A stretch of DNA of 64,000 bases from Candidatus Omnitrophota bacterium (GTDB lineage Bacteria; Omnitrophota; Gorgyraeia; Gygaellales; Profunditerraquicolaceae), in assembly GCA_026387335.1 (NCBI GenBank), contig JAPLLX010000006.1:44949-108948 (forward strand), written 5' to 3'. The translations under genes were made by a program, and so were the position numbers. Under the pieces are notes generated by a model. That model did no database searches. It had not been told where the DNA came from and worked only from the letters and a program-made list of their open reading frames with translations. Shown here one piece after another: positions 1-64,000 of this stretch. How positions within the stretch are numbered: the first letter of the stretch is position 1; each line of letters starts with the position of its first letter.

Positions 1-255
1 TATAAAACTAAAGCCTGGGATTGGCTCTTAGAAGCCAGGAAAAAACTGGATAAAATAAATAAAGACCTTAGCGCTGAGAAACTAACCCTGGCCTGGAAAC
101 AAATTTACATACTCGAAGGTAGCGATTGGTTCTGGTGGTACGGAGAAGACCCGGATGGCTCTTTTGATAAGCTCTTTCGCCGGCACTTAAACAACTTCTA
201 CGCGATTATTGGAGAAATTCCTCCGGATTATTTACAGAGCCCTCTAAGTACTTGA
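1..255 (+). CDS. 3' fragment of a glycoside hydrolase family 57 (GH57) alpha-glucan branching/glucanotransferase-like gene; 5' end lies outside the window
   Basis: Frame 1 from nt 1 is open to a TGA at 253-255. It encodes ...GSDWFWWYGEDPDGSFDKLFRRHLNNFYAIIGEIP. The SDWFWWYGE motif is characteristic of GH57 C-terminal regions. Confidence 0.55.
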   Translation, partial: YKTKAWDWLLEARKKLDKINKDLSAEKLTLAWKQIYILEGSDWFWWYGEDPDGSFDKLFRRHLNNFYAIIGEIPPDYLQSPLST

Positions 256-282
256 CATTCAAGGCCTTTTGTGTTATAAATA

Positions 283-861
283 GTGCAAGTTAAAATGGAT
301 AAAAAAGATATCTACGAACATTTAGCCAAGATTTATCTTGACGCTTCTTCTAAGAAGAAAAAACGCAACAAGGCTTACCCGAAACTTTTCCAGAATCTTT
401 TCATCGTAAGCATATTTGTGGTGATCGGCCTGGCGAGTACTTTATTTTCTTCCGCATCTAAGAAGCAGGCCTTGCATTCGGAAACCGCCCTGGTCCTGCA
501 GAATGATCCCGCTAAAATAAATTTTAATTTTAACCCCGCTAAAAAAGAAATCTACACCCTTAACCTAAACCGCCTTAATATAGCCCATTCTAAGGCCTTG
601 GGTTTTTCAGTCAGGAATATCTCCCCTAAGGATAAAATAACTTTAAGGATCGAATTTACCAACGCCTTTAAAGAAAGATCTGAGGTCTACATCCGGGCTA
701 TTCCTTCTAAGTGGCAGGATTTTAAAATCAACTTAGCGGAATTTAAGAATATAACTGACTGGTCAGAAATGACGACTCTGGCTTTTTCGGTTGAAGAATG
801 GAACGCCGCGCAAAAAAAAGGCGTGGTTTATATAGACAATGTCCGGCTTCTTAAAACATGA
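283..861 (+). CDS. Membrane-anchored hypothetical protein with a C-terminal beta-sandwich carbohydrate-binding-module-like domain
   Basis: 192-aa ORF. It has a Lys-rich N-terminus and one strong TM helix (LFIVSIFVVIGLASTLF). The C-terminus ...WNAAQKKGVVYIDNVRL resembles CBM4/9-type domain endings. Its stop lies 18 nt before the ParA start, which has an AAAGGAGA Shine-Dalgarno site. Confidence 0.45.
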   Translation: MQVKMDKKDIYEHLAKIYLDASSKKKKRNKAYPKLFQNLFIVSIFVVIGLASTLFSSASKKQALHSETALVLQNDPAKINFNFNPAKKEIYTLNLNRLNIAHSKALGFSVRNISPKDKITLRIEFTNAFKERSEVYIRAIPSKWQDFKINLAEFKNITDWSEMTTLAFSVEEWNAAQKKGVVYIDNVRLLKT

Positions 862-878
862 AAGGAGAATTTTAAACC

Positions 879-1982
879 ATGCGCATAATAGCGATCACTA
901 ACCAAAAAGGCGGCTGTGGCAAAACTACCACCTCGGTCAATTTAGCTGCGTCTTTAGCCACTAACGGCCGCAAAGTGCTCTTGATTGACCTTGACCCTCA
1001 GTCACACGCTACATTAGGCTTAAATATAAAAGCTCCTTTAAGTATTTATAATGTCCTCTCTAAAACCGCGCATCAAAAGGCCAAGCTTGATGAGATCATC
1101 CAGAATATCAGCCCGGATTTTGATATAGCACCATCTAGCATTATTTTAAGCACAATCGAACAAGAATTATCCGGAGAAATCGGAAGAGAATCCCGGCTCT
1201 GGGATACCTTAAGCGCTTTTAAGGGATGCTACGATTACGTGCTGATAGATTGCCCGCCGAACTTAGGTATTTTAACTATAAACGCCATACGCGCGGCCAC
1301 TGAAGTAATTATCCCGGTTGAGGCCAGCAGATTTTCACTGGAGGGTATGGACCAGTTGCTTGGCATAATCAACTTAGTCCGCGACCGCTTAAACCATGAA
1401 GTCAGTTGTAGAATACTGGTAACGAACTTTGATTCACGGCTAGCGCATTCCTTTAAGATGCTGACGAAGATAAAGACTGATTTTAAAGAGAGACTCTTTA
1501 GCAATATCATCCATGTGAATGTCCGGTTAAAAGAAGCCCAAAATCAGGGCACGCATATATTTAATTTTGACAAATACTGCCGCGGGGCAAAAGATTATTT
1601 CAGCCTTTCCCGGGAAATAATTACTCTGGAAAAAGAACCTAAGCCGGCTACAGTTAAACCGATAGCGGTTTTAGAGAAGAAGATGAATGAAATACTCAAA
1701 AAAGAACTGCCTAAGCTTAATGAAGTAATCTTCTCGGTTTTCGCGCCGGAGGCAAAAGAAGTCTATGTCGCGGGAGAATTCAATAACTGGAAACTGGAAG
1801 ATTCCGGCCGGATGCTTAAAAATAACGGCACCTGGAGCAAAAAATTAAACTTAAACGGCGGCAAATACCGCTATCGCTTTGTTATTGACGGAAACTGGAT
1901 TGAGGATTCCGCTAATCCTTTGAAAGAAGTCAATCCTTACGGTTCAGTTGATTCCCTGATTGAAATAAGCAGCAAAAAATAG
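879..1982 (+). CDS. ParA/MinD-family P-loop ATPase fused to a C-terminal AMPK-beta-type glycogen-binding domain (CBM48)
   Basis: The deviant Walker A motif NQKGGCGKTTTSVNLA and a ParA-like body occupy about aa 1-250. The C-terminal 85 aa read KEVYVAGEFNNW...GKYRYRFVIDGNWIEDSANP...GSVDSLIEI. This aligns with the AMPK beta1 glycogen-binding domain (KEVYLSGSFNNW...GEHQYKFFVDGQWTHDPSEP). Confidence 0.8.
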   Translation: MRIIAITNQKGGCGKTTTSVNLAASLATNGRKVLLIDLDPQSHATLGLNIKAPLSIYNVLSKTAHQKAKLDEIIQNISPDFDIAPSSIILSTIEQELSGEIGRESRLWDTLSAFKGCYDYVLIDCPPNLGILTINAIRAATEVIIPVEASRFSLEGMDQLLGIINLVRDRLNHEVSCRILVTNFDSRLAHSFKMLTKIKTDFKERLFSNIIHVNVRLKEAQNQGTHIFNFDKYCRGAKDYFSLSREIITLEKEPKPATVKPIAVLEKKMNEILKKELPKLNEVIFSVFAPEAKEVYVAGEFNNWKLEDSGRMLKNNGTWSKKLNLNGGKYRYRFVIDGNWIEDSANPLKEVNPYGSVDSLIEISSKK

Positions 1983-2038
1983 TACCCCGCGCTTATAAGG
2001 AATTGCGCGGGTATGCCCGTGTGGGCAAGGAGGTACGT

Positions 2039-2443
2039 ATGGCGCTAAAGAAGAAGCTGAAGAAAAAAGCAGTAAAGAAAGCGGCCAAAAGAAAACCTTT
2101 AAAGAAAAAAACCGCTAAGAGAGTAGCCAGTAAGAAGAAACCCGCCAAGAAAGTCGTATCCAAAAGAAAAACCTCGGTTGCTAAAGTTAAACGGCCCAAG
2201 GAAAAAGTAATTGGTAATATTACGCATTATTTTCCGCATGTGCAGGCTGCGGTAATTAAATTAAAGGCACCCCTAGCGGTTGGCGACACAATCAAGATTA
2301 AAGGCCACACAACAGACTTTAACCAAACCATAAGCTCTATGCAGATTGACCATGTTCCTGTGAATTTGGCTAAAATAGGGCAAGAGATAGGCTTACTGGT
2401 GAATTCCCGGGTTAGGCAGCACGATTTAGTCTATAAAGTATAA
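2039..2443 (+). CDS. Histone H1-like Lys/Ala-rich basic protein with a C-terminal EF-Tu-domain-2-like beta-barrel
   Basis: AAGGAGG lies 6 nt upstream of ATG 2039. The N-terminal 70 aa are KKAVKKAAKRKPLKKKTAKR repeats. The C-terminus ...AVIKLKAPLAVGDTIKIKGHTT...IGLLVNSRVRQHDLVY fits the EF-Tu domain 2 pattern. The ORF-track start at 2003 is probably too far upstream. Confidence 0.6.
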   Translation: MALKKKLKKKAVKKAAKRKPLKKKTAKRVASKKKPAKKVVSKRKTSVAKVKRPKEKVIGNITHYFPHVQAAVIKLKAPLAVGDTIKIKGHTTDFNQTISSMQIDHVPVNLAKIGQEIGLLVNSRVRQHDLVYKV

Positions 2444-2457
2444 AAAGGAGGGGAGCG

Positions 2458-2640
2458 GTGAGACTTTCAGAGGTAGAAAAGAAAGCGAAAGTCCTAGGGA
2501 TTAAAGACACCTGGAGGCTTTCCAAGAAAGAGTTAATCAAGACTATCCAGCGCGTAGAAGGTAACTCTACCTGCTTTGGGACCGGTAAAAACTCCTGTGA
2601 CCAGCTAACCTGCTGCTGGAGGGGCGACTGCGTAAGATGA
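2458..2640 (+). CDS. Small protein with a Rho_N-like N-terminus and a Cys-rich C-terminus
   Basis: 60 aa. LSEVEKKAKVLGIKDTWRLSKKELIKTIQ resembles the Rho termination factor N-terminal motif. The C-terminus is CFGTGKNSCDQLTCCWRGDC. A GGAGGGGAG Shine-Dalgarno site lies upstream. Confidence 0.4.
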   Translation: MRLSEVEKKAKVLGIKDTWRLSKKELIKTIQRVEGNSTCFGTGKNSCDQLTCCWRGDCVR

Positions 2641-2822
2641 AATACCACTGCCAGATTTGCGACCGCGACATTGATGATTTTGCCAGCCTTGCCCATATAA
2701 AAGCTGAGGAGTATCTGTTGGATCTAATCCGACGCGACCATCCTGAATGGCATGAGAAAAAGAAGACCTGCCATAAATGCGTTGAATACTACCGTAAATT
2801 AGTCAAGGAAAACGAAGTTTAA
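2637..2822 (+). CDS. Small zinc-ribbon protein (CxxC...CxxC)
   Basis: 61 aa with CQIC...CHKC. Its start overlaps the previous stop (ATGA). Confidence 0.4.
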   Translation: MKYHCQICDRDIDDFASLAHIKAEEYLLDLIRRDHPEWHEKKKTCHKCVEYYRKLVKENEV

Positions 2823-2930
2823 CCAGCGCGCTTTAAGGCCTGTTCTTAACCGGATAGGCCTTAAAAATGAACTATTTTCGGGTAAGTACCCATAATAAAT
2901 ACGGTGTTAAAACCCGGTAAGTCTAAGTAA

Positions 2931-3281
2931 ATGCAGACTCGAGGCAGGCCCAAAAAATACAGGATAGTGCATCTTGACCCTAAGATAAGCCAGTTTAGCC
3001 CAAGGGGTAAGCCCGGTAGGCCAAATGAGGTAGATCTGAGTATGGATGAGTTTGAGGCTATGCGGCTAAACGACTATATGGGATTACCGCAGAAAGAAGC
3101 AGCCAAATCCATGCATATATCCCAGCAAACCTTTAGCCGGATACTCAAGAAAGCGCATAGAAGCATTGCTAGCGGCTTAATCAACGGAAATACCATAAAG
3201 ATCCAGGGCGGCCATTACGTATTCAGTTCCCGCGAAGAAGATCCTAATCCCAACGTAAAACAACCCGGCGAAAACACCTAA
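2931..3281 (+). CDS. DUF134/UPF0251 family predicted DNA-binding protein
   Basis: GRPKKYRIV...FSPRGKPG...LSMDEFEAMRLNDYMGLPQKEAAKSMHISQQTFSRIL...TIKIQGGHY matches the conserved DUF134 pattern. Confidence 0.7.
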   Translation: MQTRGRPKKYRIVHLDPKISQFSPRGKPGRPNEVDLSMDEFEAMRLNDYMGLPQKEAAKSMHISQQTFSRILKKAHRSIASGLINGNTIKIQGGHYVFSSREEDPNPNVKQPGENT

Positions 3282-3548
3282 AAGCAAGGTAGATTTACCC
3301 TTAAAAACCTTGTTTTTCCCCTCAGCACACCTTGTGCTCAACTTCCTATAATATATCTTATGTTAACTTCAGCATATTGGCTAAGCTGCTTTAACCTCTT
3401 GTTTGGTAATGGTTTAGCTTATACCTGTATTTTCCTGTGAATAAGCGTTTTTTCATTTACTTAAACTTACCGCCTTCTTTTAAGCTTAACACCCAAGGAA
3501 GGATTTATGCGGGAATTTACCGGGATTTTTTGCCTTTAATCGCCTATT

Positions 3549-4652
3549 TTACTTTCGGGTTAAAATAACCTGGGCAGGAAAAATGGAACTCTCTCCAAAG
3601 CGGCTATTGATTCTATCCGTAGCCTTAATCAAGGCCTCTCTGCGTTTTTCCTCAGTTAATAAAGGCAGGTAGCTTTGCCGGCTTAAACCACTGGCAGTTA
3701 CTCCCAAGGCTCGGATTTTATAGCCTTTTTTAGGCATCCTAGCCATCACTCTAAGGGATCTTAGGTATATCTCATAGCTATCATTAGTGGCGCTAGAGAA
3801 GGTTTTTTGGGCTAAGAAATCGCCTGCTTGGGGGTTGTTTAACCAAAGATGCACAGTCCTGGCTATCAAGTTTTGCTGGCGCAGGCGCTGGCCAACCATC
3901 TCTGACAATAGCCTGATCCAGGCCAAGATAAACTGGGGGTTTCCGGATGCGCTGGGTAAAGTGTAGGAATGGCTTATGGACTTAGGCTGCTCCTTACTTT
4001 CATCAGCTTCCTCAAACTTACCGGGATTTTCATCAAAGAACTCCGGCAGCTTTAAATACAGGTCCCAACAGGTCTTTAAACCTTGGGCTATGAAAGCCTG
4101 GCCGGTTTTACCCGCCATCCCGCAGAGCTTACCTATCGCGGTACGAGCTAAGACCTCTTTAAAGTTAGACTCATTTATCAGGGTTAGGCCATTGGGCTTA
4201 TTGATTTTAGAGGCAAGCTTAGCTAAGAGCCAGTTCTTGGCTAGACCTATGGAAGCAGTGATGTTAAAGTTTGCATATATTTGCTCCCGGATCCTTTCGG
4301 CAAGCTTAAGCGGCTCTGGATGCTCCAGAATATCCATCTGGAATTCATCAACTGAAGCATAATTCAGTATGAACCCATAGCCCTTAAGCAGTTCAAAAAT
4401 CTGCTCTGAAGTCCAGATATACTTAGCCTGGTCCGCGGCTACAAATTCCAGATTTGGACATAGGTTAAAGGCATCTTTTGAAGGCATCCCAGAATGGATC
4501 CCTAAAGTTTTGGCTTCATAGCTAGCGGCGCAGACCACAGTGCGCATTTTATTGGCGCGCGAACCCACGATTAAAGGCTTTCCCAAAAGGTGCGGGTTTA
4601 TAGCCTGCTCAATTGAGGCAAAAAACGCGTCCATATCAATATGCAGAATCAT
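3549..4652 (-). CDS. dinB: DNA polymerase IV (Y-family translesion polymerase)
   Basis: MILHIDMDAFFASIEQ is the N-terminus, with catalytic DMDAFFAS and an IMPB/UmuC-like body. GAGG lies 5 nt upstream of ATG 4652. The ORF-track start at 4709 falls inside the upstream hairpin and is unlikely. Confidence 0.85.
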   Translation of the reverse strand: MILHIDMDAFFASIEQAINPHLLGKPLIVGSRANKMRTVVCAASYEAKTLGIHSGMPSKDAFNLCPNLEFVAADQAKYIWTSEQIFELLKGYGFILNYASVDEFQMDILEHPEPLKLAERIREQIYANFNITASIGLAKNWLLAKLASKINKPNGLTLINESNFKEVLARTAIGKLCGMAGKTGQAFIAQGLKTCWDLYLKLPEFFDENPGKFEEADESKEQPKSISHSYTLPSASGNPQFILAWIRLLSEMVGQRLRQQNLIARTVHLWLNNPQAGDFLAQKTFSSATNDSYEIYLRSLRVMARMPKKGYKIRALGVTASGLSRQSYLPLLTEEKRREALIKATDRINSRFGESSIFPAQVILTRK

Positions 4653-4661
4653 ATAAACCTC

Positions 4662-4736
4662 AGGGACGGTTCTCAACTCAAAGCAAAAGTGTCCCCTGTT
4701 AGGGGACACTTTGAGATTAGCTTGAGAACCGTCCCT
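4662..4736 (-). promoter_or_regulatory. 75-nt compound stem-loop immediately upstream of the dinB Shine-Dalgarno site; it includes a terminator-like hairpin plus U-tract
   Basis: It has 15-bp outer arms AGGGACGGTTCTCAA/TTGAGAACCGTCCCT, a 6-7-bp middle stem CTCAAAG/CTTTGAG, and an inner hairpin GTGTCCCCT-gtta-AGGGGACAC. On the minus strand this is followed by UUUUGCUUUG. Confidence 0.6.
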
Positions 4737-5043
4737 AACTAATCAGCTTATCAATCTGCCAGCGGAAGGTGGAATTATTAAATGAAATCTGATATAACTG
4801 GCCCAAGCAGCTAACCGAGAAATAATTAACTAACGCCTGGCCTAAGCGCTCCTGCCAATTGTAAGTGATAGTTTCAATCTGGTATTCTTTATTATTCCAG
4901 GTGAAGCTTTTAGGAAAAATCCTGGCGTTCTTAAAATAAGCTAGGACCTCAATCCGTTCGTCTAGTTCATCCGGATTAAAACCTTGGGGTTGCGGCTCAA
5001 ACCTATCCCAGCGGGCCTTAGGATTAAAACTATTTTGATTCAT
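4735..5043 (-). CDS. Hypothetical 102-aa protein between lexA and dinB; possibly a YolD-like accessory protein of Y-family polymerases
   Basis: Its start overlaps the lexA stop by 14 nt, and a terminator-like hairpin follows its stop. Similarity to YolD is weak (basic-W-acidic DELDE segment) and judged by eye only. Confidence 0.4.
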   Translation of the reverse strand: MNQNSFNPKARWDRFEPQPQGFNPDELDERIEVLAYFKNARIFPKSFTWNNKEYQIETITYNWQERLGQALVNYFSVSCLGQLYQISFNNSTFRWQIDKLIS

Positions 5044-5644
5044 ATTTCCTGATTACTGTCATCAACTTCCCGATTACCTTAAATTCTTCAAAAATTGGCG
5101 GGTAATTCGGGTTAGCCGCTTCCAAATGATATTTATTGCTTTTACGAATCAACCTTTTTAAGGTAACTTCATTATCATCCAAAAGCGCGGCTACAATCGC
5201 ATTATTCTCAGCATAGGGCTGTTTCTTGATAATCGCCACATCGCCTTCCAAGATACCGGCATTAACCATACTATCGCCCTTCACCTTTAAAGCAAAAACA
5301 TCGTCAAAGCCTAAACGGCCCAAAAAGAGATTATCCACATCCACGTACCCTTGAATTTCTTCATAAGCCAGATTTGGCTTGCCAGCCATAATGGTGCCGA
5401 TTATGGGTATTTTATTACAGCTCGCGCGTTCAGTTAATTCCAAAGCCCGGGATTTATTATTCATACGCCGTACCAAACCTTTCTGTTGTAAAGCCTTTAA
5501 GTAATCTCTCGCTGTGCCGGTAGATTTAAATCCCAGCTCCCCTGCTATCTCTCTGATAGTAGGAGGAAGCCTCTCCCCTACCTTTTTGCGGATAAAATTA
5601 AGCACCTTTTCCTGCTTTGGCGTCAGAAACGGCTTCTCTTTCAT
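5030..5644 (-). CDS. lexA: LexA repressor (S24 peptidase)
   Basis: MKEKPFLTPKQEKVLNFIRK...IREIAGELGFKSTGTARDYL is the HTH region. The cleavage site and catalytic region are ...VAAL..., ...VKGDSM... and ...IIKK.... The start was chosen by alignment to canonical LexA N-termini. Confidence 0.9.
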   Translation of the reverse strand: MKEKPFLTPKQEKVLNFIRKKVGERLPPTIREIAGELGFKSTGTARDYLKALQQKGLVRRMNNKSRALELTERASCNKIPIIGTIMAGKPNLAYEEIQGYVDVDNLFLGRLGFDDVFALKVKGDSMVNAGILEGDVAIIKKQPYAENNAIVAALLDDNEVTLKRLIRKSNKYHLEAANPNYPPIFEEFKVIGKLMTVIRKYESK

Positions 5645-5656
5645 GTTTATAGGTAT

Positions 5657-5674
5657 ACCACACATTTGTGTGGT
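5657..5674 (-). promoter_or_regulatory. Candidate LexA operator: a perfect palindrome in the spacer of the lexA promoter
   Basis: ACCACACA-TT-TGTGTGGT has 8-bp arms. On the minus strand it sits between TTGACA and TATACC. An ATG follows 7 nt after the -10, which gives leaderless geometry. Confidence 0.45.
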
Positions 5675-5699
5675 TTGTCAAGAAAAAAAATAAGGGGAA

Positions 5700-6317
5700 T
5701 TAAAGATCTACGCTTGTGACTGTTATGGTGGGTGTCTTAGGGCAAAAAAATGGTATGCCGTTATCTAATGTACCAAACTCTAAGGCTGCGCTTACATCAA
5801 AAGAAACCCTTATTTTATGATCAACGATACCGTTTGTAATCGTAATCGCTGAAAAAGACTTCTCTTGCGCGGTGACATCTGTATCTAAAACCAAAGTATC
5901 GCAGTCGGCTGCAGAACCAGAAGTAGATGCAACGGAAACCGTCCGGCCATCTATAGGCTGAATCGTAGTCTCTGCAGTGGTATGATAGGATCCAGAAGTT
6001 CCCCTTATTTTAAACGCTTTGGACACAGTGACCTTGCACGTCGCATAAGTACCGTCAGGTACCTCTAAGCCTGATAGGAAATTTCCTACAGATTGGCCTG
6101 CTGCGCCTGAAGCTATATCCAGCGCGCTTGACACACCAGTGTATGCCGTAACCCAATCTCCGGTACTGCTATTTTTAAGTTCAAATTTAGTTATCTTGAC
6201 TTCGTATTTCGCAGCTGCGACCAATATTCCAGCAAAACATAAAGGGCTAAACAGCAATACAGACGAAATTACTAAAACTAGTTTTACGATATTCTGCTTC
6301 ATAGTTCTTTTATCCAC
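5700..6317 (-). CDS. Secreted hypothetical protein with a signal peptide
   Basis: It has an N-terminal hydrophobic signal (LVLVISSVLLFSPLCFAG). The mature part is Thr/Ser-rich and beta-rich. Confidence 0.4.
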   Translation of the reverse strand: MDKRTMKQNIVKLVLVISSVLLFSPLCFAGILVAAAKYEVKITKFELKNSSTGDWVTAYTGVSSALDIASGAAGQSVGNFLSGLEVPDGTYATCKVTVSKAFKIRGTSGSYHTTAETTIQPIDGRTVSVASTSGSAADCDTLVLDTDVTAQEKSFSAITITNGIVDHKIRVSFDVSAALEFGTLDNGIPFFCPKTPTITVTSVDL

Positions 6318-6699
6318 TCAATCCGCCTTCTATCGTTAATCCTGTGCCTTTACTTACGGTTGATTTTATAAGAGTTATATCAAAGTCTCTGACTACCCTA
6401 TCCAGCACTCTATCCTCTAAATTAATTTTGGGATACGCGGTTGTAACTGAGGTTATATCATTCATAATTTCCCTTGGCGAGAACGAGGTAAAGGCAAAGG
6501 TAAGCGCTCCTTCAAATTTATAACCGGCTTCATCTCTTTTGGTGTCATTAAACATTTCAAAATTAAGCCTGGAGTATTTCATCGGAGTAAATTCAGCCCG
6601 GAATTTCCAGCCGTATTTATTTTTAAAATGTTCAAAATTATACCAATCGCCTCCCCCGTATACTTTTACCGAAGGAATATATGGTAGCGGCATACCCAA
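6310..6699 (-). CDS. C-terminal part of a putative outer-membrane beta-barrel-like protein; probably continuous with 6767..7261 through a frameshift
   Basis: It shows alternating hydrophobic beta-strand patterning. Its frame stays open upstream to the 6767 region in a frame shifted by one relative to the preceding ORF. Confidence 0.35.
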   Translation of the reverse strand: MGMPLPYIPSVKVYGGGDWYNFEHFKNKYGWKFRAEFTPMKYSRLNFEMFNDTKRDEAGYKFEGALTFAFTSFSPREIMNDITSVTTAYPKINLEDRVLDRVVRDFDITLIKSTVSKGTGLTIEGGLSG

Positions 6700-6766
6700 C
6701 TCCCAGTCAAAACCATTAGCTACCTTTTCATAATACTTATTTAAAAAATCTTCGCCTACCAGGTGC

Positions 6767-7261
6767 CTACCAGAAATCGCTATATAAGTATTTAGCCTGG
6801 CTTCTGTTAACGCCCAAAAGCAGGCTTTCCCAAAAGATTTTCCTTAGGCCAAAACCAATGTTATACTTTGGCCTTTCACCTTGGGAAGATATGCGGGTTT
6901 GATTAAAAATCACTATATCTTTAAATTGTGAACCAAACAAAGGCTGGATTGTTTCTATAAAATACTGCGGTTTTTGGTCAGAACCGGCTTGTACTGTAAA
7001 ATTCGTACGCCTGACCCATTCCGGGACAACCCAAGAATCTTCCTGATCATCTTCTTTTTTTACTTTTTCTTTGGGGGATCCTAGCTTATTAACAGTATTA
7101 TCAGCTTTTTTCAATTCAGCGAGATGGAATGAAGAATCAACGGCCCTATCTGATGAAGCTGCGGAAAGATATGTGGAAGGAAAACAGAATGAAATGAAAA
7201 AGACTAAAATTATCTTTTTATTCATTTGAAATAGTCTATTACTATCTATTTTATTTGTCAA
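6767..7261 (-). CDS. N-terminal part of the same putative secreted/outer-membrane protein; has a signal peptide
   Basis: MNKKIILVFFISFCFPSTYLSAAS is a signal peptide. The ORF ends at a TAG next to the GCCTACCAG-GT-GCCTACCAG tandem repeat. Confidence 0.35.
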   Translation of the reverse strand: MTNKIDSNRLFQMNKKIILVFFISFCFPSTYLSAASSDRAVDSSFHLAELKKADNTVNKLGSPKEKVKKEDDQEDSWVVPEWVRRTNFTVQAGSDQKPQYFIETIQPLFGSQFKDIVIFNQTRISSQGERPKYNIGFGLRKIFWESLLLGVNRSQAKYLYSDFW

Positions 7262-7290
7262 GAACTTTTTTTTGCGCTTTGTATGGTTTG

Positions 7291-7330
7291 TCCAGAAAAA
7301 ATAAGGGCTGAACGATTAAGCCCAGCCCTT
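7291..7330 (-). terminator. Rho-independent terminator after ORF 7340..7708
   Basis: On the minus strand, AAGGGCTG-12 nt loop-CAGCCCTT is followed by AUUUUUUCU. Confidence 0.6.
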
Positions 7331-7339
7331 AAGGTAAAA

Positions 7340-7708
7340 CTAACTCTTAGTTTTCTCCTGATAAACCTCCAGCACTTCATTGGTATCTTTATCAATAAAT
7401 ACCCAGATATCCGGAAGCGGCTCTTTATAATCAAAAAGGACTATCTTGTAGTTCTTCAGGAAACCCCTGCGCATGATCCCGTGATTTGGCGATTGGTCCT
7501 CCCCTACTAAATAACCCGCCCTTTCATTCCAGAGTTTTCCGCCCTCGTCATAAATAACATCGACATCTTTAACGTCAAAATTATTCGCTTTCACCGCTTC
7601 GGTAGCTATAGCAATAACCTCGCTATTTGTTTTCTCCTGCGCGTAAAGCCAAGCTACGCCTAGAAATAAGCACATTACCATTAACGCCATTATTGTGAAT
7701 TTCTTCAT
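7340..7708 (-). CDS. Small secreted protein with a signal peptide
   Basis: MKKFTIMALMVMCLFLGVAWLYAQ is a signal peptide. A rho-independent terminator follows the gene. Confidence 0.45.
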   Translation of the reverse strand: MKKFTIMALMVMCLFLGVAWLYAQEKTNSEVIAIATEAVKANNFDVKDVDVIYDEGGKLWNERAGYLVGEDQSPNHGIMRRGFLKNYKIVLFDYKEPLPDIWVFIDKDTNEVLEVYQEKTKS

Positions 7709-7737
7709 CCCTTCCCCTTTCTAAATGCCAATTTTTC

Positions 7738-7902
7738 TTAACGTCCTTCGTTCTTACGCTTGGAATAACATTCTTTACAGTATATCGGACGGTCTTCTCT
7801 GGGTTTAAAAGGTACTTCGCACTCTTTTTTACATTCTGAACAAATCGCCTTGTGCATCTCTCTTGGTCCACCGAATCCACCGCCGCCGCCTTGATACGCC
7901 AT
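7738..7902 (-). CDS. Unannotated 54-aa Gly-rich CxxC...CxxC zinc-ribbon mini-protein
   Basis: Translating the reverse complement gives MAYQGGGGGFGGPREMHKAICSECKKECEVPFKPREDRPIYCKECYSKRKNEGR*. GGAGGAAAC lies just upstream of the ATG. The overlapping ORF-track call 7623..7880 is in a different frame. Confidence 0.5.
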   Translation of the reverse strand: MAYQGGGGGFGGPREMHKAICSECKKECEVPFKPREDRPIYCKECYSKRKNEGR

Positions 7903-7944
7903 GTTTCCTCCTTTTTTATCCAGCCTTACTTATGCTGGTTCCGG

Positions 7945-10900
7945 TTATTTTTTTATATGGTATTCCTGTAATGACTTAAGACAAATATCGCTTCCCTGCA
8001 TTGCCTCAATCGCTTCCACGCTGGCCCGGGCAGCGGCCATAGTGGTAATATAGGGCAATTTATGCTGAATAGCCATTATCCGGATATAGCTGTCATCAAA
8101 CTTGCTGGCCCGGCCAACAGGAGTATTTAAAATTAAATTAACCTCCTTATTTTTAATCGCATCGGCGATATTGGGCCTACCCTCATGCAGCTTTTTAATA
8201 GGAGAGCTCTCTATGCCTTTGCCTTTAAGAAACGCGCCGGTGTTTTCAGTGGCAAAAATAGAAAACCCTAATTTTTTAAGCCGGCGGGCAATATCCACTA
8301 CCTCTTCTTTATCTTTATCATTCACCGTCAGTAATACACTTCCGGAAAGCGGCAGCTTTAAGCCGGCTGCTTCCTGGGCCTTATAAAAGGCCAGGCCAAA
8401 GGTATCGGCAATCCCCATTACCTCTCCGGTGGCTTTCATCTCCGGCCCTAAAACCGGGTCAACTTCCGGAAACATATTAAACGGAAAGACCGCTTCCTTT
8501 ACCCCAAACCAGGCAAGTTTGCGTTTTTCATCTAATTCCGGAAAATCCTTTAATTTTTTCCCCAGCATTAATTGGGTGGCGATACGCGCGATGAGGACCC
8601 CGGTGACTTTTGAGACAACCGGAACAGTGCGGGAAGCGCGCGGGTTTGCCTCTAAAATATAAACCTTATCATTGCAAATCGCGTATTGAATATTCATTAA
8701 ACCCACGACTTTCAAAGTAGTAGCGATTTTATGGGTATACTTCCGGATAGTTTCTAAATGCTCCGGTTTAATCGAGCGGGATGGAATCGCGCAGGCGGAA
8801 TCTCCGGAATGAATCCCTGCGTATTCAATATGCTCCATAATTGCGGCGACAAATGTATCATTGCCGTCCGAGAGCGCGTCTACTTCAGTTTCCAGCGCGT
8901 TATCCAGGAAGCGGTCAATAAGCATCGGGAATTCGGGACGCACCTGTATTGCTTCCAGCGCGCATTTACGCAGCATAGCCTCATCGTAAATGATCTCCAT
9001 TCCCCTGCCGCCTAAAACAAAAGAAGGCCGCACCATTAAGGGATAGCCTATTGCGTTAGCGATCTTAACTGCCTCATCCAGCGAACGGGCAGTCCCGCTC
9101 TCCGGTTGGGGAATATCTAACTCGATCATTTTCTGCCTGAAGAGTTCGCGGTCCTCGGCAAAAGCGATACTTTCAGGAGTCGTCCCTAAAATCTTTACCC
9201 CGCATTCTTTTAACTCCTGGGCAATGTTTAAGGGAGTCTGGCCGCCAAACTGCACAATCACACCAGCGGGCTTTTCCTTTTCATAAATTGCTAAAACATC
9301 TTCAATGGTGAGCGGCTCAAAATAAAGTTTATTGGAAGTATCGTAATCGGTAGAGACTGTTTCCGGATTACAATTAACCATTATTGACTCCAAACCAGCG
9401 TCGCGCAGCGCGAAAGCCGCGTGCACGCAGGTATAATCAAATTCAATACCCTGGCCGATACGGTTAGGCCCGCCGCCTAAAATCATAATCTTCTTACGGC
9501 TGGATACCGGAACTTCGTCCTTTCCCGGGCTGTAAGTAGAATAATAATATTTGGCATCTTCTACCCCGCTCACCGGGACTGCCTCAAACCTGGCGATTTT
9601 ACCCAGCTTAACCCTGCGCAGCCTAACCTCTGATTCCTTTACGCTGAAAAGTTTGGCCATATATTTATCCGCAAAACCCCATTCCTTGGCTTTGAGCAAC
9701 TGGGCATCGGGTAATTTATTCCAGGTATAGGTTAAAAGTTTTTCTTCAAAATCCACTAACTCTTTTATCTCATTTATGAACCACTCGCCGATATACGTCA
9801 TCTCATACAATTCATTAACGCCCATTCCTTTACGCAAGGCTTCATACATAAGAAAAATCCGTTCACTGGACGGCATGCTCAAGCGCTGTTTTAACTCATC
9901 GAGAGATAATTCTTTGAAATTTTTTGCTCCTCCTACGCCATACCTGCCGATTTCCAGCGAACGTATGGACTTCTGGAAGGCCTCCTTAAAAGTTTTACCT
10001 ATACTCATCACTTCGCCGACTGCTTTCATTTGGGTCCCTAAAATATCTTTTGCCTTGGGGAATTTTTCAAATGCCCAACGGGCGAATTTAATTACCACAT
10101 AGTCACCGCTAGGGGTATATTTTTCCAGGGTCCCATCCCTCCAGTAAGGGATTTCATCCAACGTAAGGCCTGCGGCAAGTTTTGTTGACACAGAAGCAAT
10201 CGGAAAACCGGTTGCCTTTGAGGCCAATGCCGATGAACGCGAGGTGCGCGGGTTAATTTCAATTACAACCAAACGATCATCTTTTTTATTATGCGCAAAC
10301 TGGATATTGGTTCCGCCAACTACTCCAATCGCGTCAACAATCTTATAGGATAACTCCTGCATCCTAATCTGCAACTCCTGCGGGACAGTAAGCATAGGCG
10401 CAACGCAGAAACTGTCTCCGGTATGTACACCCATCGCGTCTATGTTCTCAATAAAACAAACAGTGATCTTCTGGTTTTTATTATCCCGCACTACCTCAAG
10501 CTCAAGTTCCTCCCATCCGATTACCGCCTCTTCCACTAAAATCTGATGGACTAAACTCATATTTAACCCGCGCTGGGCAATCACTCTTAATTCTTCAACA
10601 TTGTAGACTATCCCGCCGCCGGTCCCGCCTAATGTATATGCCGGCCGGATTACTACCGGATAGCCTAATTTTGAGGCAATGACTTCAGCTTCTTCTACAC
10701 AAAGAGCAATCTCTGATTGCGGAACAGGAATACCTAATTGTTTCATAGTTTGCTTAAAGACTTCCCGGTCCTCTCCGCGCTCAATCGCGTCAGCTTTGAC
10801 TCCGATTACTTCCACTCCGTATTTTTTCAAAACCCCGGATTTAAAAAGGCTGGAAGCCAGGTTCAGGCCGGTCTGACCGCCTAAATTCGGAAGTAAGGCG

Positions 10901-11151
10901 TCGGGTTTTTCTTTCGCGATTATCTTTTCCAGGCTTTCCGGAGTAAGCGGCTCAATATAGGTCCTGTCCGCCATTTCCGGGTCAGTCATAATCGTGGCCG
11001 GATTAGAATTAACTAAGACAATTTCATAACCTTCTTTCCTAAGCGCCTTACAGGCTTGCGTGCCGGAATAATCAAACTCGCAGGCCTGGCCGATAATAAT
11101 CGGGCCCGATCCAATAATTAATACTTTTTTAATATCTGAACGCCGGGGCAT
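7945..11151 (-). CDS. carB: Carbamoyl-phosphate synthase large subunit
   Basis: It starts MPRRSDIKKVLIIGSGPIIIGQACEFDYSGTQACKAL. It has duplicated ATP-grasp halves and a C-terminal MGS-like domain. Length is about 1068 aa. Confidence 0.93.
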   Translation of the reverse strand: MPRRSDIKKVLIIGSGPIIIGQACEFDYSGTQACKALRKEGYEIVLVNSNPATIMTDPEMADRTYIEPLTPESLEKIIAKEKPDALLPNLGGQTGLNLASSLFKSGVLKKYGVEVIGVKADAIERGEDREVFKQTMKQLGIPVPQSEIALCVEEAEVIASKLGYPVVIRPAYTLGGTGGGIVYNVEELRVIAQRGLNMSLVHQILVEEAVIGWEELELEVVRDNKNQKITVCFIENIDAMGVHTGDSFCVAPMLTVPQELQIRMQELSYKIVDAIGVVGGTNIQFAHNKKDDRLVVIEINPRTSRSSALASKATGFPIASVSTKLAAGLTLDEIPYWRDGTLEKYTPSGDYVVIKFARWAFEKFPKAKDILGTQMKAVGEVMSIGKTFKEAFQKSIRSLEIGRYGVGGAKNFKELSLDELKQRLSMPSSERIFLMYEALRKGMGVNELYEMTYIGEWFINEIKELVDFEEKLLTYTWNKLPDAQLLKAKEWGFADKYMAKLFSVKESEVRLRRVKLGKIARFEAVPVSGVEDAKYYYSTYSPGKDEVPVSSRKKIMILGGGPNRIGQGIEFDYTCVHAAFALRDAGLESIMVNCNPETVSTDYDTSNKLYFEPLTIEDVLAIYEKEKPAGVIVQFGGQTPLNIAQELKECGVKILGTTPESIAFAEDRELFRQKMIELDIPQPESGTARSLDEAVKIANAIGYPLMVRPSFVLGGRGMEIIYDEAMLRKCALEAIQVRPEFPMLIDRFLDNALETEVDALSDGNDTFVAAIMEHIEYAGIHSGDSACAIPSRSIKPEHLETIRKYTHKIATTLKVVGLMNIQYAICNDKVYILEANPRASRTVPVVSKVTGVLIARIATQLMLGKKLKDFPELDEKRKLAWFGVKEAVFPFNMFPEVDPVLGPEMKATGEVMGIADTFGLAFYKAQEAAGLKLPLSGSVLLTVNDKDKEEVVDIARRLKKLGFSIFATENTGAFLKGKGIESSPIKKLHEGRPNIADAIKNKEVNLILNTPVGRASKFDDSYIRIMAIQHKLPYITTMAAARASVEAIEAMQGSDICLKSLQEYHIKK

Positions 11152-11292
11152 AACTCCTCCTTGCGCAGAAGCGCATCCACCTCGCCCGATTGGAGTGGCG
11201 AGTGTATGCTTTCTGCATAACCGGCCTATTGCCGCACTGGGCGGCACACCCGCCATTCCGATATGGCGGGGTGCTAGATAAGGCCGGGTGTA

Positions 11293-11787
11293 TTAACGAT
11301 AATTACCAAAACTAAGCGGAATGGAAAAATCTAATCCTCTTAGGTGAACGATGACTGCCTGTAATTCATCTTTTTTAGCGGAACTGACCTTTATCTTCTC
11401 TCCTTCTATTTGAGTCTGCACTTTTAAACCTAACCCTTTTATAATGCCGGCCAATTCTTTGGCCTTTTCTTTTTCAATACCCATACAAATTTGAACTGTC
11501 TGGCGCAGATAACCTTCAAAGGCCTTTTCCGGATCATTAAATTTAAGGGACTTAAGAGAAACTCCTCTTTTAGCCAGCCGCGTAGCCAGCATATCAGTAA
11601 GGGCGCGCAGCTTAAATTCATCATCCGCGACTAAAGTAATTTTCTCTTCTTTACGATCAAAAACAATGGAAGCCTTGCTATCTTTAAAATCATAGCGTTG
11701 AGCCAGTTCCTTACACGCTTGATTTACCGCGTTATCCACTTCCTGTAAATCAACTTCCGAAACAATATCAAATGAAAAATTTGCCAT
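11293..11787 (-). CDS. yajQ: YajQ/UPF0234 family nucleotide-binding protein
   Basis: MANFSFDIVSEVDLQEVDNAVNQA...KDSKASIVFDRKEEKITL is the conserved YajQ pattern. Confidence 0.8.
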   Translation of the reverse strand: MANFSFDIVSEVDLQEVDNAVNQACKELAQRYDFKDSKASIVFDRKEEKITLVADDEFKLRALTDMLATRLAKRGVSLKSLKFNDPEKAFEGYLRQTVQICMGIEKEKAKELAGIIKGLGLKVQTQIEGEKIKVSSAKKDELQAVIVHLRGLDFSIPLSFGNYR

Positions 11788-11806
11788 ATCTATTTCTCCT
11801 TAAGCC

Positions 11807-12877
11807 TTACAACTCTATGAGTTCGTAATCCAGGCTGCCTAAGCCGATGCTTTGAGCGTATTCCAGTTGCTTAATTCCATCCTGGTCAGGATGCGTAGCT
11901 TTAAAGATATCTTTGCCGCTTGCCTTATTCACTAAATCTAAACTGGCCTTATCAATGCTTACCGGGTCAAGTGCAGCAAGTATTCCGACATCCGGCGCTA
12001 TCCGCGGGTTATCCGCGCCCCAACAGTCGCACTCTTTATTTATTTTAAGCGCAAAATTTATAAAAGCTGACCGGTTCTTCTTATCTTTAAGCACCGCTAA
12101 GCTATATTCAGCCATCTTACTCTGGGTCTTATCCCCTGCCGCAAAGTCTATAAACATCGCCATAGTCGGACAAACTGCCATACAGCTGGCGCAACCAATA
12201 CATTTTGTTTTATCTATTACGGACTTCTTTTTTTCAATGCGAATCGCCTTTACCGGGCATATTCTGGCGCATTCAGCGCAGCCAATACATTTATCTAAAT
12301 GGACAACCGGAGAAACATCGCAATGCTGGGCAAGCTTGCCATCTCTAGTGGCACAACCCATACCGATATTCTTTATTGCCCCTCCAAAGCCGGTCAGTAT
12401 ATGGCCCTTAAAATGGCTGACTGCGACAAGCGCATCCGCGTCGATAAAAATACGGGCGACTTTAGCAGTTTTAATAAATTCTTGGTTAATCGGTATCTCA
12501 ATTTTATCGGCTACGCTATTATCGTCAGGGATAATAAGCTCAACCCCTACCGCTTCTCTGGTAAAACCGTGCTCGTAAGCAACTGCCAAGTGGTCTTTAG
12601 AATTCAGGCGCCGGCCGCGATAAAGCGTGTTGGCGTCTGATAAAAACGCTTTTCCGCCCCGGCTAGCGATAGCCTCGCAGATTACGGCCGCATGAGCGGG
12701 ATTTACAAAGCCGGTATTGCCTTCTTCGCCGAAATGGATCTTTACCGCAACTTTATATTCTTCCTGAATAAAATCAAATAGCGAGCTTTCTTTAAGCAGC
12801 CGCTTGATCTTTGCGTTGATAACGTAAATGTTATCTGCCGGGCCTACCGGGATAAAATATACTTTGCTTGCCATAAG
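11807..12877 (-). CDS. DUF362 domain protein with two 4Fe-4S ferredoxin motifs
   Basis: [12 protein letters not shown] and [12 protein letters not shown] are the ferredoxin motifs, and the body is DUF362-like. The start is moved to [12 protein letters not shown]. Confidence 0.7.
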
Positions 12878-14628
12878 AGAAAGATACTCCTGAGAGATCC
12901 CAAGAATACGATTACGACCAAAGAAATCATCACCCCGCAAAGACCGGCATTTAAGTTGCCTTGCAAATTATGTTTAGGCAAATAATTACCGGTAATACTT
13001 AAGACGCCGGCAACCACTGTTGTGGCAAACATAAAGAGCGCCGGAATAAAAGTAACCAGGGAATAGCTCCACTTTTTAGTATGCCTGAGGATAAATAAGG
13101 TCCCGATGAGCAAGGCCAGAGTTGCCAAAAGCTGATTAGCCACTCCAAACATCGGCCAGATAGTGGAGATTTCCCCATTATACACCATATACCCCCAGAA
13201 AGTAGTGATAATCCCGGCGGTAAGCATAATCCCCCATAAAGATTTAGTTATTTTTTGCCTGGGACTGCCTAATTTTACCAGTTCTTCCAGGATATAGCGG
13301 GCTACGCGCGTACCGGTATCCACTGTAGTCAAGATAAAAAGCGCCTCAAACATAATCGCGAAATGATACCAATAACCCATAAGCGCCTTCATCCCGGGGA
13401 TAGCGGATAAAATTACCGACATTCCGGCTGCTAGAGAGACCGCCCCTCCGGTTCTTCCGGCTAATACCTCCCCGGTCATCTTTTCTATCTCCGCCAGATG
13501 AGTAACGCTTAGCCCTAATTTCTGAAAGACATCTACCGGCACATTGATCGCAAAATAATCACCCGGCAAAAGCACGGTCGCCGCGATTAAAGCCATAATA
13601 GAAACTACTGCCTCCACCAGCATCGCGCCAAATCCGATCATCCGGATATCTGACTCTTTATTGATCATTTTAGGAGTAGTCCCGGAACTTATCAGGCTAT
13701 GAAATCCGCTGATCGCGCCGCAGGCAATGGTAATACAGACAAACGGCCAGACCTTTCCCGGGATGATCGGCCCGCCTCCGTGAATAAAACTCGTTACTGC
13801 CGGCATATTTAAGCGCGGATTAACCACAAATATCCCCACTACCAAAAGTAAAATAGTCCCTATCTTCATATATGAACTCATATAATCGCGCGGGCACAAT
13901 AAAAGCCATACCGGAAGAACCGAAGCGATAAATCCGTAAATAGGAAGAATTATGGAAAGCTGGGGTTTAGAAAATAAAAAATAGTGGCCGAATGCGGATT
14001 TAGAAAATGGTTCGCCCAAAACTACACCGGCAGTGACTATTAGAACTCCGATTAAAGATGCTTCAAATATTTTACCCGGCCGCAGCTTATACATATACAA
14101 AGCGACAATTAAAGCTGCCGGAATTGTAATAGCGATAGTAAATGTCGCCCAGGAACTCTCGCTAAGCGCGTTAACCACAACTAGGGCCAACCCGGCTAAA
14201 GCGGTAATAATAATAAAGAGAACAGCAAAACCTGTAGCTAGCCCCGCTGTTTTACCGATATTCTTACGCGCAAGACGGGTAAGCGAAAGCCCTTTTGTCC
14301 TTACCGAAGCAAAAAGGATGACTGTATCGTGCACAGCGCCGCCTAAAACCGCTCCGATAAGAATCCATAAAAAACCGGGCAGATATCCAAACTGCGCGGC
14401 TAAGACCGGGCCGACTAAAGGCCCGGCTCCGGAAATCGCGGCAAAGTGGTGTCCAAAAAGCACAAATTTATTGGTAGGATGATAATCCCGGCCATCCTTA
14501 TAGGTATGGCCGGGCGTAGGACGTTTATCGTTAAGTACAAGAATCTTAGTTATGATAAACTTGGCGTAAAAGCGGTAGGCCAGGGCAAATACCAGCAGGC
14601 TGACTATTACTAAGGTTAAGGCGTGCAT
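12844..14628 (-). CDS. cstA: Carbon starvation protein A (peptide/pyruvate transporter family)
   Basis: 594-aa polytopic membrane protein. The N-terminus [25 protein letters not shown] and the conserved ...[28 protein letters not shown]... are typical of CstA. Confidence 0.85.
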
Positions 14629-14637
14629 TTATGTTGA

Positions 14638-15417
14638 TTAATCCAATATTATCTCTTGAAATGGCCCAGGGGAGACTGCAACAGAACCTGTAAAAGGATA
14701 ATCCATTGACATAATAGCGAATAAAATTAAGGCTATGGTTGCCGAAAGTAAAACCCCCATGATGATTTGGGCCTTAAGATTCTCCACCCCAAACAAGAAT
14801 GTAAAAGAAATAGTAGCTACAGCCCCTGCTACTAAAACAAACCACAATAAAGGCTGCATTCCGCTCCTGGAATCCATCAAGCGCAACCTCCTAAGCTCCC
14901 TAAAGGAATTTAACTTACGCACTGATTCATCAAAGAATGATTGCTCGGTCGAGTTTTTGGGCGCGTAAGTCGTATATAATTCCCAGACTTGTTTCATTAA
15001 TTTCTCTACTTCCGGGCTCATCTGGCCCCTGGACATAGTCTTCCATTCATATTTAATCACCGCATCCCTATATTCCTGTAATAAAACGCTTACCTTGGCC
15101 CTAAAATCAGGCGAGAGGCCTTCGGCATCCCGGTAAATATCAGCCAGCGAATTTGCTTCCTGCTGCACGTTAGAATTTGATTTATCAAAACTCACCCAGA
15201 CAGTAACCACGACAAACGCCAAAAGCACCGAATAAATCGCGCCCATTACCCCAAGAAGCGGATCCGCGACATCATGATGTAATTTTAATTTATGGTGGGG
15301 AATTAGACGGCGCGTAATTAACACCCCAACCACGGTCAAAAGCACAGCCCCTCCTACCACCAGAAAACCTAAAACAAAAAAAGGGACTTCTACTAACAAC
15401 CTTTGCATTATGGGCAT
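14638..15417 (-). CDS. Hypothetical membrane protein with TM segments at both ends and a soluble central region
   Basis: It has hydrophobic N- and C-terminal segments. I did not recognise a family with confidence. Confidence 0.35.
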   Translation of the reverse strand: MPIMQRLLVEVPFFVLGFLVVGGAVLLTVVGVLITRRLIPHHKLKLHHDVADPLLGVMGAIYSVLLAFVVVTVWVSFDKSNSNVQQEANSLADIYRDAEGLSPDFRAKVSVLLQEYRDAVIKYEWKTMSRGQMSPEVEKLMKQVWELYTTYAPKNSTEQSFFDESVRKLNSFRELRRLRLMDSRSGMQPLLWFVLVAGAVATISFTFLFGVENLKAQIIMGVLLSATIALILFAIMSMDYPFTGSVAVSPGPFQEIILD

Positions 15418-15441
15418 TTATTTCTCCTGGATTAAAAAACC

Positions 15442-15948
15442 TTATCTAGATTTATCTAAATCTATTATCCGGGTGTTCCCGAATATTGTTTTAGTGACCG
15501 GCTTGGAAAGATTACTTAACTTATCGGTGACTTCGCTGATACGCTCAAAATTACCCTTAATGGCAGTCAACCTATCCCGCATCTCCTGCGGAAGTTCCAG
15601 TTTCTTGGCTTCATCCTCAATCAACTGAAAGTTGCCTCTTATAACCAATAGCGGATTGCTTATCTCATCCCCCAAAGCCAGGGTAGTCTCGGTTATGGCG
15701 GCCAGCCTGTTCTTTTCAATCAATTCGGTGATCAAAGACATGAGCATCTTCCTGCCCACAACTATGCCTAAGATAAAAACTACTACCGTAAAGAACATAA
15801 CGTAACCTATTTCTCCCACAAAAACCTTAAAAGAAGAAATCTTGGTCGCTAATAAATAGACAAAAACCAGAAAGGGGATAATTCCGATAAGAGATATTGT
15901 CATATTGAAATTACGTCTTTCTTTTAGAATAAGCTCTTTAATAGTCAT
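15442..15948 (-). CDS. Membrane protein with a coiled-coil, HisKA-like dimerization segment but no phospho-acceptor His
   Basis: It has two N-terminal TM helices. ...LALGDEISNPLLVIRGNFQLI... resembles a kinase H-box without the His. Confidence 0.3.
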   Translation of the reverse strand: MTIKELILKERRNFNMTISLIGIIPFLVFVYLLATKISSFKVFVGEIGYVMFFTVVVFILGIVVGRKMLMSLITELIEKNRLAAITETTLALGDEISNPLLVIRGNFQLIEDEAKKLELPQEMRDRLTAIKGNFERISEVTDKLSNLSKPVTKTIFGNTRIIDLDKSR

Positions 15949-16438
15949 TATTTCCTCTCCGCCTGTTTATAGACAGGCTATTTTTAAGTATGATCAATAA
16001 AACAACATAAGAAATTGCCGCCAGCAATAAAGAAATAACCAAATACCCGGTTACAACCGGTAGGGCTATCTTTAAAATTGAGGCGCTAAAGAAGTTTTGC
16101 CAATGCCAATTGCTTATAACCAGAGCCCAATCAGACTTTAGGCTTGGCCAACTTACATTAAATATAGCAGAACCGGTTTTAATTGCCAAGAGAAAAGTTA
16201 CCAAACTTAGCCAGGTATTGGTAAGCAGGCTTGAGGCTAAGGCGCTGGCGCGGTTGGCCCTGAATACAAATGCCAGAAACAAAGCTGCCAATGGCCCTGT
16301 CCCGGGTAAAATACCGGCAAAAACACCTAAGCCAAAGCCAAAAGCTATCCTTTGAGGTGTATCGTTAATCTTAAAAAGCTTCTCGTATAAGAAATCTTTT
16401 ATTTTTAGAAATACGCTTTTAGCCTTCTCTTTATCCAT
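15938..16438 (-). CDS. DUF2062 family membrane protein
   Basis: TPQRIAFGFGLGVFAGILPGTGPLAALFLAFVFRANRASAL matches the DUF2062 signature. Confidence 0.55.
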   Translation of the reverse strand: MDKEKAKSVFLKIKDFLYEKLFKINDTPQRIAFGFGLGVFAGILPGTGPLAALFLAFVFRANRASALASSLLTNTWLSLVTFLLAIKTGSAIFNVSWPSLKSDWALVISNWHWQNFFSASILKIALPVVTGYLVISLLLAAISYVVLLIILKNSLSINRRRGNNDY

Positions 16439-17417
16439 CTTTTAATACTGATTTTATATTTACTCCGGCAAACCTTTCTGAGGCCAATGATTCCTGGACC
16501 CAGCCGTTGTGTAAATTATACTTATCCATAATCTCTTTAGCCTGTGTATATTCCTTAAGTTTCAGCCGCCGGCTGATTTCTTTAAACTCTTGGGCCCTAT
16601 GATACGGCAGATACTGGCTCATCAGGCTTATGTAAGTATCCGTAGATAGCTCTTGAGCAATAAACTGCATAATTTTTTCTGTCCCGGAAATATTATTAGG
16701 CAAAACCAGGTGCCTGATGATTATCCCGCGTTCCATTATTCCGTTTTCATCCAGTTGAGCGTTTCCCACCTGCCTGAACATCTCCTTTAAGGCCTGACGG
16801 TTATATTCCGGATAACCCTCGGCTAGAGAAAACTTAACCGCGCAAGGCTCATCGGCATAACGCATATCCGGTAAATATATATCTATAATACCGTCGAGTA
16901 ACTGGATGATTTCAGGCAATTCATAACCGCTGGTATTATAAACCAGCGGGATGTTTAGCCCCAAAGTAATAGCTATTTTTAAACTTTTAAGGATCTGCGG
17001 CAATACATGCGTAGGAGTGACTAAATTGATGTTATGGCACTCCCGAGACTGTAATTCCAGCATATAACCGGCTAAATCCTGAAACTCAACTTCTCTTCCC
17101 CTGCCCATCTGGCTGAATTCATAATTCTGGCAGTAAACACATCCCATATTGCAATTTGAAAAGAAGATCGTGCCTGAACCTTTCACTCCTGAAATGGCTG
17201 GCTCCTCTCCTCTATGCGCCATATAGCTATAAACCTTGGGCTTGCATCCGGTTTTACAAAAACCCCGTTCACCCTTGAGCCGGTTGACTTTACATTTACG
17301 CGGGCAAATAACGCAAGCCTTAAGCATCTCTTCCAGCTTCTTAATGGCCGCATCAAGTTTGCCGTTTTGAAAAGACTCTAAATAAACCGGTCTAACGCTT
17401 TTTTGTTTGTTCGGCAT
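16431..17417 (-). CDS. Radical SAM protein, AmmeMemoRadiSam-system / PFL-activase-like
   Basis: CNMGCVYCQN is the radical-SAM CxxxCxxC motif. The N-terminus carries an extra cluster, CVICPRKCKV...GFCKTGC. Length is 328 aa. Confidence 0.65.
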   Translation of the reverse strand: MPNKQKSVRPVYLESFQNGKLDAAIKKLEEMLKACVICPRKCKVNRLKGERGFCKTGCKPKVYSYMAHRGEEPAISGVKGSGTIFFSNCNMGCVYCQNYEFSQMGRGREVEFQDLAGYMLELQSRECHNINLVTPTHVLPQILKSLKIAITLGLNIPLVYNTSGYELPEIIQLLDGIIDIYLPDMRYADEPCAVKFSLAEGYPEYNRQALKEMFRQVGNAQLDENGIMERGIIIRHLVLPNNISGTEKIMQFIAQELSTDTYISLMSQYLPYHRAQEFKEISRRLKLKEYTQAKEIMDKYNLHNGWVQESLASERFAGVNIKSVLKDG

Positions 17418-17919
17418 ACATTTCTCTGATCTGATTGAAAATATCTATGTACTCACTGGTCCGAAAATCAGGGTAGGTCCACTGCCAACTTTGAAAGCTT
17501 TTACCCTGGTAAAACAAAGTAGTCTCCGCGTATATTCCTTTATCCAGATATATGCGGTGCACGTAATCCTTAGTTGAAGCTAAAACAAGTTTGGCTAAAT
17601 CCAGGTATCCCGGGTCAATATTGACCCGGCGCTTATTTTGGGAAGATAGTTTTCTTTCGATATTATTGGTGAGGATCTTTATTCCCGCGATTTGCTCAAG
17701 GCGGATGAGTTTACGAAAGCTTAAAAATATCCTGGATAGGCCATCCCCGAATTCTTCCCTGTAATAATCTGTCCGGTTAAACGGGAGCTCTGGGCTTACA
17801 AAATCAATTTTGCCAAAACGCCGGACAAGGAGTAATTTCGCTTGATTAAATGCCTGAATATCTTTGAAGATAAAACCGATGACCAGCTTAACCGGATTAT
17901 GAGGAGTTATTTTCCCCAT
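17392..17919 (-). CDS. Hypothetical protein co-transcribed with the radical SAM and PilZ genes
   Basis: 175 aa. It overlaps both neighbouring genes. I did not recognise a domain. Confidence 0.4.
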   Translation of the reverse strand: MGKITPHNPVKLVIGFIFKDIQAFNQAKLLLVRRFGKIDFVSPELPFNRTDYYREEFGDGLSRIFLSFRKLIRLEQIAGIKILTNNIERKLSSQNKRRVNIDPGYLDLAKLVLASTKDYVHRIYLDKGIYAETTLFYQGKSFQSWQWTYPDFRTSEYIDIFNQIREMYAEQTKKR

Positions 17920-18305
17920 CTCTTGCTTGCAGGGGTTTTTAAAGAGGAGTTTACGGGAAGAAATTGATTTATGTATTCGGTTATTACCTTACGCTGGGAA
18001 TTATTTATCCGGTTAAAGAAAATAGCTATATTAAAACCTTCTTTTTCCTTATCTTCTGTCCGCACAATCACTCCCTGACAGTCAATAGTATAGTTCTTTT
18101 TATCTTCTTTTGTTTTAACCGGAAGGGTTAATTTAATCGAAACCCTGGTAAACGGAGGGATATATTTCTTTATCTGGCAATAAGCGCCTACGCAGCTTAT
18201 ATTTTGCGTGCTGGTAGAAAAATCATAGCCGTTCGCCGCGACCTTAAAAGGGAGTTTCTTATCCAGGCGCGGGTGGACTCTTCTTTCTATTGCGGTCTTG
18301 GTCAT
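17907..18305 (-). CDS. PilZ domain protein (c-di-GMP receptor family)
   Basis: It has RVHPRLDKK (RxxxR) and NISCVGA (D/NxSxxG). Confidence 0.6.
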   Translation of the reverse strand: MTKTAIERRVHPRLDKKLPFKVAANGYDFSTSTQNISCVGAYCQIKKYIPPFTRVSIKLTLPVKTKEDKKNYTIDCQGVIVRTEDKEKEGFNIAIFFNRINNSQRKVITEYINQFLPVNSSLKTPASKRWGK

Positions 18306-18496
18306 TTTTCTTCGGTTTTAGCCTTTTTGATAAAATTTGACCAGCATCTTTTGGTGCAATAAAGCTTGCCGTCGCGGTAGTAACGCCTTATTTTCTTTAT
18401 CGGCTTGTTACAGCTTAAGCAATTTGTCTGCTTCTCTTCCTTGGGCTTGGCTTCGGCTGCAACAGGAGCAGCTGTTTTAGCTTGTTCAGTGACCAT
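18302..18496 (-). CDS. Small Cys4 zinc-ribbon protein
   Basis: CLSCNKPI...YCTKRCW. Its start and stop overlap the flanking PilZ genes. Confidence 0.4.
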   Translation of the reverse strand: MVTEQAKTAAPVAAEAKPKEEKQTNCLSCNKPIKKIRRYYRDGKLYCTKRCWSNFIKKAKTEEK

Positions 18497-18520
18497 CTTC
18501 TTTTAGTTTCCTTTCTTTCT

Positions 18521-18868
18521 TTAAAACCTGGTTGTTTGCATCTTGATGTAATCTTCCAGATAATTCCTCTCTAGCGGATCAATCTCCAGGAATTCAACGC
18601 CTAACTTATTTCTTTCGCAATGCGGCAGCGGCTGACACCAGGCCACCCTTCCGATCGGATGCAGCACCCTGGATAAAACGTCAATTTCCAGCATCAGAGG
18701 GGTTTGGGGGGCCAGGAACTTATTCGTATTAAAAGCTACTCCGCTGGCGCTTATATTATTAGAAACAACATTGTCAAATTCCGATGGGAGGCCTCTTACC
18801 TGATAGCGTATTTGCGCCCGCAGGTCTATTCTGGGAGCACGCCTTTTAACCTCTTGATTGGTAAACAA
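18521..18868 (-). CDS. PilZ domain protein
   Basis: It has RRAPRIDLR (RxxxR) and NISASGVAF. Confidence 0.6.
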   Translation of the reverse strand: MFTNQEVKRRAPRIDLRAQIRYQVRGLPSEFDNVVSNNISASGVAFNTNKFLAPQTPLMLEIDVLSRVLHPIGRVAWCQPLPHCERNKLGVEFLEIDPLERNYLEDYIKMQTTRF

Positions 18869-18989
18869 GTTTTCCTTCTTTCCAAATAAGAGGAAGCCGT
18901 GGCTTTACTTCCATTTAGGAAAATATAGCACATATTCACGCATATGTCAATCACCCTCTTAAAATGCTAACGCCAAGCCCCGGCTAGAG

Positions 18990-19050
18990 CCCAGCATACG
19001 CTCTTTACAATAAACTAATTTTTGTTATAATGAATTTGAAAGAGGACTAA
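18990..19050 (+). promoter_or_regulatory. Candidate sigma70-type promoter with extended -10 for the gspA-like gene; the region is a divergent promoter
   Basis: CTTTACA...TTGTTATAATG lies about 20 nt upstream of ATG 19051. The spacing was not verified. Confidence 0.35.
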
Positions 19051-19875
19051 ATGTATTGTAACTTTTACGGACTAAAAGAGCGGCCATTTAATGTTACATC
19101 GGATCCGGATTTCTTTTTTTTAAGCGCAAAACATAAAGAAGCGCTGGCCCACCTGCATTACGGAGTCAGTCAACGCAAAGGGATTATTGTTCTGACCGGC
19201 GAAATCGGGACCGGCAAAACTACCATCTGTAGATTTTTTATTAACCAGCTGGAAAAAAATGTCCGCACCGCCCTCATCCTTAACCCCCACTTCTCGGAAA
19301 TACAGTTGCTGGAAGCCATAGTCCGGGACTTTGGGATACGCGCGAACAATAAAAACCGCTTAGGCCTGGTCAGAGAATTGAACACCTTCCTGCTTAATGA
19401 ATCCGGCTGCGGGAATAATGTAGTCCTGATAATCGATGAGGCTCAGAATTTAAAACCCGCGGTCCTTGAGCAGGTACGCCTGCTTTCCAATCTTGAGACA
19501 GAAAAAGAAAAATTACTCCAGGTAATATTGGTAGGCCAGCCGGAGTTAAACACCCGGCTAAATCTCTATGAACTACGCCAGTTAAGGCAAAGGATAATGG
19601 TGCGTTACCATATCCTTCCGTTAGAACGCTTTGAGATCAGGGATTATATTCAACACCGCCTTAATGTCGCCGGATTAACCAGCGGAATTGAGTTTAGCGA
19701 TGATGCTATTATGGCTATTGCGGATTTTTCTAGCGGCACGCCGCGCTTAATCAATATGATCTGCGACCGGGCACTGCTCGCGGGTTTTAGCGCTGAAACA
19801 AAAAAAATAGGCCGGGATATTATCAATAGATGCCTTGAGGAACTAAACAGCTATGTCGCGGAGGGACGCCTGTGA
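19051..19875 (+). CDS. ExeA/GspA-like AAA ATPase (secretin/pilus assembly accessory)
   Basis: YGLKERPFNVTSDPDFFF...GIIVLTGEIGTGKTT is the conserved GspA/ExeA N-terminus with a Walker A motif. Confidence 0.7.
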   Translation: MYCNFYGLKERPFNVTSDPDFFFLSAKHKEALAHLHYGVSQRKGIIVLTGEIGTGKTTICRFFINQLEKNVRTALILNPHFSEIQLLEAIVRDFGIRANNKNRLGLVRELNTFLLNESGCGNNVVLIIDEAQNLKPAVLEQVRLLSNLETEKEKLLQVILVGQPELNTRLNLYELRQLRQRIMVRYHILPLERFEIRDYIQHRLNVAGLTSGIEFSDDAIMAIADFSSGTPRLINMICDRALLAGFSAETKKIGRDIINRCLEELNSYVAEGRL

Positions 19876-20375
19876 GCATAATTTATGACGCCTTAATGAA
19901 AGTGCAAAAAAATTTCAACAAAGAAACTACTACCGCTAAAACTTCCCCCCCACCCCAAACATCTAGGCCAGTTCATCCAAAAATAAGAATGAAGTTTATT
20001 CTTATCTATATAGTTGTAGTCTGTCTGGGATTGATATTAGGTAATTTCGCGTATAATTTCTTTGCTCATCCCAAGAATATCGTTAGCCCACCTCTGCCTA
20101 CTCCCATTAAGCCGGAACCCGTAGCCCCGGTTATAAATACGGAAGCACCAGCGGCGGCCGCAGCCAGCGGCGTAAGCCTCCCCAGCCCGGTTCCTGAACC
20201 GACACTGGTTTTAAATGGCGTCTTCTTTGAGCAGGGCGATGGCTATGCCTTAATTAATAATAAAATTATGCGCCTGGGAGATGAAATCAGCCATGCTAAA
20301 GTAAAAGAAATTACGATAGACGGCGTGGTGTTGGAATTTGAAGGAAAAACAATAAAACTATCCAGCCCTTCTTAA
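19872..20375 (+). CDS. GspB-like Pro-rich single-pass membrane protein
   Basis: MSIIYDALMKVQ is a GspB-type N-terminus. It has a TM helix and a Pro-rich linker. It is translationally coupled to the preceding gene. Confidence 0.45.
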   Translation: MSIIYDALMKVQKNFNKETTTAKTSPPPQTSRPVHPKIRMKFILIYIVVVCLGLILGNFAYNFFAHPKNIVSPPLPTPIKPEPVAPVINTEAPAAAAASGVSLPSPVPEPTLVLNGVFFEQGDGYALINNKIMRLGDEISHAKVKEITIDGVVLEFEGKTIKLSSPS

Positions 20376-21473
20376 AACACTTGGCTGCTTAATCCTATTT
20401 TTAAGCGCCTTTTCGATTATTTCTAAAGGCACGTTTTCCACAATTTTTACTTTTCCTAATCCAGTAATTAAAACCAGCCTGTTTTTCGCTCCGCTAAATT
20501 TCTTATCCCTATAAAAAGCCTGCATCAGCTCATTTAAGCGGATACTCTCAATTTTTGTCGGTAGGCCGGCTTTTTTTATTAAAGACTCTACCCTTTTATT
20601 TAAGCTAGAGTTTATAAGTTTAAGGCTTTGGCTTATGTCTAAAGCGATAAGCATCCCCAGGGCCACCGCTTCGCCATGGTTATACTTCTTAAAACTAAAA
20701 GCAGCTTCAATGGCATGAGCCAGGGTATGCCCGAAATTTAAGGCCGTGCGTATACCTTTGGCTTCCCTTTCATCTCTGCCGACAATATCCGCCTTAATCA
20801 AACTAGAAGACCTAACTATACGCTCTAAGGCTAAAACTTTAAGCTTAAGGATATTCCGGTATTCTCTCTCTAAATAGGTAAATAACCGACTGTCCTTTAT
20901 TATGCCGTATTTGATTACTTCGGCCAGCCCCGCGCGCAACTGCCGGATATCCAGGCTCTTAAGCAGACAACAATCGCTAAGGACCAGGCGCGGCTGATAA
21001 ATCGCTCCGATTAAGTTCTTGCCTTCCTTTAAATCCACCGCGGTCTTTCCTCCGATCGCCGAATCCACCTGAGCAAGTAAAGTAGTAGGTATCTGTATGT
21101 AAGGAATACCCCGCTTATAAATTGAGGCGACTAAACCGCTTAAATCGCCGACGACTCCCCCTCCTAAGGCAATAATAAATACGCGCTTCTTCAGGTCAAA
21201 TTTTGCCAGGTCATTGATTACCGCGGTTAAAACAGGAATGGATTTGCTTTTTTCAGTGTCCGGAATAACTTTTATCTTAAAATTTAGGCCGGATTTTTTT
21301 AATTCCCTGATCAGGCCGCGGGAACATCTTTCTTTAACATAAGTATTGGTGATTATGTAAGCGGAGTTTCCGATATCCAGTTTTTTAATATACTTACCCA
21401 GTAAAGGGATTATATCCGTACCGATAACTATATCGTAAGAACGTTTATCCAATTTTACTCTAATGGTACGCAT
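20358..21473 (-). CDS. aroB: 3-dehydroquinate synthase
   Basis: GGGVVGDLSGLVA...IPTTLLAQVDSAIGGKTAVDL and a HTLAHAIE-type metal site. Confidence 0.85.
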   Translation of the reverse strand: MRTIRVKLDKRSYDIVIGTDIIPLLGKYIKKLDIGNSAYIITNTYVKERCSRGLIRELKKSGLNFKIKVIPDTEKSKSIPVLTAVINDLAKFDLKKRVFIIALGGGVVGDLSGLVASIYKRGIPYIQIPTTLLAQVDSAIGGKTAVDLKEGKNLIGAIYQPRLVLSDCCLLKSLDIRQLRAGLAEVIKYGIIKDSRLFTYLEREYRNILKLKVLALERIVRSSSLIKADIVGRDEREAKGIRTALNFGHTLAHAIEAAFSFKKYNHGEAVALGMLIALDISQSLKLINSSLNKRVESLIKKAGLPTKIESIRLNELMQAFYRDKKFSGAKNRLVLITGLGKVKIVENVPLEIIEKALKNRIKQPSVLRRAG

Positions 21474-21475
21474 CT

Positions 21476-22102
21476 CTAAACTCCCAAAAGCCTTAATATA
21501 AACTCTACCCCCGGCCAAACCAGCCAGTTCAAAGCCCCCATCCAGATAAGGGCCAGCAATATAATAAAAGAATACGGTTCAATAGCGGCGTAACTGGAAG
21601 CCAAAGGCTCAGGAAGCAGGCCTGCCAATATGCGGGAGCCATCCAAGGGCGGTATGGGTATAAGGTTAAAAACCCCCAAGACAACATTTATAGCAATCAG
21701 GTTTATAATTAAAGCCACCGCCAACTGCGGCAAAGGCATAACTTTTATAAGGAGAGCCAATAGACAAGCGAAAGCAAAGTTGGCTAACGGGCCTCCTGCC
21801 CCGATTAAAACCATATCCCTTTTGGGGTTTTTTAATGCCCAATAATTTACCGGAATCGGTTTGGCCGCGCCAAAGACAAACCTGCCACCGGAAGTGATAA
21901 AAAGAAAGAGAGGTAAAAGAAAGGTCCAGAAAATATCTACGTGGGCCAGCGGGTTAAGAGTCAATCTCCCGGAATATTTGGCGGTAGGATCTCCCAATTT
22001 ATAGGCTATCCAGCCATGAGCGAACTCATGAACACTCATAGCAATAATCAAAAGGCCAAACGATATAGCAAAAGATAAAAGCACGCCTGAATTTAGGCTC
22101 AA
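21476..22102 (-). CDS. Site-2 protease family zinc metalloprotease (M50)
   Basis: HEFAHGWIAYKLGD is the HExxH motif. It is a polytopic membrane protein. Confidence 0.7.
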   Translation of the reverse strand: MSLNSGVLLSFAISFGLLIIAMSVHEFAHGWIAYKLGDPTAKYSGRLTLNPLAHVDIFWTFLLPLFLFITSGGRFVFGAAKPIPVNYWALKNPKRDMVLIGAGGPLANFAFACLLALLIKVMPLPQLAVALIINLIAINVVLGVFNLIPIPPLDGSRILAGLLPEPLASSYAAIEPYSFIILLALIWMGALNWLVWPGVEFILRLLGV

Positions 22103-22890
22103 CTTACAACCTCGATTATCTTAACTTCTATTATGGGATATTTGGCGCCAGTCGCACTGATTATTTTACCGATAACCTTGACCTTTTGGTGGTTCAGGGC
22201 GTTCAGGGTAGAGCGGTTACCTTTAAGCAAGAATATTTGATTATCCGCGGTTAGAAGTTTGTGGGTGGCCGACCGCATAAATACCACTCCATAAGGCTTA
22301 ACTGTACCCACAAGGAGAATATTACTCTCTTCATCCTGAGCGGGCTTAAGAGTTTGAGCGCTAGTTAAAACCGAAGCTTTATTAATAAACCTTTTATGGA
22401 CCCAACCAAAACTGTTTTGAATGGGTTCAATTTTATACCAATCCCCTAATTCAGAAATCACATTTACTATTTCATTTCTATCGGCTACGCCGACAATAGG
22501 GGCTGACTCCGAAGGTTTCGAGCGGATATTAACCCGCTCTCCTAAGACCTTGGCGCTTACACATTGTTTAATACTTAAGGTTGTTGGCGCAGCTGGCTGG
22601 CTTTCTGTATATTTTATACAGGTAGCTAAAGACTTTTTGATGTAGAGAGCCAGGCTTTTAGGGAGCCTTACCTTATACCATTCATACTGCTCTAAAATAA
22701 CCTCTAGCCGCTCTCCTTTATCTAAAACGGATAATACTGCCGCGGTAGTTGTCGCGTCCGCGCGCAGGTTAATATTATCAGCATTAATCTCACCGCTAAA
22801 TGGCAGATCTTCAGCGCAACAAAAGCTAAAAAATAACGCCAAGCTAGCTAATACCAAAGAGGAGACTTTTAAGGGATAATTTAAGCTCAT
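22099..22890 (-). CDS. Secreted protein with bacterial SH3 (SH3b) repeats
   Basis: It has a signal peptide and repeated ...NIRSKPSESAPIVGV..GDWYKI... SH3b-like segments. Confidence 0.5.
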   Translation of the reverse strand: MSLNYPLKVSSLVLASLALFFSFCCAEDLPFSGEINADNINLRADATTTAAVLSVLDKGERLEVILEQYEWYKVRLPKSLALYIKKSLATCIKYTESQPAAPTTLSIKQCVSAKVLGERVNIRSKPSESAPIVGVADRNEIVNVISELGDWYKIEPIQNSFGWVHKRFINKASVLTSAQTLKPAQDEESNILLVGTVKPYGVVFMRSATHKLLTADNQIFLLKGNRSTLNALNHQKVKVIGKIISATGAKYPIIEVKIIEVVS

Positions 22891-22893
22891 AAA

Positions 22894-23196
22894 CTATTTC
22901 TTTTCCTGAGCTTTACCTGCCGCTTTAGGAGCAGCCGCCTTAGGAGCAGCTTCTTTACCGGCGGCTGGCGCAGCTGCTGCTGGGGCGCCTTCGGCAACTG
23001 TTGTTTCCGCTACTTTTTCGGCTTTTTCCTTCTTGATCTTGATCCTTAAGGTCTTTATCTTCGGTAAACCGTAAACCCGGTCTCCTTCTTTCCACTGGTT
23101 TTTCTCCTGCATGATCCGGATACGCTCGGTGCGCTTGAGCACCGACCTCTGTTTTTTATCCTGCTCCGATGTCGCTAATGATGGATGTATTGACAT
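22894..23196 (-). CDS. Small basic protein with an Ala/Pro/Lys-rich histone-H1-like tail
   Basis: The C-terminus is AAPAAGKEAAPKAAAPKAAGKAQEKK. Confidence 0.4.
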   Translation of the reverse strand: MSIHPSLATSEQDKKQRSVLKRTERIRIMQEKNQWKEGDRVYGLPKIKTLRIKIKKEKAEKVAETTVAEGAPAAAAPAAGKEAAPKAAAPKAAGKAQEKK

Positions 23197-23201
23197 TGTA
23201 T

Positions 23202-23735
23202 TTACAACCTCCTTATTTGGCAGCTTCCGTATCTCCTACTCAATTCCGATAATAAAGGCTGCGCGGTTTCTTTATTAGGAAAATTCCCCACACACAAGAT
23301 GACATAACTACCCTTGTTTAACAAAATCGCGCTCAGGCCCCGCTTTTTAATGTTTTCCGCTTCTTTCTGGGCGTTAGCTTTAGTTTTAAAGCTAGCTACC
23401 TGGATGGTAAAAGCCCCCTGCTTTTGCGCGGTTAGAGGAACAACCTGCGTAAGAGCTTCTTCTTTTCTGACTATTACCGCAGGGGCAGGCGCTGTATTTT
23501 GCGGCTTGACCAAAACCAACTGCTTACCTTGCTCATTCAATATGTTTCTTTTGCCCTTCTCCACCCCGGCGGAAAAAGCGATGATCCCAGTGACCAAAAA
23601 AGCGATAATAATAAGTACTGTTTTTTCATGAGCCCAGATACGCTCAATGATCCCGTTACCGGAATTAACCTTAAGGTGGCTGGAGTCACTTGCCTGCGCG
23701 AATAACTCCATCTGGGGGTTACTTTGCTTTTCCAT
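23202..23735 (-). CDS. SPOR domain protein (septal peptidoglycan binding)
   Basis: It has a TM helix. The C-terminus FTIQVASFKTKANAQKEAENIKKRGLSAILL is a SPOR fold motif. Confidence 0.6.
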   Translation of the reverse strand: MEKQSNPQMELFAQASDSSHLKVNSGNGIIERIWAHEKTVLIIIAFLVTGIIAFSAGVEKGKRNILNEQGKQLVLVKPQNTAPAPAVIVRKEEALTQVVPLTAQKQGAFTIQVASFKTKANAQKEAENIKKRGLSAILLNKGSYVILCVGNFPNKETAQPLLSELSRRYGSCQIRRL

Positions 23736-24818
23736 TTAATTAGTTATTGATTTAGGCTTATCTTGTTTAAGGTAAACCTTGGTATTGATCTTCTTGATTA
23801 TTTTTAAAAAAGCCTCTACAACCCGGGGGTCAAATTGCGTACCGCTCTTTTTCTTTATTTCCTTTATCGCCGAGCTTATATCTTTTCTTTCCCGATACGG
23901 CCGTCCGTAAACCATAGCCTCAAAAGCGTCCGCCACCGCCATAATCCGCGCTCCCTCCGGAATCTGGCCTTTTTTCAGATGGGACGGATAACCTGTCCCG
24001 TTATATTTTTCATGATGGTGCATTATAATCGGTATAACCGGCCGCAATACCTGTAATGGCCGTAATATCTGCGCGCCCTTCACAGGATGTTTTTTAATAA
24101 TAGCGTACTCTCTGGCCGTAAGCTTAGTGGTTTTAGTCAATATCTCCGGCGGAATATCCACCTTGCCTGTATCATGCAGGAGGCTGGCGTATTTTAAACT
24201 CTGGATCTGCTTTTCATCCAGGTGCATCTGATGGCCTATGGCGGTAACCAACCGGCTAAAATACGGCGAATGCGTATATTCCTGAGGAACGCGCGTATCT
24301 AATAAGGTGACCAGGGATTTAATACTCCCTAAAACAATTTTCTGCTGATCCTCGTAAAGCTGCAGGTTCCTTATCCCGATTATTGCCTGCTCTATCAAAG
24401 TCATCAGGGTCTCTTGGTCCGTTCTCTCAAAGGAATGCGCGCCTTTTTTGCGCTTCAAGATAATAATTCCGATAAGGTCATCCGAAATTAAAGGAGCAGC
24501 CATAAAAATGCCCTGGATCATAACCGAGCTGGTCCGGATTATCTTCTTTTCTATCCGGTTAACTATGCGGATCCTTTGGTCAGTGCAATACTTGTTTTTC
24601 CCGCTGATAATGCATTTTAAAACAGAGTATTTTTTTGTCGCGTCCAGCATAATAATCTGGCAATAATCGGCAGTTAATATCTGGCTGATCAGCCGGGCCA
24701 GACGGGGTATTAAATCGGTTAAATCATAAGTGGAATTAACCAGCCTGTAAATGCTATGGATGGTAGATATTAGGTTTTTATACCTTTTTGTAGGGGTCAA
24801 ATAGTTTTTTGTATTCAT
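23736..24818 (-). CDS. GAF + HD-GYP domain c-di-GMP phosphodiesterase
   Basis: HHHEKYNGTGYP is the HD-GYP signature. HDTGK is also present. Confidence 0.75.
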   Translation of the reverse strand: MNTKNYLTPTKRYKNLISTIHSIYRLVNSTYDLTDLIPRLARLISQILTADYCQIIMLDATKKYSVLKCIISGKNKYCTDQRIRIVNRIEKKIIRTSSVMIQGIFMAAPLISDDLIGIIILKRKKGAHSFERTDQETLMTLIEQAIIGIRNLQLYEDQQKIVLGSIKSLVTLLDTRVPQEYTHSPYFSRLVTAIGHQMHLDEKQIQSLKYASLLHDTGKVDIPPEILTKTTKLTAREYAIIKKHPVKGAQILRPLQVLRPVIPIIMHHHEKYNGTGYPSHLKKGQIPEGARIMAVADAFEAMVYGRPYRERKDISSAIKEIKKKSGTQFDPRVVEAFLKIIKKINTKVYLKQDKPKSITN

Positions 24819-25932
24819 CTAAAGCATACCTATCGGTCATTCCGGCGATATAATCGCAGACTGAACGTTTTACGCCATCGCGTTTAATCCTCTTTTGAAT
24901 TTTATCAGGAAGCTGCCTGGGGTTAGCTATATAAACCTTAAATAATTCCTGTATAAAACGCTTGGCTTTAATGCTCATCCGCACTACGCGGTAGTGATTA
25001 TACAGCCTCTCCATAAGAAAGGCGCGCAGCGGTTTTCTTAATTTTAGCATATCCTGGCTAAAAGTGACAACTTTTTTATCTATTTTCTTGGCATCCATAT
25101 AGGACTTAAGCTTTAATTTTATGATGTTCCTCTGAGTCTCCCGGATCAAATCTGTCACTTGCAAGTCAATTAACGAGCGGATAATCAGGTACCTGCGTTT
25201 TTCCGGAGAAATTTTAGGGTATTTCTTAGTGATATTTCTGTTTAGCTCGCTCCAAATGGGCAGCTCTTCTAAATCCGCTTCCTTGATTAACCCGGAAGCC
25301 AGCCCGTCATCCAGGTCATGGTTATCATAAGCTATCTCATCAGCGATATCAACTACCTGCGTTTCCAAAGTAGGAGATTCTTGCGGAGCCAGGCCTTTTA
25401 TCCTTGTGCTTAGGTCAAAAGCCGTTGAATGCTTGGCTATCCCTTCTCTTACTTCCCAGGTTAAATTAATTCCGGGGAAATCCGGATACCTTTCTTCCAG
25501 ATAATCTACGACTCTTAAGCCCTGGGTGTTATGGTTAAACCCTCCGCATTGAGACATTAATTCATTTAGGGCGTCCTCTCCGGAATGGCCGAAGGCAGTG
25601 TGACCTAAATCATGGGCGAGAGCGATGGCCTCGGTTAAATCCATATTTAAATGCAGGACACTGGCTATAGTCCGGGCTATTTGAGCTACTTCAAGGGTAT
25701 GCGTAAGTCTGGTGCGGTAATCATCGCCTTCATGATTGACAAATACCTGGGTCTTATACTCAAGCCGCCTAAAGGCAGCGGAATGCACGATTCTATCGCG
25801 GTCGCGCTGATAAACCGACCGGTAAGGATGCTCCTTTTCCGGGTAGACCCTTCCTCGGCTATCCTTGCTCTTCATGGCGTAAGGCGCCAGGATCAGGCCT
25901 TCAATATCTTTAATCTGTTTTGGATTGGGCAT
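24778..25932 (-). CDS. dGTP triphosphohydrolase-like HD domain protein
   Basis: ...YRTRLTHTLEVAQIAR...AHDLGHTAFGHSGE is the Dgt-like HD motif. Confidence 0.8.
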   Translation of the reverse strand: MPNPKQIKDIEGLILAPYAMKSKDSRGRVYPEKEHPYRSVYQRDRDRIVHSAAFRRLEYKTQVFVNHEGDDYRTRLTHTLEVAQIARTIASVLHLNMDLTEAIALAHDLGHTAFGHSGEDALNELMSQCGGFNHNTQGLRVVDYLEERYPDFPGINLTWEVREGIAKHSTAFDLSTRIKGLAPQESPTLETQVVDIADEIAYDNHDLDDGLASGLIKEADLEELPIWSELNRNITKKYPKISPEKRRYLIIRSLIDLQVTDLIRETQRNIIKLKLKSYMDAKKIDKKVVTFSQDMLKLRKPLRAFLMERLYNHYRVVRMSIKAKRFIQELFKVYIANPRQLPDKIQKRIKRDGVKRSVCDYIAGMTDRYALDEYKKLFDPYKKV

Positions 25933-26386
25933 TTTTTAATTGTTTACACAACTCCTCTAAAGACTGCGAAATTACTTTTGCCCCGGCTAACGCGGGCATA
26001 AAATTAGTATCGCCTACCCAGCGCGGGACTATATGCACGTGCAAATGCCCGGTAATGCCGGCGCCCGCGCTGCGGGATAAATTTATCCCTATATTATACC
26101 CCTGAGGCCTCAAGGTTTTAGCTAGAAGTTTTTGAGCTCTTTTAATGGCCTTAAACAAATCCAACGCCTCTATATCCTTTAATTGCTCAAGCGAACGCAC
26201 GTGCCTCAATGGAGAAACCAGGATATGCCCGTTGTTATACGGATAGATATTCAGCATCGCGATGGAATGCTCGGTCTTAAAGACAACATAATTATTTTTC
26301 CCGGCCCGGGCACTACAAAATATGCAGCCTTTTTTCTTTATATTCCTTATATATTTGATTCTCCAGGGAGCCCAAAGTTTATCCAT
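25910..26386 (-). CDS. HIT family hydrolase
   Basis: HLHVHIVPR is the histidine triad. Confidence 0.8.
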   Translation of the reverse strand: MDKLWAPWRIKYIRNIKKKGCIFCSARAGKNNYVVFKTEHSIAMLNIYPYNNGHILVSPLRHVRSLEQLKDIEALDLFKAIKRAQKLLAKTLRPQGYNIGINLSRSAGAGITGHLHVHIVPRWVGDTNFMPALAGAKVISQSLEELCKQLKNAQSKTD

Positions 26387-26387
26387 A

Positions 26388-26876
26388 TTATAATTGAACT
26401 ATCCTTGATTCTATATTATCGTTAATCTCGATTATTCCATAGGTATTAACGGCAGCAAAGACTTTATCCGTCGGGCTGCCGGGATTAAAAAACAGTATGC
26501 CTGCCCGCTTTTCGTTCAGCGCGGAATGCGAATGCCCGAATATAATTATATCCGGCTTATCATTCTTAAATTCAGCGCTTAAGGTATCCACCATGCTGCT
26601 GGGAGCGCCGCAGCCGTGGTAGAGCCCTATCTTAAAATTACCTACTTTAAAAATTTCCTTTTGGGTAAGTTCTTCCCTTATCTCCTGCGGGTCCATATTC
26701 CCCCAAACCGCTTTAACATTCTTACAAAGCGATTTAAGCTCTTTAAACAACTCCGGGCTTACAAAATCTCCCGCGTGAACCAACATATCCGCGCTCTTTA
26801 TTTCTTCCAGCAATTTCGCCGGCAGCCTATCTGCCCTTTCAGGAAGATGCGTATCCGAAATCACTACTATCTTCAA
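26388..26876 (-). CDS. YfcE-like metallophosphoesterase
   Basis: It has SDTHLP, HAGDF and GHSH motifs. Confidence 0.75.
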   Translation of the reverse strand: MKIVVISDTHLPERADRLPAKLLEEIKSADMLVHAGDFVSPELFKELKSLCKNVKAVWGNMDPQEIREELTQKEIFKVGNFKIGLYHGCGAPSSMVDTLSAEFKNDKPDIIIFGHSHSALNEKRAGILFFNPGSPTDKVFAAVNTYGIIEINDNIESRIVQL

Positions 26877-26888
26877 TCCCCCTCCTCT

Positions 26889-28481
26889 TTAAGCGATTAC
26901 CCGCGGCTTAGAATACAGATCCAGCATTTGATTCAGGTTATTAATATCCCAGGTCCAGATTTTCTCTTCCAGAGCCCTAAGCCTAGTGTTCGTATCAATA
27001 TCTTTAAGCGTCACGATTATCTTCCGCTGTAGCTTATGCCTGTACCTGCGGCATTCCCTGGAAAATTCTACCACATCCTCTTCGCTCAGCTGCTCCTGCT
27101 TAACCGCTACCAGCCAGAGGCTATCGTTAGAACGGCCGATTAAACCGTTTTTAAGGATGCGGCTATGGAACTCTAACGGCTTGATTTCGCGAAAATGATT
27201 CAGGCGGACTCTCCTTTGCTCCATCTGGACCATTTCGTCTTCAAACGACCCCAATAACTCATTCATCCGCTCCATAAGCGGCTTCTGGGCATTAAGTATA
27301 AATTCCTGGATCATTCCTTCCAGGCTGTCGCGGAATTTATTCTTCTGGCTTCTGGCGTCAAAAGTCAAAGAGGAGAGTTTTTCCTGGTAGACGAATTTCA
27401 TCCAAAAACTAAAGACCCGGTCATTGATCTTTAAGAAATCCCCGCTGCGGGTGACCGCATCCAGCTCCAATAAATGCGTGACCCGGGAAATCAAATCTTT
27501 CTTTTGCAGGCGTAAAAGTTGGGAAATATCCTTGATCCGGTTCCGGCCGCTGGAAATTAGATAAAGTATAGATATGTAATCGTTACTGCAGGGATGGTCC
27601 AGGAAACTTTTTATATAATTAGAGAACCTTTGGTTAAGGATACCGCTGGATTCAAAAAGAAGGTTTTCCAAAATCTCCGCGAGAGAGCCTTCTTTATTTT
27701 TAAGGAGCGCGTCAGCCACTACCTCAAGGTACATAGGATAACCGCCGGTAAAATGGACGATGAAATTATTTAAAGGGAGAGCCAGATTTATACCGGAGAG
27801 CCTAAGGCCTAAATATTCACTGCTGGATTTAACGTCAAACGGCTCAACCGTTATGACTTCAAAGTTACCGAATAAAAGAGATAGGTTTTTAGAAAGTATG
27901 TTCTTGGCCTTAAGCTTCATTGAGCTGACGATAATATACATCGTATTCTTATTGGTAATAAGCAACTTAGACCATTCCCGGTAAAGATTCAGGAAACCTA
28001 TTGCCTCAAGATTTTGGAATTCGTCAAATATCACTACGCAGGATTTTCCTGTTTCCTGGTAGAGGACTTCGCAGAGAAGATTTAATTCGGTGAATATACT
28101 TTTCTTCTTCCTTTTATTCAGGCTGCTTAGGATAAACTTGGCTTTTTCTACTGTTTTGGGCGCGAACCTTTCCGACTTATTGATTAAGAAATCCAGATCT
28201 TCTTTTAAGACCATCGCGCTGTTATTAAGAAAATTATAAAACAGGACCCCGATAAATCTTTTGGCAAAAGAATTAAGCGATTCCGGACGCACGTCAAGAT
28301 AGAGGCTGATGATGCGGTTATCCTGAAATTTATTCAGGAAATTAAATATTATAGAGGTTTTGCCTACCAGTTCATCGCCGATTATGGCAATATTCTGACG
28401 GTAATTGTCTTTTAAGCCGCTTACGCGCTTAACCAATATCTCTTCATAAGCCTTACGGCCAAAGAATATCTTCTTCATCAT
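26889..28481 (-). CDS. Arch_ATPase/ATPase_2 family P-loop ATPase with a C-terminal DUF234-like region
   Basis: Walker A is IIGDELVGKTS and Walker B is VVIFDEFQ. Length is 530 aa. Confidence 0.55.
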   Translation of the reverse strand: MMKKIFFGRKAYEEILVKRVSGLKDNYRQNIAIIGDELVGKTSIIFNFLNKFQDNRIISLYLDVRPESLNSFAKRFIGVLFYNFLNNSAMVLKEDLDFLINKSERFAPKTVEKAKFILSSLNKRKKKSIFTELNLLCEVLYQETGKSCVVIFDEFQNLEAIGFLNLYREWSKLLITNKNTMYIIVSSMKLKAKNILSKNLSLLFGNFEVITVEPFDVKSSSEYLGLRLSGINLALPLNNFIVHFTGGYPMYLEVVADALLKNKEGSLAEILENLLFESSGILNQRFSNYIKSFLDHPCSNDYISILYLISSGRNRIKDISQLLRLQKKDLISRVTHLLELDAVTRSGDFLKINDRVFSFWMKFVYQEKLSSLTFDARSQKNKFRDSLEGMIQEFILNAQKPLMERMNELLGSFEDEMVQMEQRRVRLNHFREIKPLEFHSRILKNGLIGRSNDSLWLVAVKQEQLSEEDVVEFSRECRRYRHKLQRKIIVTLKDIDTNTRLRALEEKIWTWDINNLNQMLDLYSKPRVIA

Positions 28482-29140
28482 GGTAAATAAAATAACGGGT
28501 TTTGCGCAAGATGTCCCCGGCGTACTTCAAAATGTAAATATATGCCCCTGTCTCTTCCGCCGGAGCCGGCCTTAGCGATATTCGTTCCTTTGCGCACGAT
28601 ATCTCCGGCCTGGACAAACACCTCGGCGTTCCTTCCATAAACGGTAAATAACCCGTCGCTATGTTCAATAATTATAGTTTTGCCTAATCCGGCAAAATCC
28701 TTATCCACAAAAACTATTCTACCGCTCCTGGAAGCCAACACATCCACAGAACCATAGGGCGCTATATTTATGCCTTTGTTGAGCATATTATTAATGTTCT
28801 GGCCAAAGGTCCCGGTCACTCTCCCGCGTAACGGCCAGATAAAATCATCATTGTCGTCATATTGAATAGCCTGCGTTTGGGGTTGAGAACGATTGGGAAT
28901 AAAAACCTGCTGGCCTACCTCTACCGCCGTAGTATCGGCTATGCGGTTTACCCTAGCCAATTCTTCCAGATCCACTCCATAAATCTTGGATATCTTCCAG
29001 AGGGTTTGGCCTTTTTCTACTTTATGGTAAATACCTCTTATGCCCAAAGGCGCCTTTAGCGCGGCAGGCTTTATATAAGGCGCGGTCGCGCAACCGACTA
29101 ATCCCAGAACCATAAAAATCATTACCGCTATTCTTTTCAT
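28478..29140 (-). CDS. LysM + M23 peptidase lipoprotein
   Basis: MKRIAVMIFMVLGLVGC is a lipobox. GQTLWKISKIYGVDLEELARVN is the LysM segment. HFEV is the M23 His motif. The start was trimmed so it does not overlap the tRNA. Confidence 0.75.
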   Translation of the reverse strand: MKRIAVMIFMVLGLVGCATAPYIKPAALKAPLGIRGIYHKVEKGQTLWKISKIYGVDLEELARVNRIADTTAVEVGQQVFIPNRSQPQTQAIQYDDNDDFIWPLRGRVTGTFGQNINNMLNKGINIAPYGSVDVLASRSGRIVFVDKDFAGLGKTIIIEHSDGLFTVYGRNAEVFVQAGDIVRKGTNIAKAGSGGRDRGIYLHFEVRRGHLAQNPLFYLP

Positions 29141-29161
29141 TTTCTCTGTGCTTACTATATT

Positions 29162-29235
29162 TGGAGCGGGCGAAGGGAATTGAACCCTCCTATCCAGCTT
29201 GGGAAGCTGGTGTTCTACCGATGAACTACGCCCGC
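29162..29235 (-). tRNA. tRNA-Gly (anticodon CCC)
   Basis: The reverse complement reads GCGGGCGTAGTTCATCGGTAGAACACCAGCTTCCCAAGCTGGATAGGAGGGTTCAATTCCCTTCGCCCGCTCCA. It has a cloverleaf with GTTCAATTC in the T-arm, the anticodon loop TTCCCAA, and an encoded CCA. Confidence 0.88.
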
Positions 29236-30509
29236 ATACACTCATCCATCAACTTAATAGAACAATACTTCCCGCACATTGTGCATACGTCATTATTCCG
29301 TGGCACAGACGATTTACGGTACTCTCCGGCTTTTAGCGGGTCTATAGAAAGCTTGATCTGTTTTTTCCAATCGCGCTTTAAACGGGCCAAAGAAATCTGC
29401 CTATCCCATTCAATCGAACGTTTATTGTTTTTAACAATGTCGGCGGCGTGAGCGGCGATCCTTGAGGCGATTATCCCTTCTCGAACATCATTAGCTGAGG
29501 GATGCCTTAAATGTTCGGCCGGAGTGACATAACATAAAAAATCCGCTCCGCAACTGGCAGCCAAAGCCCCGCCTATCGCGGCGTTAATATGATCGTAACC
29601 GCTGGCTACATCCGTTACTAACGGGCCTAAAACATAAAAAGGCGCGCCAAAACAAAGTTTTTTCTCTAGCCTTATATTCTTCTCAATTTGATTTAAAGGC
29701 ACATGTCCCGGGCCTTCAATCATGACCTGGACATTCCTTTTTTTGGCCCGCTTACTCAACTCTCCTAAAGTCTTTAATTCCGCGATTTGGGACTTATCCG
29801 TAGCGTCCAAGATGGAGCCCGGACGCATCCCGTCCCCTAAACTTAAAACCACATCATACTCATAGGCAATATCCAGTATTTCATCAAAATATTCATAGAA
29901 AGGATTTTCCTGGTTATGGAAAGAGATCCAGTTAGCGATTATTGCCCCGCCCCGGGAAACAATGCTCAGTATTCTTTTATTTTTTTTAAGTATTTGAATA
30001 TTTTTTTGGGTAACGCCTGAATGAATGGTAAAGAAATCCACTCCTTCTTTGGCCTGCTCCCTTAAAACATCCAGCATATCCAACGCAGTAAATTTAAGGA
30101 AGTTCCCTTCCCTTTTTTGGGCATTGACCGCTATTTCATATACCGGGACTGTGCCTAAAGGAACAGTTGAACGCTGGAGGATCTCTTTACGGATGCGCCT
30201 TAAATTTCCGCCAACGCTTAAATCCATAACCGCATCGGCTCCGAATTTTAGGGAAACGTCTAACTTTGCGAGTTCAACTTTCAGGCTGGATTTATCTGTT
30301 GAGGTGCCTAGATTAGAATTTACTTTAGTGCGTAACCCAAAACCCACGGCGCAGGGCTGAGCTAGTTTGTGATATTTATTCTTAAGTATGACAACTTTAC
30401 CTTCTTTAATATATTTCAAAAGGCTTATTTGGCGGACTCCTTCTTCCCGCGCGATTTTACGCATCAAAGGAGTAATGATATTTTTCTTAGCGAACTCAAG
30501 CTGCGTCAT
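29226..30509 (-). CDS. thiC: Phosphomethylpyrimidine synthase
   Basis: It has the C-terminal CTMCGKYCS cluster and a ThiC body (...DHINAAIGGALAAS...). The last 10 nt overlap the tRNA-Gly 5' end. Confidence 0.85.
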   Translation of the reverse strand: MTQLEFAKKNIITPLMRKIAREEGVRQISLLKYIKEGKVVILKNKYHKLAQPCAVGFGLRTKVNSNLGTSTDKSSLKVELAKLDVSLKFGADAVMDLSVGGNLRRIRKEILQRSTVPLGTVPVYEIAVNAQKREGNFLKFTALDMLDVLREQAKEGVDFFTIHSGVTQKNIQILKKNKRILSIVSRGGAIIANWISFHNQENPFYEYFDEILDIAYEYDVVLSLGDGMRPGSILDATDKSQIAELKTLGELSKRAKKRNVQVMIEGPGHVPLNQIEKNIRLEKKLCFGAPFYVLGPLVTDVASGYDHINAAIGGALAASCGADFLCYVTPAEHLRHPSANDVREGIIASRIAAHAADIVKNNKRSIEWDRQISLARLKRDWKKQIKLSIDPLKAGEYRKSSVPRNNDVCTMCGKYCSIKLMDECMRA

Positions 30510-31147
30510 TTGATCTCTTTTAGCTTAGTGGCAAAAAAACTTGCGGACCTAAAACTATCCTTAGAGCTTAAAATTGCCCGGCATAACGCTATTCTATTTA
30601 TTCCGGATGCCACAATCTTTTTTAAGTTAATACGGTTTATATTTCCTATGGCAAAAACCGGTATTTTAATTCTTTGGCTTAAACCACTTAAGCCTTTTAG
30701 GCCTATCGGTTGGCAATCCCGTTTTGTTTTTGTCTTAAATATCGGCCCGATTCCTATATAATCGGCGCCTTCTTTTTGGGCTTTAAGCGCCTGCTTCAGG
30801 TTTGAACAGGAGACCCCGATAATCTTATTTCTGCCCAGCAGGCGTCTGGCCTCCTGAATCGGAATATCCTTTTGACCGATATGTAAACCATCGCTTCCGG
30901 AAAGCTTGGCAATATCCGGATTGTCATTAACGATAAAGAGCGTAGGCGTATTTTTGAGTTCTTGATTAAGGAGAATAGCCTCTTCCAAGAGAACTTCCGG
31001 GAAAGAGCTTTTATCCCTTAACTGGATCATATCTACGCCGGATTTGGCTAGCTTCCTGGCAGTATCTAAAACAGAACGCTTGAATACATCTTTATCCAGG
31101 ATTAGATATAGACGAGATTTTTCCAGCAGCTTTCTTCTCAATCTCAT
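30506..31147 (-). CDS. thiE: Thiamine-phosphate synthase
   Basis: 213-aa TMP-TENI fold (...DGLHIGQKD..., ...GVSCS...). Confidence 0.8.
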   Translation of the reverse strand: MRLRRKLLEKSRLYLILDKDVFKRSVLDTARKLAKSGVDMIQLRDKSSFPEVLLEEAILLNQELKNTPTLFIVNDNPDIAKLSGSDGLHIGQKDIPIQEARRLLGRNKIIGVSCSNLKQALKAQKEGADYIGIGPIFKTKTKRDCQPIGLKGLSGLSQRIKIPVFAIGNINRINLKKIVASGINRIALCRAILSSKDSFRSASFFATKLKEIK

Positions 31148-31535
31148 AAATTTTATACCTGATTCTTTTAAATTTAAGAGCAGAATTTATGTTGATAAGT
31201 TTACTGAATTCTTCTAAAACCCGCGTTGATTCTTTCACCCGCTGGATATTGGCAAAAAAAACATCCTTCAGGCTGCCGCGTTTCAATTCATTCCCTTGGA
31301 GTTTCCTGCCCACATCCTTCTCGGCCGATCTTTCTTTAAGGAGTAAGGACCGCGGAACTAAGGTTCTGGTCAGGGCATCAATTTCGTGCCTTAATTTCTT
31401 CAACTGAAGCGTGAGAGCCCGGTTATTTAATATAAAACGGGTAACTTCCTCGCAGACGCGTAAGCCTTCTTTTAAACGGTTAATATTGGCGTCAATGATC
31501 CGGTTAACTGTACTCTTTTTATTTTGCTTTAGCAA
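31092..31535 (-). CDS. Hypothetical protein encoded immediately upstream of and overlapping thiE; possibly a ThiE-associated N-terminal-domain homolog
   Basis: 147 aa. It overlaps thiE by 56 nt. I did not recognise a domain with confidence. Confidence 0.35.
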   Translation of the reverse strand: MLKQNKKSTVNRIIDANINRLKEGLRVCEEVTRFILNNRALTLQLKKLRHEIDALTRTLVPRSLLLKERSAEKDVGRKLQGNELKRGSLKDVFFANIQRVKESTRVLEEFSKLININSALKFKRIRYKIYEIEKKAAGKISSISNPG

Positions 31536-32025
31536 TTTTCTTTATCAGGTTAGTAGTGGAAAGCCCTTTTACTAACTTTATGGTTGAGACTTTTCCCCCG
31601 TAAGCTTCGACAAGATCGCTTCCGATTATCTTATTCTTCTTCCAGTCCGCTCCCTTAATTAAAATGTCCGGTTTAACCGCTTTTATTATTTTCAGAGGGG
31701 TAGTTTCCTTAAATAAAGTGAGATAGTCAATACTCTCTAGGCTAGCTAATAGCTTAAGGCGATTAGCTTCATCCACTATAGGCCTGTTTTTGCCTTTAAT
31801 CTTTCTAACGGATGAATCGCTGTTAACGGCTACAACTAAGATATCGCCTTTAGCTTTTGAATCCTGAAGGTACTTAGCGTGGCCGTAATGTAAAATATCA
31901 AAACAACCATTGGTAAAAACAATCTTTTTGCCTTGTTTTCTTAGTTTGGCTAGCTCTCTTTTAAGGGATTTTAAAGATTTGATTTTTCTCATCAAGAAAT
32001 GCCGGCTTCTTCTATTAGTTCGCAT
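31519..32025 (-). CDS. D-beta-D-heptose 1-phosphate adenylyltransferase (RfaE domain II-like cytidylyltransferase)
   Basis: GCFDILHYGH is the HxGH nucleotidyltransferase motif. Size is about 160 aa. Confidence 0.75.
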   Translation of the reverse strand: MRTNRRSRHFLMRKIKSLKSLKRELAKLRKQGKKIVFTNGCFDILHYGHAKYLQDSKAKGDILVVAVNSDSSVRKIKGKNRPIVDEANRLKLLASLESIDYLTLFKETTPLKIIKAVKPDILIKGADWKKNKIIGSDLVEAYGGKVSTIKLVKGLSTTNLIKKIAKAK

Positions 32026-32561
32026 ATAATATGCCCTATTACGATATGGGCTTCCTGGATGCGGGCAGTAACACTTGAAGGGACAATCAAAGATATATCG
32101 GCTAACTTTACTATCTCCCCTCCGTCTCCTCCGGTTAAAGCTATTGTCTTAAGCCCCATCTTCTTAGCTTGTTTAAACCCTAATGCCACATTTTTTGCCC
32201 TGCCGCTGGTAGATATGCCCAGGGCCACATCAAATTTTCCGGCTAAAGCTTCGATCTGCCGGGCAAAAACAACTTCATAACCAAAATCATTGGCTAAAGC
32301 GGTAATTACGGATGTATTCGCGGTTAAGGCTATCGCGCCTAAAGCCGGACGGTCTTTTTTAAACCTTCCCACGAGTTCGGCAGCTATATGCTGGGCGTCA
32401 CTGGCCGAACCACCGTTACCAAATATAATTAATTTTCCGCCTTTCCTAAGCGACTCGATTATTGCTGCGGAGATCTTAAGTATTGCACTGACTTCACTCT
32501 TTAATAGCTCTTCTTTAACCTGAATGCTCTCTAATATAATCTCTTTAACTCTTTCTCGCAT
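31992..32561 (-). CDS. gmhA: Phosphoheptose isomerase (SIS domain)
   Basis: The SIS motifs GNGGSASDAQH and ...ISTSGRAKN... are present. Confidence 0.8.
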   Translation of the reverse strand: MRERVKEIILESIQVKEELLKSEVSAILKISAAIIESLRKGGKLIIFGNGGSASDAQHIAAELVGRFKKDRPALGAIALTANTSVITALANDFGYEVVFARQIEALAGKFDVALGISTSGRAKNVALGFKQAKKMGLKTIALTGGDGGEIVKLADISLIVPSSVTARIQEAHIVIGHIICELIEEAGIS

Positions 32562-32580
32562 TTAAATACCTCCCCTACGG

Positions 32581-33612
32581 TTAACCAAAGAATACTTTGG
32601 CGATTTCGTAGAGTTCCATATCTACGGTCTTTAAAGCCTTAACCGCGTCAGCTAAAGGAACATCGATTATTTTCATTCCTTGCAGAGCAACCATTCTGGC
32701 GAATTTCTTATTTTTAATTAATTCTACCGCCTTTACCCCCAATCTTGTCCCTAAAACTCGGTCAAATGCTGTCGGTGACCCGCCTCTTTGTATATGGCCC
32801 AAAACGCTGACCCTAGTTTCATAACCGGTCCTCTTTTCTATTTCATTGCCTAATGCCTCGCCAATCCCGCCTAAGCGCACATGGCCAAATGAATCCAGCT
32901 TCTGCTCCTGGGTGATCATTCCTTTATCGCTAAATTGGGCGCCTTCAGCTACGACCACGATGCTGAATGTTTTACCCCTGGAATGCCTTCTTTTAATTAT
33001 ATTGCAGACTTCTTCAATATCAATAGGGACCTCCGGGATTAAAACCACATCCGCACCTCCGGCAATACCCGCTTCCACGGCAATCCAACCGGCATGCCTG
33101 CCCATTACTTCAGCCACGATAATACGGTGATGGCTTTCAGCGGTAGTATGCAAGCGGTCAATACATTCAGTCGCGACATTTAAAGCAGTATCAAAACCAA
33201 AGGTATAATCTGTCGCTGAAAGATCATTATCTATTGTTTTAGGCACGCCGACAATGTTCGGTATCCCGTCTTGGGTCAACTTAGAAGCGACACCTAAAGT
33301 ATCCTCTCCGCCGACAGCCACTAACGCGTATAAACCCATCTTCTTAAAATTTTCTTTAACCTTCTTTAACTCTTCTTCGTTTTTGTAGGGGTTAGTCCGG
33401 GATGTGCCTAATATAGTCCCGCCCTTAGGCAATATGCCGGAGACCGCGTTTAAATTTAAAGGCATTGTGTCGTTTTCCACTAAACCCTTCCAGCCGTTTT
33501 TTATACCGACCACCTCATAGCCTTCTAAGAAAGATTTCCTCACCACCGCCCGAATGACCGGGTTTAAACCGGGGCAATCCCCCCCGCCTGTCAGTATTCC
33601 GATTTTTTCCAT
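32581..33612 (-). CDS. pfkA: 6-phosphofructokinase
   Basis: IGILTGGGDCPGLN and the PFK core are present. Confidence 0.85.
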   Translation of the reverse strand: MEKIGILTGGGDCPGLNPVIRAVVRKSFLEGYEVVGIKNGWKGLVENDTMPLNLNAVSGILPKGGTILGTSRTNPYKNEEELKKVKENFKKMGLYALVAVGGEDTLGVASKLTQDGIPNIVGVPKTIDNDLSATDYTFGFDTALNVATECIDRLHTTAESHHRIIVAEVMGRHAGWIAVEAGIAGGADVVLIPEVPIDIEEVCNIIKRRHSRGKTFSIVVVAEGAQFSDKGMITQEQKLDSFGHVRLGGIGEALGNEIEKRTGYETRVSVLGHIQRGGSPTAFDRVLGTRLGVKAVELIKNKKFARMVALQGMKIIDVPLADAVKALKTVDMELYEIAKVFFG

Positions 33613-33631
33613 CTTATCCTCTCCTTAAATA

Positions 33632-34237
33632 TTATACCTTGCCATAGCCGCTGAATGGAACAATAGGCCCTTCCTTTTCAAGGTCTTTCTTTCTTTTGTC
33701 TTTTTCGTCTATAGTGATAATTTTAGCCACGTGAATCTTAACGGTAATTTGTTCCTCAATACCTAAAACTTCCTGTATTTTAGACTTGGTTATATCTTGA
33801 AGCCGCGAGGTTAATTCCGGGATATTCGCCTCTTGCTTTAAGACTACCCTTAGGTCTACAATAATACCCTTTTTGGTGGCGATAACATCCGGCCTTAATT
33901 CCTTAATTTCAGGAATTACCCCGGCGAGCCTGCGGATCAGGTCTTCTACCGCTGATAAGGCGATGGTCACTTCTCCGGATGAAGTCGTAAAGGCGATTGT
34001 TTTCTCGCGTTGCAGACGGCCCAGAATCAATTGGGCGAAAGATAAACTTATAAGGATCAATAAAAGCCCGGAGAGCCCGATTATAACCCGGGAATTGGAG
34101 CTGCTTTGAGTATAAATGAATAGATTATTTATATCCTGAGGCTGAAGTAAATTTAAGGCAAAAACAATTAAAACTATTCCCGCTAAGATAATTACCGAAG
34201 AGTAAAACAAAACTCCCAGAACCGTAAATATCCTCAT
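33632..34237 (-). CDS. AmaP-like membrane anchor protein of the Asp23/Gls24 system
   Basis: It has an N-terminal TM and an Asp23-like C-terminus. It is adjacent to Asp23 and overlaps it by 4 nt. Confidence 0.5.
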   Translation of the reverse strand: MRIFTVLGVLFYSSVIILAGIVLIVFALNLLQPQDINNLFIYTQSSSNSRVIIGLSGLLLILISLSFAQLILGRLQREKTIAFTTSSGEVTIALSAVEDLIRRLAGVIPEIKELRPDVIATKKGIIVDLRVVLKQEANIPELTSRLQDITKSKIQEVLGIEEQITVKIHVAKIITIDEKDKRKKDLEKEGPIVPFSGYGKV

Positions 34238-34593
34238 ATAGTGCCCCTTTCTATGCCCTGGACATTAACGTCTATATCCTTTACCGAAAGATTGGTCATT
34301 CTCTCCAACGCCTGCCGCACATTCTCCTGAACCTTACTGGCTACTTCCGGAATATTGTAGCCATATTTGATAAACAAGGGAATTTCAACTTTTACTTCAT
34401 CGGACTTATTTATCTCAATTTTTATCGCCGAAGAAGACGGCTTTCCCATTAATTCCAAAATCCTGCTTTTAAGGTTTGTTCCAAGGCGCTTGACTCCCTC
34501 AATCTCCAGAGAAGCCAAGGAAGATACGGAAGCTATCGCGTTTTTGTGTATGCGTATAAGCCCCAGGTCTGTGCGCGAATTATCCTGCTGCAT
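34234..34593 (-). CDS. Asp23/Gls24 family alkaline shock protein
   Basis: The conserved Asp23 segments are ...IRIHKNAIASVSSLASLEIEGV... and ...KVEIPLFIKYGYNIPEVASKVQ.... Confidence 0.75.
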   Translation of the reverse strand: MQQDNSRTDLGLIRIHKNAIASVSSLASLEIEGVKRLGTNLKSRILELMGKPSSSAIKIEINKSDEVKVEIPLFIKYGYNIPEVASKVQENVRQALERMTNLSVKDIDVNVQGIERGTI

Positions 34594-34595
34594 TA

Positions 34596-35957
34596 CTATT
34601 CTCCTTTTATTTCTTCTTTAAACATATCCTGGACAAAATGCGTGGAGATATCGCCTTTTAAGAAAAGCGGATCAGACATAAGCTTAAGATGAAACGGTAT
34701 AGTTGTCTTTATCGGCGCGATATGGAATTCACTTAATGCCCTGCGCATTATCCTTATCGCTTCCTGACGGTTATTGCCATGAACAATCAACTTAGCTATG
34801 AGAGAATCGTAATAAGGAGGGATTTCATAACCCGCGTAAATATGCGTATCCACGCGCACGTTCGGGCCCCCGGGTAAAACCAGGCTCTCAATCCTGCCGG
34901 GAGAAGGCATAAAATTATTATCCGGGTCTTCGGCGTTAATCCGGCATTCAATTGCTACGCCCTTAATATGGATATCTTCCTGCTTAATTTTAAGTTTTTC
35001 TCCCGCGGCCACCCGTATCTGTTCCTTAATCAGGTCGATCCCGGTAACCATCTCCGTGACCGGATGCTCAACCTGGATACGGGTATTCATTTCCATAAAA
35101 TAGAAATTATTTGTTTTTTCATCCAGCAGAAATTCGATTGTCCCGCAGCTCACATAATTTATAGACTTTATGCCCTTAAGGACCATTTCTCCCAGACGCT
35201 TGCGCATTTTGCTGTCAACCGCCGATGAAGGAGATTCTTCCAGCAGCTTTTGATGGCGCCTTTGAATACTGCAATCCCTCTCGCCCAGTTGTAAAATATG
35301 GCCCTGGCGATCCCCGATAATCTGGACTTCAATATGCCGGGGCTCCTCAATATACTTTTCAATATAAACATTGGGATTGCCGAAATTCGCTTCGGCTTCG
35401 GATTGAGCGGTCATCAGGCTAGAGACCAGGGTAAGGTCATTGTGGCAAATACGCATGCCCTTGCCGCCGCCGCCGGCAGCAGCCTTAATAATTACCGGAT
35501 AGCCTATGGCTTTAGCTGTCTTAAGGGCTTCTTCTTTACTCTTAATTACCGCGGCGCTCCCCGGGACAATAGGCAAACCCGCCTTATGCATGGATGAACG
35601 CGCAGCCATCTTATCGCCCATAAGCCGGATATTCTCCGGGGTAGGTCCGATAAAAGTGATCTTGCAGGATTCACAAATTTCCGCGAAATGCGGATTTTCC
35701 GCCAGGAACCCATAACCCGGATGTATTGCTTCGACATCAGTGATTTCCGCTGCACTTATAATCGCCGGTATGTTTAAATAACTATTGGCGGAAGACGCCT
35801 GGCCTATGCAGATAGCTTCGTCGGCAAACCGCACGTGCAAGGAATCCCTGTCGGCCTGGGAATAAACAGCGACAGTCCGGATCCCTAATTCGTGACAGGC
35901 ACGGATAATTCTTAAGGCGATTTCGCCTCGGTTGGCAATGAGAATTTTTGAGAACAT
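34596..35957 (-). CDS. accC: Acetyl-CoA carboxylase biotin carboxylase subunit
   Basis: It starts [21 protein letters not shown] and has an ATP-grasp body. Confidence 0.92.
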
Positions 35958-35962
35958 ATTAT

Positions 35963-36415
35963 TTAGAGAGGCTCGATTAGAAATACGGGCTGCCCGAATT
36001 CTACGGGCTCAGCGTTATCAACAAGGATCTCCAGGATTTTACCCCGGACCTCTGATTTTATCTCGTTCATCAGTTTCATTGCTTCAATTATACAGATGAC
36101 CTGGCCTGGCTCAATATTCTGGCCTACTTCCACATAGGCCGCGGCTTCCGGGCTGGGAGAACGATAAAATGTTCCGACCATAGGCGATTTTACTTCTAAT
36201 GTCTTAACGGAAGATTCTTTGGCCGTTTCAACAATCTGTTTTAGCCCTGCTTCAGTTACTGCCTGTCTCTCTACGACGATGGGCCCATTATAGCTTTCCG
36301 TTCCCAAGGAGGTTTTTTTAAGCCGGATACGCATGCCTTCTTTTTCTATTTCCAGTTCCACCAGGCCGTTTTCATTCATAAGGTTAATCATCTCTTTGAT
36401 TTCTTTGACGTTCAT
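35963..36415 (-). CDS. accB: Biotin carboxyl carrier protein
   Basis: EAMKLMNEI is the biotinyl-Lys motif. Confidence 0.88.
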
Positions 36416-36428
36416 TTAAGGCTCCTCT

Positions 36429-36992
36429 TTAATTGACCCGCTCCACATATTGGCCGGTACGGGTATCCACTTTGATCTTGTCGCCTACATCAATGAACAA
36501 AGGCACCTGAATATTAGCGCCGGTTTCGATTTCCGCCGGTTTGGTCCCGCTTTTAGCGGTATCGCCTTTTATCCCGGGCTCAGTATTAACGATCTTGACC
36601 TCAATAAAATTAGGGAGATTAACAGTAAGGGCTTCATTTTTGTAAAAATAACCCATTACTTCTATATTATCCTTCAGGAACCTTTTATTATCACCTATAC
36701 TGTCCTCGGAAACAGCGATCTCTTCAAAATTATCCTGGTCCATAAAATGAAAAAGGTGGCCCGAGTAATACTGATACTGAAGTTTTCTTTCGTCCACAAA
36801 AGCCTGGTCTATCTTCTCGTCTCCGCGGAAAGTCTTCTCTTGGATATTGGAGTTTTTCATATTTCTTAACCTGGCCCGCACAAAAGCCGCGCCCTTGCCG
36901 GGCTTGACATGCTGGGCGTCAACGACGACATAAACTACGTCATCAACTAATATGGTGACTCCGGATTTTATTTCATTTATGGATAAAGCCAC
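36429..36992 (-). CDS. efp: Elongation factor P
   Basis: ...VKPGKGAAFVRARLRNM... is the conserved EF-P loop. Confidence 0.9.
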   Translation of the reverse strand: MALSINEIKSGVTILVDDVVYVVVDAQHVKPGKGAAFVRARLRNMKNSNIQEKTFRGDEKIDQAFVDERKLQYQYYSGHLFHFMDQDNFEEIAVSEDSIGDNKRFLKDNIEVMGYFYKNEALTVNLPNFIEVKIVNTEPGIKGDTAKSGTKPAEIETGANIQVPLFIDVGDKIKVDTRTGQYVERVN

Positions 36993-38031
36993 TGAGCACC
37001 TCGCATCCTTTCTTAGTCACCAAAACCATATCTTCTATTCTGATCCCAAACCTACCCGGCAGATATATAGCCGGCTCCACCGTAAAAACCATACCCGGGA
37101 TCAAAATACCGTCATTTTTCGCCGATACACTCGGCGCTTCATGCGTCTCCAGGCCTATTCCGTGGCCTAAACTATGCCCGAAGTATTTCGCGTAACCTTT
37201 GTCCGCGATATACTTACGCGCCACCCCATCAATCCGGGCGATCTCTGCGCCAGGTTTAATCCTACTTATCGCCCTGCCTTGCGCTTTAAGGACTATATTG
37301 TAAATCCGACGGGTAAGACTGTTTATTTTATCTAAAAAGTAAACCCTTGTCAAGTCAGATTTGTACCCACAATAGTCGACCCCGATATCAACTAATACCG
37401 GCTCGTTCTTTTGCGCCTTTCTTTGGCCCGGCCGATGATGGGGAAAGGCCGAATTAGGCCCTGAAGCGACAATAATATCAAATGCCGCCCCGATTGCCCC
37501 GTGATAACGGATAAATCGTTCTAATTCCGCGGCAATTTCCAGTTCTTTTAAACCCGGCCTAAGAAAACCCTTTATGAATTCCAGGGCCAAACCTGTAATC
37601 CTAAGCGCTTCCCTTATTTTATCTAGTTCCTTGGGCTCTTTAATCAGCCTTAAGGTTTCAATTAAATTATGGGTGGGGATCAGATACGCCCTGGACTTAA
37701 AACTCTCTTTAATCTTCTTATACTCGGCATAGGGCATATGCCTTTCTTCAAAACCAATCCTCTTTAAATCTAAGTCCAGGGAGGTTTTGGCAATAAGCTC
37801 AAATACTGAAGCCTCGATCCTCTTTAGGCTTACGGATTTAAGTTTTGGCTTTACCTCTTCAGTATATCTGGAATCGGTAAAGTAAATCCTTTCTTTTTTT
37901 GCTACTAAGAGATACGCCTCAGAAGAGTTAAATCCGGTAAGGTAAGCTATGTTCGCGGGAGTGGAAACAATTAAGCCGTCCAGATTTTCTTTTACCAGCC
38001 TGTTTAATAAATTTCGTAGGCGCGCTTTCAT
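36973..38031 (-). CDS. pepP: Xaa-Pro aminopeptidase (M24B)
   Basis: HGLGHGIGLETHE and the pita-bread fold are present. Confidence 0.85.
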   Translation of the reverse strand: MKARLRNLLNRLVKENLDGLIVSTPANIAYLTGFNSSEAYLLVAKKERIYFTDSRYTEEVKPKLKSVSLKRIEASVFELIAKTSLDLDLKRIGFEERHMPYAEYKKIKESFKSRAYLIPTHNLIETLRLIKEPKELDKIREALRITGLALEFIKGFLRPGLKELEIAAELERFIRYHGAIGAAFDIIVASGPNSAFPHHRPGQRKAQKNEPVLVDIGVDYCGYKSDLTRVYFLDKINSLTRRIYNIVLKAQGRAISRIKPGAEIARIDGVARKYIADKGYAKYFGHSLGHGIGLETHEAPSVSAKNDGILIPGMVFTVEPAIYLPGRFGIRIEDMVLVTKKGCEVLSGFIHK

Positions 38032-38474
38032 TATGCATTCAGTAAATCCAAAAGGGCCTCAAGCCCTAAGGTATAGCTTTTATAGCCAAAACCCATAATT
38101 GTGCCTTGGACTACGGGGCTGATGAGGGATTTATGCCGGAATTCTTCACGGGAATAAATATTAGAGATATGCACTTCTATTGTCAATACGCCCGAGGCGG
38201 CTAACGCGTCCCTTATGGCTACACTAGTATGGGTGTAGGCCGCCGGATTAATTAAAATCGCGTTAAATTTGAGCCTGGCTTGGCCAATCAAATCCACAAT
38301 CTCTCCCTCATGGTTAGATTGCTTAATCATCAGGGATACTTTATTCTTTTTAGCGATTTTCTTTAGTTCCTTATTAATGGCCTCCAAAGTCACTTTGCCG
38401 TAGACCTTAGGCTCTCTTTGGCCTAACAGATTCAGGTTCGGGCCGTGAATGACTAAAATTTTTTTCATTCTCAT
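38031..38474 (-). CDS. aroQ: 3-dehydroquinate dehydratase type II
   Basis: ...[16 protein letters not shown]... and ...[12 protein letters not shown]... are the type II DHQase motifs. Confidence 0.9.
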
Positions 38475-38623
38475 TCCGCCTCATCAATAAGCATTACCGG
38501 GATACCGTCTTTTACCGGATATTTCTTCCCGCATTTTTTACAGACAATCCTGCTCTTCTTGAATTCCACGTCGCCTTTACAGGCGGGGCAAGCTAAGATA
38601 TCCAACAGTTCCTTATCCATCAT
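38471..38623 (-). CDS. Unannotated Trm112/YcaR (UPF0434) family zinc-ribbon mini-protein
   Basis: Translating the reverse complement gives [50 protein letters not shown]. Its TGA stop overlaps the aroQ ATG (ATGA). Confidence 0.6.
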
Positions 38624-38919
38624 TTAATTTCTCCTTGGCCAGGGATAGTTTTATTTTTAGAAAGATAGAACGTCCTTAATTCATAGAGGAAATTTTCCAG
38701 CAGGCTGGCTTCCGCGTCGGTTAAATTCCCTTTAGTCTTTTCCTGAAGCATACCCAGCGTATCAATAATTAATTTTGCCTGCGGCAAATCTTCCTCGGTC
38801 TTTTGGGTAACCGGATTGGGAATCTGGCCCAGAAATATCGTGGCCTGCAGGCAGAGTGTAGAAATAAAAAACTTAAAATCAGGAATAGGAGGAGTAAATT
38901 CTTTTTTATTTTCGTCCAT
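38620..38919 (-). CDS. DUF1844-like small protein
   Basis: FKFFISTLCLQATIFLG...AKLIIDTLGMLQEKTKGNL fits the DUF1844 pattern. Confidence 0.45.
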   Translation of the reverse strand: MDENKKEFTPPIPDFKFFISTLCLQATIFLGQIPNPVTQKTEEDLPQAKLIIDTLGMLQEKTKGNLTDAEASLLENFLYELRTFYLSKNKTIPGQGEIK

Positions 38920-38920
38920 A

Positions 38921-39811
38921 TTATTCTAGGATTATACCGGCATATCCTACCACCGAGCTTCTATCTCCTGTCGCCTCCGAGCTTGTCTGGTAATTAGCCA
39001 AGCGGGCGGTTTTAGCGCCTAAGGCCCGGGCCGCGCTGAGCATGACTATAACCGGCGCGTAACCACACATGGAAATATTATATTGTCCTATTACTTCCAA
39101 CAATTTATCCGGGTCAAGCTCTAGTATAGCATCTATCGCGATTTTATCTTTTGTCTCTGCCTTTTCCTGCGGCTCATAATGCGTCATATCTGAACTGGCT
39201 AAAAGCAGGACTTTATCCTCTAGGCTGTTCTTTTTTATGACCCGGGAGATGTCTTCCCCTATTTTCTTAAGAACAGTTAAATCATCCGACATAAACGCTA
39301 TCGGCACGATCTCAAAGCTTTTCTTGAAATACTGCAATAGCGGCAGCTGAACTTCTAAAGAATGCTCTTGAGCGTGGGCTAGAAAATCGTTTTTTAGGTA
39401 CCCGCAAGACCCTAAGATATTTTTGGCTAATTGAGCGTCAATATTTACTTGGCCCAACGGCGTAACCCAAGAACCCTCAGCCATTATGCTGTAGGCTTCG
39501 CCAAAACCGGTATGATTCGGGCCTAAGAGGATTACCTTATCTCTTATATTTATTCCAGCCAGTGTCTGAGCGGCAACCTTGCCTGAATATTTATATCCTG
39601 CGTGAGGAAGCATGCAGGCGATAGCGTTAACCTTAGAACTCTTGGAATCCAGGAAACCGTTGATGACTTTTTTTATATCCGCGGCTGACGCGGGATAAAA
39701 CTGCCCCGCCACTATAGCCTGGCGCGTTTTAGATAAGCCCATCAAATATTCTTTCCAGAAGCTCTTTGCTATTTTTAATATCTTTGGCTGTAGCCGGTTG
39801 ATGCGCTTCAA
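38921..39811 (-). CDS. MEMO1-family protein (AmmeMemoRadiSam system protein B-like)
   Basis: It has VAGQFYP, CMLPHAGYKYSG and LLGPNHTG motifs. Confidence 0.75.
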   Translation of the reverse strand: MKRINRLQPKILKIAKSFWKEYLMGLSKTRQAIVAGQFYPASAADIKKVINGFLDSKSSKVNAIACMLPHAGYKYSGKVAAQTLAGINIRDKVILLGPNHTGFGEAYSIMAEGSWVTPLGQVNIDAQLAKNILGSCGYLKNDFLAHAQEHSLEVQLPLLQYFKKSFEIVPIAFMSDDLTVLKKIGEDISRVIKKNSLEDKVLLLASSDMTHYEPQEKAETKDKIAIDAILELDPDKLLEVIGQYNISMCGYAPVIVMLSAARALGAKTARLANYQTSSEATGDRSSVVGYAGIILE

Positions 39812-40652
39812 TAACTTTTAAGGTCTCTTTTTTCAGGTAAGGCTTAAGCATGGAAAAATCCAGATCTCCGCTGGCCGGCGCCTGATGATCCCGGCAACCT
39901 ATTACATTATGTATATGCGCGCCGATCATTGCCTTACCGTATAATTCCAGATAGTCTTGTTGAGCGTAAAAACCTAAATTCTCCATCACCCGGGCGTGGC
40001 CTGTATCATGCCAATAAAAAATTCGGGAAGATTTGAATTCTCCTAAGATTACGCCTAACTCTTCTAAGTTGGGAATTTCGCGGTAATAAAACCTGTTTTC
40101 TACGCCTAGATATACGGATTTCTCCGCGGCGTATTTATTTAACTCTTCCAGGCTGCTCAGGGTATAATCAAGAAACGGGGTGGCGATACTGGCCCTATCC
40201 CTGAGGAACTCCTGTTTAACCAAGCGGTAACTTTCTGTATCTTTTAGCCCCCGGTCATAAAGATCAATGAGTTTCCTGGTCTGATCCTCCATTTCCACCC
40301 TACCGCAGTGTAAAATAACCACTTGGGCTCCCAAGAGGCTGGCTGTATCTATAGTCCTCTTGGTATATTTTAAGGCCTGGGCTCTTTCTTCCTTATCAAA
40401 AGAAGATATTGAATAACAATCAGGCAGGGCGTCTTTACGCTGGAACTCATCTGGTATGGGGCAGAAATTATGCACGCTCCTGACTTTAAGTTTGAGCTTT
40501 TCCTTTAACGCGGCTATCTCGGATACCATTAAAGGAGTAAGGTTAAAACTCAACTCTAAATCCGTAAAGCCGAGCTTGCTTATCTCAAAGAGCATATCTC
40601 TTGCTTTAGCGTAACGCAAGGCGTTCCAAGAAGTTGAAAGGGCAAGAGGCAT
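39729..40652 (-). CDS. Sugar phosphate isomerase/epimerase, xylose-isomerase-like TIM barrel
   Basis: 307 aa. Its pattern resembles the AP endonuclease 2 / Xyl_isomerase-like TIM barrel family. Confidence 0.5.
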   Translation of the reverse strand: MPLALSTSWNALRYAKARDMLFEISKLGFTDLELSFNLTPLMVSEIAALKEKLKLKVRSVHNFCPIPDEFQRKDALPDCYSISSFDKEERAQALKYTKRTIDTASLLGAQVVILHCGRVEMEDQTRKLIDLYDRGLKDTESYRLVKQEFLRDRASIATPFLDYTLSSLEELNKYAAEKSVYLGVENRFYYREIPNLEELGVILGEFKSSRIFYWHDTGHARVMENLGFYAQQDYLELYGKAMIGAHIHNVIGCRDHQAPASGDLDFSMLKPYLKKETLKVIEAHQPATAKDIKNSKELLERIFDGLI

Positions 40653-40654
40653 TG

Positions 40655-40828
40655 TTATTTTCTTCTCTCTTTGGCTTTCTTTCTCTTGCGCTCGCTGGGC
40701 TTCTCGTAATGTTTGCGATCCCGGACTTCTCTGAGGATACCTTCCTGCTCTATCTTCTTCTTAAAACGGCGCAAGGCTGACTCAAAAGACTCGTCTTTCT
40801 TAACTTCGACTTCTGACAATATAATCAT
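40655..40828 (-). CDS. rpsU: 30S ribosomal protein S21 (not in the ORF track)
   Basis: Translating the reverse complement gives [61 protein letters not shown] lies upstream of the ATG. Confidence 0.85.
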
Positions 40829-40889
40829 CTCCTTTCATTTAGAAATATTGGGCTAAAATCTTCAATATTTGGTTTTAATATACCACTCT

Positions 40890-41300
40890 TTACAGGGAGT
40901 GTCAACAGCTTGTATATCCTATTAGCGTCTGCCTTGTCTTGTTTCTCGCAGGGCCGCACGATTTTCCCCAGCGTGGAAAATCGTGCTCGGCTACTCGGCT
41001 GCGCTCTCGCTAATTCTTGGATAGCGGGCGAACCCTGCCCGCTCCGCCTGCGTTACGCCCTGCTCCGAAACAAACCAAGTCATCCGCTAATGTAATCTAT
41101 AGATATTTTGCTTGAGGGTATTGTTAAGCGTGCAATTAGAAATTTTTCGGCAAATGTGTGCAAGGCTTTACGGCGAGTGTAGGCAATACCCTTTAGCGTG
41201 AGGAACCTTGCGCTGCCGGAGCGAGCCGTAAACCGTAGCACACGGCGAAAAATTTCGCACGCGAACAATACCCGAAGAGCGAGATATCAATAATTATGTA
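40890..41300. other. GC-rich, hairpin-dense intergenic stretch; candidate structured ncRNA. Strand and identity are unknown.
   Basis: GC is locally much higher than the flanks. Perfect hairpins are CACGATTTTCC/GGAAAATCGTG (40957-40985) and GCGGGC/GCCCGC (41024-41042). A long imperfect inverted repeat spans about 41140-41270. Confidence 0.35.
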
Positions 41301-41324
41301 GAAAAAGATAGCTAACGAATCGGG

Positions 41325-42020
41325 TTATTCGACTTCAAAAGAGATTACTACGTTGAAGGAGAGCTGGGAATAGTCCAGTTCTTTGGGGAATTTCGGGAAG
41401 GGAGAGGCGTTTTTCACGCTGGCTAAAGCAACATCTTTAAGATAAGGCGCGCCTTGAGACTTTTCCTCCACTAACCGCACATCTTTAAGATATCCGGCGC
41501 TTGAGATTATAAAAGTAATATATACCTCTCCGGTATCGTTGCGGTTATAATTTTGATAGGCTGCCCGGCGGATTTTTTCGCGCACAATCTGATAATAGCT
41601 TATATAAGAAGGATTTCCGATTTTACCCATATCCACCGCCGGCAGGGTTATCTTCTTCTTTATCGCGATTATATCCGGCTTAATTAAGGCCGGCCGCTCA
41701 AGGATGAATTCTTTACGGGCGGCCTGCATATTGGATTTAGAGATAGCCTCCCTCTCTACAAAAGGCGGAGGATTCCTCTTCTCCATGTTAAGCTTAGAAG
41801 ACAAATCTAACAACGGTTCCCTTTTTGGTGGACTGGCCTTTTTTAGGCCCTTATTTAATTCCGGCTTTTCAGTTTTCGGCTGCTTAATATAATTGATTTC
41901 AATCTTGCGGTTCTCCTGCGCAGAAGAAAAAAACAGGTAACCCGAATTTTGGGCCACTATAACAGCGTGGACCGTAAAAGAGGCCAGAAAAGCAATTTGA
42001 AAACTGCGGTTGGATAACAT
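41325..42020 (-). CDS. tonB: TonB-like energy transducer
   Basis: It has a TM helix and a Pro/Lys-rich spacer. The C-terminus ...GEVYITFIISSAGYLKDVRLV... is a TonB_C fold. Confidence 0.7.
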   Translation of the reverse strand: MLSNRSFQIAFLASFTVHAVIVAQNSGYLFFSSAQENRKIEINYIKQPKTEKPELNKGLKKASPPKREPLLDLSSKLNMEKRNPPPFVEREAISKSNMQAARKEFILERPALIKPDIIAIKKKITLPAVDMGKIGNPSYISYYQIVREKIRRAAYQNYNRNDTGEVYITFIISSAGYLKDVRLVEEKSQGAPYLKDVALASVKNASPFPKFPKELDYSQLSFNVVISFEVE

Positions 42021-42070
42021 ATATTTATATTAACATAAAATTATATTTTTTTAAAGCCTTACTGCATTGC

Positions 42071-43897
42071 CTAGAATTCTGCTTTAAGGCCGCCAGTAAA
42101 AGAAAAACCCGGCATGGGATAACCATCCTGAATCTGATATTTACGATTTAGAAGATTATCTATATAGCCAAAACAAGTTATACCCGACTTAAATTTCTTG
42201 GATGCACTAAGCCCAAAAATATAAAAACTTTTTACCTTGATGTCATTACCAGCATCACCATATCTTATACCTGTAAATTGGCCTTTTAATTCAATAGTCA
42301 ACCCATTATGATCATTATATTTCAAACCAGCATCAATCTTATTCTCCGGTTGATAAAGAAGATATTTATGTGTTTGGGTATCCTTAGCGATTAAAAATGA
42401 ATAATCTAGCCCTAGTTCAAGGTTACCAGTAATAAATATTTTATTCTCGAATTCCAACCCTTGAATTACCGCGGATGCTACATTTGTCGGCCGCCATACA
42501 TTATTGCTATCTGGAGACCATTGGATAAGCTGTTTGTAATCACTATAAAAATAATTTAGCTTCGAAGTAAGGTACTGATTTATCTTTGCCTCAACGCCAA
42601 CTTCTTCACTTAGGCCTTTTTCTGGATTAAGGTTAGGATTCCCATCTGCCTCATAACCAGGATACGCCACATGAGGATAATACAAATCATTAAAAGTAGG
42701 CGCGCGGAATGAACGAGCAACTAAGGCATGAATCTTTACACTCTCATTAAATTTGTAAAGCATGCTTAAACTGGGATCTGTTGCTAAGCCGAAATTAGAA
42801 TAATCATCAATACGGCAGCTAAGATTGATATTCATTTTTTTATCAAATAAATCTAGGATATTCTCCAGGTATCCGGCGTTAACATTATATTTATGCTTTC
42901 CGCTAGTAGTACTATCGTTTAGGTTCCCTACATAATTAAATCCAAACACAACCTTATATATATCCCACAACTGCTCATCCAACTGTAAATTAAAACCTCT
43001 TACCGTAGTAGCCTCATTAATTTGAGTATAAGTGGTTGCCAGTCGGTCGTAATTCTGATAAGCCCTAGCAGATAACTCGGTTTTTACATCCGGTTTAAAA
43101 TTCCAGCTAAAATCAAAGAATCTTTTTAGTGTATTTTGTTTATCGCCAACATCAAGTGCGGTTATTGATCCCGGAAGACCTGATTTACTTTTATAAAAGC
43201 CGGAATTAAACTTTAAATTGTTTTCGTTATTGAGTTCATACCCTAATTTTAAATTACAATCTTCGGTATTAAGTTCGGAATTCGGGCGGAAACCTGCGGA
43301 ACTCTCATATCCTCCGCTAATCAGAAAATCAAATTTTGAAACATTTACTCCGTAAAGCATGCGCTCAATATAAGTTCGAGCAGTACCAAAACTTGAATAT
43401 AGTTCTGCCTTTTGACCTTTTTTAGGGGGATCCTTAGTAATAATATTCACCACCCCTCCCATTGCCGAGCTACCGTACAAGCTTGAACCGGGTCCATGCA
43501 TAACCTCAACCTGAGATATATTATCTAAAGGCATACTAGATAAATCCACTACGCCATCTCTTGGGTTATTGATTGGCCGGCCATCCATTAAAACTAAGAC
43601 TTGAGCGGAAGTAGAGCCGCGCATCCTGATGTTTTTATTGGTGCCCGGCCCGCCATAGTTGCTTATATCAACGGAAGTAAGCTCAGTTAAGGCATCGGCT
43701 AAATTTTGCGCTCCACCTCTTTCCATTTCTTTGGAGGTAACTACATCTACTGTGCGACCGATATCTCCAACGGATTCTTCTATTCTTGAAGGAGTGACTA
43801 CGATTTTATCTAACTCAACATCTTCTGCGCGGGCTGTGCCTGACAGGATTATTACCAATAACGCGGGGATGAACGATTTTCTACAAACATTTTTCAT
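42071..43897 (-). CDS. btuB: TonB-dependent outer-membrane receptor, BtuB-like, in cobalamin context
   Basis: Signal peptide MKNVCRKSFIPALLVIILSGTARA. TonB box/plug VVTPSRIEES...NIRMRGS. C-terminal ...GGLKAEF. The start was moved to 43897 (ATG with GAGGAAAGG Shine-Dalgarno site). Confidence 0.8.
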   Translation of the reverse strand: MKNVCRKSFIPALLVIILSGTARAEDVELDKIVVTPSRIEESVGDIGRTVDVVTSKEMERGGAQNLADALTELTSVDISNYGGPGTNKNIRMRGSTSAQVLVLMDGRPINNPRDGVVDLSSMPLDNISQVEVMHGPGSSLYGSSAMGGVVNIITKDPPKKGQKAELYSSFGTARTYIERMLYGVNVSKFDFLISGGYESSAGFRPNSELNTEDCNLKLGYELNNENNLKFNSGFYKSKSGLPGSITALDVGDKQNTLKRFFDFSWNFKPDVKTELSARAYQNYDRLATTYTQINEATTVRGFNLQLDEQLWDIYKVVFGFNYVGNLNDSTTSGKHKYNVNAGYLENILDLFDKKMNINLSCRIDDYSNFGLATDPSLSMLYKFNESVKIHALVARSFRAPTFNDLYYPHVAYPGYEADGNPNLNPEKGLSEEVGVEAKINQYLTSKLNYFYSDYKQLIQWSPDSNNVWRPTNVASAVIQGLEFENKIFITGNLELGLDYSFLIAKDTQTHKYLLYQPENKIDAGLKYNDHNGLTIELKGQFTGIRYGDAGNDIKVKSFYIFGLSASKKFKSGITCFGYIDNLLNRKYQIQDGYPMPGFSFTGGLKAEF

Positions 43898-43899
43898 TA

Positions 43900-44050
43900 T
43901 AAATTCCTTTCCTCTTCTCCGAAAGTACTTTCCCTGATAAATGATCGTCCGGGCTTTCACTATAAGAAATTTTAGTGTTTACCGTTGCGGGACAGCGCCT
44001 GGGCTCTCACCAGGACTTCCTCCATTTATCCGGTTTTGTATCCTTAAAGA
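43900..44050 (-). ncRNA. Cobalamin riboswitch, compact variant, in the btuB leader
   Basis: The minus strand reads GGAGGAAGUCCUGGUGAGAGCCCAGGCGCUGUCCCGCAACGGUAAAC. This matches the core GGGAA..GGUG..AA.CC...GC.G..CCCGC.AC.GU.A. The 3' B12-box region is divergent. Confidence 0.55.
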
Positions 44051-44054
44051 AGCT

Positions 44055-44729
44055 TTAAGAGTATTCTTGAATATCTAAGAACCAGTGTTTCCAGAAACTT
44101 TCTTTGATTATCGGTTCAGCCTTTAATATTTTAATCGGTTTTCTGAATATCGGCCCATCAACCACCAAAGTATGGAATTCTCCTTTCTCCCCACAGGGAC
44201 AAATTCCCTTTTTCTTTAACTCCTCAACTAATTCTTTATCAATATAGCGGCCAAGAAATTCTTTACCCATTATATCCGCCTTACAACTGACAATGATTGC
44301 CTTAAATCCTGCCTTTATAAACTCATCAACAATGCTCTCCGGGTCATTATTCCAAAGCGGCTCTATGGCGTTAATATTCAAATCGCCGCAGACCCGCTCG
44401 ATCCAGCTTTCATGTTCTAGAAGATAGATGTCACCAAAAACCATAGAGCCGATATCCTTACCCCTTAATTCAGTAACAGCAGCCTTAAATTCTTCTTCAT
44501 ATTTCTGCATATCCGGACTGACTTCTTTCTGCGTAAGAGGCACTCCGATTAAATCCGCCTGGAACTTTAACAATCTTCCTTCAATTCCATGAAAGCAACC
44601 CCGTTTTGACTCCCTTGAAATAAAGTTTAAAAGCAATTTTACATCAAAACCCTGCTTGATTGCCCTATAATAAGCCAAACAGCTGTCTTTGCCTCCACTC
44701 CACGATGATATTGCTTTTTGATTATCCAT
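44055..44729 (-). CDS. PP-loop ATPase of the Dph6/MJ0570 (COG2102) family, inside the cobalamin operon
   Basis: SWSGGKDSCLAYY is the PP-loop SGGxDS motif. Size is 224 aa. It overlaps the cobS stop by 8 nt. Confidence 0.7.
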   Translation of the reverse strand: MDNQKAISSWSGGKDSCLAYYRAIKQGFDVKLLLNFISRESKRGCFHGIEGRLLKFQADLIGVPLTQKEVSPDMQKYEEEFKAAVTELRGKDIGSMVFGDIYLLEHESWIERVCGDLNINAIEPLWNNDPESIVDEFIKAGFKAIIVSCKADIMGKEFLGRYIDKELVEELKKKGICPCGEKGEFHTLVVDGPIFRKPIKILKAEPIIKESFWKHWFLDIQEYS

Positions 44730-45471
44730 ATATCACCCCCCTTGTAATACAAACAATTAATAAAGTAATAACTTCGGTTAATTCGATTGTCGCTCCTAAC
44801 GTATCTCCGGTTATTCCACCGATTTTTCTACTGGCAAATCTGCCGAATAGATAAACAAAACCGGCTATAATTAATAACGCGATTAACCCTTTAATCTGCC
44901 AAATCGCAAATGAAAATACTAAAACCGATATTAATGCCAGTACAAAAATCCCCGGTGTCCTGCCTTGCATAAAAATCTTAGCCTTACCTTCCCTGCGGGC
45001 ATAAGGGAATAAAAATATAGCCGCTACCACTGACCAGCGGCTTAAAAGGCACATAAGAAGTAACGCGGTTATCTTTAATGGCGCCTGTAGCGCAGCAAGT
45101 AAACCGATTTTTAACAAGATAACGCTGATAACGCTTAAAACCCCCATTACCCCGATGTGCGGGTCGCGCATAATTGCCAGCATTTCATCTTTAGGTTTAT
45201 TGCTTAAGAAAGCATCCGCTGTATCGGAAAGCCCGTCCAGATGCATACCCCCGGTAAGAGCGATCAAGGCAACTACCAAGATTACGTTCGATGTAAAAGA
45301 AGGAAAATTCAGAATTGATATAATATAATTTATTCCCAAAAGAACCAACCCGATAAGCAACCCAACAAGCGGAAAATACGCTGCGGCTTTAGCTATCTTT
45401 TTCTCACCTGCATCTTTAATTTTAAGCGGTATAAGAGTCAGGAATTGAACTGCTAATAGGAAACTACTCAT
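44722..45471 (-). CDS. cobS: Adenosylcobinamide-GDP ribazoletransferase (cobalamin synthase)
   Basis: 249-aa polytopic membrane protein with ...LDGLSDTADAF..., the CobS signature. Confidence 0.85.
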   Translation of the reverse strand: MSSFLLAVQFLTLIPLKIKDAGEKKIAKAAAYFPLVGLLIGLVLLGINYIISILNFPSFTSNVILVVALIALTGGMHLDGLSDTADAFLSNKPKDEMLAIMRDPHIGVMGVLSVISVILLKIGLLAALQAPLKITALLLMCLLSRWSVVAAIFLFPYARREGKAKIFMQGRTPGIFVLALISVLVFSFAIWQIKGLIALLIIAGFVYLFGRFASRKIGGITGDTLGATIELTEVITLLIVCITRGVIYG

Positions 45472-46526
45472 TTATTCTTCTCCGAAACATTGGCGCTCTT
45501 AAAAGTAGCCATCTGGGTCAGGATCTTTATCGCGGCATCAGCTAATCCTATACCCAAAGCCCCGCCTGTGCCTTCGCCAAGCCTTAAATCCAGATCCAAG
45601 AGCGGTTTCAACCCTAAATAATTTAAAATTATCTTATGCCCGCTCTCTACAGAACAATGCGCCGAAATCATATAATCTTTTACCTTGGGCTCTAAGTTAT
45701 AAGCGACCAACGCCGCAGATCCCGAGATAAATCCATCAATAACCACAGGAACTTTTTTAGAAGCGGCAGCCAGGATTATCCCGGCTAATCCGCTTATCTC
45801 AAAACCGCCAACTTTAGCTAAAACATCAATAGGATCAGAAGAATCAGGCTGGTTTAAGGATAACGCTTTCTTAATAATATCTATTTTATTTTTAAGGCCC
45901 TTATCGTCAAGGCCGGCGCCCCGGCCGGTTATTTCTTCAACCGGTTTCTTAGTAAAACAGAAAGTTATAGCGCTGGCAGCGGTGGTATTACCAATGCCCA
46001 TCTCCCCTATCCCTACGATATCAATCCCTTTCCTGTATTCATTCTCAAATATTTCTATACCCGTTTCAATCGCTTTTATTGCCTCTTCTCTGGTCATTGC
46101 CGCGCCCTTAGCCATATTCTTTGTTCCATAATTAATTTTCTTAACCACCAGTCTGGGATCAGGCTCTAAATCGACACAAACACCCATATCCACAACCACT
46201 ACTCTTGCTCCAACGTGAGCGGCTAAAACATTTATTCCCGCGCCGCCCCTTAAAAAATTATAGACCATTTGAGCGGTAACTTCTTTAGGATAGGCGCTTA
46301 CCCCTTCATCAGTAACTCCGTGGTCGCTAGCTAAGGTAAAAATTACTTTATTCTTCAGTTGCGGATTTTCTTTTGCCGTTATACCGCATATTTGCTTAGC
46401 TAATTCCTCTAACCTGCCTAAACTTCCCAAAGGCTTAGTTAAATTATCCAACCTACTTTGAGCCTCCCGCATAATAACGGTATCTAGACCGGAAATATTC
46501 CTGATTACCTCATTTATCTTCTCCAC
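45468..46526 (-). CDS. cobT: Nicotinate-nucleotide--dimethylbenzimidazole phosphoribosyltransferase
   Basis: ...GIGEMGIGNTTAASA... and ...GGFEISGLAG... are CobT motifs. Confidence 0.88.
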   Translation of the reverse strand: MEKINEVIRNISGLDTVIMREAQSRLDNLTKPLGSLGRLEELAKQICGITAKENPQLKNKVIFTLASDHGVTDEGVSAYPKEVTAQMVYNFLRGGAGINVLAAHVGARVVVVDMGVCVDLEPDPRLVVKKINYGTKNMAKGAAMTREEAIKAIETGIEIFENEYRKGIDIVGIGEMGIGNTTAASAITFCFTKKPVEEITGRGAGLDDKGLKNKIDIIKKALSLNQPDSSDPIDVLAKVGGFEISGLAGIILAAASKKVPVVIDGFISGSAALVAYNLEPKVKDYMISAHCSVESGHKIILNYLGLKPLLDLDLRLGEGTGGALGIGLADAAIKILTQMATFKSANVSEKNK

Positions 46527-47051
46527 TTATTTTTCTCCTTTTATTTTCAGCGGTAGGCCCGAAATAGTAAAATAAACTTCCCCGGCTTCTTTGGCTATCG
46601 TTTGATTGACCCTTCCGGCAATATCGCGGAAGGCTCTTCCCAATTTATTATCCGGCACAATCCCTAAACCTACTTCATTAGAAACCAAAATTACCTTGGC
46701 TTTCTTTTTCTTTAAAACAACTACCAAATCTTCAATCTTTTTAAGGATTTGCTCCTGGCTCTTCCCGGACAAAATAAGATTGGAGACCAAAAGAGTCAAA
46801 CAATCAATGATTATGCAGTCGAATGAATCGCCGATTTTTGTCATTAAATCCGCTAATTCTTTCGGCTCTTCAAAAGTTTTCCAGTTCTTCGGCCGGGATG
46901 CCTGATGCTTCAAGATACGTTCTCGCATTTCTTTATCCAAACCCTGGCCAGTAGCAATAAAAGCCACTTTCTTCTTCCCTTTTGCCAAACTTAAAGCCTG
47001 CGCGCTCTTTCCGCTCCTTGCTCCCCCTAAAATTAAAATTATCTTATTCAT
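46527..47051 (-). CDS. cobU: Bifunctional adenosylcobinamide kinase / adenosylcobinamide-phosphate guanylyltransferase
   Basis: ILILGGARSGKSAQA is the P-loop. Size is 174 aa. Confidence 0.88.
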   Translation of the reverse strand: MNKIILILGGARSGKSAQALSLAKGKKKVAFIATGQGLDKEMRERILKHQASRPKNWKTFEEPKELADLMTKIGDSFDCIIIDCLTLLVSNLILSGKSQEQILKKIEDLVVVLKKKKAKVILVSNEVGLGIVPDNKLGRAFRDIAGRVNQTIAKEAGEVYFTISGLPLKIKGEK

Positions 47052-47054
47052 AAC

Positions 47055-47651
47055 TTACTCCAAGTGTTTTGTCTTGTTGAATTGTTTTATCCTGGGTTTC
47101 CCTTTTTTGTATTCAATCACGGTCAGGCTGGTCGCTTTCGGGACATAGCGCCAGAAATTATTTTTTTTCAATATACCGCATACTAATATTCCGATCACCC
47201 CTCCGTGGCAGACTATGGCCAGGTCTTTTCCGCTATTTAACCGGACAATCTTCTCTATGGCTTGATTGACTCTTTTTTTAAACACGCTCATCGGCTCAGC
47301 TTTAGGTATACAATCCTGATAAGGATCGCTCAACCATTTTTTATAAGCTAAAGGGTATTTTTTCATAATCTCTTTATGTTTTAAGCCTTCCAGGACACCG
47401 AAATTAATCTCCCTTAAAGCGCGCACCCGGATAATTTTGCATTCTTTAAAGAGGATCCGGCCAGTCTGGAGCGCACGCGACCTATCGCTAGAATAAATCT
47501 TATCGAACTTAAAGGATTTTAAACTTTTGGCTAAACTCTTAGCCTGCTCCTCTCCTTCTTTACTTAAGCCTACATCCCGAAAGCCGCAATAACGGCCTTT
47601 CTTATTCCATTCAGTCACTCCATGGCGGATCAAAGTAAGCCTGGTCACCAT
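47055..47651 (-). CDS. cobC: Alpha-ribazole phosphatase (histidine phosphatase family)
   Basis: LTLIRHGVTEWN is the RHG motif. Its position in the cob operon supports the call. Confidence 0.8.
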   Translation of the reverse strand: MVTRLTLIRHGVTEWNKKGRYCGFRDVGLSKEGEEQAKSLAKSLKSFKFDKIYSSDRSRALQTGRILFKECKIIRVRALREINFGVLEGLKHKEIMKKYPLAYKKWLSDPYQDCIPKAEPMSVFKKRVNQAIEKIVRLNSGKDLAIVCHGGVIGILVCGILKKNNFWRYVPKATSLTVIEYKKGKPRIKQFNKTKHLE

Positions 47652-48442
47652 TATTTCTCTCCCGGGACCAAAATCACGTTCGGCCTGCCTGTAACAGGAT
47701 TATTATTTACCAGGACAATAGTCTTATATACCGCCTCGATATTCTTATAGGTCAGCACATCTTCAGGGGTTCCTTCTTTGAATATGGAGCCGCTATCCAA
47801 CAAACAGATGCGGTTGCAGTAAGCGCTGGCCAGGTTTAGATCGTGTAAAACCATAACAATAGTCAGGTTACTCTGACGATTGAGTTTATTCAGCAGATCC
47901 ATAATCTGTATCTGATGTCCGATATCAAGATGCGAGGTCGGCTCATCCAGAAATAAAAGCACCGGCTCCTGAGCCAGGGAGCGCGCGATTACTACTCTCT
48001 GGCGCTCTCCCGCGCTTAGTTCATCAATCCTTTTGTCTTTTAAATCCGAAGAATCCGTTAAGGCCAAGGCCCTTTCGGAAATATCGAAATCTTTTTTAGT
48101 TTCAAACTGCAGTCTCTTTAGATGCGGGATCCTTCCCATTAAAACCAGTTCCAGCGCGCTAAAGGAAAAACTGGTAGAGATATCCTGGGCAACAAACGCT
48201 ACGCTCCGGCAGAATTCCTTTAAATCCATATTAAAAATATTTTTACCCTGAAAATAAATACCGCCTTTGCGCGGATATATTACGCGGGAACTTAAGCGTA
48301 AAAGCGTAGTCTTACCGGAGCCATTAGGACCGATAATCCCCATAAAATCACCCGGATTGATCTCCAGAGAAACATTTCTGATAATATCCAATTTAAAATA
48401 CCCGGCGCTCAAATTACTTATTTTAAAAAATGCCTTCATCAA
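47651..48442 (-). CDS. btuD: ABC transporter ATP-binding protein, BtuD/FepC type
   Basis: GPNGSGKTT, LSAGERQRV and LLFLDEPTSHLD motifs. Confidence 0.8.
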   Translation of the reverse strand: MMKAFFKISNLSAGYFKLDIIRNVSLEINPGDFMGIIGPNGSGKTTLLRLSSRVIYPRKGGIYFQGKNIFNMDLKEFCRSVAFVAQDISTSFSFSALELVLMGRIPHLKRLQFETKKDFDISERALALTDSSDLKDKRIDELSAGERQRVVIARSLAQEPVLLFLDEPTSHLDIGHQIQIMDLLNKLNRQSNLTIVMVLHDLNLASAYCNRICLLDSGSIFKEGTPEDVLTYKNIEAVYKTIVLVNNNPVTGRPNVILVPGEK

Positions 48443-49401
48443 ATCCTTTTTCCCCGTTTTAATAAAATAATAAAGGCCGGCGCTCCGATCATCGCGGTAA
48501 TCACTCCGATAGGGATCTCAACCGGAGCGAATAGGGTGCGCGCGAAAACATCACAGACTATCATAAATATGGAAGCCGCCAGGCAAGTAGTTGGGATTAA
48601 CATCCTATGATTCGGCCCTACAATCGACCGCATCATATGCGGCACAATCAAACCTACAAACCCGATTATTCCGCAAATACAAATCAGGCTGGCAGTGATT
48701 AAGGAAGTAGTAACGATTAAAATATTTTTAACCTTATGCATATCTATCCCCAGGTGCACGGCTTCCTCTTCGCCCAGCTGAATCGCATTCAGGTCCTGGG
48801 CAAAAGCATAAATCACGCCTATCCCTGATATTACCGGTATTGAAATTAAAAGGACTAACTTCCAGTCATAAACCTGCAAGGAACCCCACAACCACCAGTT
48901 CATTTCATGCATAGCCTCATCGCCGAAGAGAGAAACCAAAAAGACTATTATTGAAGAGAAAGCTACCGAGATGATTACCCCGGAAAGAATCAGGGATTTA
49001 TCCGCTATTTTTTTTCTTTCGGCAGACAAGGTATAAACTAAAACAATACTTACCAGCGCTCCCAGGAATGCTGCCAGAGGCATATAGATCCTGGAAAGGC
49101 CTAGAATCACCGCTATTACCGCTGCCAGTCCTGCGCCGCTAGAAGTTCCTAAAAGGTAGGGTTCAGCTAACGGGTTTCTTAAAATTGCCTGCAGGGCTAT
49201 ACCGGAAACCGCTAAGCCGCTTCCGACAAGAATAGCCGCCAGTATTCTAAGCAGGCGCAGATTAAGAATAACCGCGTTATCTTTAAATAAAAGATTGACT
49301 AAGGGAATATGCACCGCGCCCTTCACTAACCCCAGGATTACCGCTAGGCAAAGTAGTAAAAATAAGACCAGTAATGTTTTCTTTAAGCGTTTAATTATCA
49401 T
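48439..49401 (-). CDS. btuC: FecCD-family ABC permease (BtuC-like)
   Basis: 320-aa polytopic permease with the FecCD signature. Confidence 0.8.
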   Translation of the reverse strand: MIIKRLKKTLLVLFLLLCLAVILGLVKGAVHIPLVNLLFKDNAVILNLRLLRILAAILVGSGLAVSGIALQAILRNPLAEPYLLGTSSGAGLAAVIAVILGLSRIYMPLAAFLGALVSIVLVYTLSAERKKIADKSLILSGVIISVAFSSIIVFLVSLFGDEAMHEMNWWLWGSLQVYDWKLVLLISIPVISGIGVIYAFAQDLNAIQLGEEEAVHLGIDMHKVKNILIVTTSLITASLICICGIIGFVGLIVPHMMRSIVGPNHRMLIPTTCLAASIFMIVCDVFARTLFAPVEIPIGVITAMIGAPAFIILLKRGKRI

Positions 49402-50225
49402 TGAGAATAAAATCGTTTATAGAGCTCTCTTAATCCTTGCGTAATTCTTGGGCCTGGCCTAAGTAATGTATCCGGATCAATATCATTAAATACCCGCTTA
49501 TTCCTTACTGCTTCAATATTCTTCCAGCCAAAACGCCCCTCTACCAGCTTTAAAGGAGATTCTTTATCCATGTAAGCCATAATAATACAACCGGGATTAA
49601 GGCTGATTACCTTCTCCGCGCTAAAATAACAGTAAGGCCGCGGGACATCATGCGCGACATTGATACCTCCCGCTAAAATAATAAGTTCGTCAATAATTGA
49701 ACCGGCCCCCGCGGTCATCAGCGGCTCATGCCAAATCTCGACAAAAACCTTGACCCTCTTTTCTTGAGGTATAAGCCTCACCTTTACGCTTATCTCCTCA
49801 ATATCATCTTCCATATTCTTAATTAAGGCGAGCGCCTCTTTATCTTTATGGGTAATCGAACCTATATCCTTAATGGATTTAAGCAATTCCTCCATAGTCT
49901 TAGGATAAGCCACATAGAGATTAAATCCTAAACGCCTTAATTCCTCGACGACCGGCGCCTGCTCCAGACCAGTACAGAAAATATAATCCGGCTTCAATGA
50001 TATTATAGTCTCGATGTTGGGATGGCTAAAATCTCCGACCTTAGCCTTATTTTTAGTTAAGAGAGGATAATTACAATATGAACTCACTCCAATAATATTC
50101 TTATCCAGTCCTAAGGCAAAAAGAATCTCGGTTGTTGAAGGCGCCAGAGAAATGTATTTCGCAGCGGCTTCTGCCTTGGCCCAGATTATCGATAGGAATA
50201 TTATGCTGACTATTATTTTCTTCAT
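49398..50225 (-). CDS. btuF: Periplasmic cobalamin-binding protein (class III substrate-binding protein, BtuF-like)
   Basis: MKKIIVSIIFLSIIWAKA is a signal peptide. YISLAPSTTEILFALG... is BtuF-like. The start was moved downstream of the riboswitch terminator. Confidence 0.75.
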   Translation of the reverse strand: MKKIIVSIIFLSIIWAKAEAAAKYISLAPSTTEILFALGLDKNIIGVSSYCNYPLLTKNKAKVGDFSHPNIETIISLKPDYIFCTGLEQAPVVEELRRLGFNLYVAYPKTMEELLKSIKDIGSITHKDKEALALIKNMEDDIEEISVKVRLIPQEKRVKVFVEIWHEPLMTAGAGSIIDELIILAGGINVAHDVPRPYCYFSAEKVISLNPGCIIMAYMDKESPLKLVEGRFGWKNIEAVRNKRVFNDIDPDTLLRPGPRITQGLRELYKRFYSQ

Positions 50226-50242
50226 ACAATACACCCGGTAAC

Positions 50243-50470
50243 AAAAAACCCGATCCGGCATTTCTGCCTGAATCGGGCTGCACCCTAATAATACTATGGC
50301 CCATTCCACGAGGCGAATCTACTGATATAGGCAGGTCTTCTGGCTTGGGGTCGCTCTACTCGCTTTTTAGCCTTCCCATCCAAATCCGGACAGTGGCTTA
50401 ACTCTCTAGCTTTCGTCACCCTTACAGCGGCGGGACCGCATCAGCTTATCACTGATTTCCCTAACCTATA
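50243..50470 (-). ncRNA. Cobalamin (AdoCbl) riboswitch with an intrinsic-terminator expression platform
   Basis: The minus strand reads GGGAAAUCAGUGAUAAGCUGAUGCGGUCCCGCCGCUGUAAGG ... B12 box GCCACUG ... GGGAAGGC ... GCCAGAAGACCUGCC. It ends with the hairpin CCCGAUUCAGGCAGAAAUGCCGGAUCGGG followed by UUUUUUG. Confidence 0.85.
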
Positions 50471-50519
50471 ATTAAATGGCTTTGCCTAAATGAAGGCAAA
50501 CCATGGCCTTGCGGCCAAT

Positions 50520-50557
50520 TATCTTCTCTACTTTAACACTCAGAAAATATTTGTCAA
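50520..50557 (-). promoter_or_regulatory. Candidate sigma70 promoter driving the riboswitch and btuF operon
   Basis: On the minus strand, TTGACA is followed after 16 nt by TAAAGT, about 60 nt upstream of the riboswitch 5' end. Confidence 0.4.
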
Positions 50558-50575
50558 CAAAATTTTAGCCAACTT

Positions 50576-51079
50576 TTAGAATTCAATACCCTTTCGCGCC
50601 CGGAGGCCCTTCTTGAAATAATGTTTTCTCTCTCTTATCTCGCTGACTAAATCCGCTAACTTTATAATATCCGGGTGAGCGTAGCGGCCGGTAAGGATCA
50701 ATTCTGTTTTCTTGGGTAGACTTTTTAGAAGGCTTAAAACATCTTTTAAATCGACGAGTTTAAGTTTTAAAGCAATGTTTATTTCATCAAGCACGATTAA
50801 TGAATAACTTTTGTCTCGAATTGCTTTTTTTGCCGCTACTAATCCGGCTTGCGCCAGCTTAATATCTTCTTCCCGAGGTAAATGCCGAATAAAACATTTT
50901 GACCCAAATTGTTCGACTTTTATATTCTTAAATTTCTTCAGAGAATGCAATTCACAGTAATCTTTGCCTTTTAAGAATTGACAGATATATACCTTATGGC
51001 CTGCGCCGCTTGCCCTTAAAGCCAAACCCAGCGCCGCCGTAGTCTTTCCTTTTCCATTACCGGTATAGACTTGAATCAA
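50576..51079 (-). CDS. cobO: Cob(I)yrinic acid a,c-diamide adenosyltransferase
   Basis: It starts MIQVYTGNGKGKTTAALGLALRASGAG and has the CobA/BtuR P-loop. Confidence 0.85.
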   Translation of the reverse strand: MIQVYTGNGKGKTTAALGLALRASGAGHKVYICQFLKGKDYCELHSLKKFKNIKVEQFGSKCFIRHLPREEDIKLAQAGLVAAKKAIRDKSYSLIVLDEINIALKLKLVDLKDVLSLLKSLPKKTELILTGRYAHPDIIKLADLVSEIRERKHYFKKGLRARKGIEF

Positions 51080-51086
51080 GGTAACC

Positions 51087-51755
51087 TCACTTTGACCCTT
51101 TGATAACCAGCCTCAAGAATCTGAAGGTATCCACAAAGGGATTAATCTGGCTCTTTTCTCCCCTGTAAACAGTCTTCACAGGGACTGATTCAATTTTAAA
51201 ACCTAAACGCGCAGCTTTAATTAAAATCTCGGTTTCTGTCTCAAACTTATTTGTTTTTAGCTCAACCTTCTCAAGAACAGCCCTTTTTATCAACCTGAAC
51301 CCGCATTGCGTATCGGGAATACTCTGTTTGCTTAAAACTGATATTACCAACGACATAAATTTATTCGTGATAACCCGCAACCAGGGCATATCCTTGGTCT
51401 GGCGCATGCGGTTTCCTACAAATACATCGCTCCGGGATTTTAGGGCTTGGTGTATTAAGCAGGATAAATCCTCAGGCAGGTGCTGGCCGTCTCCGTCCAT
51501 AGTTATTACAGCGTCAAAATCATGCGTAAGCGCGTACTTAAAACCTTTTTTTAAACACGCTCCCTTTCCTTCATTAACCGGATTTATTAAAACTACAGCC
51601 CCGGCGCTGGAGGCGATTCTAGCGGTAGAATCTGTTGAGCCGTCATCTACCACTAAAACATCCAGGTTACTCTCCTTAATCTGCTTAACCAGCCTGAATA
51701 TTTCTTTTGCTTCGTTATATGTCGGTATAATAACGCAGGTAATCATTCTTTCCAA
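51087..51755 (-). CDS. Family 2 glycosyltransferase (polyprenyl-phosphate sugar transferase-like)
   Basis: It has the VIIPTYNE start and DDGSTD...DGDGQH GT-A motifs. Confidence 0.75.
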   Translation of the reverse strand: MERMITCVIIPTYNEAKEIFRLVKQIKESNLDVLVVDDGSTDSTARIASSAGAVVLINPVNEGKGACLKKGFKYALTHDFDAVITMDGDGQHLPEDLSCLIHQALKSRSDVFVGNRMRQTKDMPWLRVITNKFMSLVISVLSKQSIPDTQCGFRLIKRAVLEKVELKTNKFETETEILIKAARLGFKIESVPVKTVYRGEKSQINPFVDTFRFLRLVIKGSK

Positions 51756-52600
51756 AATCTTCTAAACATATACCACTGATCGGGATAACGCCTTATATAA
51801 TCTTCAAAGACAGTTTTATACCTTCTAATTATTTCTTTGACGTCCTTTTCTTTATCTGTGCCGGGCTCATATTCAATTGGTTTATCCATTATCAGATCAA
51901 AGCTATCATCGGCATTACGCAGCATAAATGCGGGGACTATCTTAGCCTTGGTCTGTAAAGAAAGAACAGCCGGGCCCAAAGGAAAAATTGTCGGCTTACC
52001 GAAGAAATCCATGACTATCCCCTTACCTACAAAGTCACGGTCACCGACTAAAGCTAATACCTCATTCCTTCTTAAGGCCTTAATACACCCTTTAGCCGCA
52101 TTCCCCAGAGGAAGGACATGCACGCCCTTACTTTGCCTCTGACCGTTAAAAAACGCGTTAACTTTCTTAGATTTATGCGGGAGGGCAACTGTAAGAAAAG
52201 AATACCCCAGCATTGAAACAACTACCGCTCCCAATTCCCAGTTTCCCAAATGCGCGCTAGCCAGTATTACTCCATTGCTCTCTGACAAAGAGCTATCCAC
52301 ATAATGCATATTCTTTACGTGTATATTTTCTTTAATATATTCCATATCCAGCTTATGAAACCGGAAGAAATCAACAAGGTACTTGGCAAAATTATGAAAT
52401 AATTTCTTGCGGATAATAACCAATTCACAGGAAGATTTTTCCGGGAATATTATTTTAAGGTTTTCTAAAACTCTACGGCGGTCAATAAAAGCAAACGCGG
52501 AATATAAATCTCCCGCAAAAATCCCTAGGCGATAAGCTGTCTTTAAAGGTAGACTTAAAGCCAAAAACTGAGCGAACCTATAGAATAAATAGCTAAACAT
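51743..52600 (-). CDS. Lysophospholipid/lipid A acyltransferase (LpxL/HtrB family)
   Basis: It has an N-terminal TM and an acyltransferase HX4D-like region. Size is 285 aa. Confidence 0.6.
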   Translation of the reverse strand: MFSYLFYRFAQFLALSLPLKTAYRLGIFAGDLYSAFAFIDRRRVLENLKIIFPEKSSCELVIIRKKLFHNFAKYLVDFFRFHKLDMEYIKENIHVKNMHYVDSSLSESNGVILASAHLGNWELGAVVVSMLGYSFLTVALPHKSKKVNAFFNGQRQSKGVHVLPLGNAAKGCIKALRRNEVLALVGDRDFVGKGIVMDFFGKPTIFPLGPAVLSLQTKAKIVPAFMLRNADDSFDLIMDKPIEYEPGTDKEKDVKEIIRRYKTVFEDYIRRYPDQWYMFRRFWKE

Positions 52601-53718
52601 TATGGATTCTTAAGCAAAAACCTGGCTATATCCATACTGGAATTAGGCTTGCTTATTTGTTTTGCGCAGGCGCAAAGTTGAGCTAATTTATTGGGGTTCT
52701 TAAGTAGATCTTCGATAACCAGGTTAATCTTAGCCGGGTCCTCTATTTTAAGCGCGGCTCCTTTTTGAATAAGATAAGTGGTATTATTCGCCTCTTGCCC
52801 CGGTAAGGGCTTGATGATGATCATCGGCTTACCCTTGGCCAGGACTTCGGATGTAGTCACTCCTCCGGGTTTGCTTATTACAATATCCGCAATATACATT
52901 AACTCATTAATGTTTTGCGTATAGCCAAAAAGCAATATCTTTTTTCTGTATTTACGTATTTTACGCTTTAAAGAATTGTATAATTTCTTATTAGTCCCGG
53001 TTATGACAATCTCTTGTATTGGGCCATTAACTTTTTCCAGAGACTTTACGATCGTTTTTATAGGGCCTAAGCCTTGTCCGCCTCCCATAATCAATATCGT
53101 CGGAAGATGGGAAGAAAGTCTATGTTTGTGAAAAACGTTATTTCTATCCAGATTTTCGTTAAATTTAGGGTCAAAAGGAATACCCAGTGATTTTACCTTC
53201 TGCGCGCTTACCCCTTTCTTTATCAGACGTAAGCTCACATCATCGGACGGAGTAATATAATAGTCTACTGCGTCATAAACCCAATAGGAATGCGGGATAT
53301 AATCGGTTAAAACCGCGACTAGCGGTAAATTCAATCCGTATTTATTTTTATAATACGCGACCATCCCGCAGGGAAATGCCTGAGTGCAAACGACTATATC
53401 GGGCTTAAGCCTCTCAAAAAGCCGTTTTAGTTTTGGCGAATTATTTTTATGGACGTTTTGCTTGGCCTTCTCCAGGCTTTTAGCGACTTTGGGGTTGTCA
53501 TAAAGATAATCCCAAATCTGAGGGGCGATCTTGATTATCCCCATATAAATACTATTAACTATTTTCTCGGCTAAGGGGTTAGTATAATTGAAAGCATTAA
53601 TATTGGTGATTTCCGCGTTCGGTTCCAATATCTTAATGGCCTTCTCAATAGCCAAAGTCGCATTATGATGACCGGAGACTTCCGAAATGTACATTAAAAC
53701 TATGCGTTTTCGCTGCAT
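52600..53718 (-). CDS. MGDG-synthase/UgtP-like GT28 diacylglycerol glycosyltransferase
   Basis: IVLMYISEVSGHHNATLAI is an MGDG_synth N-terminal motif. The C-terminus is a GT-B domain. Confidence 0.65.
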   Translation of the reverse strand: MQRKRIVLMYISEVSGHHNATLAIEKAIKILEPNAEITNINAFNYTNPLAEKIVNSIYMGIIKIAPQIWDYLYDNPKVAKSLEKAKQNVHKNNSPKLKRLFERLKPDIVVCTQAFPCGMVAYYKNKYGLNLPLVAVLTDYIPHSYWVYDAVDYYITPSDDVSLRLIKKGVSAQKVKSLGIPFDPKFNENLDRNNVFHKHRLSSHLPTILIMGGGQGLGPIKTIVKSLEKVNGPIQEIVITGTNKKLYNSLKRKIRKYRKKILLFGYTQNINELMYIADIVISKPGGVTTSEVLAKGKPMIIIKPLPGQEANNTTYLIQKGAALKIEDPAKINLVIEDLLKNPNKLAQLCACAKQISKPNSSMDIARFLLKNP

Positions 53719-53724
53719 GTATTT

Positions 53725-54891
53725 TTAGAATTTCCCTTCTTCGCACAATTCCAGAAAGGCTTTTGTTACGTAGGGATTAAACTGAAGATTACTTAATTTC
53801 TTAATTTCTTTTACGGCATCATTTTTGTATAAGGCTGCCCGATACGGCCTATCCGAAGTCATGGCGTCAAAAGAATCCGCTACGGATATTATAGACGCGA
53901 TCAAAGGAATCTCATCCCCCTTCAAACCCTCCGGATAGCCTAAACCATCCGGCCTTTCATGATGATATTTTATTCCGGCTAAAGAATGTTCCAGCTCCTT
54001 TATCGGCTTGAGGATGGTTACACCGATTAAAGGATGTTCTTTTATTTTATTTCTTTCGCCGATAGTCAAACTTCCTCTTTTATTCAGTATCTGCTCAGGA
54101 ACGCCGATCTTACCGACATCATGCAGAAGACTGGCTATATGCAGGCTTTCAATGAATTTACTATCCATTGTTTTTTTATTCTTTTGGGCGAGCCTTTTGG
54201 CGATTTCAATGCTTAAATTAGTCACCCTGGTGGTATGGCCATGCGTATAGTTATCCTTTGCCTCTATGGCAGCGACGAGCGCGATAGTAGTCCGCATAAA
54301 AAGCTGGTGTTTCTTATCCAGCTCGGATTTGAGTTCTTTAAAGAGATAGGAATTTCTTATGGCCATGGACATATTGGACGCCAGGGCAACAAAAAAATCT
54401 AACTCTCTTTTGGTAAACCTGCTTCCGTCTTTTTTCTTACCCAAGAGCAGAACACCCAAGAGGTCATCCCGGTAATAACTTGGAACGCAACTGACGGTCT
54501 CTAGTAACTGCATCTGATAAAGCACATCGGTCAAAAGATGCTTCAAACGTTCCTTAGTACTGGCTGCCTTTATGGCGGCCTGCGCGTTTTCCAGGGTTAA
54601 GACATCATTATTAAATAAAAGCCGGTTATTGCGCTCCCTAAAATAGCGGATAAGCGAATCATCTTTATCAAAACAGGCCAAACCTACCGGTATTTTTTTG
54701 GCTAGAGAGCCGCCGGAAACAGTAAGGAGATAGGCCTGGCGTTCCGGCTTATAAAGAAGAATACTGGCGTGCTCAACATTCATTTTATCCACCACCATGC
54801 GCACGATTATTTTGATCAGCAGGTCCGGGTCATGCACGAAAATCATATTCCGCGCGGCAGTCTCTAATTCTTTTTTGAAATCAATGGCCAT
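53725..54891 (-). CDS. GAF + HD-GYP c-di-GMP phosphodiesterase
   Basis: HHERPDGLGYP and HDVGK are present. Confidence 0.75.
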   Translation of the reverse strand: MAIDFKKELETAARNMIFVHDPDLLIKIIVRMVVDKMNVEHASILLYKPERQAYLLTVSGGSLAKKIPVGLACFDKDDSLIRYFRERNNRLLFNNDVLTLENAQAAIKAASTKERLKHLLTDVLYQMQLLETVSCVPSYYRDDLLGVLLLGKKKDGSRFTKRELDFFVALASNMSMAIRNSYLFKELKSELDKKHQLFMRTTIALVAAIEAKDNYTHGHTTRVTNLSIEIAKRLAQKNKKTMDSKFIESLHIASLLHDVGKIGVPEQILNKRGSLTIGERNKIKEHPLIGVTILKPIKELEHSLAGIKYHHERPDGLGYPEGLKGDEIPLIASIISVADSFDAMTSDRPYRAALYKNDAVKEIKKLSNLQFNPYVTKAFLELCEEGKF

Positions 54892-54896
54892 ATTTT

Positions 54897-55133
54897 TTAA
54901 CTTTCTTCAAGCGTACCCAAAGTATCGCCCGGTTTTACTGTCTGGCCTTCGGCAAAGATTATTTCCGTAAGCGTCCCCGAAGATGGGCTGGGCAGGTTAA
55001 AGGTGGCTTTGTCTGTAGTAAGCTCGACCAGATCGTCTTTTTCATTAACCTTCTCGCCGGTTTTAAAATACCAGTAGGAAACAGTTGCCTTTTGAATGCC
55101 TTCGCTTAATTCCGGTAAAATTACTTTAACCAT
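54897..55133 (-). CDS. Stand-alone lipoyl/biotinyl attachment domain protein (78 aa)
   Basis: ELTTDKATFNL is the lipoyl-Lys ETDKA-type motif, and the fold pattern fits. Confidence 0.6.
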   Translation of the reverse strand: MVKVILPELSEGIQKATVSYWYFKTGEKVNEKDDLVELTTDKATFNLPSPSSGTLTEIIFAEGQTVKPGDTLGTLEES

Positions 55134-55152
55134 TTTATATCCTTTATTTCGC

Positions 55153-55569
55153 CTAAAATATAATTACCCCTGTATCGCTCATCCTCTTTTTTTCCCCCTT
55201 AGCCGGCTCTTTATTCACGACTATGCCGGAAAGAGGAGGAGTGGTTGACGCAAGCTCTTCCTGCTTTAGGCTATTGGAAGCGGAATTTTGAGATTGAAAA
55301 ACTCTTGCCTCTCTCTTTTGGTCCACGGAAATACTCAGCCTGCTCTCAACCGGAACCGCCCCAACAATAGTAACCGCTGGTTTGACTTCCGAAAGCCCTT
55401 GTTCCATAATTGCAACCGGAGGCTCTCGATTAACAGAGTATTCCTGAGCCCTGACTTCTTCGTTAACCGCGCTGGTAACTTTATTTAGATGTGAATTAAT
55501 AGACCTTAAAACCATAAAGATGACCGCGCCTATAATAATCAAAAGAATGAATTTGTTCCTCTTTCCCAT
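55153..55569 (-). CDS. Single-pass membrane protein in the pseudopilin cluster
   Basis: It has an N-terminal TM. I did not recognise a domain. Confidence 0.35.
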   Translation of the reverse strand: MGKRNKFILLIIIGAVIFMVLRSINSHLNKVTSAVNEEVRAQEYSVNREPPVAIMEQGLSEVKPAVTIVGAVPVESRLSISVDQKREARVFQSQNSASNSLKQEELASTTPPLSGIVVNKEPAKGEKKRMSDTGVIIF

Positions 55570-55571
55570 AA

Positions 55572-56885
55572 TTAATCCTCCTGCCAGGCTAAAGTCACAT
55601 AATCTCCGGTGGTGGGGAAAAACGGAGGCGGCGTATCCAACATTCTTGAGTCATAAGTATAATTTTTGGAATATCCGGTTAATTTCTCTCCGCCTATTCC
55701 GTCAAAAGTGCCCACTGGCCCGCGCTGGTCTTGAATAATTCCGCCATAAACAGTCAACGTTCCTTTAGGCGAACCTTTCCACCAATTTTCAAGCATAAAA
55801 GAGGTATTGAGAGCCATGATTGAAGCGTCGACTTCCAGGTTATAAGAGGCGCTACTGGCAATAGTCACATCGCTCTCCGAAATAAGGCCAAGCATATTGG
55901 TTGAACTGGGGTTAACCCGCGGATTATTGAAATAAGTAGTACTACCGACTATTATTACATCGCCGCTTGCTCCGGCAGTAAGCCTTCCATTTAACGTCCC
56001 GGAAACAGTAAGCGTTCCGTTATCCACAAAAAGCGCGCCATTAGCCGGAAGCGGACGAGCTGTCAAAGTGCAACAGTGGCTGCAACTACCTGTGCAATTA
56101 GCGTAATAATAGTCGTTATTAGTAATATCCATAGTTCCGGTAGAATTTAAAACTACAGTTGCATCATCATTTAACCTTAAGCCGCCGCTTGATGACGCGT
56201 TGCGTAGATAAGTAGCCTGCCGGGGCATATTGACAGAGTTAGACCCAAGCGTTAGGCCCCCGTTAAAAGCAGGCGTATCATAAGGAGAGTTGGTTGAATT
56301 ACTCGAAACAATATTGTTCCCGTTATTAAAGTAGTTAATCTGGTCGTTAGTCGAGCGCACCTCGCCGTCAAAGATCGGGCCGGGGTTATGCCCGGCTATA
56401 TTGAGCTGGCCATTGGTATGAGTCGGCCCGTTGAGATGATCCTGATCCCAAAACCAGACATTTGAGCTTCCGTAATTCTCTCCATCGGTAAACCAGATAT
56501 ATCTGGCATAATTATCCACCTGAACAATGTTAGTAAGCCTTTTACTTATGTTCCCTGCAATTCCTACGGAAACAATCTTATATCTGCGCATGGTCCCGTA
56601 TAACCCTAAATCCGTGATTGTTACAGCATAGGTGCCGACAGGCGAAAGTGTCCCCGGGAAATCACTTGCCGAGCCGTCTCTTAACTGTTGAACAGCTTTA
56701 TCCAGCCCTGATTCAGCCAGATCAAAAGCCTGCATCTGCTTTTTAAACAAGTTAACGGCGCTATTCTGGCCGATGCTCGCGTTGACAAAGGTAATAACAA
56801 AAACGATCAGCACCGCTACCACCAGATACGTAGCGATAAGCGCGATACCCTTTTTATTAGCCGCCAGCTTATGGATATATCCCAT
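55572..56885 (-). CDS. PilX_N-domain large minor pseudopilin/tip protein (GspK/PilX-like)
   Basis: KKGIALIATYLVVAVLIVFVITF is a PilX_N-like N-terminus. The 400-aa C-terminus is Asn/Gly/Thr-rich, beta-rich and carries a Cys cluster. Confidence 0.55.
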   Translation of the reverse strand: MGYIHKLAANKKGIALIATYLVVAVLIVFVITFVNASIGQNSAVNLFKKQMQAFDLAESGLDKAVQQLRDGSASDFPGTLSPVGTYAVTITDLGLYGTMRRYKIVSVGIAGNISKRLTNIVQVDNYARYIWFTDGENYGSSNVWFWDQDHLNGPTHTNGQLNIAGHNPGPIFDGEVRSTNDQINYFNNGNNIVSSNSTNSPYDTPAFNGGLTLGSNSVNMPRQATYLRNASSSGGLRLNDDATVVLNSTGTMDITNNDYYYANCTGSCSHCCTLTARPLPANGALFVDNGTLTVSGTLNGRLTAGASGDVIIVGSTTYFNNPRVNPSSTNMLGLISESDVTIASSASYNLEVDASIMALNTSFMLENWWKGSPKGTLTVYGGIIQDQRGPVGTFDGIGGEKLTGYSKNYTYDSRMLDTPPPFFPTTGDYVTLAWQED

Positions 56886-56886
56886 A

Positions 56887-57402
56887 TTAATTCCTCAGCT
56901 TTACAACAAACTCGCCGGTATCCTGAACCAACCTGCCGGTATTCGAAACCTTACTTGCCGTTAAATTAACCTGGATAGTTTCATTCTGCGTTCTGGTAAA
57001 TTGCAACCCCGTGATATTATTGGCGATAATTGTAGTAGCCCCCCCGCTAACTGCTCGCTGAATCCGATTAGAGGCGTTTAGCGAATAGGTTATATTCGGC
57101 GACCACTCTATATCCCCCGCCGTAGTAACAACATATCCATCCCCGTTTAAATCCTGAGGTATTTTAAACACAACGGAACTAGCGGGGCTGTTTAACGTTA
57201 TATTTATTTTAGCCGGGCTGGTTTCGTTTAATTCCTGCCCCATAACGATAATCGAGCGGGCAATCTCCTGCCTCAGCTGAATACTTACATCCGCGTTCAA
57301 CCACGAGCGTTGGCCTATGGATAAAACCAGAAAAAGCGACACTATTAAAATAGCGAGAACAACACTCGTAACCATAATCTCTACCAGAGTAAAACCACGC
57401 AT
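56887..57402 (-). CDS. Pseudopilin with a prepilin N-terminal methylation motif
   Basis: MRGFTLVEIMV is the G^FTLxE class III signal. Confidence 0.7.
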   Translation of the reverse strand: MRGFTLVEIMVTSVVLAILIVSLFLVLSIGQRSWLNADVSIQLRQEIARSIIVMGQELNETSPAKINITLNSPASSVVFKIPQDLNGDGYVVTTAGDIEWSPNITYSLNASNRIQRAVSGGATTIIANNITGLQFTRTQNETIQVNLTASKVSNTGRLVQDTGEFVVKLRN

Positions 57403-57405
57403 AGT

Positions 57406-57936
57406 TTACCTGTTCGCAATCTGGGTGATTAATTCCATCGGAGAGTCTATGATACCGTTTCCGTTAGTATCCTCTCCGGAATTAAGACTGCCGTTTAAGT
57501 TTACGTCTTCGCCGAGTACCCTGTTTCCTTGCCGCCAACAAACACTTACCGTTGCTGTCAGGATCTTAGGCGCGGTTGCGTTGTCTATATCTATATACAC
57601 CACACCCATATTAGCCGGCATATTGTTTACGCTAAAAGTCAAGGCCCAACGATTGGTAGCCACATTAGTCAGGTTATAAAAATTTCCGTTCAACCTTATC
57701 TGAGGCTGCACTTTGTCGGAAAGAGTAGTAAAGGGAGTAGCCCGGATTTGTTCGATAACTCCTTGAGAGGCTGAAGCAGCGATGTTAGTATTCTTGGAAA
57801 TACTTACTAAGTTAAAAGAAGCAAGATAAGTAGCTAAAATCCCGCAAAGGGCAAAACCCAGAATACCTACAGCCAGAAGAACCTCGGCCAAGGTAAATCC
57901 GCTTTTAGCTAAACTCCTAGCCAACTTTAACCGCAT
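57406..57936 (-). CDS. Pseudopilin with a prepilin N-terminal methylation motif
   Basis: KSGFTLAEVLLAVGILGF is the class III signal. Confidence 0.7.
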   Translation of the reverse strand: MRLKLARSLAKSGFTLAEVLLAVGILGFALCGILATYLASFNLVSISKNTNIAASASQGVIEQIRATPFTTLSDKVQPQIRLNGNFYNLTNVATNRWALTFSVNNMPANMGVVYIDIDNATAPKILTATVSVCWRQGNRVLGEDVNLNGSLNSGEDTNGNGIIDSPMELITQIANR

Positions 57937-58570
57937 GATCGCTCCCGATACTTGACTCTAGCGTATTTATGAATTTTTTCTTAAAATCTTCCGCGCAAAT
58001 ATTATTCCCTAATTCTGACTCAACAGACGTTATCATTATATCCATACCGCAGGGCCTAATCAAGGAAAAATTGGCTAAATCGTCCCGTTTAATATTAATA
58101 CTTAACCCGTGAAAAGTGATCCAGTTTCTGACCGCAATACCGATAGAAGCTATTTTACGCTCCCCAACCCAGACACCGGTCAGGCCTAGGCGCCTTTTTC
58201 CTTTTATCCCGCACTCGCTTAATGCGCTGATAATTAGCCCTTCCAGGAACCTTAAGAACCAATTAATATCTTTTTTTAGATAATTCAGGTTAAATACCGG
58301 ATATACGGTTAACTGGCCCGGACCGTGATAAGTAACATCACCACCCCGCTCCACATCATAAATAGTTATTCCTTTATTTTTTAGTTCCTCGACGGAAACG
58401 GTAATATTGCTTTTTTTAGCGCTTCTACCGCAGGTAATAACCGGATAATGCCGGCAAATAACCAAAACTTTATCCAAAACCCCACTTTTTACCTCCTGGA
58501 ATAATTCCCTTTGTAAGGCATAAGCCTCCGGGAAACTAACCAGGCCTAAGTCAATTATTTTTAAAGCCAT
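57917..58570 (-). CDS. lipB: Octanoyltransferase (lipoyl(octanoyl) transferase)
   Basis: ERGGDVTYHGPGQLTVYP matches the LipB RGGxxTYHGPGQ motif. Confidence 0.85.
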   Translation of the reverse strand: MALKIIDLGLVSFPEAYALQRELFQEVKSGVLDKVLVICRHYPVITCGRSAKKSNITVSVEELKNKGITIYDVERGGDVTYHGPGQLTVYPVFNLNYLKKDINWFLRFLEGLIISALSECGIKGKRRLGLTGVWVGERKIASIGIAVRNWITFHGLSINIKRDDLANFSLIRPCGMDIMITSVESELGNNICAEDFKKKFINTLESSIGSDHAVKVG

Positions 58571-58580
58571 TTTATTAATA

Positions 58581-59870
58581 TTATCTTAATGCTTCGGTTA
58601 TGGTTTCGCAAAGGGTGGGGTGAGCAAATAAAGTTTGGCGCAGGTTTTTTACAGTAAGAGAATTCCGGACGGCTAAAGTCATTATCCCGATTAATTCCGT
58701 TGCTTTTGGCCCGATGATGGAAGCGCCTATGACCATACCGGATTTTTTCTCCGAGATAATTTTTAGGAATCCCTCTGTTTCATCCATTATCCGGGCCATA
58801 CCTGAACCCAGGAAATCAAACCTATGGATATCTATATCTATTCCTTTGGATTCAGCTTTATCTTCATTCAGGCCGATAGAACCAATCTCAGGCTCGGTAA
58901 AAATACAGGCCGGGACAGAAGTTAAATCGTCAGGCTTAGCATTAGCCGGATCAGCTAGATTCTGGACCGCTAAAATACCCTGATAACCGGCAAAGTGGGC
59001 CAGCATGATTTTAGAAGCGCAATCACCGGCCGCGTAAATATTTTTTATATTTGTGCGCAGGTAATCGTCAACAATGACCCTGCCTTTATCCAGCCCTATA
59101 CCCAGTTTTTCCAATCCTAAGCTTTGAGTTTGAGGGGTTCTTCCGACACAGACTAAGAGAGTATCAAAGTCAGCTGGATTAAAAGTTAGGTCATCAGTAT
59201 TAGTGTTTACCTTGATCCCCTTCTTTTTAAACTGGGTTTCTATTTTTTTGGCCACTTCTTTATCTTCTTCCGGAAGAAGCTGGGGCATCTTCTCAACAAT
59301 AGTGACTTTTGAACCGAGAATGGAAAAAAGGCTGGCGAACTCGCAGCCTATTACCCCGCCGCCGATTATTAAAAGGGTGCCGGGGATCTTTTTAAGAGAA
59401 AGGATTTCATCACTAGAGAGGACTTTCTGGGAATCGAATTTAAATTGCGCCAGTTCGTATGGTCTGGAGCCACTGGCAATAAGAATGTTTTTTGCCTGGA
59501 GAGTTCCACTAGAAACCTTTATCTCCTGAGGCGAGATTATTTGGGCTGGGCTAGCTATAAAATCAATGCCGCTGAGCCTGGATCGCATTCCGGACCTTAA
59601 CTGTTGGATTAGCTTATCTTTTCTATCCTGAATCTTGCTAAAATCCAGCGCCGGCTCCGGCGTATTAATGCCGAAAGCGGAAGATTTCTTGATAAGGTTA
59701 AATACTTTAGCGGATTGAATTAATGTTTTGGTGGGGATACAGCCAAGATTCAGGCAGGTGCCGCCTATTTCCGATCTATCCACTAAGGCGCATTTAAGCC
59801 CAAGTTGTTTTGCTTTTAGGCTGGCGTTAAAACCAGCCCAACCCGCGCCGATTATAGCTAAATCATACAT
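58581..59870 (-). CDS. lpd: Dihydrolipoyl dehydrogenase-family flavoprotein disulfide reductase
   Basis: GGTCLNLGCIPTK is the redox disulfide motif. The C-terminus has HAHPTLCE. Confidence 0.8.
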   Translation of the reverse strand: MYDLAIIGAGWAGFNASLKAKQLGLKCALVDRSEIGGTCLNLGCIPTKTLIQSAKVFNLIKKSSAFGINTPEPALDFSKIQDRKDKLIQQLRSGMRSRLSGIDFIASPAQIISPQEIKVSSGTLQAKNILIASGSRPYELAQFKFDSQKVLSSDEILSLKKIPGTLLIIGGGVIGCEFASLFSILGSKVTIVEKMPQLLPEEDKEVAKKIETQFKKKGIKVNTNTDDLTFNPADFDTLLVCVGRTPQTQSLGLEKLGIGLDKGRVIVDDYLRTNIKNIYAAGDCASKIMLAHFAGYQGILAVQNLADPANAKPDDLTSVPACIFTEPEIGSIGLNEDKAESKGIDIDIHRFDFLGSGMARIMDETEGFLKIISEKKSGMVIGASIIGPKATELIGIMTLAVRNSLTVKNLRQTLFAHPTLCETITEALR

Positions 59871-59876
59871 AGGTTA

Positions 59877-60800
59877 TTAGCCAACAGGCAATTGCCGCAA
59901 TAAATTCCGGATAGAATCAGCTGAATGCAAAAACTTTTCTTTCTCTTCCTCGCTTAAATCCAGCTCAATGATATTCTCAATCCCGGTCTTACCCAGGCGG
60001 CAGGGGACTCCGATACAGGTATCTTTAATTCCATACTCGCCGCTTAAATAGGCGCAGACGCCTAAAATCTTTTTTTCATCTTTAGCGACAGCCTTGACTA
60101 CTTCCGTAACCGCCGCCGATGGAGCAAAGAAAGCGCTGCCGCTTCCTAAAAATGCAACAATTTCAGCGCCCCTTCCTACAGTCTTATCTACCAGGCTAGC
60201 AATTTTCTCTTTATTTAAAAACTTTTCCAGGCTTACCCCTTTTATCTTGGTATGTTTAGCCAAAGGCAACATCCCCTCACCATGCGCGCCGATTACAACC
60301 GCGTCTATATCCGCCGGCTGCAGGTTTAATTCCTCAGAAATGAGATTAGCGAATCTTGAGGCATCCAGGCTAATCCCCATCCCCAAAACTTTATTTTTAG
60401 AAAAACCCGTGACTTTCAAGGCTAAATAAGTCATCAGGTCAAGCGGATTAGTAACCATGATAACAACCGAATTAGCGGCTAACGACTTTATACTTAAACA
60501 TACTTCTTTTAATATCTGGCTGTTCTTGGCTAAAAGCTCTTCCCGGGTCATTCCGGGTTTACGGGCTAAGCCAGCGGTAATCACCACGATATCAGAATCC
60601 CGGATAGCGTTTATATCGTCAGAACCCTGAACATTATAATTAATTTTTAATATTGAACGGGCATCCTCTAGATCCAGGGCTTTTCCTTTAGCCAGGCCTT
60701 TAGCAATATCAACAAGCACAACATCGCCCAGGCCGCATTGGGCAATGCGCATAGCACTTATTGCCCCCACATTTCCCGCTCCGATAATACTTATTTTCAT
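59877..60800 (-). CDS. mdh: Malate dehydrogenase (LDH-like MDH)
   Basis: IIGAGNVGA and AGLARKPGMTRE are present. The Arg at the substrate-specificity position indicates MDH. Confidence 0.8.
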   Translation of the reverse strand: MKISIIGAGNVGAISAMRIAQCGLGDVVLVDIAKGLAKGKALDLEDARSILKINYNVQGSDDINAIRDSDIVVITAGLARKPGMTREELLAKNSQILKEVCLSIKSLAANSVVIMVTNPLDLMTYLALKVTGFSKNKVLGMGISLDASRFANLISEELNLQPADIDAVVIGAHGEGMLPLAKHTKIKGVSLEKFLNKEKIASLVDKTVGRGAEIVAFLGSGSAFFAPSAAVTEVVKAVAKDEKKILGVCAYLSGEYGIKDTCIGVPCRLGKTGIENIIELDLSEEEKEKFLHSADSIRNLLRQLPVG

Positions 60801-60803
60801 TGA

Positions 60804-61892
60804 TTACTTCTCTTTTATTTTTTGGATAATTGCGTCGGCCATTTGAGCAGTGCCGACAATTCCAGATTCGCTGGGGCTAGGCTTAAAATCGTAGGTGACC
60901 TCTTTTCCCTCAGAAATGACTTCTTTTACCGCGTTCTCTAAAATACGGGCGGCTCTATCTTCTTTTAGGTATTCAAGCATAAGCACGCCGGATAAAATCA
61001 TCGCGGTAGGATTTACTTTATTTAACCCCTTGTATTTCGGCGCTGAACCATGGACCGCCTCAAATACCGCCATATCTTTTCCGATATTTGCTCCGGGAGC
61101 AATACCCAATCCGCCGATTAAGCCGGCGCATAAATCTGAAAGGATATCCCCGTATAAGTTAGGCAGGACTAAAACATCGTAGAGATGAGGTTTCTGGACC
61201 AATTGCATGCACATATTATCAACTATGGATTCCCCGAAAGCGATTCTCCCCGCGTAATCTTTGGCCACTTCCCGTCCCGTCTTTAAGAAGAGGCCGTCGG
61301 TAAACTTCATAATATTAGCCTTATGCACGATAGTAACTTTTTTACGATTATGCTCTAAAGCGTATTCAAAAGCAAACTTGACTATTCTTTCGGAACCGCT
61401 TTTAGATATAGGCTTAATGGAAATTCCGGAATCCGGGCGGATCTTCTTCTTAGTTGCCTCTGCAATCTCTTGAATGAGTTTTCTAGTTTCGCTTTTTCCT
61501 TCTTCAAACTCTATCCCCGCGTAAAGGTCTTCGCTATTTTCACGCACAATCACCAAATCAATATTTTTATAAAGGCTTCTTACCCCGGGATAAGTTTTTG
61601 CCGGACGAACACAAGCGTATAAATCTAAAGCCTGCCTTAGAGCCACATTAACCGAACGAAAGCCCTCGCCGATAGGCGTGATTATCGGGCCCTTAAGAGC
61701 GACTTTATTTCTTTTTATGGAATCAATGGTGGATTTTGGAAGCAACTCACCCGTTTTCTCCAAAGCCTCGGTCCCGGCTAAAGCCTCTTCCCAATCAATT
61801 TTTACGCCGGTAGCCTCTATACATCTCCTGGCGGCCGCGCTTACTTCAGGCCCTATACCGTCTCCGGGAATTAAGGTGACTTTATGGCTCAT
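60804..61892 (-). CDS. Isocitrate / 3-isopropylmalate / homoisocitrate dehydrogenase family protein
   Basis: [10 protein letters not shown] and the Iso_dh fold are present. Confidence 0.8.
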
Positions 61893-62393
61893 TTAGACCT
61901 TAAGCTCTCCATGTTTCTTATAATAACTGATTATGCCGCCTTCTTTAAGCAGCTCCTGCATAAATTTAGGGAAGGGTTTTATCGGCAGGTCCATATTCTT
62001 AGTCATATTTCTGACTATGCCTTTATCTAAATCTATATCGATTAAATCGCTTTCGGCTATCTTATCCGTATCTGTTTCGATCAGGGCCAAACCGATGTTA
62101 AAGGCGTTACGGTAAAATATGCGGGCAAAACTCTTGGCTAAAACAGCTACCAGGCCGGCCTCTTTTATCACTAAAGGAGCCTGTTCGCGCGATGAGCCCA
62201 TTCCAAAATTACTGCCGGCTACTATCAGGGATTTACCCGGAATGATTTTGGCGGCAAAGCCCGGGTCAATATCTTCCATAATATGCTTAGCCAGCTCTTG
62301 CATATCGGTAATGGCAAATTTATACCTTCCGGAAATAATAAAATCCGTATTAATATTATCGCCTAACTTTAGAGCCTTACCTTCCAGTTTCAT
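61893..62393 (-). CDS. Aconitase-family small subunit (LeuD-like swivel domain)
   Basis: KLGDNINTDFIISGRY is a LeuD motif. Confidence 0.75.
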   Translation of the reverse strand: MKLEGKALKLGDNINTDFIISGRYKFAITDMQELAKHIMEDIDPGFAAKIIPGKSLIVAGSNFGMGSSREQAPLVIKEAGLVAVLAKSFARIFYRNAFNIGLALIETDTDKIAESDLIDIDLDKGIVRNMTKNMDLPIKPFPKFMQELLKEGGIISYYKKHGELKV

Positions 62394-63436
62394 AGTTGCC
62401 TGAATTCGTCCTGGTTTTTAACCTTAGAAAGCGCGACATCTAAAGTGATCAAACCTTTTTGGGTCAACTCCTTTAAACATTTATCCATAGTCTTCATTCC
62501 GTATTGCGAGCCTGTCTGCATAAGCGTAGGTATCTGCTCAATCTCCTGTTCGCGGATAAGGTTTCTAATTCCGGAGGTGCCGATCATTATTTCTGTAGCC
62601 AACACTCTTCCCTTACCGGATGCATGCGGAAGCAACAATTGCGAAACCACACCTTGAAGACAATCTGCCAATTGCAATTTTACCTGCTGCTGCTGGTACG
62701 GAGGGAAGACGTCAATAATCCTTTCAATGGTTTGCGGCGCGTCCGGAGTGTGTAAAGTCGCTAAAACCAAGTGGCCGGTTTCCGCCGCGGTCAAAGCAGT
62801 AGATATGGTCTCTAAGTCCCGCATTTCTCCCACAACAATAACATTGGGGTCCTGGCGCAGCGCGTGTTTTAAGGCATCGGCAAAAGATCGCGTATCCGAA
62901 TAAACTTCCCGCTGCTTAATAACGCTCTTTTCATTTTTATATATAAATTCAATCGGGTCCTCTATGCACATAATCAGGCATTCTTTTTCCTTATTAATCA
63001 AATCAATCATGGTAGCCAGGGTCGTGGTTTTTCCCATACCGGTAGGCCCGGTAACCAAAACTAAACCGTTTGGCCTACGGGCCAGGTCACTGATGATCTG
63101 CGGAAGCCCTAATTTCTCAACTGTGGGAATCTCTAATGGCACGCGCCTGAATGCCGCTTCCGGAGAACCTTTTTGTAAATGGACATTGACGCGAAACCTA
63201 TCCAATCCCGGCAGGGCAAGAGAAAAATCCAGCTCCAGGTCCTTTTCAAACATCTCCTTCTGAGTATTGGTCAATATGCCATAAATCATGCGTTTGAGGT
63301 CCTGTTTATCCAAGGGAGGAAATTCCGTGCGGTGGAGACTACCGTCAATACGTAAAATCGGAGGCTCATTTTCGGTTATATGCAAATCAGAAGCGCCTTT
63401 AGCAATACACATTAAAAGCAATTCCCTTATTTCCAT
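62390..63436 (-). CDS. pilT: Type IV pilus retraction ATPase PilT
   Basis: It starts MEIRELLLMCIAKGASDLHI. Walker A is GPTGMGKTT. It is a PilT/GspE-type hexameric ATPase. Confidence 0.85.
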   Translation of the reverse strand: MEIRELLLMCIAKGASDLHITENEPPILRIDGSLHRTEFPPLDKQDLKRMIYGILTNTQKEMFEKDLELDFSLALPGLDRFRVNVHLQKGSPEAAFRRVPLEIPTVEKLGLPQIISDLARRPNGLVLVTGPTGMGKTTTLATMIDLINKEKECLIMCIEDPIEFIYKNEKSVIKQREVYSDTRSFADALKHALRQDPNVIVVGEMRDLETISTALTAAETGHLVLATLHTPDAPQTIERIIDVFPPYQQQQVKLQLADCLQGVVSQLLLPHASGKGRVLATEIMIGTSGIRNLIREQEIEQIPTLMQTGSQYGMKTMDKCLKELTQKGLITLDVALSKVKNQDEFRQL

Positions 63437-63511
63437 TATTGCCTCCCTGCCCAGAAGGGCGCACCGACGCAAATCCGATCAGCGTCGGGTGTAACTCATA
63501 AAACCAAATTA

Positions 63512-64000
63512 TTAAAGAAAAATTTTTGGATCAGTAATACAGCCTTTGATTGCCGAAGCAGCCACGGTTGCCGGAGAAGCTAAATATATAAAAGCGTTAG
63601 GATTACCCATCCTGCCTTTAAAATTCCTGTTCGCTGTGGATATGACTATTTCTCCATCGCTGGGGATACCGTTATGCGTGCCTACGCATGGCCCGCATCC
63701 CGGAGACAGGATTATTGCCCCGGCTTCTATAAATACATTCACTAACTTTAACTTTATGGCGCTAAGTAATACTGACCGCGAGCTGGGAGCAATGATCAGC
63801 CGCACACCCGCAGCCACTCTCCTACCTTTTAATATTTTAGCAGCAATTTTAAGATCTTGCAACCTTCCATTTGTGCAGGTGCCTAAAAACGCTTCGTTTA
63901 TCTTTATCTCCTTTAATTCCTCTGCCGGCCTGGCGTTATCCACGCAGTGGGGGCTGGATACCTGAGGCTTAAGTCCGGATATATCAAACTCCCAAACTTT
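63512..64000 (-). CDS. Aconitase-family large subunit (LeuC-like), C-terminal part; the gene continues past the window end
   Basis: ...SPGCGPCVGTHNGIPSDGEIVISTANRNFKGRMG is the aconitase Fe-S ligand region. The ORF is open to position 64000. Confidence 0.7.
   Translation of the reverse strand, partial: KVWEFDISGLKPQVSSPHCVDNARPAEELKEIKINEAFLGTCTNGRLQDLKIAAKILKGRRVAAGVRLIIAPSSRSVLLSAIKLKLVNVFIEAGAIILSPGCGPCVGTHNGIPSDGEIVISTANRNFKGRMGNPNAFIYLASPATVAASAIKGCITDPKIFL

Follow-up and report, generated by a model that had tools for sequence, protein, structure and literature searches.

Does the protein encoded by ORF 879..1982 (+ strand) combine an active ParA-type ATPase with a glycogen-binding module, and what would a cell gain from such a combination? 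ParA/MinD ATPases place chromosomes, plasmids, carboxysomes, chemoreceptor arrays, flagella and the divisome, and in classical ParA systems the cargo is carried by a partner and not by the ATPase. We know of no positioning or inheritance system for bacterial glycogen, the most widespread carbon store. The window analysed here is a 64,000-nucleotide stretch of a Candidatus Omnitrophota genome (GCA_026387335.1, contig JAPLLX010000006.1, positions 44,949 to 108,948 of the forward strand). The original prediction had described the ORF as a candidate for positioning glycogen granules.

The gene is an uninterrupted frame of 367 aa. Its product displays a ParA/Soj-type deviant-Walker-A ATPase domain (1–250 aa; 879..1628, + strand), assigned from AAA_31, PDB and Foldseek matches and conserved residues, then a linker of about 30 aa (251–278 aa; 1629..1712, + strand) and a C-terminal CBM48/AMPK-beta-type domain (279–365 aa; 1713..1973, + strand), assigned from Pfam, an AF2 model and the alignment of contact residues. 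Mapping with Pfam placed the boundaries as proposed, with AAA_31 at 1–175 aa (E 2e-54), CbiA at 4–225 aa, CBM_48 (PF02922) at 279–340 aa (33.8 bits, gathering cut-off 22.4) and AMPK1_CBM (PF16561) at 291–365 aa (50.3 bits, gathering cut-off 26.8). The predicted complete ParA/MinD ATPase with a KGGCGKTT Walker A motif is thus confirmed by the sequence and the AAA_31 match. A MinD-type C-terminal amphipathic membrane-targeting helix is absent, the C terminus being the CBM48 domain itself, which ends in ...SLIEISSKK. A frameshift or an assembly join of two genes is ruled out, because the same continuous ORF occurs in hundreds of independent assemblies (more than 120 clusters at 72–99% identity and 80 species-level loci).

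The search for further ParA-CBM48 fusions was productive: 129 of the best 150 representatives of 50%-identity clusters consist of a ParA domain and a single terminal CBM48. Relatives are encoded in at least 585 GTDB species genomes, and the best 80 (48–83% identity) are all full-length and all from Omnitrophota or mislabelled Omnitrophota, which argues that the fusion is under selection. Outside this phylum, carriers include Planctomycetota, Krumholzibacteriia (Krumholzibacteriota) and Leptospirillia (Nitrospirota). The gene is also present in Ca. Velamenicoccus archaeovorus (L055), which grows in enrichment cultures. A query for homologues of the linker and CBM returned only 21 contig-end fragments, which are uninformative on architecture. 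The family, marked by the signatures KGGCGKT (C13) and DPQxH (H43), is a large undescribed clade of ParA-CBM48 fusions. Searches of the literature on ParA together with glycogen or CBM48 yielded no description of this architecture and nothing relevant to a ParA system for glycogen granules, in line with the original claim.

The C-terminal domain had been aligned to AMPK beta, and phmmer reproduced this alignment against the PDB chains 2f15, 1z0n and 1z0m (E 3e-10 to 3e-9); the AF2 model of the domain has a pLDDT of 85–90. In AMPK beta1, glucan is contacted by W100, K126, W133, L146 and T148 (PMC2642990), which align to W304, R333, W340, Y354 and S356, all five positions being conserved or conservatively replaced. 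Within Omnitrophota, all five, S356 among them, are invariant or at least 90% conserved, with no exceptions at W304, R333 and W340 and at least 90% at Y354; family-wide the two contact tryptophans stay at least 90% conserved despite a mean column identity of 16%, and distant members also exceed the gathering thresholds of the CBM48/AMPK1_CBM profiles. With profile scores above the cut-offs and contact residues intact, the domain is by its sequence a genuine CBM48/AMPK-beta-type module, putatively alpha-glucan-binding, and we infer that its ligand is glycogen. Omnitrophota genomes carry glgC, glgA, glgB, glgP and malQ (Seymour 2023, supplementary file 6), so such a ligand exists in these bacteria. 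The linker includes a helix conserved in Omnitrophota (LEKKMxEILKExLPKL), modelled by AF2 at 262–276 aa with low pLDDT. Across the wider family its length ranges from 7 to 361 aa, which, together with the single terminal CBM48, suggests a tether-like design.

The closest PDB chains to the ATPase domain are chromosomal ParA/Soj proteins (8ray, E 3e-49; 1wcv; 6iub), with about 40–45% identity to those of M. xanthus and T. thermophilus. Foldseek also ranked Soj/ParA first (E 4e-21 to 1e-16, TM to target about 0.8), with McdA, MinD, BcsQ and FlhG next, in a comparison made on an AF2 model that is only moderate for the ATPase part (mean pLDDT 69.5). The deviant Walker A motif, K10-G-G-C-G-K15-T-T, includes the N-terminal signature lysine K10; in Motif 2/Walker A' (DxDPQ) and Walker B, D37, D39, P40, Q41 and D124 are invariant, and K10, K15, D37, D39 and D124 are conserved in 129/129 family representatives. 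The counterparts of the motif-2 aspartates are M. xanthus D58/D60 and T. thermophilus D44. From these residues the product of ORF 879..1982 is predicted to be an active ParA/Soj-type ATPase. The NCBIfam equivalog models for ParA_partition, RepA, SopA, MinD and BcsQ all score it below their cut-offs (ParA_partition 108 vs 180; RepA 107 vs 348; MinD 67 vs 213; BcsQ 81 vs 158).

Two further surfaces of the ATPase bear on its function. DNA binding has been assigned to K227, K230 and K247 in HpSoj and R189 in BsSoj (PMC6393308). Position 216, equivalent to BsSoj R189/HpSoj K230, is R here and K or R in 104/129 representatives, and R187 is kept in 116/129. Of the three basic positions that are conserved for DNA binding in HpSoj, K227 is lost (V213), with the canonical PRNVRL changed to HVNV[R/K]L, and HpSoj K247 corresponds to Y233, flanked by the invariant K232 and R235; the changes at K227 and K247 make nucleoid binding uncertain. 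The second surface is the pocket in which M. xanthus ParA receives its partner peptide. Of its six hydrophobic residues, five are retained (L150/L152/L155/L187/L192 as L129/I131/I134/L166/L171), as are Y81 (Y57) and E117 (E96). V116 is changed to Q95 and, in the Arg-binding pocket, E82 and D110 are changed to N58 and I89. Most of the pocket is thus retained, probably with altered specificity.

Which protein could use this pocket? Immediately upstream lies ORF 295..861 (+ strand; alternative GTG start at 283), encoding an unannotated 188 aa single-pass membrane protein that we call up192 and that the original prediction left unmentioned. It comprises a cytosolic amphipathic N-terminal helix (MDKKDIYEHLAKIYLDAS), a Lys-rich stretch, a transmembrane helix and a periplasmic CBM11-like beta-sandwich. 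Its gene adjoins the fusion gene in 72/72 Omnitrophota loci, and the N-terminal helix is invariant throughout, which makes up192 a candidate partner of the ATPase in this phylum. We infer a further likeness from the spacing of the conserved helix positions Y7, H9, A11, Y14 and L15, which would match that of L11, R13, L15, L18 and I19 in ParB. Outside Omnitrophota the fusion gene neighbours a pair of proteins, d1 and d2, the downstream d1 carrying a ParB-like N-terminal motif of the KKLGRGLEEVSHLFLS type (LGRGL). The LG[RK]G motif is absent from up192, and reciprocal HMMs found no similarity between its N-helix and the d1 N-termini, so detectable homology of the two was rejected. The proposal that the ATPase binds its cargo directly and dispenses with a ParB-like adaptor is therefore unlikely, because most of the pocket is kept and partner-type genes accompany the fusion everywhere.

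Downstream of the fusion gene, at 2039..2443 (+ strand), a 134 aa Lys-rich protein is encoded, in which a histone-H1-like basic tail precedes an EF-Tu-domain-2-like beta-barrel. This neighbour is conserved (59/64 loci with enough flank); PF03144 matches 39/60 of its members and HC2 5/60, and a profile search led to eEFSec and EF-Tu domain 2. The d1 HMM weakly picked an 'ITHYF' strand of these Lys-rich proteins (E 2–10). Between the two genes, just past the stop codon, the sequence can be read as a 7-bp G+C hairpin (1986..2011, + strand; CCCGCGC, a 12-nt loop, GCGCGGG) with no T-run. The hairpin is not among the calls of the terminator scan, and promoter and terminator scans performed no better than shuffles; it may serve as an attenuator or stabilise the RNA.

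The original prediction also set the fusion directly next to a GH57 gene, which does not hold, with up192 lying in between. The truncated ORF 1..255 (+ strand), the 3' end of that gene (last 84 codons and stop), does contain the SDWFWWYGE motif in its translation. This 84 aa tail alone has no Pfam or NCBIfam match, so its identity as an amylopullulanase-like, alpha-glucan hydrolase was taken from the orthologue on a 99%-identical contig (L001). There the full-length protein has 510 aa, matches PF03065 (GH57), is nearest among solved structures to the GH57 amylopullulanase 8zyi/9jlq (E about 1e-81) and shows readable HQP, GQIEL, WPSEES and DGEN motifs. It starts MHQPYY, with its 'HQP' motif and no signal peptide, and is therefore taken to be cytoplasmic. 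As for the wider link, a GH57 gene lies near the fusion in 23/47 Omnitrophota loci with enough upstream sequence; this part of the claim stands, as a clade-specific feature, but the link is not family-wide, a GH57 gene being found in only one of seven other contexts. In that second lineage (L093), where the linkage recurs independently, two GH57 genes, one of them with BE_C (branching enzyme), and a DUF4912 gene come after the module.

The reading that we favour, though we hold it tentatively and at slightly less than even chances, is that the fusion protein acts as an ATP-regulated tether that holds or positions glycogen, linking cytoplasmic particles of it to a positioning and partition cycle of the ParA type. 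The basis is what was directly observed: the domain architecture, the conserved residues, the phyletic breadth and the linked genes. The ATP-bound dimer would present two CBM48 modules and hold one glycogen particle, and its retained Arg/Lys patch might also attach it to a matrix, for which the nucleoid is the likeliest candidate. A partner encoded alongside, up192 in Omnitrophota and the LGRGL-motif downstream protein in other phyla, would dock its amphipathic N-terminal peptide in the dimer-interface pocket, triggering ATP hydrolysis and release. As a result, a few large glycogen particles would be distributed or inherited, or set at a defined site. Several points count against glycogen positioning: a cargo-bound ATPase is the reverse of the classical arrangement and alone gives no Brownian-ratchet gradient, and GH57 is missing from about half of the Omnitrophota loci and six of the seven other contexts. 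Besides, most Omnitrophota are ultra-small cells (PMC10066038), which makes the need for active positioning less obvious.

The constant neighbours in Omnitrophota are envelope proteins and not glycogen enzymes, so that an envelope-linked role is at least as much indicated. A typical neighbourhood consists of a porin, the membrane CBM-like protein up192, the ParA-CBM48 fusion and the Lys-rich protein, the porin being of the Alginate_exp type and present in 41/47 loci. On this evidence the fusion could be a BcsQ-like organiser of a glucan-handling machine in the envelope, the up192 N-helix recruiting the ATPase to the inner membrane. Such a complex would join the porin, a periplasmic glycan-binding domain and cytoplasmic GH57 processing, with the CBM48 keeping a glucan chain or particle on site, for example in uptake-coupled storage or mobilisation. 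We regard this as unlikely. The module lacks a conserved glycosyltransferase or synthase and an inner-membrane transporter, the GH57 protein is cytoplasmic, fusions outside Omnitrophota occur with neither porin nor up192, and the ATPase scores far below the NCBIfam cut-off for BcsQ (80.7 vs 157.85) while being much nearer to Soj in fold and sequence.

Could this nearness to Soj mean that the ATPase still serves the chromosome? CBM48 occupancy might modulate a Soj-like ATPase/dimer cycle, as glycogen does through AMPK beta, with chromosome segregation, replication control or division-site placement as the output, the cell cycle being coupled in this way to carbon reserves. The similarity to the M. 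xanthus and T. thermophilus chromosomal proteins, the retention of Y57, E96 and the hydrophobic residues of the ParB-type pocket, and the precedent of the AMPK GBD, a documented allosteric glycogen sensor (PMC2642990), speak for it. So does the existence of ParB in Omnitrophota, where the KO lists of two genomes contain both ParA and ParB (K03497) (Seymour 2023, supplementary file 6). ParB is, however, never found near the fusion gene among the related loci scanned. Neither the window nor 1.3 Mb of related loci contains a ParB box (GERRxRA), the window shows no parS consensus at up to three mismatches, and no annotated locus context has a ParBc Pfam match, which bears out the original observation that parB and parS are not visible nearby. 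A parB just upstream, beyond the window, is likewise rejected: the 10 kb upstream on L001 encode a tRNA synthetase, PPDK, a sigma-70 factor, a PRTase, a PHP protein, the porin and GH57. With no parB or parS within 10 kb in about 90 loci, a clade that has its own signatures (C13, H43) and a changed Arg pocket (E82, D110), linkers whose range of lengths suits a tether better than allosteric coupling, and dedicated partner genes with their own LGRGL motif adjoining the fusion in other phyla, we consider a glycogen-state sensor of this kind quite improbable.

More speculative still is an inverted ParA system, in which the ATPase would be the glycogen receptor and its activator would be the transmembrane up192, with its CBM11-like outer domain beside an outer-membrane porin. 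Such an arrangement would link a glycan signal or uptake site outside the cell or in the periplasm, across the envelope, to the anchoring or release of glycogen; the input could be, for example, prey- or host-derived glucan in ultra-small, host-dependent bacteria. If this holds, a polysaccharide storage body would for the first time be seen to have an active positioning system, and a ParA/MinD ATPase would for the first time be under control from the other side of a membrane. Finally, an ordinary chromosomal Soj/ParA whose Ig-like E-set domain makes protein-protein contacts in place of glucan contacts is very improbable: the source-database labels of the fusion entries ('chromosome partitioning protein' or 'Soj'), the non-carbohydrate roles that the CBM48/E-set fold also serves and a weak NCBIfam match to a T9SS plug protein over the CBM48 region favour it, against which stand the five conserved or conservatively replaced glucan-contact positions with their two strongly conserved tryptophans, the missing ParB/parS linkage and the GH57 linkage in two independent lineages.

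Returning to the tether, a conserved and unstudied architecture across a whole phylum points to active tethering or distribution of glycogen stores in some bacteria, and a ParA clade hard-wired to a glycogen-binding module is a concrete, easily testable candidate for glycogen positioning. On this proposal, cargo recognition would for the first time lie with the ATPase itself. The analysis also places three uncharacterised protein families (up192, the Lys-rich beta-barrel protein, the d1/d2 pair) in a functional context for the first time, and it corrects the chromosome-partitioning annotation of hundreds of entries.

How does the fusion compare with known systems? It resembles chromosomal ParA/Soj (8ray, 1wcv/2bek, 6iub) in fold and has its nearest sequences there (E 1e-35 to 1e-49). 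It shares with the ParA of ParABS systems the Walker A signature lysine, DxDPQ, the Walker B aspartate and the R189/K230 equivalent, and with M. xanthus ParA most of the hydrophobic residues of the partner-peptide pocket and Y81/E117. Unlike ParABS ParA, it has no adjacent parB/parS, and a linker and CBM48 are added at its C terminus; it displays KGGCGKT, DPQxH and HVNV[R/K]L where Soj has KGGVGKT, DPQGN and PRNVRL, and Soj E82/D110 are not conserved. As in McdA/McdB, and as with PomZ, ParC/PpfA, FlhG and MipZ, an orphan ParA-family ATPase stands beside cargo-related genes with a small partner, and partners act via a basic N-terminal peptide (PMC10241942; PMC11407121). The presumed polysaccharide cargo is without precedent among the ParA/MinD cargos described, the word 'glycogen' being absent from the 2024 review and the 2023 survey. 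In contrast to the McdAB-type systems, here the ATPase itself bears the cargo-recognition module, and the partner candidate in Omnitrophota is transmembrane.

The C-terminal module is a single small terminal beta-sandwich with the Pfam membership of the AMPK beta GBD and of the CBM48 domains of GlgB, isoamylase, SEX4, LSF1 and PTST. It differs from them in sitting on a P-loop ATPase and not on a kinase scaffold, a glucan enzyme, a phosphatase or a coiled-coil, and from AMPK beta1 in the replacement of K126 by Arg, of L146 by Tyr and of the N150-aligned residue by Asp. Like BcsQ, the fusion is a ParA/MinD ATPase tied to polysaccharide handling, with a Pfam CBP_BcsQ match, and, as in the BcsQ operon, an outer-membrane porin and a membrane-anchored periplasmic carbohydrate-binding protein are encoded alongside. 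Unlike BcsQ, it is accompanied neither by BcsR/E/A/B homologues nor by a synthase and is nearer to Soj in fold and sequence, and its predicted polysaccharide module is cytoplasmic and alpha-glucan-specific.

The ParA-CBM48 fusion is real and widespread. The 367-aa frame at 879..1982 (+) is intact and, as the original prediction had it, joins a ParA ATPase to a glycogen-binding module, with Pfam matches to AAA_31 (aa 1-175, E 2e-54), CbiA (aa 4-225), AMPK1_CBM (aa 291-365, 50.3 bits; GA 26.8) and CBM_48 (aa 279-340, 33.8 bits; GA 22.4). The proposed AMPK-beta alignment was reproduced by phmmer against PDB sequences, which returned the glycogen-binding domains of AMPK beta1/beta2 at E ~1e-9 to 3e-10. 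Identical architecture is present in more than 120 90%-identity clusters (72-99% identity), all from Omnitrophota and named 'AAA family ATPase', 'chromosome partitioning protein' or 'Soj'. When one genome per GTDB species was searched, at least 585 stretches encoded a relative, the best 80 of which are full length with 48-83% identity and include one from the complete genome of Ca. Velamenicoccus archaeovorus. Among the best 150 matches of an exhaustive HMMER search over 1.84 billion representatives, local HMMs placed one ParA domain and then one C-terminal CBM48 in 129, separated by a linker of 7-361 aa (median 43); named members include those of Krumholzibacteriia, Leptospirillia (682 aa) and Tepidisphaeraceae (496 aa). 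The clade signature residues are C13 (KGGCGKT, 120/129 representatives) and H43 (DPQxH, 125/129). Two ParA proteins of this KGGCGKT/DPQxH clade, P0433 (NQT47305.1, Omnitrophota, 319 aa) and P0275 (284 aa), carry a short acidic or basic tail in the place of CBM48 and may be secondary losses or fragments. Many ENA 'binchicken' MAGs with the Omnitrophota-type locus (L013, L025, L027-L030 and others) are titled 'uncultured Planctomycetales', which is probably a taxonomic mislabel.

Chromosomal ParA/Soj proteins (8ray, 1wcv/2bek, 6iub) are the nearest structures to the ATPase domain by sequence and fold, and the fusion scores well under every cut-off of the NCBIfam equivalogs ParA_partition, RepA, SopA, MinD and BcsQ. 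K10, K15, D37, D39 and D124 are unchanged in 129/129 representatives. The ParB-peptide pocket of M. xanthus ParA is formed by V116, L150, L152, L155, L187, L192, Y81, E82, D110 and E117 (PMC12462528); L150/L152/L155/L187/L192 are all retained in the fusion as L129/I131/I134/L166/L171, as are Y81 (Y57) and E117 (E96), whereas V116, E82 and D110 are altered to Q95, N58 and I89. With the catalytic and most pocket residues retained, the protein resembles a functional ParA still built to receive an amphipathic partner peptide, probably with altered specificity. The DNA-contact lysines of HpSoj, K227, K230 (the equivalent of BsSoj R189) and K247 (PMC6393308), were placed on the fusion via sequence alignment: K230/R189 falls on R216, a position with K or R in 104/129 representatives, K247 on Y233, whose neighbours K232 and R235 are invariant, and K227 on V213, where the basic residue is lost. 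On sequence grounds, DNA binding by the fusion ATPase is plausible.

The absence of a neighbouring parB was borne out, with no ParBc domain in any annotated context and no ParB box in 1.3 Mb of loci; likewise, no parS occurs in the window. ParA and ParB KOs are both present in two Omnitrophota genomes (Seymour et al. 2023); a ParB exists and never adjoins the ParA-CBM48 gene. The supplementary KO tables for the same two genomes list glgC, glgA, glgB, a GH57 branching enzyme, glgP and malQ (Seymour et al. 2023), which indicates that glycogen is made in Omnitrophota.

Neighbours in the phylum were counted by ORF clustering over 80 species loci, with loci of enough flank as denominators. A 188-aa membrane protein, up192 (295..861 (+) in the window), is encoded directly upstream of the fusion in 72/72 loci, and an Alginate_exp-type porin lies upstream in 41/47, directly abutting up192 in 18/47. 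Members of the up192 family occur in Omnitrophota only; all 985 homologues are called 'hypothetical' and no Pfam model matches. They share an N-terminal cytosolic helix, which is invariant, then a TM helix, and their periplasmic part is a CBM11-like beta-sandwich in which Trp, Glu and Asn residues are invariant. This invariant tie to a porin and a CBM-like membrane protein suggests that the fusion could organise an envelope complex for glucan handling in the manner of BcsQ, a role that we consider unlikely.

A GH57 gene occupies the porin–up192 interval in 23/47 loci and is confined to the sub-clade nearer to the window. It does not adjoin the fusion as first supposed, since the overlooked ORF 295..861 sits between them. 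The truncated gene at 1..255 was rightly recognised by its SDWFWWYGE motif, and in L001, a contig that is 99% identical, it forms the 3' end of a gene for a 510-aa PF03065 GH57 protein, but 1..255 alone has no profile match. The nearest solved structure to the L001 protein is a GH57 amylopullulanase (8zyi/9jlq, E ~1e-81), and its cytoplasmic location is indicated by the GH57 HQP motif standing at its very start. In one relative (L006:1060-7113), five inserted genes separate GH57 from up192, and one of them encodes a 956-aa protein bearing T2SS pilin-N and SdrD_B-like domains; this shows that GH57 is less tightly linked than up192.

Downstream of the fusion, a Lys-rich protein is encoded in 59/64 loci and a DUF4870/MamF-like small TM protein in 46/64. 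The former (2039-2443 (+), 134 aa) displays a histone-H1/HC2-like poly-Lys tail, then an EF-Tu-domain-2-like beta-barrel carrying a conserved GxITHYF... motif. Directly 3' of the fusion stop codon, a hairpin at 1986-2011 has a perfect 7-bp G+C stem (CCCGCGC/GCGCGGG), a 12-nt loop and no T tract, with the next gene starting 27 nt further on. Three small conserved genes stand in tandem at 2458-3281 (+), encoding a 60-aa Rho_N/SAP-like protein, an overlapping 61-aa Cys-rich protein (CxxC...CxxC) and a DUF134 HTH protein, and in some Omnitrophota loci the first two are again present downstream of the fusion module. An SOS-type cassette follows at 3549-5665 (-), with LexA (5030-5665), an unannotated 102-aa ORF (4735-5043) and a DinB/IMS Y-family polymerase (3549-4709) in an order preserved in L001 and in a further related locus, L003. 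The remainder of the window is housekeeping (CPSase, CstA, ThiC, TonB receptor, the LexA/Pol IV module and others).

The AF2 model folds aa 282-363 of the fusion into a beta-sandwich (pLDDT 85-90). In AMPK beta1, W100, K126, W133, L146 and T148 contact carbohydrate and their mutation abolishes glycogen binding (PMC2642990); they align with W304, R333, W340, Y354 and S356. In Omnitrophota, W304, R333 and W340 are invariant and conservation of Y354 is at least 90%. Both Trp residues stay at or above 90% conservation in alignments with a mean column identity of only 16-45%. Such a pattern looks like that expected of a ligand-binding, not purely structural, module. An AMPK-like glycogen sensor acting on Soj function is a doubtful reading of the same domain, and it is very improbable that the protein is simply a Soj whose Ig domain serves something other than glucan.

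Outside Omnitrophota, an unannotated gene, d1 (230-340 aa), follows the fusion in six contexts, and another, d2 (110-205 aa), comes next in five of them (L093:9168-10833, L091:9140-10464, L092:10166-11443, L094:1220-2492 and L088:5177-6198); L097:2057-3010 holds d1 only. The d1 N-terminal motif (KKLGRGLEEVSHLFLS; KKKLGRGLEEVSHLFLSS in L093, KKLGRGIEEISHYFLSS in L097, REGLQRISHYFLSE in L094 and PRGLAAVAHHFLSG in L091) is very similar to the motif by which chromosomal ParB binds ParA. The rest of d1 resembles a degenerate ParA/MinD fold, with a weak CbiA match in one member, and d2 has a conserved LTE[ED]E.AFF-like motif at its C-terminal end; as a pair, d1 and d2 look like an undescribed partner module. 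In Omnitrophota neighbours of the fusion the LG[RK]G motif was not found, and the up192 helix and the d1 N-termini gave no mutual match when searched as HMMs; the d1 HMM weakly matches the 'ITHYF' strand of the Lys-rich proteins (E 2-10). ParB L11, R13, L15, L18 and I19 have the same spacing (i, i+2, i+4, i+7, i+8) as Y7, H9, A11, Y14 and L15 of the up192 helix, from which we infer a possible likeness. In L093 (GCA_040961635.1), of an unrelated lineage, GH57, DUF4912 and GH57+BE_C genes, the last encoding a GH57 branching enzyme, lie directly after ParA-CBM48/d1/d2 (L093:10852-14665). This compact alpha-glucan cluster is a second, independent tie of the fusion to alpha-glucan metabolism; no glycogen genes were seen in the other non-Omnitrophota contexts.

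The original prediction of adaptor-free cargo binding is not supported, since conservation extends to both partner-type genes and the partner pocket. We infer the function in its entirety; the reading with the best support, to which we give a nearly even chance, is that ATP regulates the coupling of cytoplasmic glycogen to a ParA-type cycle, with a dedicated non-ParB partner. The architecture fits a tether, in that each ATP dimer would present two CBMs and the flexible linkers that carry them differ widely in length. Caution comes from the loss of one DNA-binding position, from the patchy GH57 linkage and from the fact that a cargo-bound ATPase alone gives no ratchet gradient. The tiny size of most Omnitrophota cells (PMC10066038) counts likewise.

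In agreement with the claim of novelty, a literature search over 8 million full texts found no ParA linked to glycogen or CBM48; a 2024 ParA/MinD review, a 2023 multi-ATPase survey and Omnitrophota genomics papers do not mention one, and database names for the fusion proteins are only generic or misleading. The observation of the fusion is solid and broad, and the glycogen hypothesis attractive and cheaply testable. Altogether, we rate the fusion as belonging to a known kind, the ParA/MinD positioning ATPases, of which it represents a previously undescribed, CBM48-bearing variant.

Follow-up and report, generated by a model that had tools for sequence, protein, structure and literature searches.

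What is a small membrane protein doing directly upstream of a ParA-type ATPase that carries a CBM48 module of its own? The question is raised by the first kilobases of the window, the whole 64,000-nucleotide stretch of Omnitrophota DNA analyzed here, in which a gene that we designate X188 precedes a gene coding for a ParA-CBM48 fusion. The features on which the argument draws are these:

1-255, + strand: GH57 glycoside hydrolase gene, of which the window edge leaves the 3' end; the translation has GSDWFWWYGED.
252-280, + strand: sigma-70-type promoter-like element, TTGACA (252-257), a 17-nt spacer and TG-n-TATAAA (272-280), read from the sequence and conserved across loci.
295-861 including the stop codon, + strand: X188, the gene of interest, coding for a predicted 188-aa bitopic membrane protein (ORF, with the start taken from homologs; AF2 model mean pLDDT 82).
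295-348, + strand: X188 residues 1-18, MDKKDIYEHLAKIYLDAS, a near-invariant, predicted cytoplasmic amphipathic helix and proposed ParA-binding peptide (conservation; AF2 helix at residues 3-18).
349-396, + strand: X188 residues 19-34, a Lys/Arg-rich, low-confidence linker and probable positive-inside signal, basic in all members and 48% identical.
397-456, + strand: X188 residues 35-54, a predicted single transmembrane helix (signal anchor), from hydropathy and the AF2 helix at 29-54.
478-858, + strand: X188 residues 62-188, a CBM11/CBM30-related beta-jelly-roll domain, predicted periplasmic.
862-867, + strand: AAGGAG, the Shine-Dalgarno sequence of the ParA gene, immediately 3' of the X188 stop, read from the sequence.
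879-1982, + strand: ParA-CBM48, a ParA/Soj-type ATPase (residues 1-250; 879-1628), a linker and a CBM48/AMPK-beta-type module (residues 279-365; 1713-1973), from Pfam and PDB.
2039-2443, + strand: a small beta-barrel preceded by a Lys-rich disordered N-terminus (~55 aa); a frequent but non-obligatory neighbor.

The X188 ORF is a real gene and not a chance ORF. It extends over 283-861 on the + strand, and the original prediction had taken its product to be 192 aa long from position 283. The true start is instead the ATG at 295, giving 188 aa, because virtually all homologs begin with MDKK and are 185-190 aa long and because the GTG at 283 sits between the conserved -10 box (275-280) and this ATG. 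A sequence search at E<=1e-3 recovered 985 homologs and a profile search 453 representatives of 50%-identity clusters. The family, some 1000 sequences in size and almost entirely confined to Omnitrophota, has no name in Pfam or NCBIfam, where scans returned sub-threshold noise only (DNA_mis_repair, DUF5055 and choice_anch_U). Searches of Pfam, NCBIfam and PDB sequences gave no match to MinE or McdB, and Pfam and NCBIfam gave none to a ParB/Srx or HTH domain; with its helix-TM-CBM architecture, X188 is, by its domain content, not a ParB. A single weak match to V-ATPase S1 in the family-profile search of PDB sequences (E 0.034) was judged spurious, and a defense-system reading of the locus was dropped because PADLOC showed nothing but P-loop similarity.

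The region ahead of X188 carries a conserved promoter-like element. In the locus comparison, a TTGACA-N9-GTTTTRTGYTATAAA arrangement scored 11/12 in 82 of 126 related loci, with its -10 box ending mostly 13 nt before the X188 ATG, and here the stop codon of GH57 (253-255) falls within the -35 box. The element emerged from this comparison only, since a consensus promoter scan, which found nothing above shuffled expectation, missed it by demanding that the -10 box have T as its sixth base. At the other end of the gene, a 17-nt spacer separates the X188 stop (859-861) from the ParA ATG (879), and in 78 related loci its length varies from 0 to 282 nt around a median of 18.5 nt. X188 and ParA-CBM48 are likely to be cotranscribed, and it is rather probable that the two by themselves form an operon served by this conserved promoter, a judgment that we pass jointly on this operon and on the rest of the explanation set out below.

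The pairing of the two genes is tight whichever of them is used to select the loci, which is the outcome of the co-conservation check named in the original prediction. ParA-CBM48 lies directly downstream of X188 in 78/78 loci selected by X188 that had room to test, and X188 lies upstream of ParA-CBM48 in all 56 testable loci selected by ParA at an identity of at least 56%. Remote X188 members (23-32% identical) are still followed by ParA-CBM48, even where the flanking genes are different. Three relatives without the N-terminal helix (P0151, P0204 and P0254) have no adjoining ParA.

The C-terminal half of X188 had been described as a beta-sandwich of CBM4/9 type. AF2 folds residues 61-188 confidently (pLDDT 83-97), in agreement with a beta-sandwich, and the protein ends in VVYIDNVRLLKT as described, but the nearest CBM families are 11 and 30. 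The domain has no direct match in Pfam, the CBM11 and CBM30 models included. The modeled beta-jelly-roll is superimposable on solved CBM11/CBM30 structures (the comparison set being Pfam PF03425 and PF21582 of clan GBD and structures 1v0a, 2c24 and 1wmx), and the X188 profile matches residues 36-160 of P0236 at 2.5e-14, a protein in which Pfam assigns CBM30 to residues 45-160 at 7.8e-19. For the link to CBM11/CBM30-type modules, hhalign gives a probability of 96.3%, so the remote-homology search proposed for this domain did find similarity to CBMs. W140, W156, W169, Y132, R118, E120, E167, N170, D181 and R184 are invariant. Known CBM11/CBM30 modules are joined to a glycoside hydrolase, whereas the X188 domain is joined to a transmembrane anchor and goes unrecognized by Pfam models; its carbohydrate binding is putative.

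Ahead of this domain lies a single hydrophobic segment, residues 35-53, whose Kyte-Doolittle mean over 19 residues is 2.28 (family mean 2.30) and which falls within the AF2 helix, consistent with the one strong TM helix reported at the outset. The model supports X188 as a protein that crosses the membrane once and carries a beta-sandwich of CBM type. Over 35 members, the 15 residues that precede the TM helix hold 7.2 K/R vs 2.1 on its C-terminal side, while relatives carry the same domain either behind a signal peptide (P0254 and P0256) or after a cytoplasmic HD domain and a TM helix (P0204 and P0212). Because of this positive-inside charge and these arrangements, the CBM-like domain is predicted to be periplasmic; the topology prediction that had been asked for thus comes out as N-in/C-out, with X188 a predicted type II bitopic inner-membrane protein. 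A cleavable signal peptide was rejected, the hydrophobic region being 19-24 residues long with 34 residues ahead of it, among them the protein's most conserved part, and SSA-S-like cleavage sites are not conserved in the family. If the domain is periplasmic, it would be unable to reach cytoplasmic glycogen and therefore could not serve there as a binding module, which removes the basis for the earlier proposal of X188 as an adaptor to glycogen.

The partner, 367 aa long, is a ParA fused to a CBM48, as first suggested, with Pfam matches to AAA_31 (2e-54), AMPK1_CBM (3e-13) and CBM_48 (4e-8). It is a ParA/MinD deviant Walker A ATPase with KGGCGKT and a Soj-like fold, M. xanthus ParA (8ray, 3e-49) being its top solved relative, and K10 (the signature Lys), K15 of Walker A, D37 and D39 do not vary across 154 sequences. 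The CBM scores above Pfam thresholds and retains the FNNW, Y-[KR]-F (Y-R-F here) and DGNW (DGxW) motifs of the AMPK beta-subunit CBM; it is fused to a ParA ATPase, whereas known CBM48 modules sit on a kinase scaffold or a GH13 enzyme. A literature search for a ParA-CBM48 fusion found no paper.

If the periplasmic domain does not meet this ATPase, then which part of X188 does? Over 80 genomes, helix 1-18 averages 94% identity, the CBM domain 59% and the TM helix 31%. Y7, L10, A11 and Y14 are invariant in 81/81 sequences, I6, L10, I13 and Y14 are each kept in 77 to 81 of the 81, and a degenerate form of the helix, [DE]-h-x-[DE]-H-[LI]-A-x-x-[YF]-[LF], is present in all remote members. The spacing of I6, L10, I13 and Y14 (i, i+4, i+7, i+8) is that of ParB L11, L15, L18 and I19, and in ParB the hydrophobic residues so spaced bind V116, L150, L152, L155, L187 and L192 of ParA (PMC12462528). 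The equivalent pocket residues in ParA-CBM48 are L129, I131, I134, L166 and L171, with L/I/I/L/L at 5 of the 6 ParB-peptide pocket positions in more than 120 ParA-CBM48 sequences. The contact of X188 with ParA is thus probably made, to judge by this conservation, through helix 1-18 rather than the Lys-rich stretch.

The i, i+4, i+7, i+8 pattern is widespread among amphipathic helices. Clade differences at the pocket-lining residues of ParA are confounded by phylogeny. At the acidic cluster of ParA (equivalents of Y81, E82, D110 and E117), clades differ without tracking the charge of the central peptide residue (E in X188, R in the LGRGL partners described below), and co-variation was not used as evidence because of this and of the phylogenetic confounding.

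The likeness to the M. xanthus ParB 1-20 peptide (PMC12462528) lies in the extreme N-terminal position, the short amphipathic helix and the hydrophobic spacing, and the likeness to ParABS in that the X188 gene adjoins a Soj-type ParA that retains the hydrophobic pocket. The differences are considerable. X188 has no ParB/Srx CTPase domain, HTH or parS, it is a predicted integral membrane protein with its gene upstream of parA, and in place of the central R/K, without which ParB does not stimulate the ATPase and whose replacement in R13A abolishes stimulation (PMC12462528), it has E8, found in 77/81 sequences, with K3 and K4 upstream. MinD-MinE, McdA-McdB and PomZ-PomX (PMC11407121) similarly combine an ATP-dimer ATPase with a small partner that is encoded by an adjacent gene and acts via its N-terminal region. 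Partners of the MinE/McdB/PomX type are, however, soluble or on cargo, whereas X188 would be bitopic with a periplasmic domain of glycan-binding type, and here it is the ATPase itself that bears the putative cargo-binding module.

Other ParA-CBM48 clades bear on the same question. In Desulfobacterales the gene directly after ParA-CBM48 codes for a protein that begins MEKKSLGRGLEDISDIFLS, with a canonical ParB-type LGRGL motif in the same register; such LGRGL-type proteins were never found in X188-type loci. Homology between the two peptides was rejected because the LGRGL peptides gave no significant score (E=12) with an HMM built from the X188 N-terminus, and pattern resemblance alone was retained. 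A third clade has 240-aa proteins upstream with a layout like that of X188 and the helix motif present. Homology of their C-terminal domain with that of X188 was also rejected (hhalign probability 1%), leaving the shared layout and N-terminal motif. Partners of ParA-CBM48 are recognizable as N-terminal-peptide proteins in two phyla.

The best explanation, which as a whole we consider somewhat better than evenly supported, is that X188 is a peptide-type membrane partner of a glycan-binding ParA-CBM48. In the proposed mechanism, helix 1-18 would act like the N-terminal ParA-binding peptide of ParB, with I6, L10, I13 and Y14 docking in the pocket formed by L129, I131, I134, L166 and L171 at the ATP-dimer interface. 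Docking would tether an alpha-glucan-bound ATPase dimer to the membrane, set off its hydrolysis of ATP and its release, or do both. Topology would be fixed by the Lys-rich segment, which would also serve as a flexible spacer, and the CBM11/30-like domain in the periplasm may bind an envelope or periplasmic glycan, thereby setting the location of X188 or reporting the presence of that glycan. We infer the contact between X188 and ParA, the roles of tethering vs ATPase stimulation and the ligand of the periplasmic domain, as well as glycogen as the cargo, its positioning being suggested by the CBM48 domain and the GH57 neighbor.

If instead the two proteins were co-regulated without contact, X188 could be a periplasmic glycan binder or sensor of the same alpha-glucan pathway, with its helix self-associating or binding GH57, the Lys-rich barrel protein or a signaling protein. 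The HD-TM-CBM-like relatives lend this some plausibility, since in them the TM and domain module is the sensor that drives a different cytoplasmic output, and so do E8 in place of the basic residue of the ParB motif, the putative status of the ParA contact, and the GH57 and Alginate_exp-type porin genes found upstream in many genomes. Full-length GH57 orthologs in loci L003 and L047 (Pfam Glyco_hydro_57, 5e-64 and 3e-65) have amylopullulanase entries 8zyi and 9iht as their closest solved relatives (~2e-87) and appear to lack a signal peptide because the alignment to these entries begins at residue 2. The GH57 C-terminus is upstream in most related loci and absent from L085. The Lys-rich barrel protein, with the fold of a U32 C-terminal domain or translation-factor domain II, was ranked lower as a ParA partner, since remote loci lack it or have it elsewhere. 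Loci can do without GH57, the porin and the Lys-rich protein as neighbors but never without ParA-CBM48, the helix-less relatives have no ParA neighbor, and ParA retains a partner-peptide pocket with no other N-terminal-peptide protein encoded nearby, all of which makes co-regulation without contact unlikely in our estimation.

On the neighborhood itself, the Lys-rich downstream protein is an alternative ParA partner in most, not all, genomes, and synteny inside one phylum can last without physical interaction.

We hold it to be distinctly improbable that the pair serves the envelope or the cell cycle as a landmark or in the manner of MinD (in placing the division site, segregating chromosomes or attaching the nucleoid, for example), with the CBM48 sensing glycogen status as in AMPK and not gripping a cargo. 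What speaks for it is that the nearest structures to the ATPase are those of chromosomal Soj/ParA (8ray and 1wcv), that R216, the equivalent of DNA-binding R238, is K or R in 142/154 sequences, that the CBM48 most resembles the AMPK-beta CBM, itself a regulatory sensor of glycogen, and that the activator would be fixed in the membrane and not on mobile cargo. Against this, no ParB, parS or division genes were found near the pair in this locus or related loci, an amylopullulanase-like GH57 gene often adjoins, and the sugar-stacking Trp residues of the CBM48 are kept, suggesting real glucan binding. FtsN-type proteins are bitopic, and BcsQ/BcsB are cellulose-synthase accessories. No sequence relationship of the X188 pair to either was found, its ATPase and periplasmic domain types differ from theirs, and the X188 locus holds no synthase or divisome genes.

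Highly unlikely, in our view, is the arrangement first proposed, in which the Lys-rich peptide KKKKRNK stimulates ParA and the CBM-like domain binds glycogen so that X188 is a tether holding the granule: stimulation of ParA-type ATPases by basic N-terminal peptides is known (PMC12462528), the stretch KKKKRNKAYPK is present at residues 20-30, a Lys-rich tract occurs in all members and the domain has a CBM fold, but the tract is poorly conserved beside helix 1-18, is modeled as disordered (pLDDT <50 at residues 20-26) and abuts the TM helix like a typical positive-inside signal, and the domain lies across that helix, predicted to be outside the cytoplasm, in relatives is exported, and has as its nearest families CBM11 and CBM30, which the titles of the matched structures present as binders of beta-glucans.

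Returning to X188 as a peptide-type membrane partner, a bolder extension, offered tentatively and as the less likely outcome, is that X188 and ParA-CBM48 are a trans-envelope device in which an envelope or periplasmic glycan, by being present or by where it lies, controls the position or mobilization of cytoplasmic glycogen through ATP-dependent tethering and release, with the LGRGL pairs of Desulfobacterales as a soluble-partner version of granule positioning. If true, this would be the first ParA/MinD system with an integral-membrane activator bearing a periplasmic glycan-sensing domain and with an ATPase that grips a polysaccharide storage granule.

ParA/MinD ATPases are a general bacterial means of placing large objects, from chromosomes and plasmids to carboxysomes, chemoreceptor arrays and the division site. 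Their known cargos do not include carbon-storage granules, and a 2024 review of ParA/MinD cargos makes no mention of glycogen, granule or carbohydrate (PMC11407121). A ParA with its own glycogen-binding module would extend this positioning principle to polysaccharide granules. Since X188 (188 aa) and the ParA (367 aa) are small, the hypothesis is testable by heterologous reconstitution despite the phylum being uncultivated. Thousands of "chromosome partitioning protein" annotations are probably wrong, and about 1000 "hypothetical" proteins of the X188 family gain a functional lead. The evidence argues for a so far undescribed system of two genes in Omnitrophota, an uncultivated phylum whose version, with a partner that would cross the inner membrane and place a CBM-type domain in the periplasm, suggests a link between envelope glycan and cytoplasmic storage for which there is no described precedent.

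Whichever gene is used to select loci, X188 and its downstream neighbor ParA-CBM48 are found together, and the two genes are co-conserved as expected from the original prediction. Among 80 genome loci selected by X188 (48-80% identity), all 78 with room downstream carry ParA-CBM48 directly after it, with a median spacer of 18.5 nt; among 80 metagenome loci selected by ParA, X188 lies upstream in 56/56 testable ones whose ParA shares at least 56% identity with that of the window.

Features of the window
252-280: promoter-like element
283..861, forward strand: open reading frame containing X188
295..861, forward strand: X188, a 188-aa membrane protein
879..1982: ParA-CBM48, a ParA ATPase fused to a glycogen-binding-type CBM48
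2458-2640 and 2637-2822: two conserved ~60-aa ORFs, Cys-rich/zinc-ribbon-like, without Pfam match, with a 4-nt ATGA overlap at 2637-2640
2931-3281: DUF134 protein (1.7e-25) after the two ~60-aa ORFs, an order kept in most related loci
3549-5665, reverse strand: SOS-type cassette of LexA (LexA_DNA_bind and Peptidase_S24), a 102-aa ORF without Pfam match and a Y-family DNA polymerase (IMS and IMS_C)

Remote X188 members with 23-32% identity (P0200, P0240, P0252, P0186, P0188) also have ParA-CBM48 directly downstream among different neighbors; at L085, an M23 peptidase and an ABC transporter precede the pair and a DUF4870 membrane protein follows it. Small DUF4870/MamF_MmsF-type membrane proteins lie directly 3' of ParA-CBM48 in several remote clades (L085 7169-7504, L089 2047-2361, L100 3502-3831). 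The conserved core is X188 plus ParA-CBM48, with the upstream glycoside hydrolase GH57 and a downstream Lys-rich barrel protein common but dispensable. The GH57 enzyme is cytoplasmic and most similar to an amylopullulanase of known structure, and glycogen synthesis is encoded by Omnitrophota MAGs (PMC8542988). In the Lys-rich protein, a polybasic, disordered tail precedes a barrel resembling the U32 C-terminal domain or translation-factor domain II. In relatives, an Alginate_exp-type outer-membrane beta-barrel (porin) gene lies just upstream of GH57 (L003 2978-4276, L047 2299-3840), preceded in L003 by a gene whose product has an N-terminus like the Bdellovibrio "mosaic adhesive trimer".

The open reading frame was correctly predicted but its 192-aa product was not: GTG 283 lies only 3 nt past a conserved −10 box, so the start is ATG 295 and the product has 188 residues. 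This box belongs to the pair's own strongly conserved, near-consensus promoter-like element with an extended −10 box (TTGACA, 17 nt, TG-n-TATAAA; TTGACA-N9-GTTTTRTGYTATAAA) whose −35 box contains the GH57 stop codon and which is followed by a very short leader of ~6-7 nt. The element recurs at this position, scoring 11/12, in 82 of 126 related loci, and conservation of its spacer GTTTTRTG points to a further constraint. AAGGAG directly follows the X188 stop codon, with the ParA ATG 17 nt downstream. Co-regulation of two genes whose products make no contact is a reading we regard as unlikely; relatives that lack the N-terminal helix of X188 (P0151, P0204, P0254) have no adjacent ParA. Our favored reading is that X188 is probably the partner, anchored in the membrane and resembling the ParB peptide, of a ParA that binds glucan; its helix would bind the ATP dimer and its periplasmic domain a glycan.

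Of 985 homologs at E ≤ 1e-3, nearly all have 185-190 aa and MDKK as first residues, and 453 relatives emerged when 1.8 billion cluster representatives were searched with a profile. Named homologs come from Candidatus Omnitrophota MAGs, all annotated "hypothetical", and neither Pfam nor NCBIfam recognizes the protein. The predicted Lys-rich stretch, single strong hydrophobic helix (hydropathy 2.28) and beta-rich C-terminal domain ending in VVYIDNVRLLKT are all present. Conservation across 80 species-level genomes differs greatly by region, with Y7, L10, A11 and Y14 invariant.

Regions of X188 in an AF2 model (35-sequence alignment, mean pLDDT 82) and mean identity over 80 species-level genomes
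N-terminal helix: residues 3-18 in the model; residues 1-18, 94%
Basic linker: disordered basic segment, residues 20-26 in the model; residues 19-34, 48%
TM helix: long helix, residues 29-54 in the model; residues 35-53, 31%
C-terminal domain: ten-strand beta-sandwich, residues 65-186 in the model, pLDDT 83-97; residues 65-188, 59%

By analogy with ParB, this N-terminal helix is likely the ParA contact. Like the ParB motif, it lies at the extreme N-terminus and places I6, L10, I13 and Y14 at i, i+4, i+7 and i+8, with K3 and K4 ahead, and five of six positions of the ParB-type pocket are kept in ParA-CBM48 (L129, I131, I134, L166, L171). In ParB, the central R13 contacts Y81, E82, D110 and E117 (PMC12462528). 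X188 has E8 at the position where ParB requires R or K. Remote X188 clades retain [DE]-h-x-[DE]-H-[LI]-A-x-x-[YF]-[LF] as a core motif (for example, MTRDEIYDHLAQVYLGKR and MKKEVSDHLSRAFFEK). An N-terminal X188 HMM had no significant match to LGRGL peptides, the ParB-type ParA-binding motif (E=12), and pocket differences among ParA clades are confounded by phylogeny.

The ATPase itself is a Soj-type ParA (AAA_31, 2e-54), closest to Myxococcus xanthus ParA (8ray, 3e-49), joined by a ~30-residue linker to a C-terminal AMPK-beta-type CBM48 (AMPK1_CBM, 3e-13). Across 154 family members the signature lysine, Walker A lysine and motif-2 aspartates are invariant, and at the position equivalent to DNA-binding R238, 142 have K or R. 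In L086 (592-1606), the gene is interrupted by a stop/frame break after residue 211, an assembly error or pseudogene. The AMPK-beta motifs FNNW, Y-R-F and DGNW are all retained in the CBM. That the pair is an envelope or cell-cycle landmark system in which this CBM48 acts as a glycogen sensor is a reading we consider quite improbable.

The C-terminal domain of X188 is CBM-like, as predicted, but of the CBM11/CBM30 rather than the CBM4/9 type: Foldseek matched 1v0a (E 1.4e-6) and the CBM30 structure 1wmx (1e-4), the family profile matches multidomain secreted proteins precisely where Pfam places CBM30 or CBM_11, and hhalign against the CBM30 domain of P0236 gave 96.3% probability at 32% identity. 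K/R residues average 7.2 in the 15 residues preceding the TM helix and 2.1 after it, so the predicted topology is N-in/C-out. Relatives carry the same domain after a classical signal peptide (P0254, P0256) or within large secreted PKD and beta-helix proteins, and these bacteria have outer-membrane porin genes. Because of this charge bias and these exported relatives, the domain is most likely periplasmic. In P0204 (L082 3297-4721) and P0212, a cytoplasmic HD/HD_5 (HD-GYP-like) domain precedes the TM helix and X188-type domain, so this TM-plus-domain module is reused as a periplasmic input to a signaling output. A domain predicted to lie in the periplasm could not serve as a handle for cytoplasmic glycogen, and the pairing of a Lys-rich activator with a glycogen-binding CBM, as originally proposed, is thus very improbable.

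Other ParA-CBM48 clades have other candidate partners. One, at 40-51% ParA identity to the window and represented by named Desulfobacterales MAGs, lacks X188; in 12 of 20 such loci, an unannotated protein that starts MEKKSLGRGLEDISDIFLS and mostly has 120-190 aa is encoded after ParA (L147, L150, L152 at 4082-4645, L154, L155, L156, L157, L159, L160, L163, L167, L169). These starts carry the canonical ParB-type motif, in an unchanged register; the proteins contain no ParB domains, several have a Cys-rich region, and they look like a second uncharacterized partner family of glycogen-binding ParAs. LGRGL-type motifs are absent from all X188-type loci. In two of these 12 loci, L155 (1994-2911) and L167 (1249-2208), the LG[RK]GL peptide instead heads a longer protein of ~305-319 aa; the L167 protein scores against P-loop models of the MinD/Mrp type (Pfam ParA, AAA_31, CbiA) and would be a ParA-binding peptide joined to another ParA/MinD-like ATPase. 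In a third clade, a 240-aa protein abuts or overlaps the ParA start (L164 2264-2998, L171 2270-3004, L166 426-1139) and shares the layout of X188: EDVLYDHIANTYF in its N-terminal region, then a basic tract and a TM helix, with ~170 aa beyond. Its C-terminal domain has no detectable homology to X188 (hhalign 1%).

We found no publication that connects ParA to CBM48 or to glycogen granules, and a review of ParA/MinD cargos from 2024 is silent on both glycogen and granules (PMC11407121). If X188 is the partner of ParA-CBM48, then its cytoplasmic helix would bind the ATP dimer, resulting in tethering or stimulated hydrolysis, and its periplasmic domain would bind an envelope or periplasmic glycan. 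The logic of a ParA with an N-terminal-peptide partner is already known; what is new is a membrane-spanning, CBM-bearing partner and a CBM48-fused ATPase.

Follow-up and report, generated by a model that had tools for sequence, protein, structure and literature searches.

A hairpin-dense tonB–rpsU spacer in a Candidatus Omnitrophota genome: probable side-by-side insertion of two undescribed MITE/REP-like repeat families

Among the bacterial MITEs that fold into long hairpins are the Correia/NEMIS elements of Neisseria, RUP and BOX of Streptococcus pneumoniae, the ERIC/IRU sequences of enterobacteria, bcr1 of the Bacillus cereus group and Nezha of cyanobacteria. The REP/BIME palindromes and the REPINs are mobilised by RAYT (Y1/HUH) transposases, and the PATEs are derivatives of IS200/IS605; REPs measure 20-40 nt and REPINs about 100 nt. 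A further comparator is the attC site of integrons, in particular the homogeneous attC of sedentary chromosomal integrons such as the Vibrio cholerae repeats. The Omnitrophota are an uncultured and poorly annotated phylum, for which the searchable literature describes no interspersed repeat families. Here we describe a hairpin-dense spacer in one Candidatus Omnitrophota lineage, and consider it probable (roughly 60%) that it holds one member each of two different, undescribed families of MITE/REP-like interspersed structured repeats, A (~165 nt) and B (~185 nt), both non-coding and non-autonomous, which were inserted side by side.

The window, by which we mean the whole 64-kb stretch of DNA analysed, is densely coding with almost all genes on the - strand, and its largest non-coding gap is the 496-nt spacer between a tonB-like gene and rpsU (Table 1). 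The first-pass annotation had described this spacer as a GC-rich, hairpin-dense, non-coding island and as a candidate structured RNA of unknown class. The hairpin-dense stretch is real, and every feature that was named is present in the sequence, with corrections in detail. The perfect hairpin, put at 11 bp, has a stem of 12 bp (GCACGATTTTCC / GGAAAATCGTGC, 40956-40967 / 40975-40986). The hairpin GCGGGC-gaaccct-GCCCGC is present at 41026-41044 but is not the pairing conserved in homologues, which is that of H4 and P3; it competes with these two helices and is specific to the window copy and its subtype. The large imperfect inverted repeat spans 41116-41273 and includes the three pairs of arms listed in Table 1, and a second, outer inverted repeat (40921-40945 / 41067-41091), missed earlier, encloses the first two hairpins in one fold of ~170 nt. 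The rise in GC content applies to the first half of the region (0.545 at 40900-41099 vs 0.385-0.47 in neighbouring windows) but not to the second, at 0.46-0.485. The placement between tonB and rpsU stands, and the label ‘cobalamin operon’ for the genes upstream is plausible: on the - strand, which also carries tonB, a cobalamin riboswitch (50313-50504, 98.9 bits) precedes that gene by 9 kb, and the ORFs in between point the same way.

Table 1. Positions of genes, elements and structural features in and around the tonB–rpsU spacer, numbered from the first letter of the window.
Feature	Position	Strand	Description
rpsU (ribosomal protein S21)	40655-40828	-	PF01165 on orthologues; downstream neighbour
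rpsU promoter	40877-40905	-	-35 TTGACA 40905-40900, 17-nt spacer, TG-extended -10 TATATT 40882-40877; 11/12 matches
Element A	40922-41090	+	169 nt, long stem with three-way junction; nhmmer 140.6 bits
A, P1a-d 5' strand	40922-40953	+	TTAGCG TC TGCCTTG T CTTGTTTC TC GCAGGG; terminal-inverted-repeat-like, pairs with 41058-41090
A, hairpin H2	40956-40986	+	12-bp stem, conserved loop CCAGCGT (family consensus CCNGCGW)
A, P3/H4 arm of three-way junction	40998-41047	+	conserved unpaired segment ACCCTGCCC
A, P3	40998-41000 + 41003-41004 paired with 41041-41042 + 41045-41047	+	
A, H4	41007-41010 / 41028-41031	+	TCGC paired with GCGA
A, P1a-d 3' strand	41058-41090	+	CCCTGC TCC GAAACAAA C CAAGTCA TC CGCTAA
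Element B	41101-41288	+	~188 nt, one long imperfect hairpin, family B member
Inverted-repeat arms GGGTATTGTT/AACAATACCC	41116-41125 / 41264-41273		part of large imperfect repeat
Inverted-repeat arms GAAATTTTTCG/CGAAAAATTTC	41139-41149 / 41246-41256		part of large imperfect repeat
Inverted-repeat arms GTGTGC...TTTACGGC	41156-41174 / 41225-41243		part of large imperfect repeat
Spacer, B to tonB stop codon	41289-41324	.	36 nt; diverged form also in L085, missing from empty site in L084
tonB-like gene	41325-42020	-	Pfam TonB_C; stop codon = one boundary of insertion

The 496-nt intergenic region is strongly structured, with folding z-scores of -8.5 (+ strand) and -5.6 (- strand), and 0 of 100 shuffles were as stable. 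It is also non-coding, as had been proposed: indels among homologues are not multiples of three, and covariation of the helices scrambles the translations of the two ORFs of 61 and 62 aa, which are not conserved as protein and which we reject as small protein genes. The lack of any match to RNase P, tmRNA, SRP or 6S RNA, previously judged by eye, is borne out by Rfam and ARAGORN. With Rfam 15, both strands of the structured part gave no family at E <= 10; at the gathering score, no family fell on A or B, and the only matches in the whole window were the cobalamin riboswitch and one tRNA; seven other loci with family members gave nothing at E <= 1; and ARAGORN found no tRNA or tmRNA in the region. 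We also considered 6S RNA, RNase P and SRP, as well as Y RNA and retron msr/msd, and set them aside in view of the lack of Rfam support and of any Ro or reverse-transcriptase gene nearby; TTAGCG resembles a retron branch site and the CS-6 motif of ssoA, which looks like a 6-mer coincidence.

The gene order tonB-rpsU-TIM barrel is widely conserved across the Omnitrophota (80 species loci), and conservation of the spacer in relatives is limited to the rpsU promoter and a short leader (40829-40914). This promoter, near-consensus and of the sigma-70 type, is sited between the structures and rpsU, outside both elements and at the boundary of the insertion, and is kept in L002, L082, L084, L085 and L086. 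Because the tonB-rpsU gap measures mostly ~70-130 nt in the 80 species, the ~380 nt of extra sequence present here is a lineage-specific insertion. The TIM-barrel protein encoded next to the spacer has a 100% identical counterpart in a Candidatus Omnitrophica MAG. The closest relatives at this site share 77-81% identity in the neighbouring TIM-barrel protein, and each has its own arrangement: L084 is an empty site, in which the tonB stop is followed by TAATAGG... and then by the -35 hexamer; L082/L083 have an unrelated GC-rich hairpin and, after it, a T-run in the spacer; L085 retains decayed remnants of B together with a short form of A, oriented as in the window; and L086 carries a full A in reverse orientation with another kind of long hairpin behind it (B2, see below). 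Because these loci and the window differ at the exact site, the tonB-rpsU site has been a target on more than one occasion. Searched with a covariance model of A, the 80 Omnitrophota (GTDB) species loci gave no copy.

What had been taken for a single RNA of 400 nt is two separate modules, each belonging to a repeat family of its own. The family orientation of A (TTAGCGTCTG...CCGCTAA) reads on the + strand of the window, antisense to tonB and rpsU, and covariance model R1 gives the window copy 156.5 bits on this strand vs 29 on the other; scores across the family are ~150-177 bits forward vs 30-40 reverse. At 0.59, the GC content of A is well above that of the genome (~0.42). Its basal stem has four segments that are nearly invariant in sequence across copies, and its terminal inverted repeats (40922-40945 / 41067-41090) are 80% complementary. 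In the interior, homologues have at least seven different compensating stem sequences in H2 around an invariant loop, P3 has at least seven different compensating helix sequences among 25 aligned copies, helices 5 and 6 show both-side changes in seven of nine pairs, and the unpaired bases TCGCTC and ACCNTGCCCGCTC are invariant.

This structure was built from hand-anchored helices on an alignment (A2) of the window copy and 24 homologues, in place of an RNAalifold structure of the raw MAFFT alignment that was wrong in part; a covariance-model alignment (A4), which mixes forward matches with reverse-strand shadows, was left out of the pair counts. Over the 40 column-consistent pairs, 91.5% of cells are paired (80.2% in shuffles), 21 pairs have both-side changes and the covariation score is 0.30 (0.10 in shuffles), and for each of the latter two measures 0 of 500 shuffles scored as high; slid controls were only 26-44% paired. 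Such a combination of invariant loop and junction bases with freely covarying helices is the hallmark of a nucleic acid that functions in folded form.

Element B has termini of the form GATATTTTGC...GC(G/A)A(G/A)ATATC and terminal inverted repeats GATATTTTGC...GCAAAATATC, and its MFE on the + strand is -93.5 kcal/mol. Asymmetric internal loops are conserved within the hairpin (ATTA; AAGG opposite AACCGTA), and enrichment in GC is weak. Six further full-length copies were found by nhmmer, the identical pair in L089 and L100 being counted once, and among the seven sequences (alignment A3) 16 of the 45 consensus pairs have compensatory changes.

A scan of metagenome contigs with a 19-mer from the 5' arm of A yielded 45 loci, ~30 of them with true homologues of the whole 160-170-nt element and 15 with chance coding matches; nhmmer and the covariance model together give 34 forward-strand copies of the family. 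Copies of A and B occur in both orientations at unrelated intergenic sites between unrelated housekeeping genes: for example, the elements of L125 lie between a Memo and a DUF1844 gene, two genes that are directly adjacent in the window. Several contigs carry more than one copy of A (four, one of them truncated, on the 6-kb contig L087, and two each in L097, L099, L103 and L129), whereas the near-identical copies in L093, L111, L120 and L115 lie in flanks that are unrelated. Copies within one contig are diverged, not near-identical, so that some may be old and maintained. The 64-kb window holds one A and one B, and neither BLAST nor nhmmer nor mismatch-tolerant patterns found a second copy of either in it. 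Where A and B co-occur, their order and strand are as in the window and they are usually 4-57 nt apart; in L089 and L126 they are separated by 770-930 nt with an ORF between. These A-to-B units are antisense to the flanking genes at six of seven independent sites.

Family A also includes derivatives: truncated copies (L088, L107), mini hairpins with only the terminal stems (L004, L119) and a 92-nt A-short subfamily (L085, L092, L106). That derivatives with nothing but the termini recur indicates that, as in MITEs, the essential cis part is the termini. Small perfect hairpins are nested in H2 of A in L095 (2-186) and L125 (510-696) as insertions of 20-28 nt, which suggests secondary insertion or expansion within elements. 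No recurrent mobility gene, whether transposase, integrase or other, was found among the 328 ORFs of element-bearing loci; three scans of viral contigs returned only chance coding matches, and BLAST against plasmids and phages gave no match. A and B are thus undescribed, having no Rfam family and no match in plasmids, phages, viral contigs or the searchable literature.

Most full-length copies have TA at both ends, the next base outward being variable, and the queA stop codon is regenerated as TA+G at the element terminus. These TA flanks and the replacement of the queA stop fit insertion at TA without proving it: the TA could belong to the inverted repeat itself, and the empty site of L084 is too diverged to separate this from a target duplication. 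Element termini that themselves form the queA stop codon, either as TAG from A's TAGCG or as TGA from B's TTGATATTTTGC, are seen in L099 (~1544-1550), L115, L117, L127 and L129, and in L089 (~10241-10248) and L126.

In all, A or B lies at the 3' end of queA in nine loci. The queA-tgt spacer is a hypervariable island (L087, L089, L097, L099, L103, L126, L129) whose cargo differs between genomes and includes SIR2-like, HEPN-AbiU2, DUF5677, PDC-S31 and PDZ lipoprotein genes as well as Gp49/HTH (HigBA-like) pairs, bracketed by inverted copies of A or by A and B. At the other end of the island, only 8-12 nt separate A from the start codon of tgt. Repeats that build up in a permissive island would explain the bracketing just as well.

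Other hairpins were seen in the same genomes. Palindrome family C, at 4662-4736 of the window (AGGGACGGTTCT...AGAACCGTCCCT, 36-nt arms), has a core, GGGACGGTTCT/AGAACCGTCCC, that recurs as paired hairpins across many species loci of the Omnitrophota (L004, L005, L016, L019, L020, L082/83), in L005 and L082/83 exactly within the tonB-rpsU spacer, and looks like a phylum-wide REP- or terminator-like hairpin. The long-hairpin family B2 (~230 nt, arms GCTGCTGGCAAG...CTTGCCAGCAGC) takes the place of B after A; it is found in L086 (~2495-2722) and on the reverse strand of L124 (~1490-1760), with pieces in L093, L120 and L106. In L004, a (CT)n microsatellite of ~40 nt (~1330-1375) starts a predicted secreted-protein ORF just downstream of the mini A-type hairpin and a promoter-like site.

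Whether such folds act as DNA or as RNA can be approached through the strand signals that they carry. The defined helices of A contain 939 Watson-Crick, 29 G·U and 22 A·C pairs; with G·U about as rare as A·C, the counts favour neither strand as the RNA. In MFE folds of both families, G·U counts are equal on the two strands, and the more stable strand is the reverse complement for A (27 of 27) and the forward strand for B (7 of 7), though A and B share a strand. No conserved promoter or terminator was found at the element ends. A is sense-oriented directly after the queA stop codon and antisense elsewhere; sense copies have eight G·U and two A·C pairs, and antisense copies 11 and 18, a weak tendency of wobble pairs toward the gene-sense strand (Fisher p = 0.03, from counts that are small and non-independent). 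Compensation so nearly confined to Watson-Crick pairs would fit quasipalindrome correction from a template, or selection that keeps a DNA strand able to fold.

Against this background, it seems unlikely that A and B are functional structured RNAs, that is, a new multi-copy ncRNA family or a cis-acting UTR module, transcribed from a + strand promoter of their own or as part of neighbouring mRNAs and acting through the three-way junction and loops, for instance in protein binding, mRNA 3'-end protection, termination or insulation. The strong covariation of A around invariant loops and junctions (21 both-side pairs, with shuffles and slid controls far behind) argues for such a role, as do the 16 compensatory pairs that B accumulates in just seven sequences while keeping its asymmetric loops, the orientation-specific conservation of sequence in the bit scores, the GC-richness of A, the weak wobble excess on the gene-sense strand, and the position of A in relatives within the queA 3' UTR and close upstream of the tgt start codon. 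Yet the tonB-rpsU site lacks the elements in most relatives and has A reversed in L086; a conserved promoter or intrinsic terminator is absent; 29 G·U vs 22 A·C pairs is unlike typical RNA families; derivatives that have lost the whole interior and kept the termini recur; A and B energetically prefer opposite strands; and Rfam has no match. A dedicated ncRNA gene at this locus is for its part unlikely, the sequence being absent from the site in most relatives, multi-copy, found in both orientations and devoid of a conserved promoter or terminator and of a strand asymmetry of G·U over A·C; the part of the first-pass annotation that holds is its fallback, a novel element. As for the long structured rpsU leader that it also considered, or a ribosomal-protein autoregulatory element, the map position 5' of rpsU speaks for it, but we give it almost no weight: because the structures are upstream of the conserved rpsU promoter they are not a leader, L084 has the same promoter at an empty site, L002, L003, L004 and L034, whose S21 proteins are 96-98% identical, have nothing that resembles the structured part of this spacer, and homologues of the elements adjoin unrelated genes.

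The cargos of the queA-tgt island raise another reading, in which A (with B) is a folded-DNA recombination site, integron-attC-like or dif-module-like, that bounds exchangeable gene cassettes, the cargo-less A-B pair of the window being an empty or relic cassette junction. The hypervariability of the spacer, with single-gene cargos between inverted copies of A or between A and B, is consistent with this; L099 and L103 have both flanks and both A copies in common and differ in cargo; and structure is kept while helix sequence varies, with pairing almost purely Watson-Crick as in a folded DNA site. We nevertheless regard it as very doubtful. The attC cores (RYYYAAC...GTTRRRY at the ends) are absent from A, whose ends are (T)TAGCG...CGCTA(A) with GTT/AAC only internal and of the wrong polarity, and are half-present in B, which has GTTAAGC at one end only; an integron attC is thereby rejected. 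Orientations are mixed within one array (A+, A-, A-, A- in L087), no integrase or other tyrosine recombinase was seen in any fetched locus, most copies are solitary and cargo-less between housekeeping genes, and repeats may just accumulate in a permissive island. Quite unlikely, too, is a broader version in which A and B are no passive repeats but form a new class of folded module, ssDNA recombination sites or structured RNAs, whose junction and loops would be recognised by a putative Omnitrophota enzyme that delimits and exchanges defence and toxin-antitoxin cassettes, as at the queA-tgt island. Such a cassette system would resemble integrons or dif modules but use unrelated sites, and the pair in the window would be one of its empty junctions.

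Interspersed repeats of the MITE/REP type are the reading that we prefer. Like bacterial MITEs, A and B are small (169 and ~188 nt, within the 100-200 nt size range and under ~500 bp), non-coding, and bounded by terminal inverted repeats that fold the whole element into a long hairpin; they are intergenic, often just past stop codons, and occur in either orientation, with two to four copies on some related contigs; they differ in presence or absence between close relatives at orthologous sites (L084 empty, the window filled, L086 reversed, L085 with remnants); and they share with MITEs the occurrence of deletion subfamilies and, presumably, co-transcription with neighbouring genes. Unlike MITEs, they have no cognate IS, transposase or autonomous element that we could find among the 328 ORFs of their loci or in viral contigs, plasmids and phages, the TA duplication is only putative, and copy density is modest outside a few hotspots. 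The interior of A, with its three-way junction, invariant loops and covarying helices, is also more elaborate than that of a typical MITE and exceeds what terminal repeats need.

With the REP/BIME, REPIN and PATE palindromes, A and B share features of a different kind: mixed and nested clusters at gene 3' ends, conserved asymmetries of the arms, and what may be a bias of orientation with respect to genes or replication, as in the antisense A-to-B units. Recognition of the palindromes as folded ssDNA and a secondary role as mRNA 3'-end stabilisers or terminators would be further, putative parallels. A REP/REPIN-RAYT unit proper is rejected on size, units of 165-190 nt with branched, complex interiors standing against palindromes of 20-40 nt or doublets of ~100 nt; moreover, no RAYT or TnpA gene was seen in the fetched loci, and no conserved GTAG-type tetranucleotide was identified in A or B. 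The likeness to attC lies in the conservation of structure over a variable sequence, in folding that is almost only Watson-Crick, in length (attC reach ~140 nt) and in a location next to small accessory, toxin-antitoxin and defence cassettes. The elements differ from attC in lacking R''/R' core sequences, in the mixed orientation of arrays, in the lack of any integrase or attI found with them and in that most copies have no cassette.

On the MITE/REP-like interpretation, A and B would spread, or would once have spread, as DNA. It is plausible that an enzyme encoded elsewhere recognises the conserved termini TA-GCGTCTGCCTTG... / ...CAAGNCANCCGC-TA, possibly as a folded single strand, and that insertion prefers a TA where genes end in A/T-rich sequence, frequently right at the stop codon; quasipalindrome repair (hairpin-templated correction) and/or selection for a foldable single strand might then keep the arms complementary. 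The A-B pair at this locus is probably incidental and without a dedicated function. Were tonB transcripts to read through, it would fold into a highly stable structure in their 3' UTR and could thereby insulate the tonB operon from rpsU, and its role would be, at most, that of such a structure between B12-riboswitch-linked transporter genes and rpsU.

For the Omnitrophota more broadly, families A and B account for a class of long intergenic islands, GC-rich and dense in hairpins, which without them would time and again be taken for ncRNA genes. The two families are also markers for strain-level insertion polymorphism, and they flag a hypervariable queA-tgt island in which defence genes are bracketed by repeats. 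If a dedicated enzyme recognises the folded A, this would suggest a new mechanism of mobility or cassette exchange.

Follow-up and report, generated by a model that had tools for sequence, protein, structure and literature searches.

The window, that is, the whole 64-kb stretch of DNA analysed here, carries on its minus strand a series of genes for corrinoid import and salvage followed by a gene for an outer membrane receptor. Based on Pfam matches, these genes encode, in the order in which they would be read, a btuF-like periplasmic binding protein (49398-50309), a FecCD permease (48439-49401), an ABC ATPase (47651-48442), a cobC-like His_Phos_1 protein (47055-47651), CobU (46527-47051), CobT/DBI_PRT (45468-46526), CobS (44722-45471), a DUF71/Diphthami_syn_2 PP-loop protein (44055-44729; PF01902, E=5.5e-59) and a btuB-like TonB-dependent receptor of 608 aa (42071-43897; Plug and TonB_dep_Rec_b-barrel), and a TonB_C protein (41325-42020) is encoded downstream of btuB. 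These matches bear out the gene identities proposed in the first-pass annotation, which was made from the sequence alone. Each of the genes 5' of the DUF71-btuB spacer overlaps its neighbor on the same strand or lies 0-3 nt from it, and btuB is the ninth cistron in the order btuFCD-cobCUTS-DUF71-btuB. Homologues of the receptor carry the name outer membrane cobalamin receptor in JGI records and come nearly all from Candidatus Omnitrophota MAGs, and one NCBI Omnitrophica MAG protein is 100% identical to it. Genes of the DUF71-B12 subgroup are known to occur in clusters with genes for the salvage and transport of B12 (PMC3541065). A look-up of proteins identical to the DUF71 product led only to a 1.2-kb contig, which added nothing on gene context. 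Next to the operon there is a gene for a corrinoid adenosyltransferase, CobA/BtuR (50576-51079).

The spacer between the DUF71 gene, the last cistron before it, and btuB, the putatively regulated gene, extends over 43898-44054(-). It is bounded by the TAA stop codon of the upstream PP-loop gene at 44057-44055(-) and by the btuB ATG at 43897-43895(-), and holds a predicted aptamer and expression platform. The minus-strand sequence of the window at this leader reads ...ACCGGAUAAAUGGAGGAAGUCCUGGUGAGAGCCCAGGCGCUGUCCCGCAACGGUAAACACUAAAAUUUCUUAUAGUGAAAGCCCGGACGAUCAUUUAUCAGGGAAAGUACUUUCGGAGAAGAGGAAAGGAAUUUAUAAUG. A 150-nt leader had been claimed between the PP-loop gene and btuB; its position was correct, but its length is 157 nt. 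The core string that had been quoted as evidence of a cobalamin riboswitch, GGAGGAAGUCCUGGUGAGAGCCCAGGCGCUGUCCCGCAACGGUAAAC, is present exactly and without gaps at 44023-43977(-), inside the spacer.

The leader matches a known riboswitch family along its whole length. RF01482 (AdoCbl) aligns end to end (model positions 1-149 of 149) to 43902-44047(-) with 45.6 bits, corresponding to E=1.8e-7 when a 301-nt stretch is searched and to E=3.7e-5 when the whole 64-kb window is compared with all 4227 Rfam families, and this match is among just three Rfam matches at E<=0.01 in the window. The best model of the cobalamin clan for the leader is RF01482, not RF00174 and not the AdoCbl-variant model. We take RF01482 to be the Cbl-IIb, AdoCbl-selective type, a correspondence reportedly going back to Johnson et al. 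(2012). Papers citing RF01482 name it simply 'adenosylcobalamin'. A default scan of the window with Rfam gathering scores reports nothing at the leader; 45.6 bits falls narrowly under the curated cut-off of RF01482, which is 50, and the match appears only with E-value reporting. Orthologous leaders score 50.3 (L003/L163), 46.5 (L164) and 42.0 bits (L162), and L003, with 50.3 bits, is the sole one of L002-L019 that passes the gathering-score scan. When the leader is folded as a single sequence, its MFE structure is of ordinary stability (z=-1.32) and mis-pairs P4 and P5 with flanking sequence. Thus the covariance-model search suggested in the first-pass annotation did return a significant, full-length RF01482 match, but at a score below the threshold of 50. 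The accompanying rule, by which the lack of a covariance-model hit above threshold was to count against a riboswitch, was too strict, because an ortholog reaches 50.3 bits and the comparative evidence described below far outweighs a single-sequence score.

Loci around BtuB homologues were fetched from species-representative genomes and metagenomes. The same leader was found at the same junction in 25 other fetched loci, where BtuB identity is roughly 40-80%, and in the upstream sequences inspected it lies between the stop codon of the DUF71 gene, whose product ends in ...WFLDIKKY, and the btuB start. A strict regular expression for the quoted core motif matched one ortholog; leader homologues were found with the looser anchor GCAACNGTAA...CCGGWC and then with a covariance model. 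The family covariance model, built from 19 compact copies of the leader, has 27 strong members, the window included, at 84.6-146 bits, and 26 of these 27, again with the window included, lie directly before a btuB ortholog. Its only site in the window is 43894-44043(-), with 134.4 bits, and the RF00174 element at the 5' end of the operon is undetected by it at E<=1. Outside Omnitrophota, the model also has a copy in L060, from Aminicenantia.

Covariation in these homologues is strong. RNAalifold, run on a structure-blind alignment made with MAFFT only, recovers P1, the P3 pair, P4, P5, P6, the distal P6 hairpin and the 3' hairpin, predicting 31 pairs of which 24 show compensatory changes. In this alignment 95.1% of cells are paired, as compared to 78.9% in column shuffles, none of 500 shuffles reaches the real alignment in any of five measures, and slid registers give 31-50% paired. 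The model-based alignment of 27 sequences gives similar values (94.5% versus 77.2% in shuffles; compensatory changes in 26 of 34 pairs), and as it consists of 26 distinct rows, near-identical sequences are not dominant in it. While 32 core columns of the structure-blind alignment are invariant, the stems drift. The distal P6 hairpin is only a few nt long in some homologues and reaches about 100 nt in others (L010, L014, L015) with its pairing kept, and P4 carries insertions in L008, L015 and L019; length variation at P6 and P4 is typical of peripheral RNA helices. Taken together, this comparative evidence is decisive for regarding the predicted element as a genuine riboswitch. Two lines of evidence therefore uphold the claim of a cobalamin-riboswitch core, namely the RF01482 match, which is significant and covers the full model, and the strong covariation among the 27 leaders.

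The following parts of a compact cobalamin aptamer are assigned in the leader, with RNAalifold and pair counts as the basis for the helices. P1 is formed by a 5' strand CCGGAUAAAUGG (44022-44033, (-)) and a 3' strand UCAUUUAUCAGG (43933-43944, (-)), and together with the invariant P3 pair it shows compensatory changes in 9 of 10 pairs, with about 96% of cells paired. The P2 arm is absent, and the P3 pair follows P1 after only 2 nt. J1/3, P3 and J3/4 are contained in AGGAA (44017-44021, (-)), of which GGAA is invariant in the structure-blind alignment; P3 is a single pair, G44019-C43947, invariant in all sequences and flanked by 2-nt mismatches, and J1/3 is a 2x2 mismatched segment (columns 23-24 versus 126-127 of the same alignment). 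The P4 stem (G, CCUGG / CCAGGC) with its 7-nt L4 loop UGAGAGC occupies 43997-44016(-), and its 6 pairs are 100% paired, 5 of them with compensatory changes. After a GC between P4 and P5, the P5/L5 segment (UG-UCCCG-CA) at 43986-43994(-) has invariant P5 pairs and bears L5, the putative kissing-loop half, at 43988-43992. P6 spans 43950-43984(-) and is made up of CGG/CCG, a bulge region with UAA and, distally, a short hairpin (CACUA...UAGUG). Its base is nearly invariant, the pairs of the distal hairpin covary in 5 of 5 cases, and this hairpin is the sole P6 extension, the P7-P11 extension being absent.

The J6/3, or B12-box-like, segment AAAGCCCGGACGAUCAU (43941-43957, (-)) has AG-C-GG-C-A invariant in the structure-blind alignment and aligns to AAGUCAGGUCU of RF01482. 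As read in the leader, J6/3 AAAGCCCGGACGA retains part of the canonical B12 box only: AAGCCCGGACGAUCAU keeps AGCC-GG, and the remainder differs from the RF00174 consensus AGCCAGGAGACCUGCC and resembles the RF01482 consensus AAGUCAGGUCU.

Among cobalamin riboswitches, Cbl-I has a P2 module and a large P6 extension, Cbl-IIa has a bulged J1/3 and a P6 loop and binds HyCbl/MeCbl, and Cbl-IIb has a short mismatched or paired J1/3 and a short P6 hairpin and binds AdoCbl, with the L5-L13 kissing loop common to all classes (PMC7367189). In part of the Cbl-II class, for instance in the element of E. faecalis, no J1/3 can be identified (PMC6158498). Because the P2 arm and the P7-P11 extension are absent, the leader is not of the Cbl-I type. 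In place of the bulged J1/3 and simple-loop P6 of Cbl-IIa, it has a mismatched J1/3, a UAA bulge and a covarying distal hairpin, and the short mismatched J1/3 and short P6 hairpin extension are those of Cbl-IIb. Judging from its sequence, therefore, the leader fits a compact Cbl-II riboswitch, closest to the Cbl-IIb / RF01482 type. This agrees with the earlier description of a compact, Cbl-II-like element with a divergent B12 box, as P2 is absent and there is one short, variable P6 hairpin.

With RF01482 (clan CL00101) the leader shares the long P1, the GGAAGUC-P4-GC-P5(CCC loop)-ACNGU core, the short P6 hairpin, the AAG-C-GG J6/3 and a 3' hairpin at the P13 position, although this hairpin is much shorter in the leader and 6 model pairs are non-canonical or deleted. 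Like Cbl-IIb elements, for which structural information is said to be absent (PMC7367189), it lacks P2, and has a short mismatched P1-P3 segment, a small P6 hairpin and a predicted L5-L13 kissing loop; unlike them, it is predicted to control the translation of an outer membrane receptor in the middle of an operon. The core elements GGAA, GGUG..CC, GYCCCGC, ACNGUAA and AGCC-GG are also shared with the RF00174/Cbl-I element at the 5' end of the operon, whose class-defining P2 arm and large P7-P11 extension the leader lacks.

Downstream of P1, a J1/13 linker ending in a conserved AAGUA (43926-43932, (-)) is about 10 nt long by the model register, and in 25 of 26 leaders it has 9-15 nt. It is followed by the P13/L13 hairpin (43907-43925, (-)), consisting of a pyrimidine arm, CUUUC (43921-43925), the purine-rich loop GGAGAAGAG and a purine tract, GAAAG (43907-43911). 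P13 alone is weak (5 bp, MFE -4.0 kcal/mol), yet all 4 of its model pairs covary and are 92-98% paired, with arm/tract variants such as CUUUC/GAAAG, CUCUC/GAGAG, CCUUC/GAAGG, CCUCC/GGGGG and UUCCC/GGGAG. A Shine-Dalgarno (SD) sequence, AAGGA (43905-43909, (-)), precedes the AUG by 7 nt and shares bases with the P13 3' arm at 43907-43911. Across the 26 leaders, P13 ends 2-16 nt from the AUG, and counted from this 3' end the best anti-SD match starts at -9 to +2 nt. The SD of many homologues is found just after, not inside, the P13 3' arm of the model register, and the purine-rich repeat in P13 permits two registers, so that counting in fixed columns gives no single SD-sequestering register for all homologues. 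No intrinsic terminator was found on the minus strand between 43700 and 44500, and no U-run follows P13.

The loops also appear to be matched to each other. In the window, L5 C43990-G43988 (CCG) is complementary to L13 C43921-G43919 (CGG). Measured without a fixed register, the mean complementarity score of L5 and L13 of the same leader is 9.68, as compared to 8.57+-0.41 when the partners are permuted, and no more than 28 of 5000 permutations attain the former value. Of the seven sequences with G at the variable position of L5, six have C in L13 and the other has U, and the variants include GCG/CGC, CGCG/CGCG, CCCG/CGGG, GCCG/CGGU and CCCUG/UGGGG. Within one fixed register 72% of cells are paired and 2 of 4 pairs are invariant, and the register shifts between sequences.

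The closest mechanistic parallel is env8HyCbl (Cbl-IIa, PDB 4FRN), in which L5 docks onto L13 when cobalamin is bound and thereby occludes the RBS in SL13; linkers of 5-19 nt work in it (PMC5028336), a range that includes the 9-15 nt of J1/13 in 25 of 26 leaders. Both share a compact aptamer, a ~10-nt single-stranded J1/13, a weak SL13 that bears or abuts the RBS and an L5-L13 kissing loop that serves as the switch, the last being a prediction for the leader. They differ in J1/3, which is a bulged 5-nt T-loop in env8 and a 2-nt mismatched segment in the leader, in P6, which bears a simple loop in env8 and a hairpin in the leader, and in the site of the RBS, which is L13 in env8 but in or just after the P13 3' arm in the leader; env8 prefers HyCbl/MeCbl. 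The layout of the platform points to translational repression of btuB, and by its likeness to env8HyCbl we infer a corrinoid-dependent translational OFF switch.

A second riboswitch lies at the 5' end of the same operon, as had been proposed in the first-pass annotation. RF00174 matches 50313-50504(-) with 98.9 bits (model 1-189), identifying a Cbl-I type element. It is preceded by a promoter-like TTGACA-16-TAAAGT (10/12; 50557-50530, (-)) and followed by a terminator-like hairpin with U6 (50243-50277, (-); -25.4 kcal/mol, z=-4.2, a stability that none of 200 shuffles attains). This hairpin stands just before ATG 50225, the probable start of btuF (MKKIIVSIIFLS..., a signal-peptide-like N-terminus) rather than the mechanically called GTG 50309. 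From the predicted hairpin, the platform of the 5' element is probably transcription attenuation.

The two-switch layout recurs in three relatives with long contigs (BtuB identity 70, 66 and 54%), which have the same operon with RF00174 (92-101 bits) at its 5' end and an RF01482-like leader before btuB. Tight packing on one strand, the RF00174 match and these three relatives all agree with the claim that the leader lies directly before btuB in an operon that begins with a riboswitch. At four other orthologous loci (L005, L085, L086 and L087) the leader is absent, DUF71 either overlaps btuB or is at most about 30 nt away from it, and no riboswitch was detected. Because the genes abut without a leader in these four loci, the comparison argues that DUF71 and btuB would form one transcription unit, in which the leader would be an optional insert between cistrons.

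A comparable arrangement has been described in B. thetaiotaomicron, where the btuB1 gene of btu operon 1 is directly preceded by the second of two B12 riboswitches (PMC13616437). Both operons are loci for cobamide transport, with one riboswitch at the 5' end and another directly before the gene for a TonB-dependent receptor; the second switch of B. thetaiotaomicron represses translation, as is predicted here, and no terminator separates the clusters (PMC13616437). In contrast, each B. thetaiotaomicron riboswitch has its own mapped promoter, whereas the internal promoter here is only a candidate and the genes abut in four orthologs. The upstream genes also differ, being btuFCD and the cobCUTS salvage enzymes here, and the two switches of the present operon differ from each other in class and in platform (terminator versus SD hairpin). 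Differential saturation of two riboswitches has been called unexplored by a review (PMC13616437).

Could btuB instead be transcribed from a separate promoter within the 3' end of DUF71, with the leader acting as an ordinary 5'-UTR riboswitch on a btuB-tonB transcript and operon read-through possibly being additional? We consider this possible but doubtful. A TTAAAA-16-GATAAT (9/12) is present at 44134-44107(-), about 70 nt upstream of P1, and hexamers that look better by eye occur in the DUF71 codons of orthologs (TATAAT in L003, TTGAAA...CATAAT in L004), but promoter-like sites are at chance level (2 found versus 1.5 expected), and the hexamers fall within conserved codons (PIKIL..AEPIIKE), whose conservation may reflect the protein. 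Moreover, P1 starts just about 20 nt past the DUF71 stop codon, there is no terminator between the two genes, and they abut or overlap in four orthologs. A different question is whether the leader acts mainly on the SD at all. Both for env8HyCbl and for E. coli btuB, control of mRNA abundance through Rho and decay adds to RBS occlusion in the full response (PMC5028336), and the main action could by analogy be Rho-dependent premature termination or mRNA decay within btuB. This seems improbable to us, as the minus strand has no intrinsic terminator at 43700-44500, the short P13, which adjoins or covers the SD, is the sole conserved structure downstream of the aptamer, and any such effect would most simply follow from a translational block.

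It is also unlikely, in our estimation, that the internal element senses a corrinoid other than that of the 5' Cbl-I element, such as hydroxo- or methylcobalamin or cobinamide, so that two chemical inputs would be integrated. The two elements do belong to different architectural classes, the family covariance model does not match the 5' element, such classes differ in upper-ligand selectivity (PMC7367189), and enzymes for cobinamide salvage and for the nucleotide loop are among the products of the operon (CobU/T/S/C, DUF71). However, the best match in the clan is the 'AdoCbl' model RF01482 and not the AdoCbl-variant model, a 2-nt mismatched J1/3 and a P6 hairpin are features of AdoCbl-binding Cbl-IIb (PMC7367189), and a CobA/BtuR adenosyltransferase gene adjoins the operon; sequence is, on the other hand, no reliable guide to selectivity. 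As for a chance resemblance, or a decayed riboswitch relic with no current function, the score below the Rfam gathering threshold, the divergent B12-box region and the four orthologous loci without a leader could be read in this way. Against this stand a window-wide E=3.7e-5 and 24-26 covarying pairs in 27 homologues that none of 500 shuffles equals, and decay would not keep compensatory pairing down to roughly 40% BtuB identity. Such an origin is thus extremely unlikely, and we rejected it on the covariation evidence.

We observed a full-length sequence match, a conserved and covarying structure, a position directly before btuB, the SD/P13 geometry and a conserved two-riboswitch layout, and the spacer is very probably a functional Cbl-II cobalamin (corrinoid) riboswitch that acts as a translational OFF switch for btuB and as the second tier of control in its operon. 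In the proposed mechanism, P1 would close the P3-P6 four-way junction to form the aptamer. Binding of a corrinoid, most likely adenosylcobalamin, would let L5 (UCCCG) dock onto the loop of P13, and this presumed kissing loop would stabilize the otherwise weak 5-bp P13, which lies about 10 nt past P1. The 3' arm of the stabilized P13 would then cover the Shine-Dalgarno sequence AAGGA and block ribosome loading, resulting in less receptor. Since btuB comes ninth in an operon that is tightly packed and presumably co-transcribed, control would be exerted in two tiers: the 5' Cbl-I riboswitch with its terminator would set the transcription of the whole salvage/import operon, and the internal riboswitch would throttle the translation of the outer membrane receptor alone.

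A second B12 riboswitch before btuB and the association of DUF71 with B12 are already known, and the mechanism is not new. What is new is confined to a clade, well supported as judged from sequence, that adds to a known class and comes from an uncultured phylum, to the scores of this clade at or below the Rfam threshold (42-50.3 bits), and to the pairing on one operon of a transcriptional Cbl-I and a translational Cbl-II switch, both as predicted. Because of these scores, automatic Rfam annotation misses most members of the clade, and the 27 sequences assembled here could improve the seed or the threshold of RF01482. In addition, a Cbl-I/Cbl-II pair on one unit offers a convenient system for asking whether the classes differ in set-point or selectivity in vivo, a question called unexplored in the Bacteroides review (PMC13616437).

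In summary, the two-switch arrangement is conserved across Omnitrophota, a largely uncultured and often host-dependent phylum. The two switches may differ in corrinoid selectivity or set-point, such that the cell computes on two inputs, although we regard this as a long shot. If it were true, the finished coenzyme would shut the whole salvage/import operon transcriptionally, and the outer membrane receptor alone would be trimmed, at the level of translation, in response to another form of corrinoid or at a lower concentration. Our prediction is that btuB in these Omnitrophota would be regulated apart from the rest of the corrinoid salvage/import operon.

The RF00174 (Cbl-I) aptamer that opens the btuFCD-cobCUTS-DUF71-btuB operon, the 5' riboswitch (50313..50504, minus strand), is preceded by about 25 nt by a sigma-70-like promoter match on the same strand (TTGACA-16-TAAAGT, with a TG; 50530-50557, a good fit at 10/12 positions), which probably marks the transcription start of the operon. 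Directly upstream of this riboswitch, outside its control, lies a corrinoid adenosyltransferase gene (CobA/CobO/BtuR; 50576-51079, minus strand, E=1.5e-62), a neighbour also present in the homologous loci L162-L164. On the downstream side, the mechanical ORF start of btuF is a GTG at 50309 (minus strand), 3 nt past the aptamer. The true start is likely the ATG at 50225 on this strand, which opens a signal-peptide-like N-terminus (MKKIIVSIIFLS...). The region between the two (50223-50309, minus strand) contains a strong terminator-like hairpin followed by U6 (50243-50277, minus strand; -25.4 kcal/mol, z=-4.2), which was not picked up by the consensus terminator scan. Elsewhere in the window, a tRNA gene (29165-29235, minus strand; Rfam RF00005, 66.5 bits) is unconnected with the leader finding.

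Gene content within the operon varies among relatives. Some of them, such as L162 (7673-9184) and L164 (7731-9248), have one more gene separating cobS from DUF71. Its product, about 503 aa long, carries CbiA/AAA_26/GATase_3 domains and resembles cobyric acid synthase. The gene is missing from the window and from L163.

The leader itself, the compact RF01482-like cobalamin riboswitch between DUF71 and btuB (43898..44054, minus strand), has homologs with insertions. In three loci, the distal P6 hairpin is enlarged to about 100 nt (L010, 2831-2941; L014, 2848-2953; L015, 2789-2886) and holds short repeated words, such as TAGCG / CTATCCACT in L010 and L015 and GTAGT / CTACT in L014. Extra hairpins are also inserted into P4/L4 in L008 (~2822-2915), L015 (~2684-2788; for example CCCCGUUAGAAGU...ACUUCUAACGGGG), and L019 (~2802-2856). 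Because L4 usually provides the T-loop docking with L6, the L4-L6 contact may be absent or substituted in these three variants. In L083, the J1/13 linker between P1 and the regulatory hairpin P13 is 30 nt long (~1437-1470), in contrast to the usual ~10 nt, and contains an extra hairpin, GUCUGCC UACG GGCAGAC.

With the covariance model built from homologous leaders, a strong copy (107 bits) was found in an Aminicenantia MAG (L060, 920-1057). No ORF start lies within 60 nt of this copy, and a longer (~700 aa) TonB-dependent receptor ORF is located at least ~320 nt downstream. Thus, the leader family also occurs outside Omnitrophota, with a different platform spacing. Furthermore, in Nitrospirota and in other phyla, this model gives weak full-length matches of 23-31 bits in front of btuB-like genes. 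The distant TonB-dependent receptors concerned are those of L021, L107, L156, and L099, although in L099, as in L018, the hit at this position is to RF00174 instead. Cobalamin riboswitches of varying class are common near receptor genes of the btuB-like TonB-dependent family.
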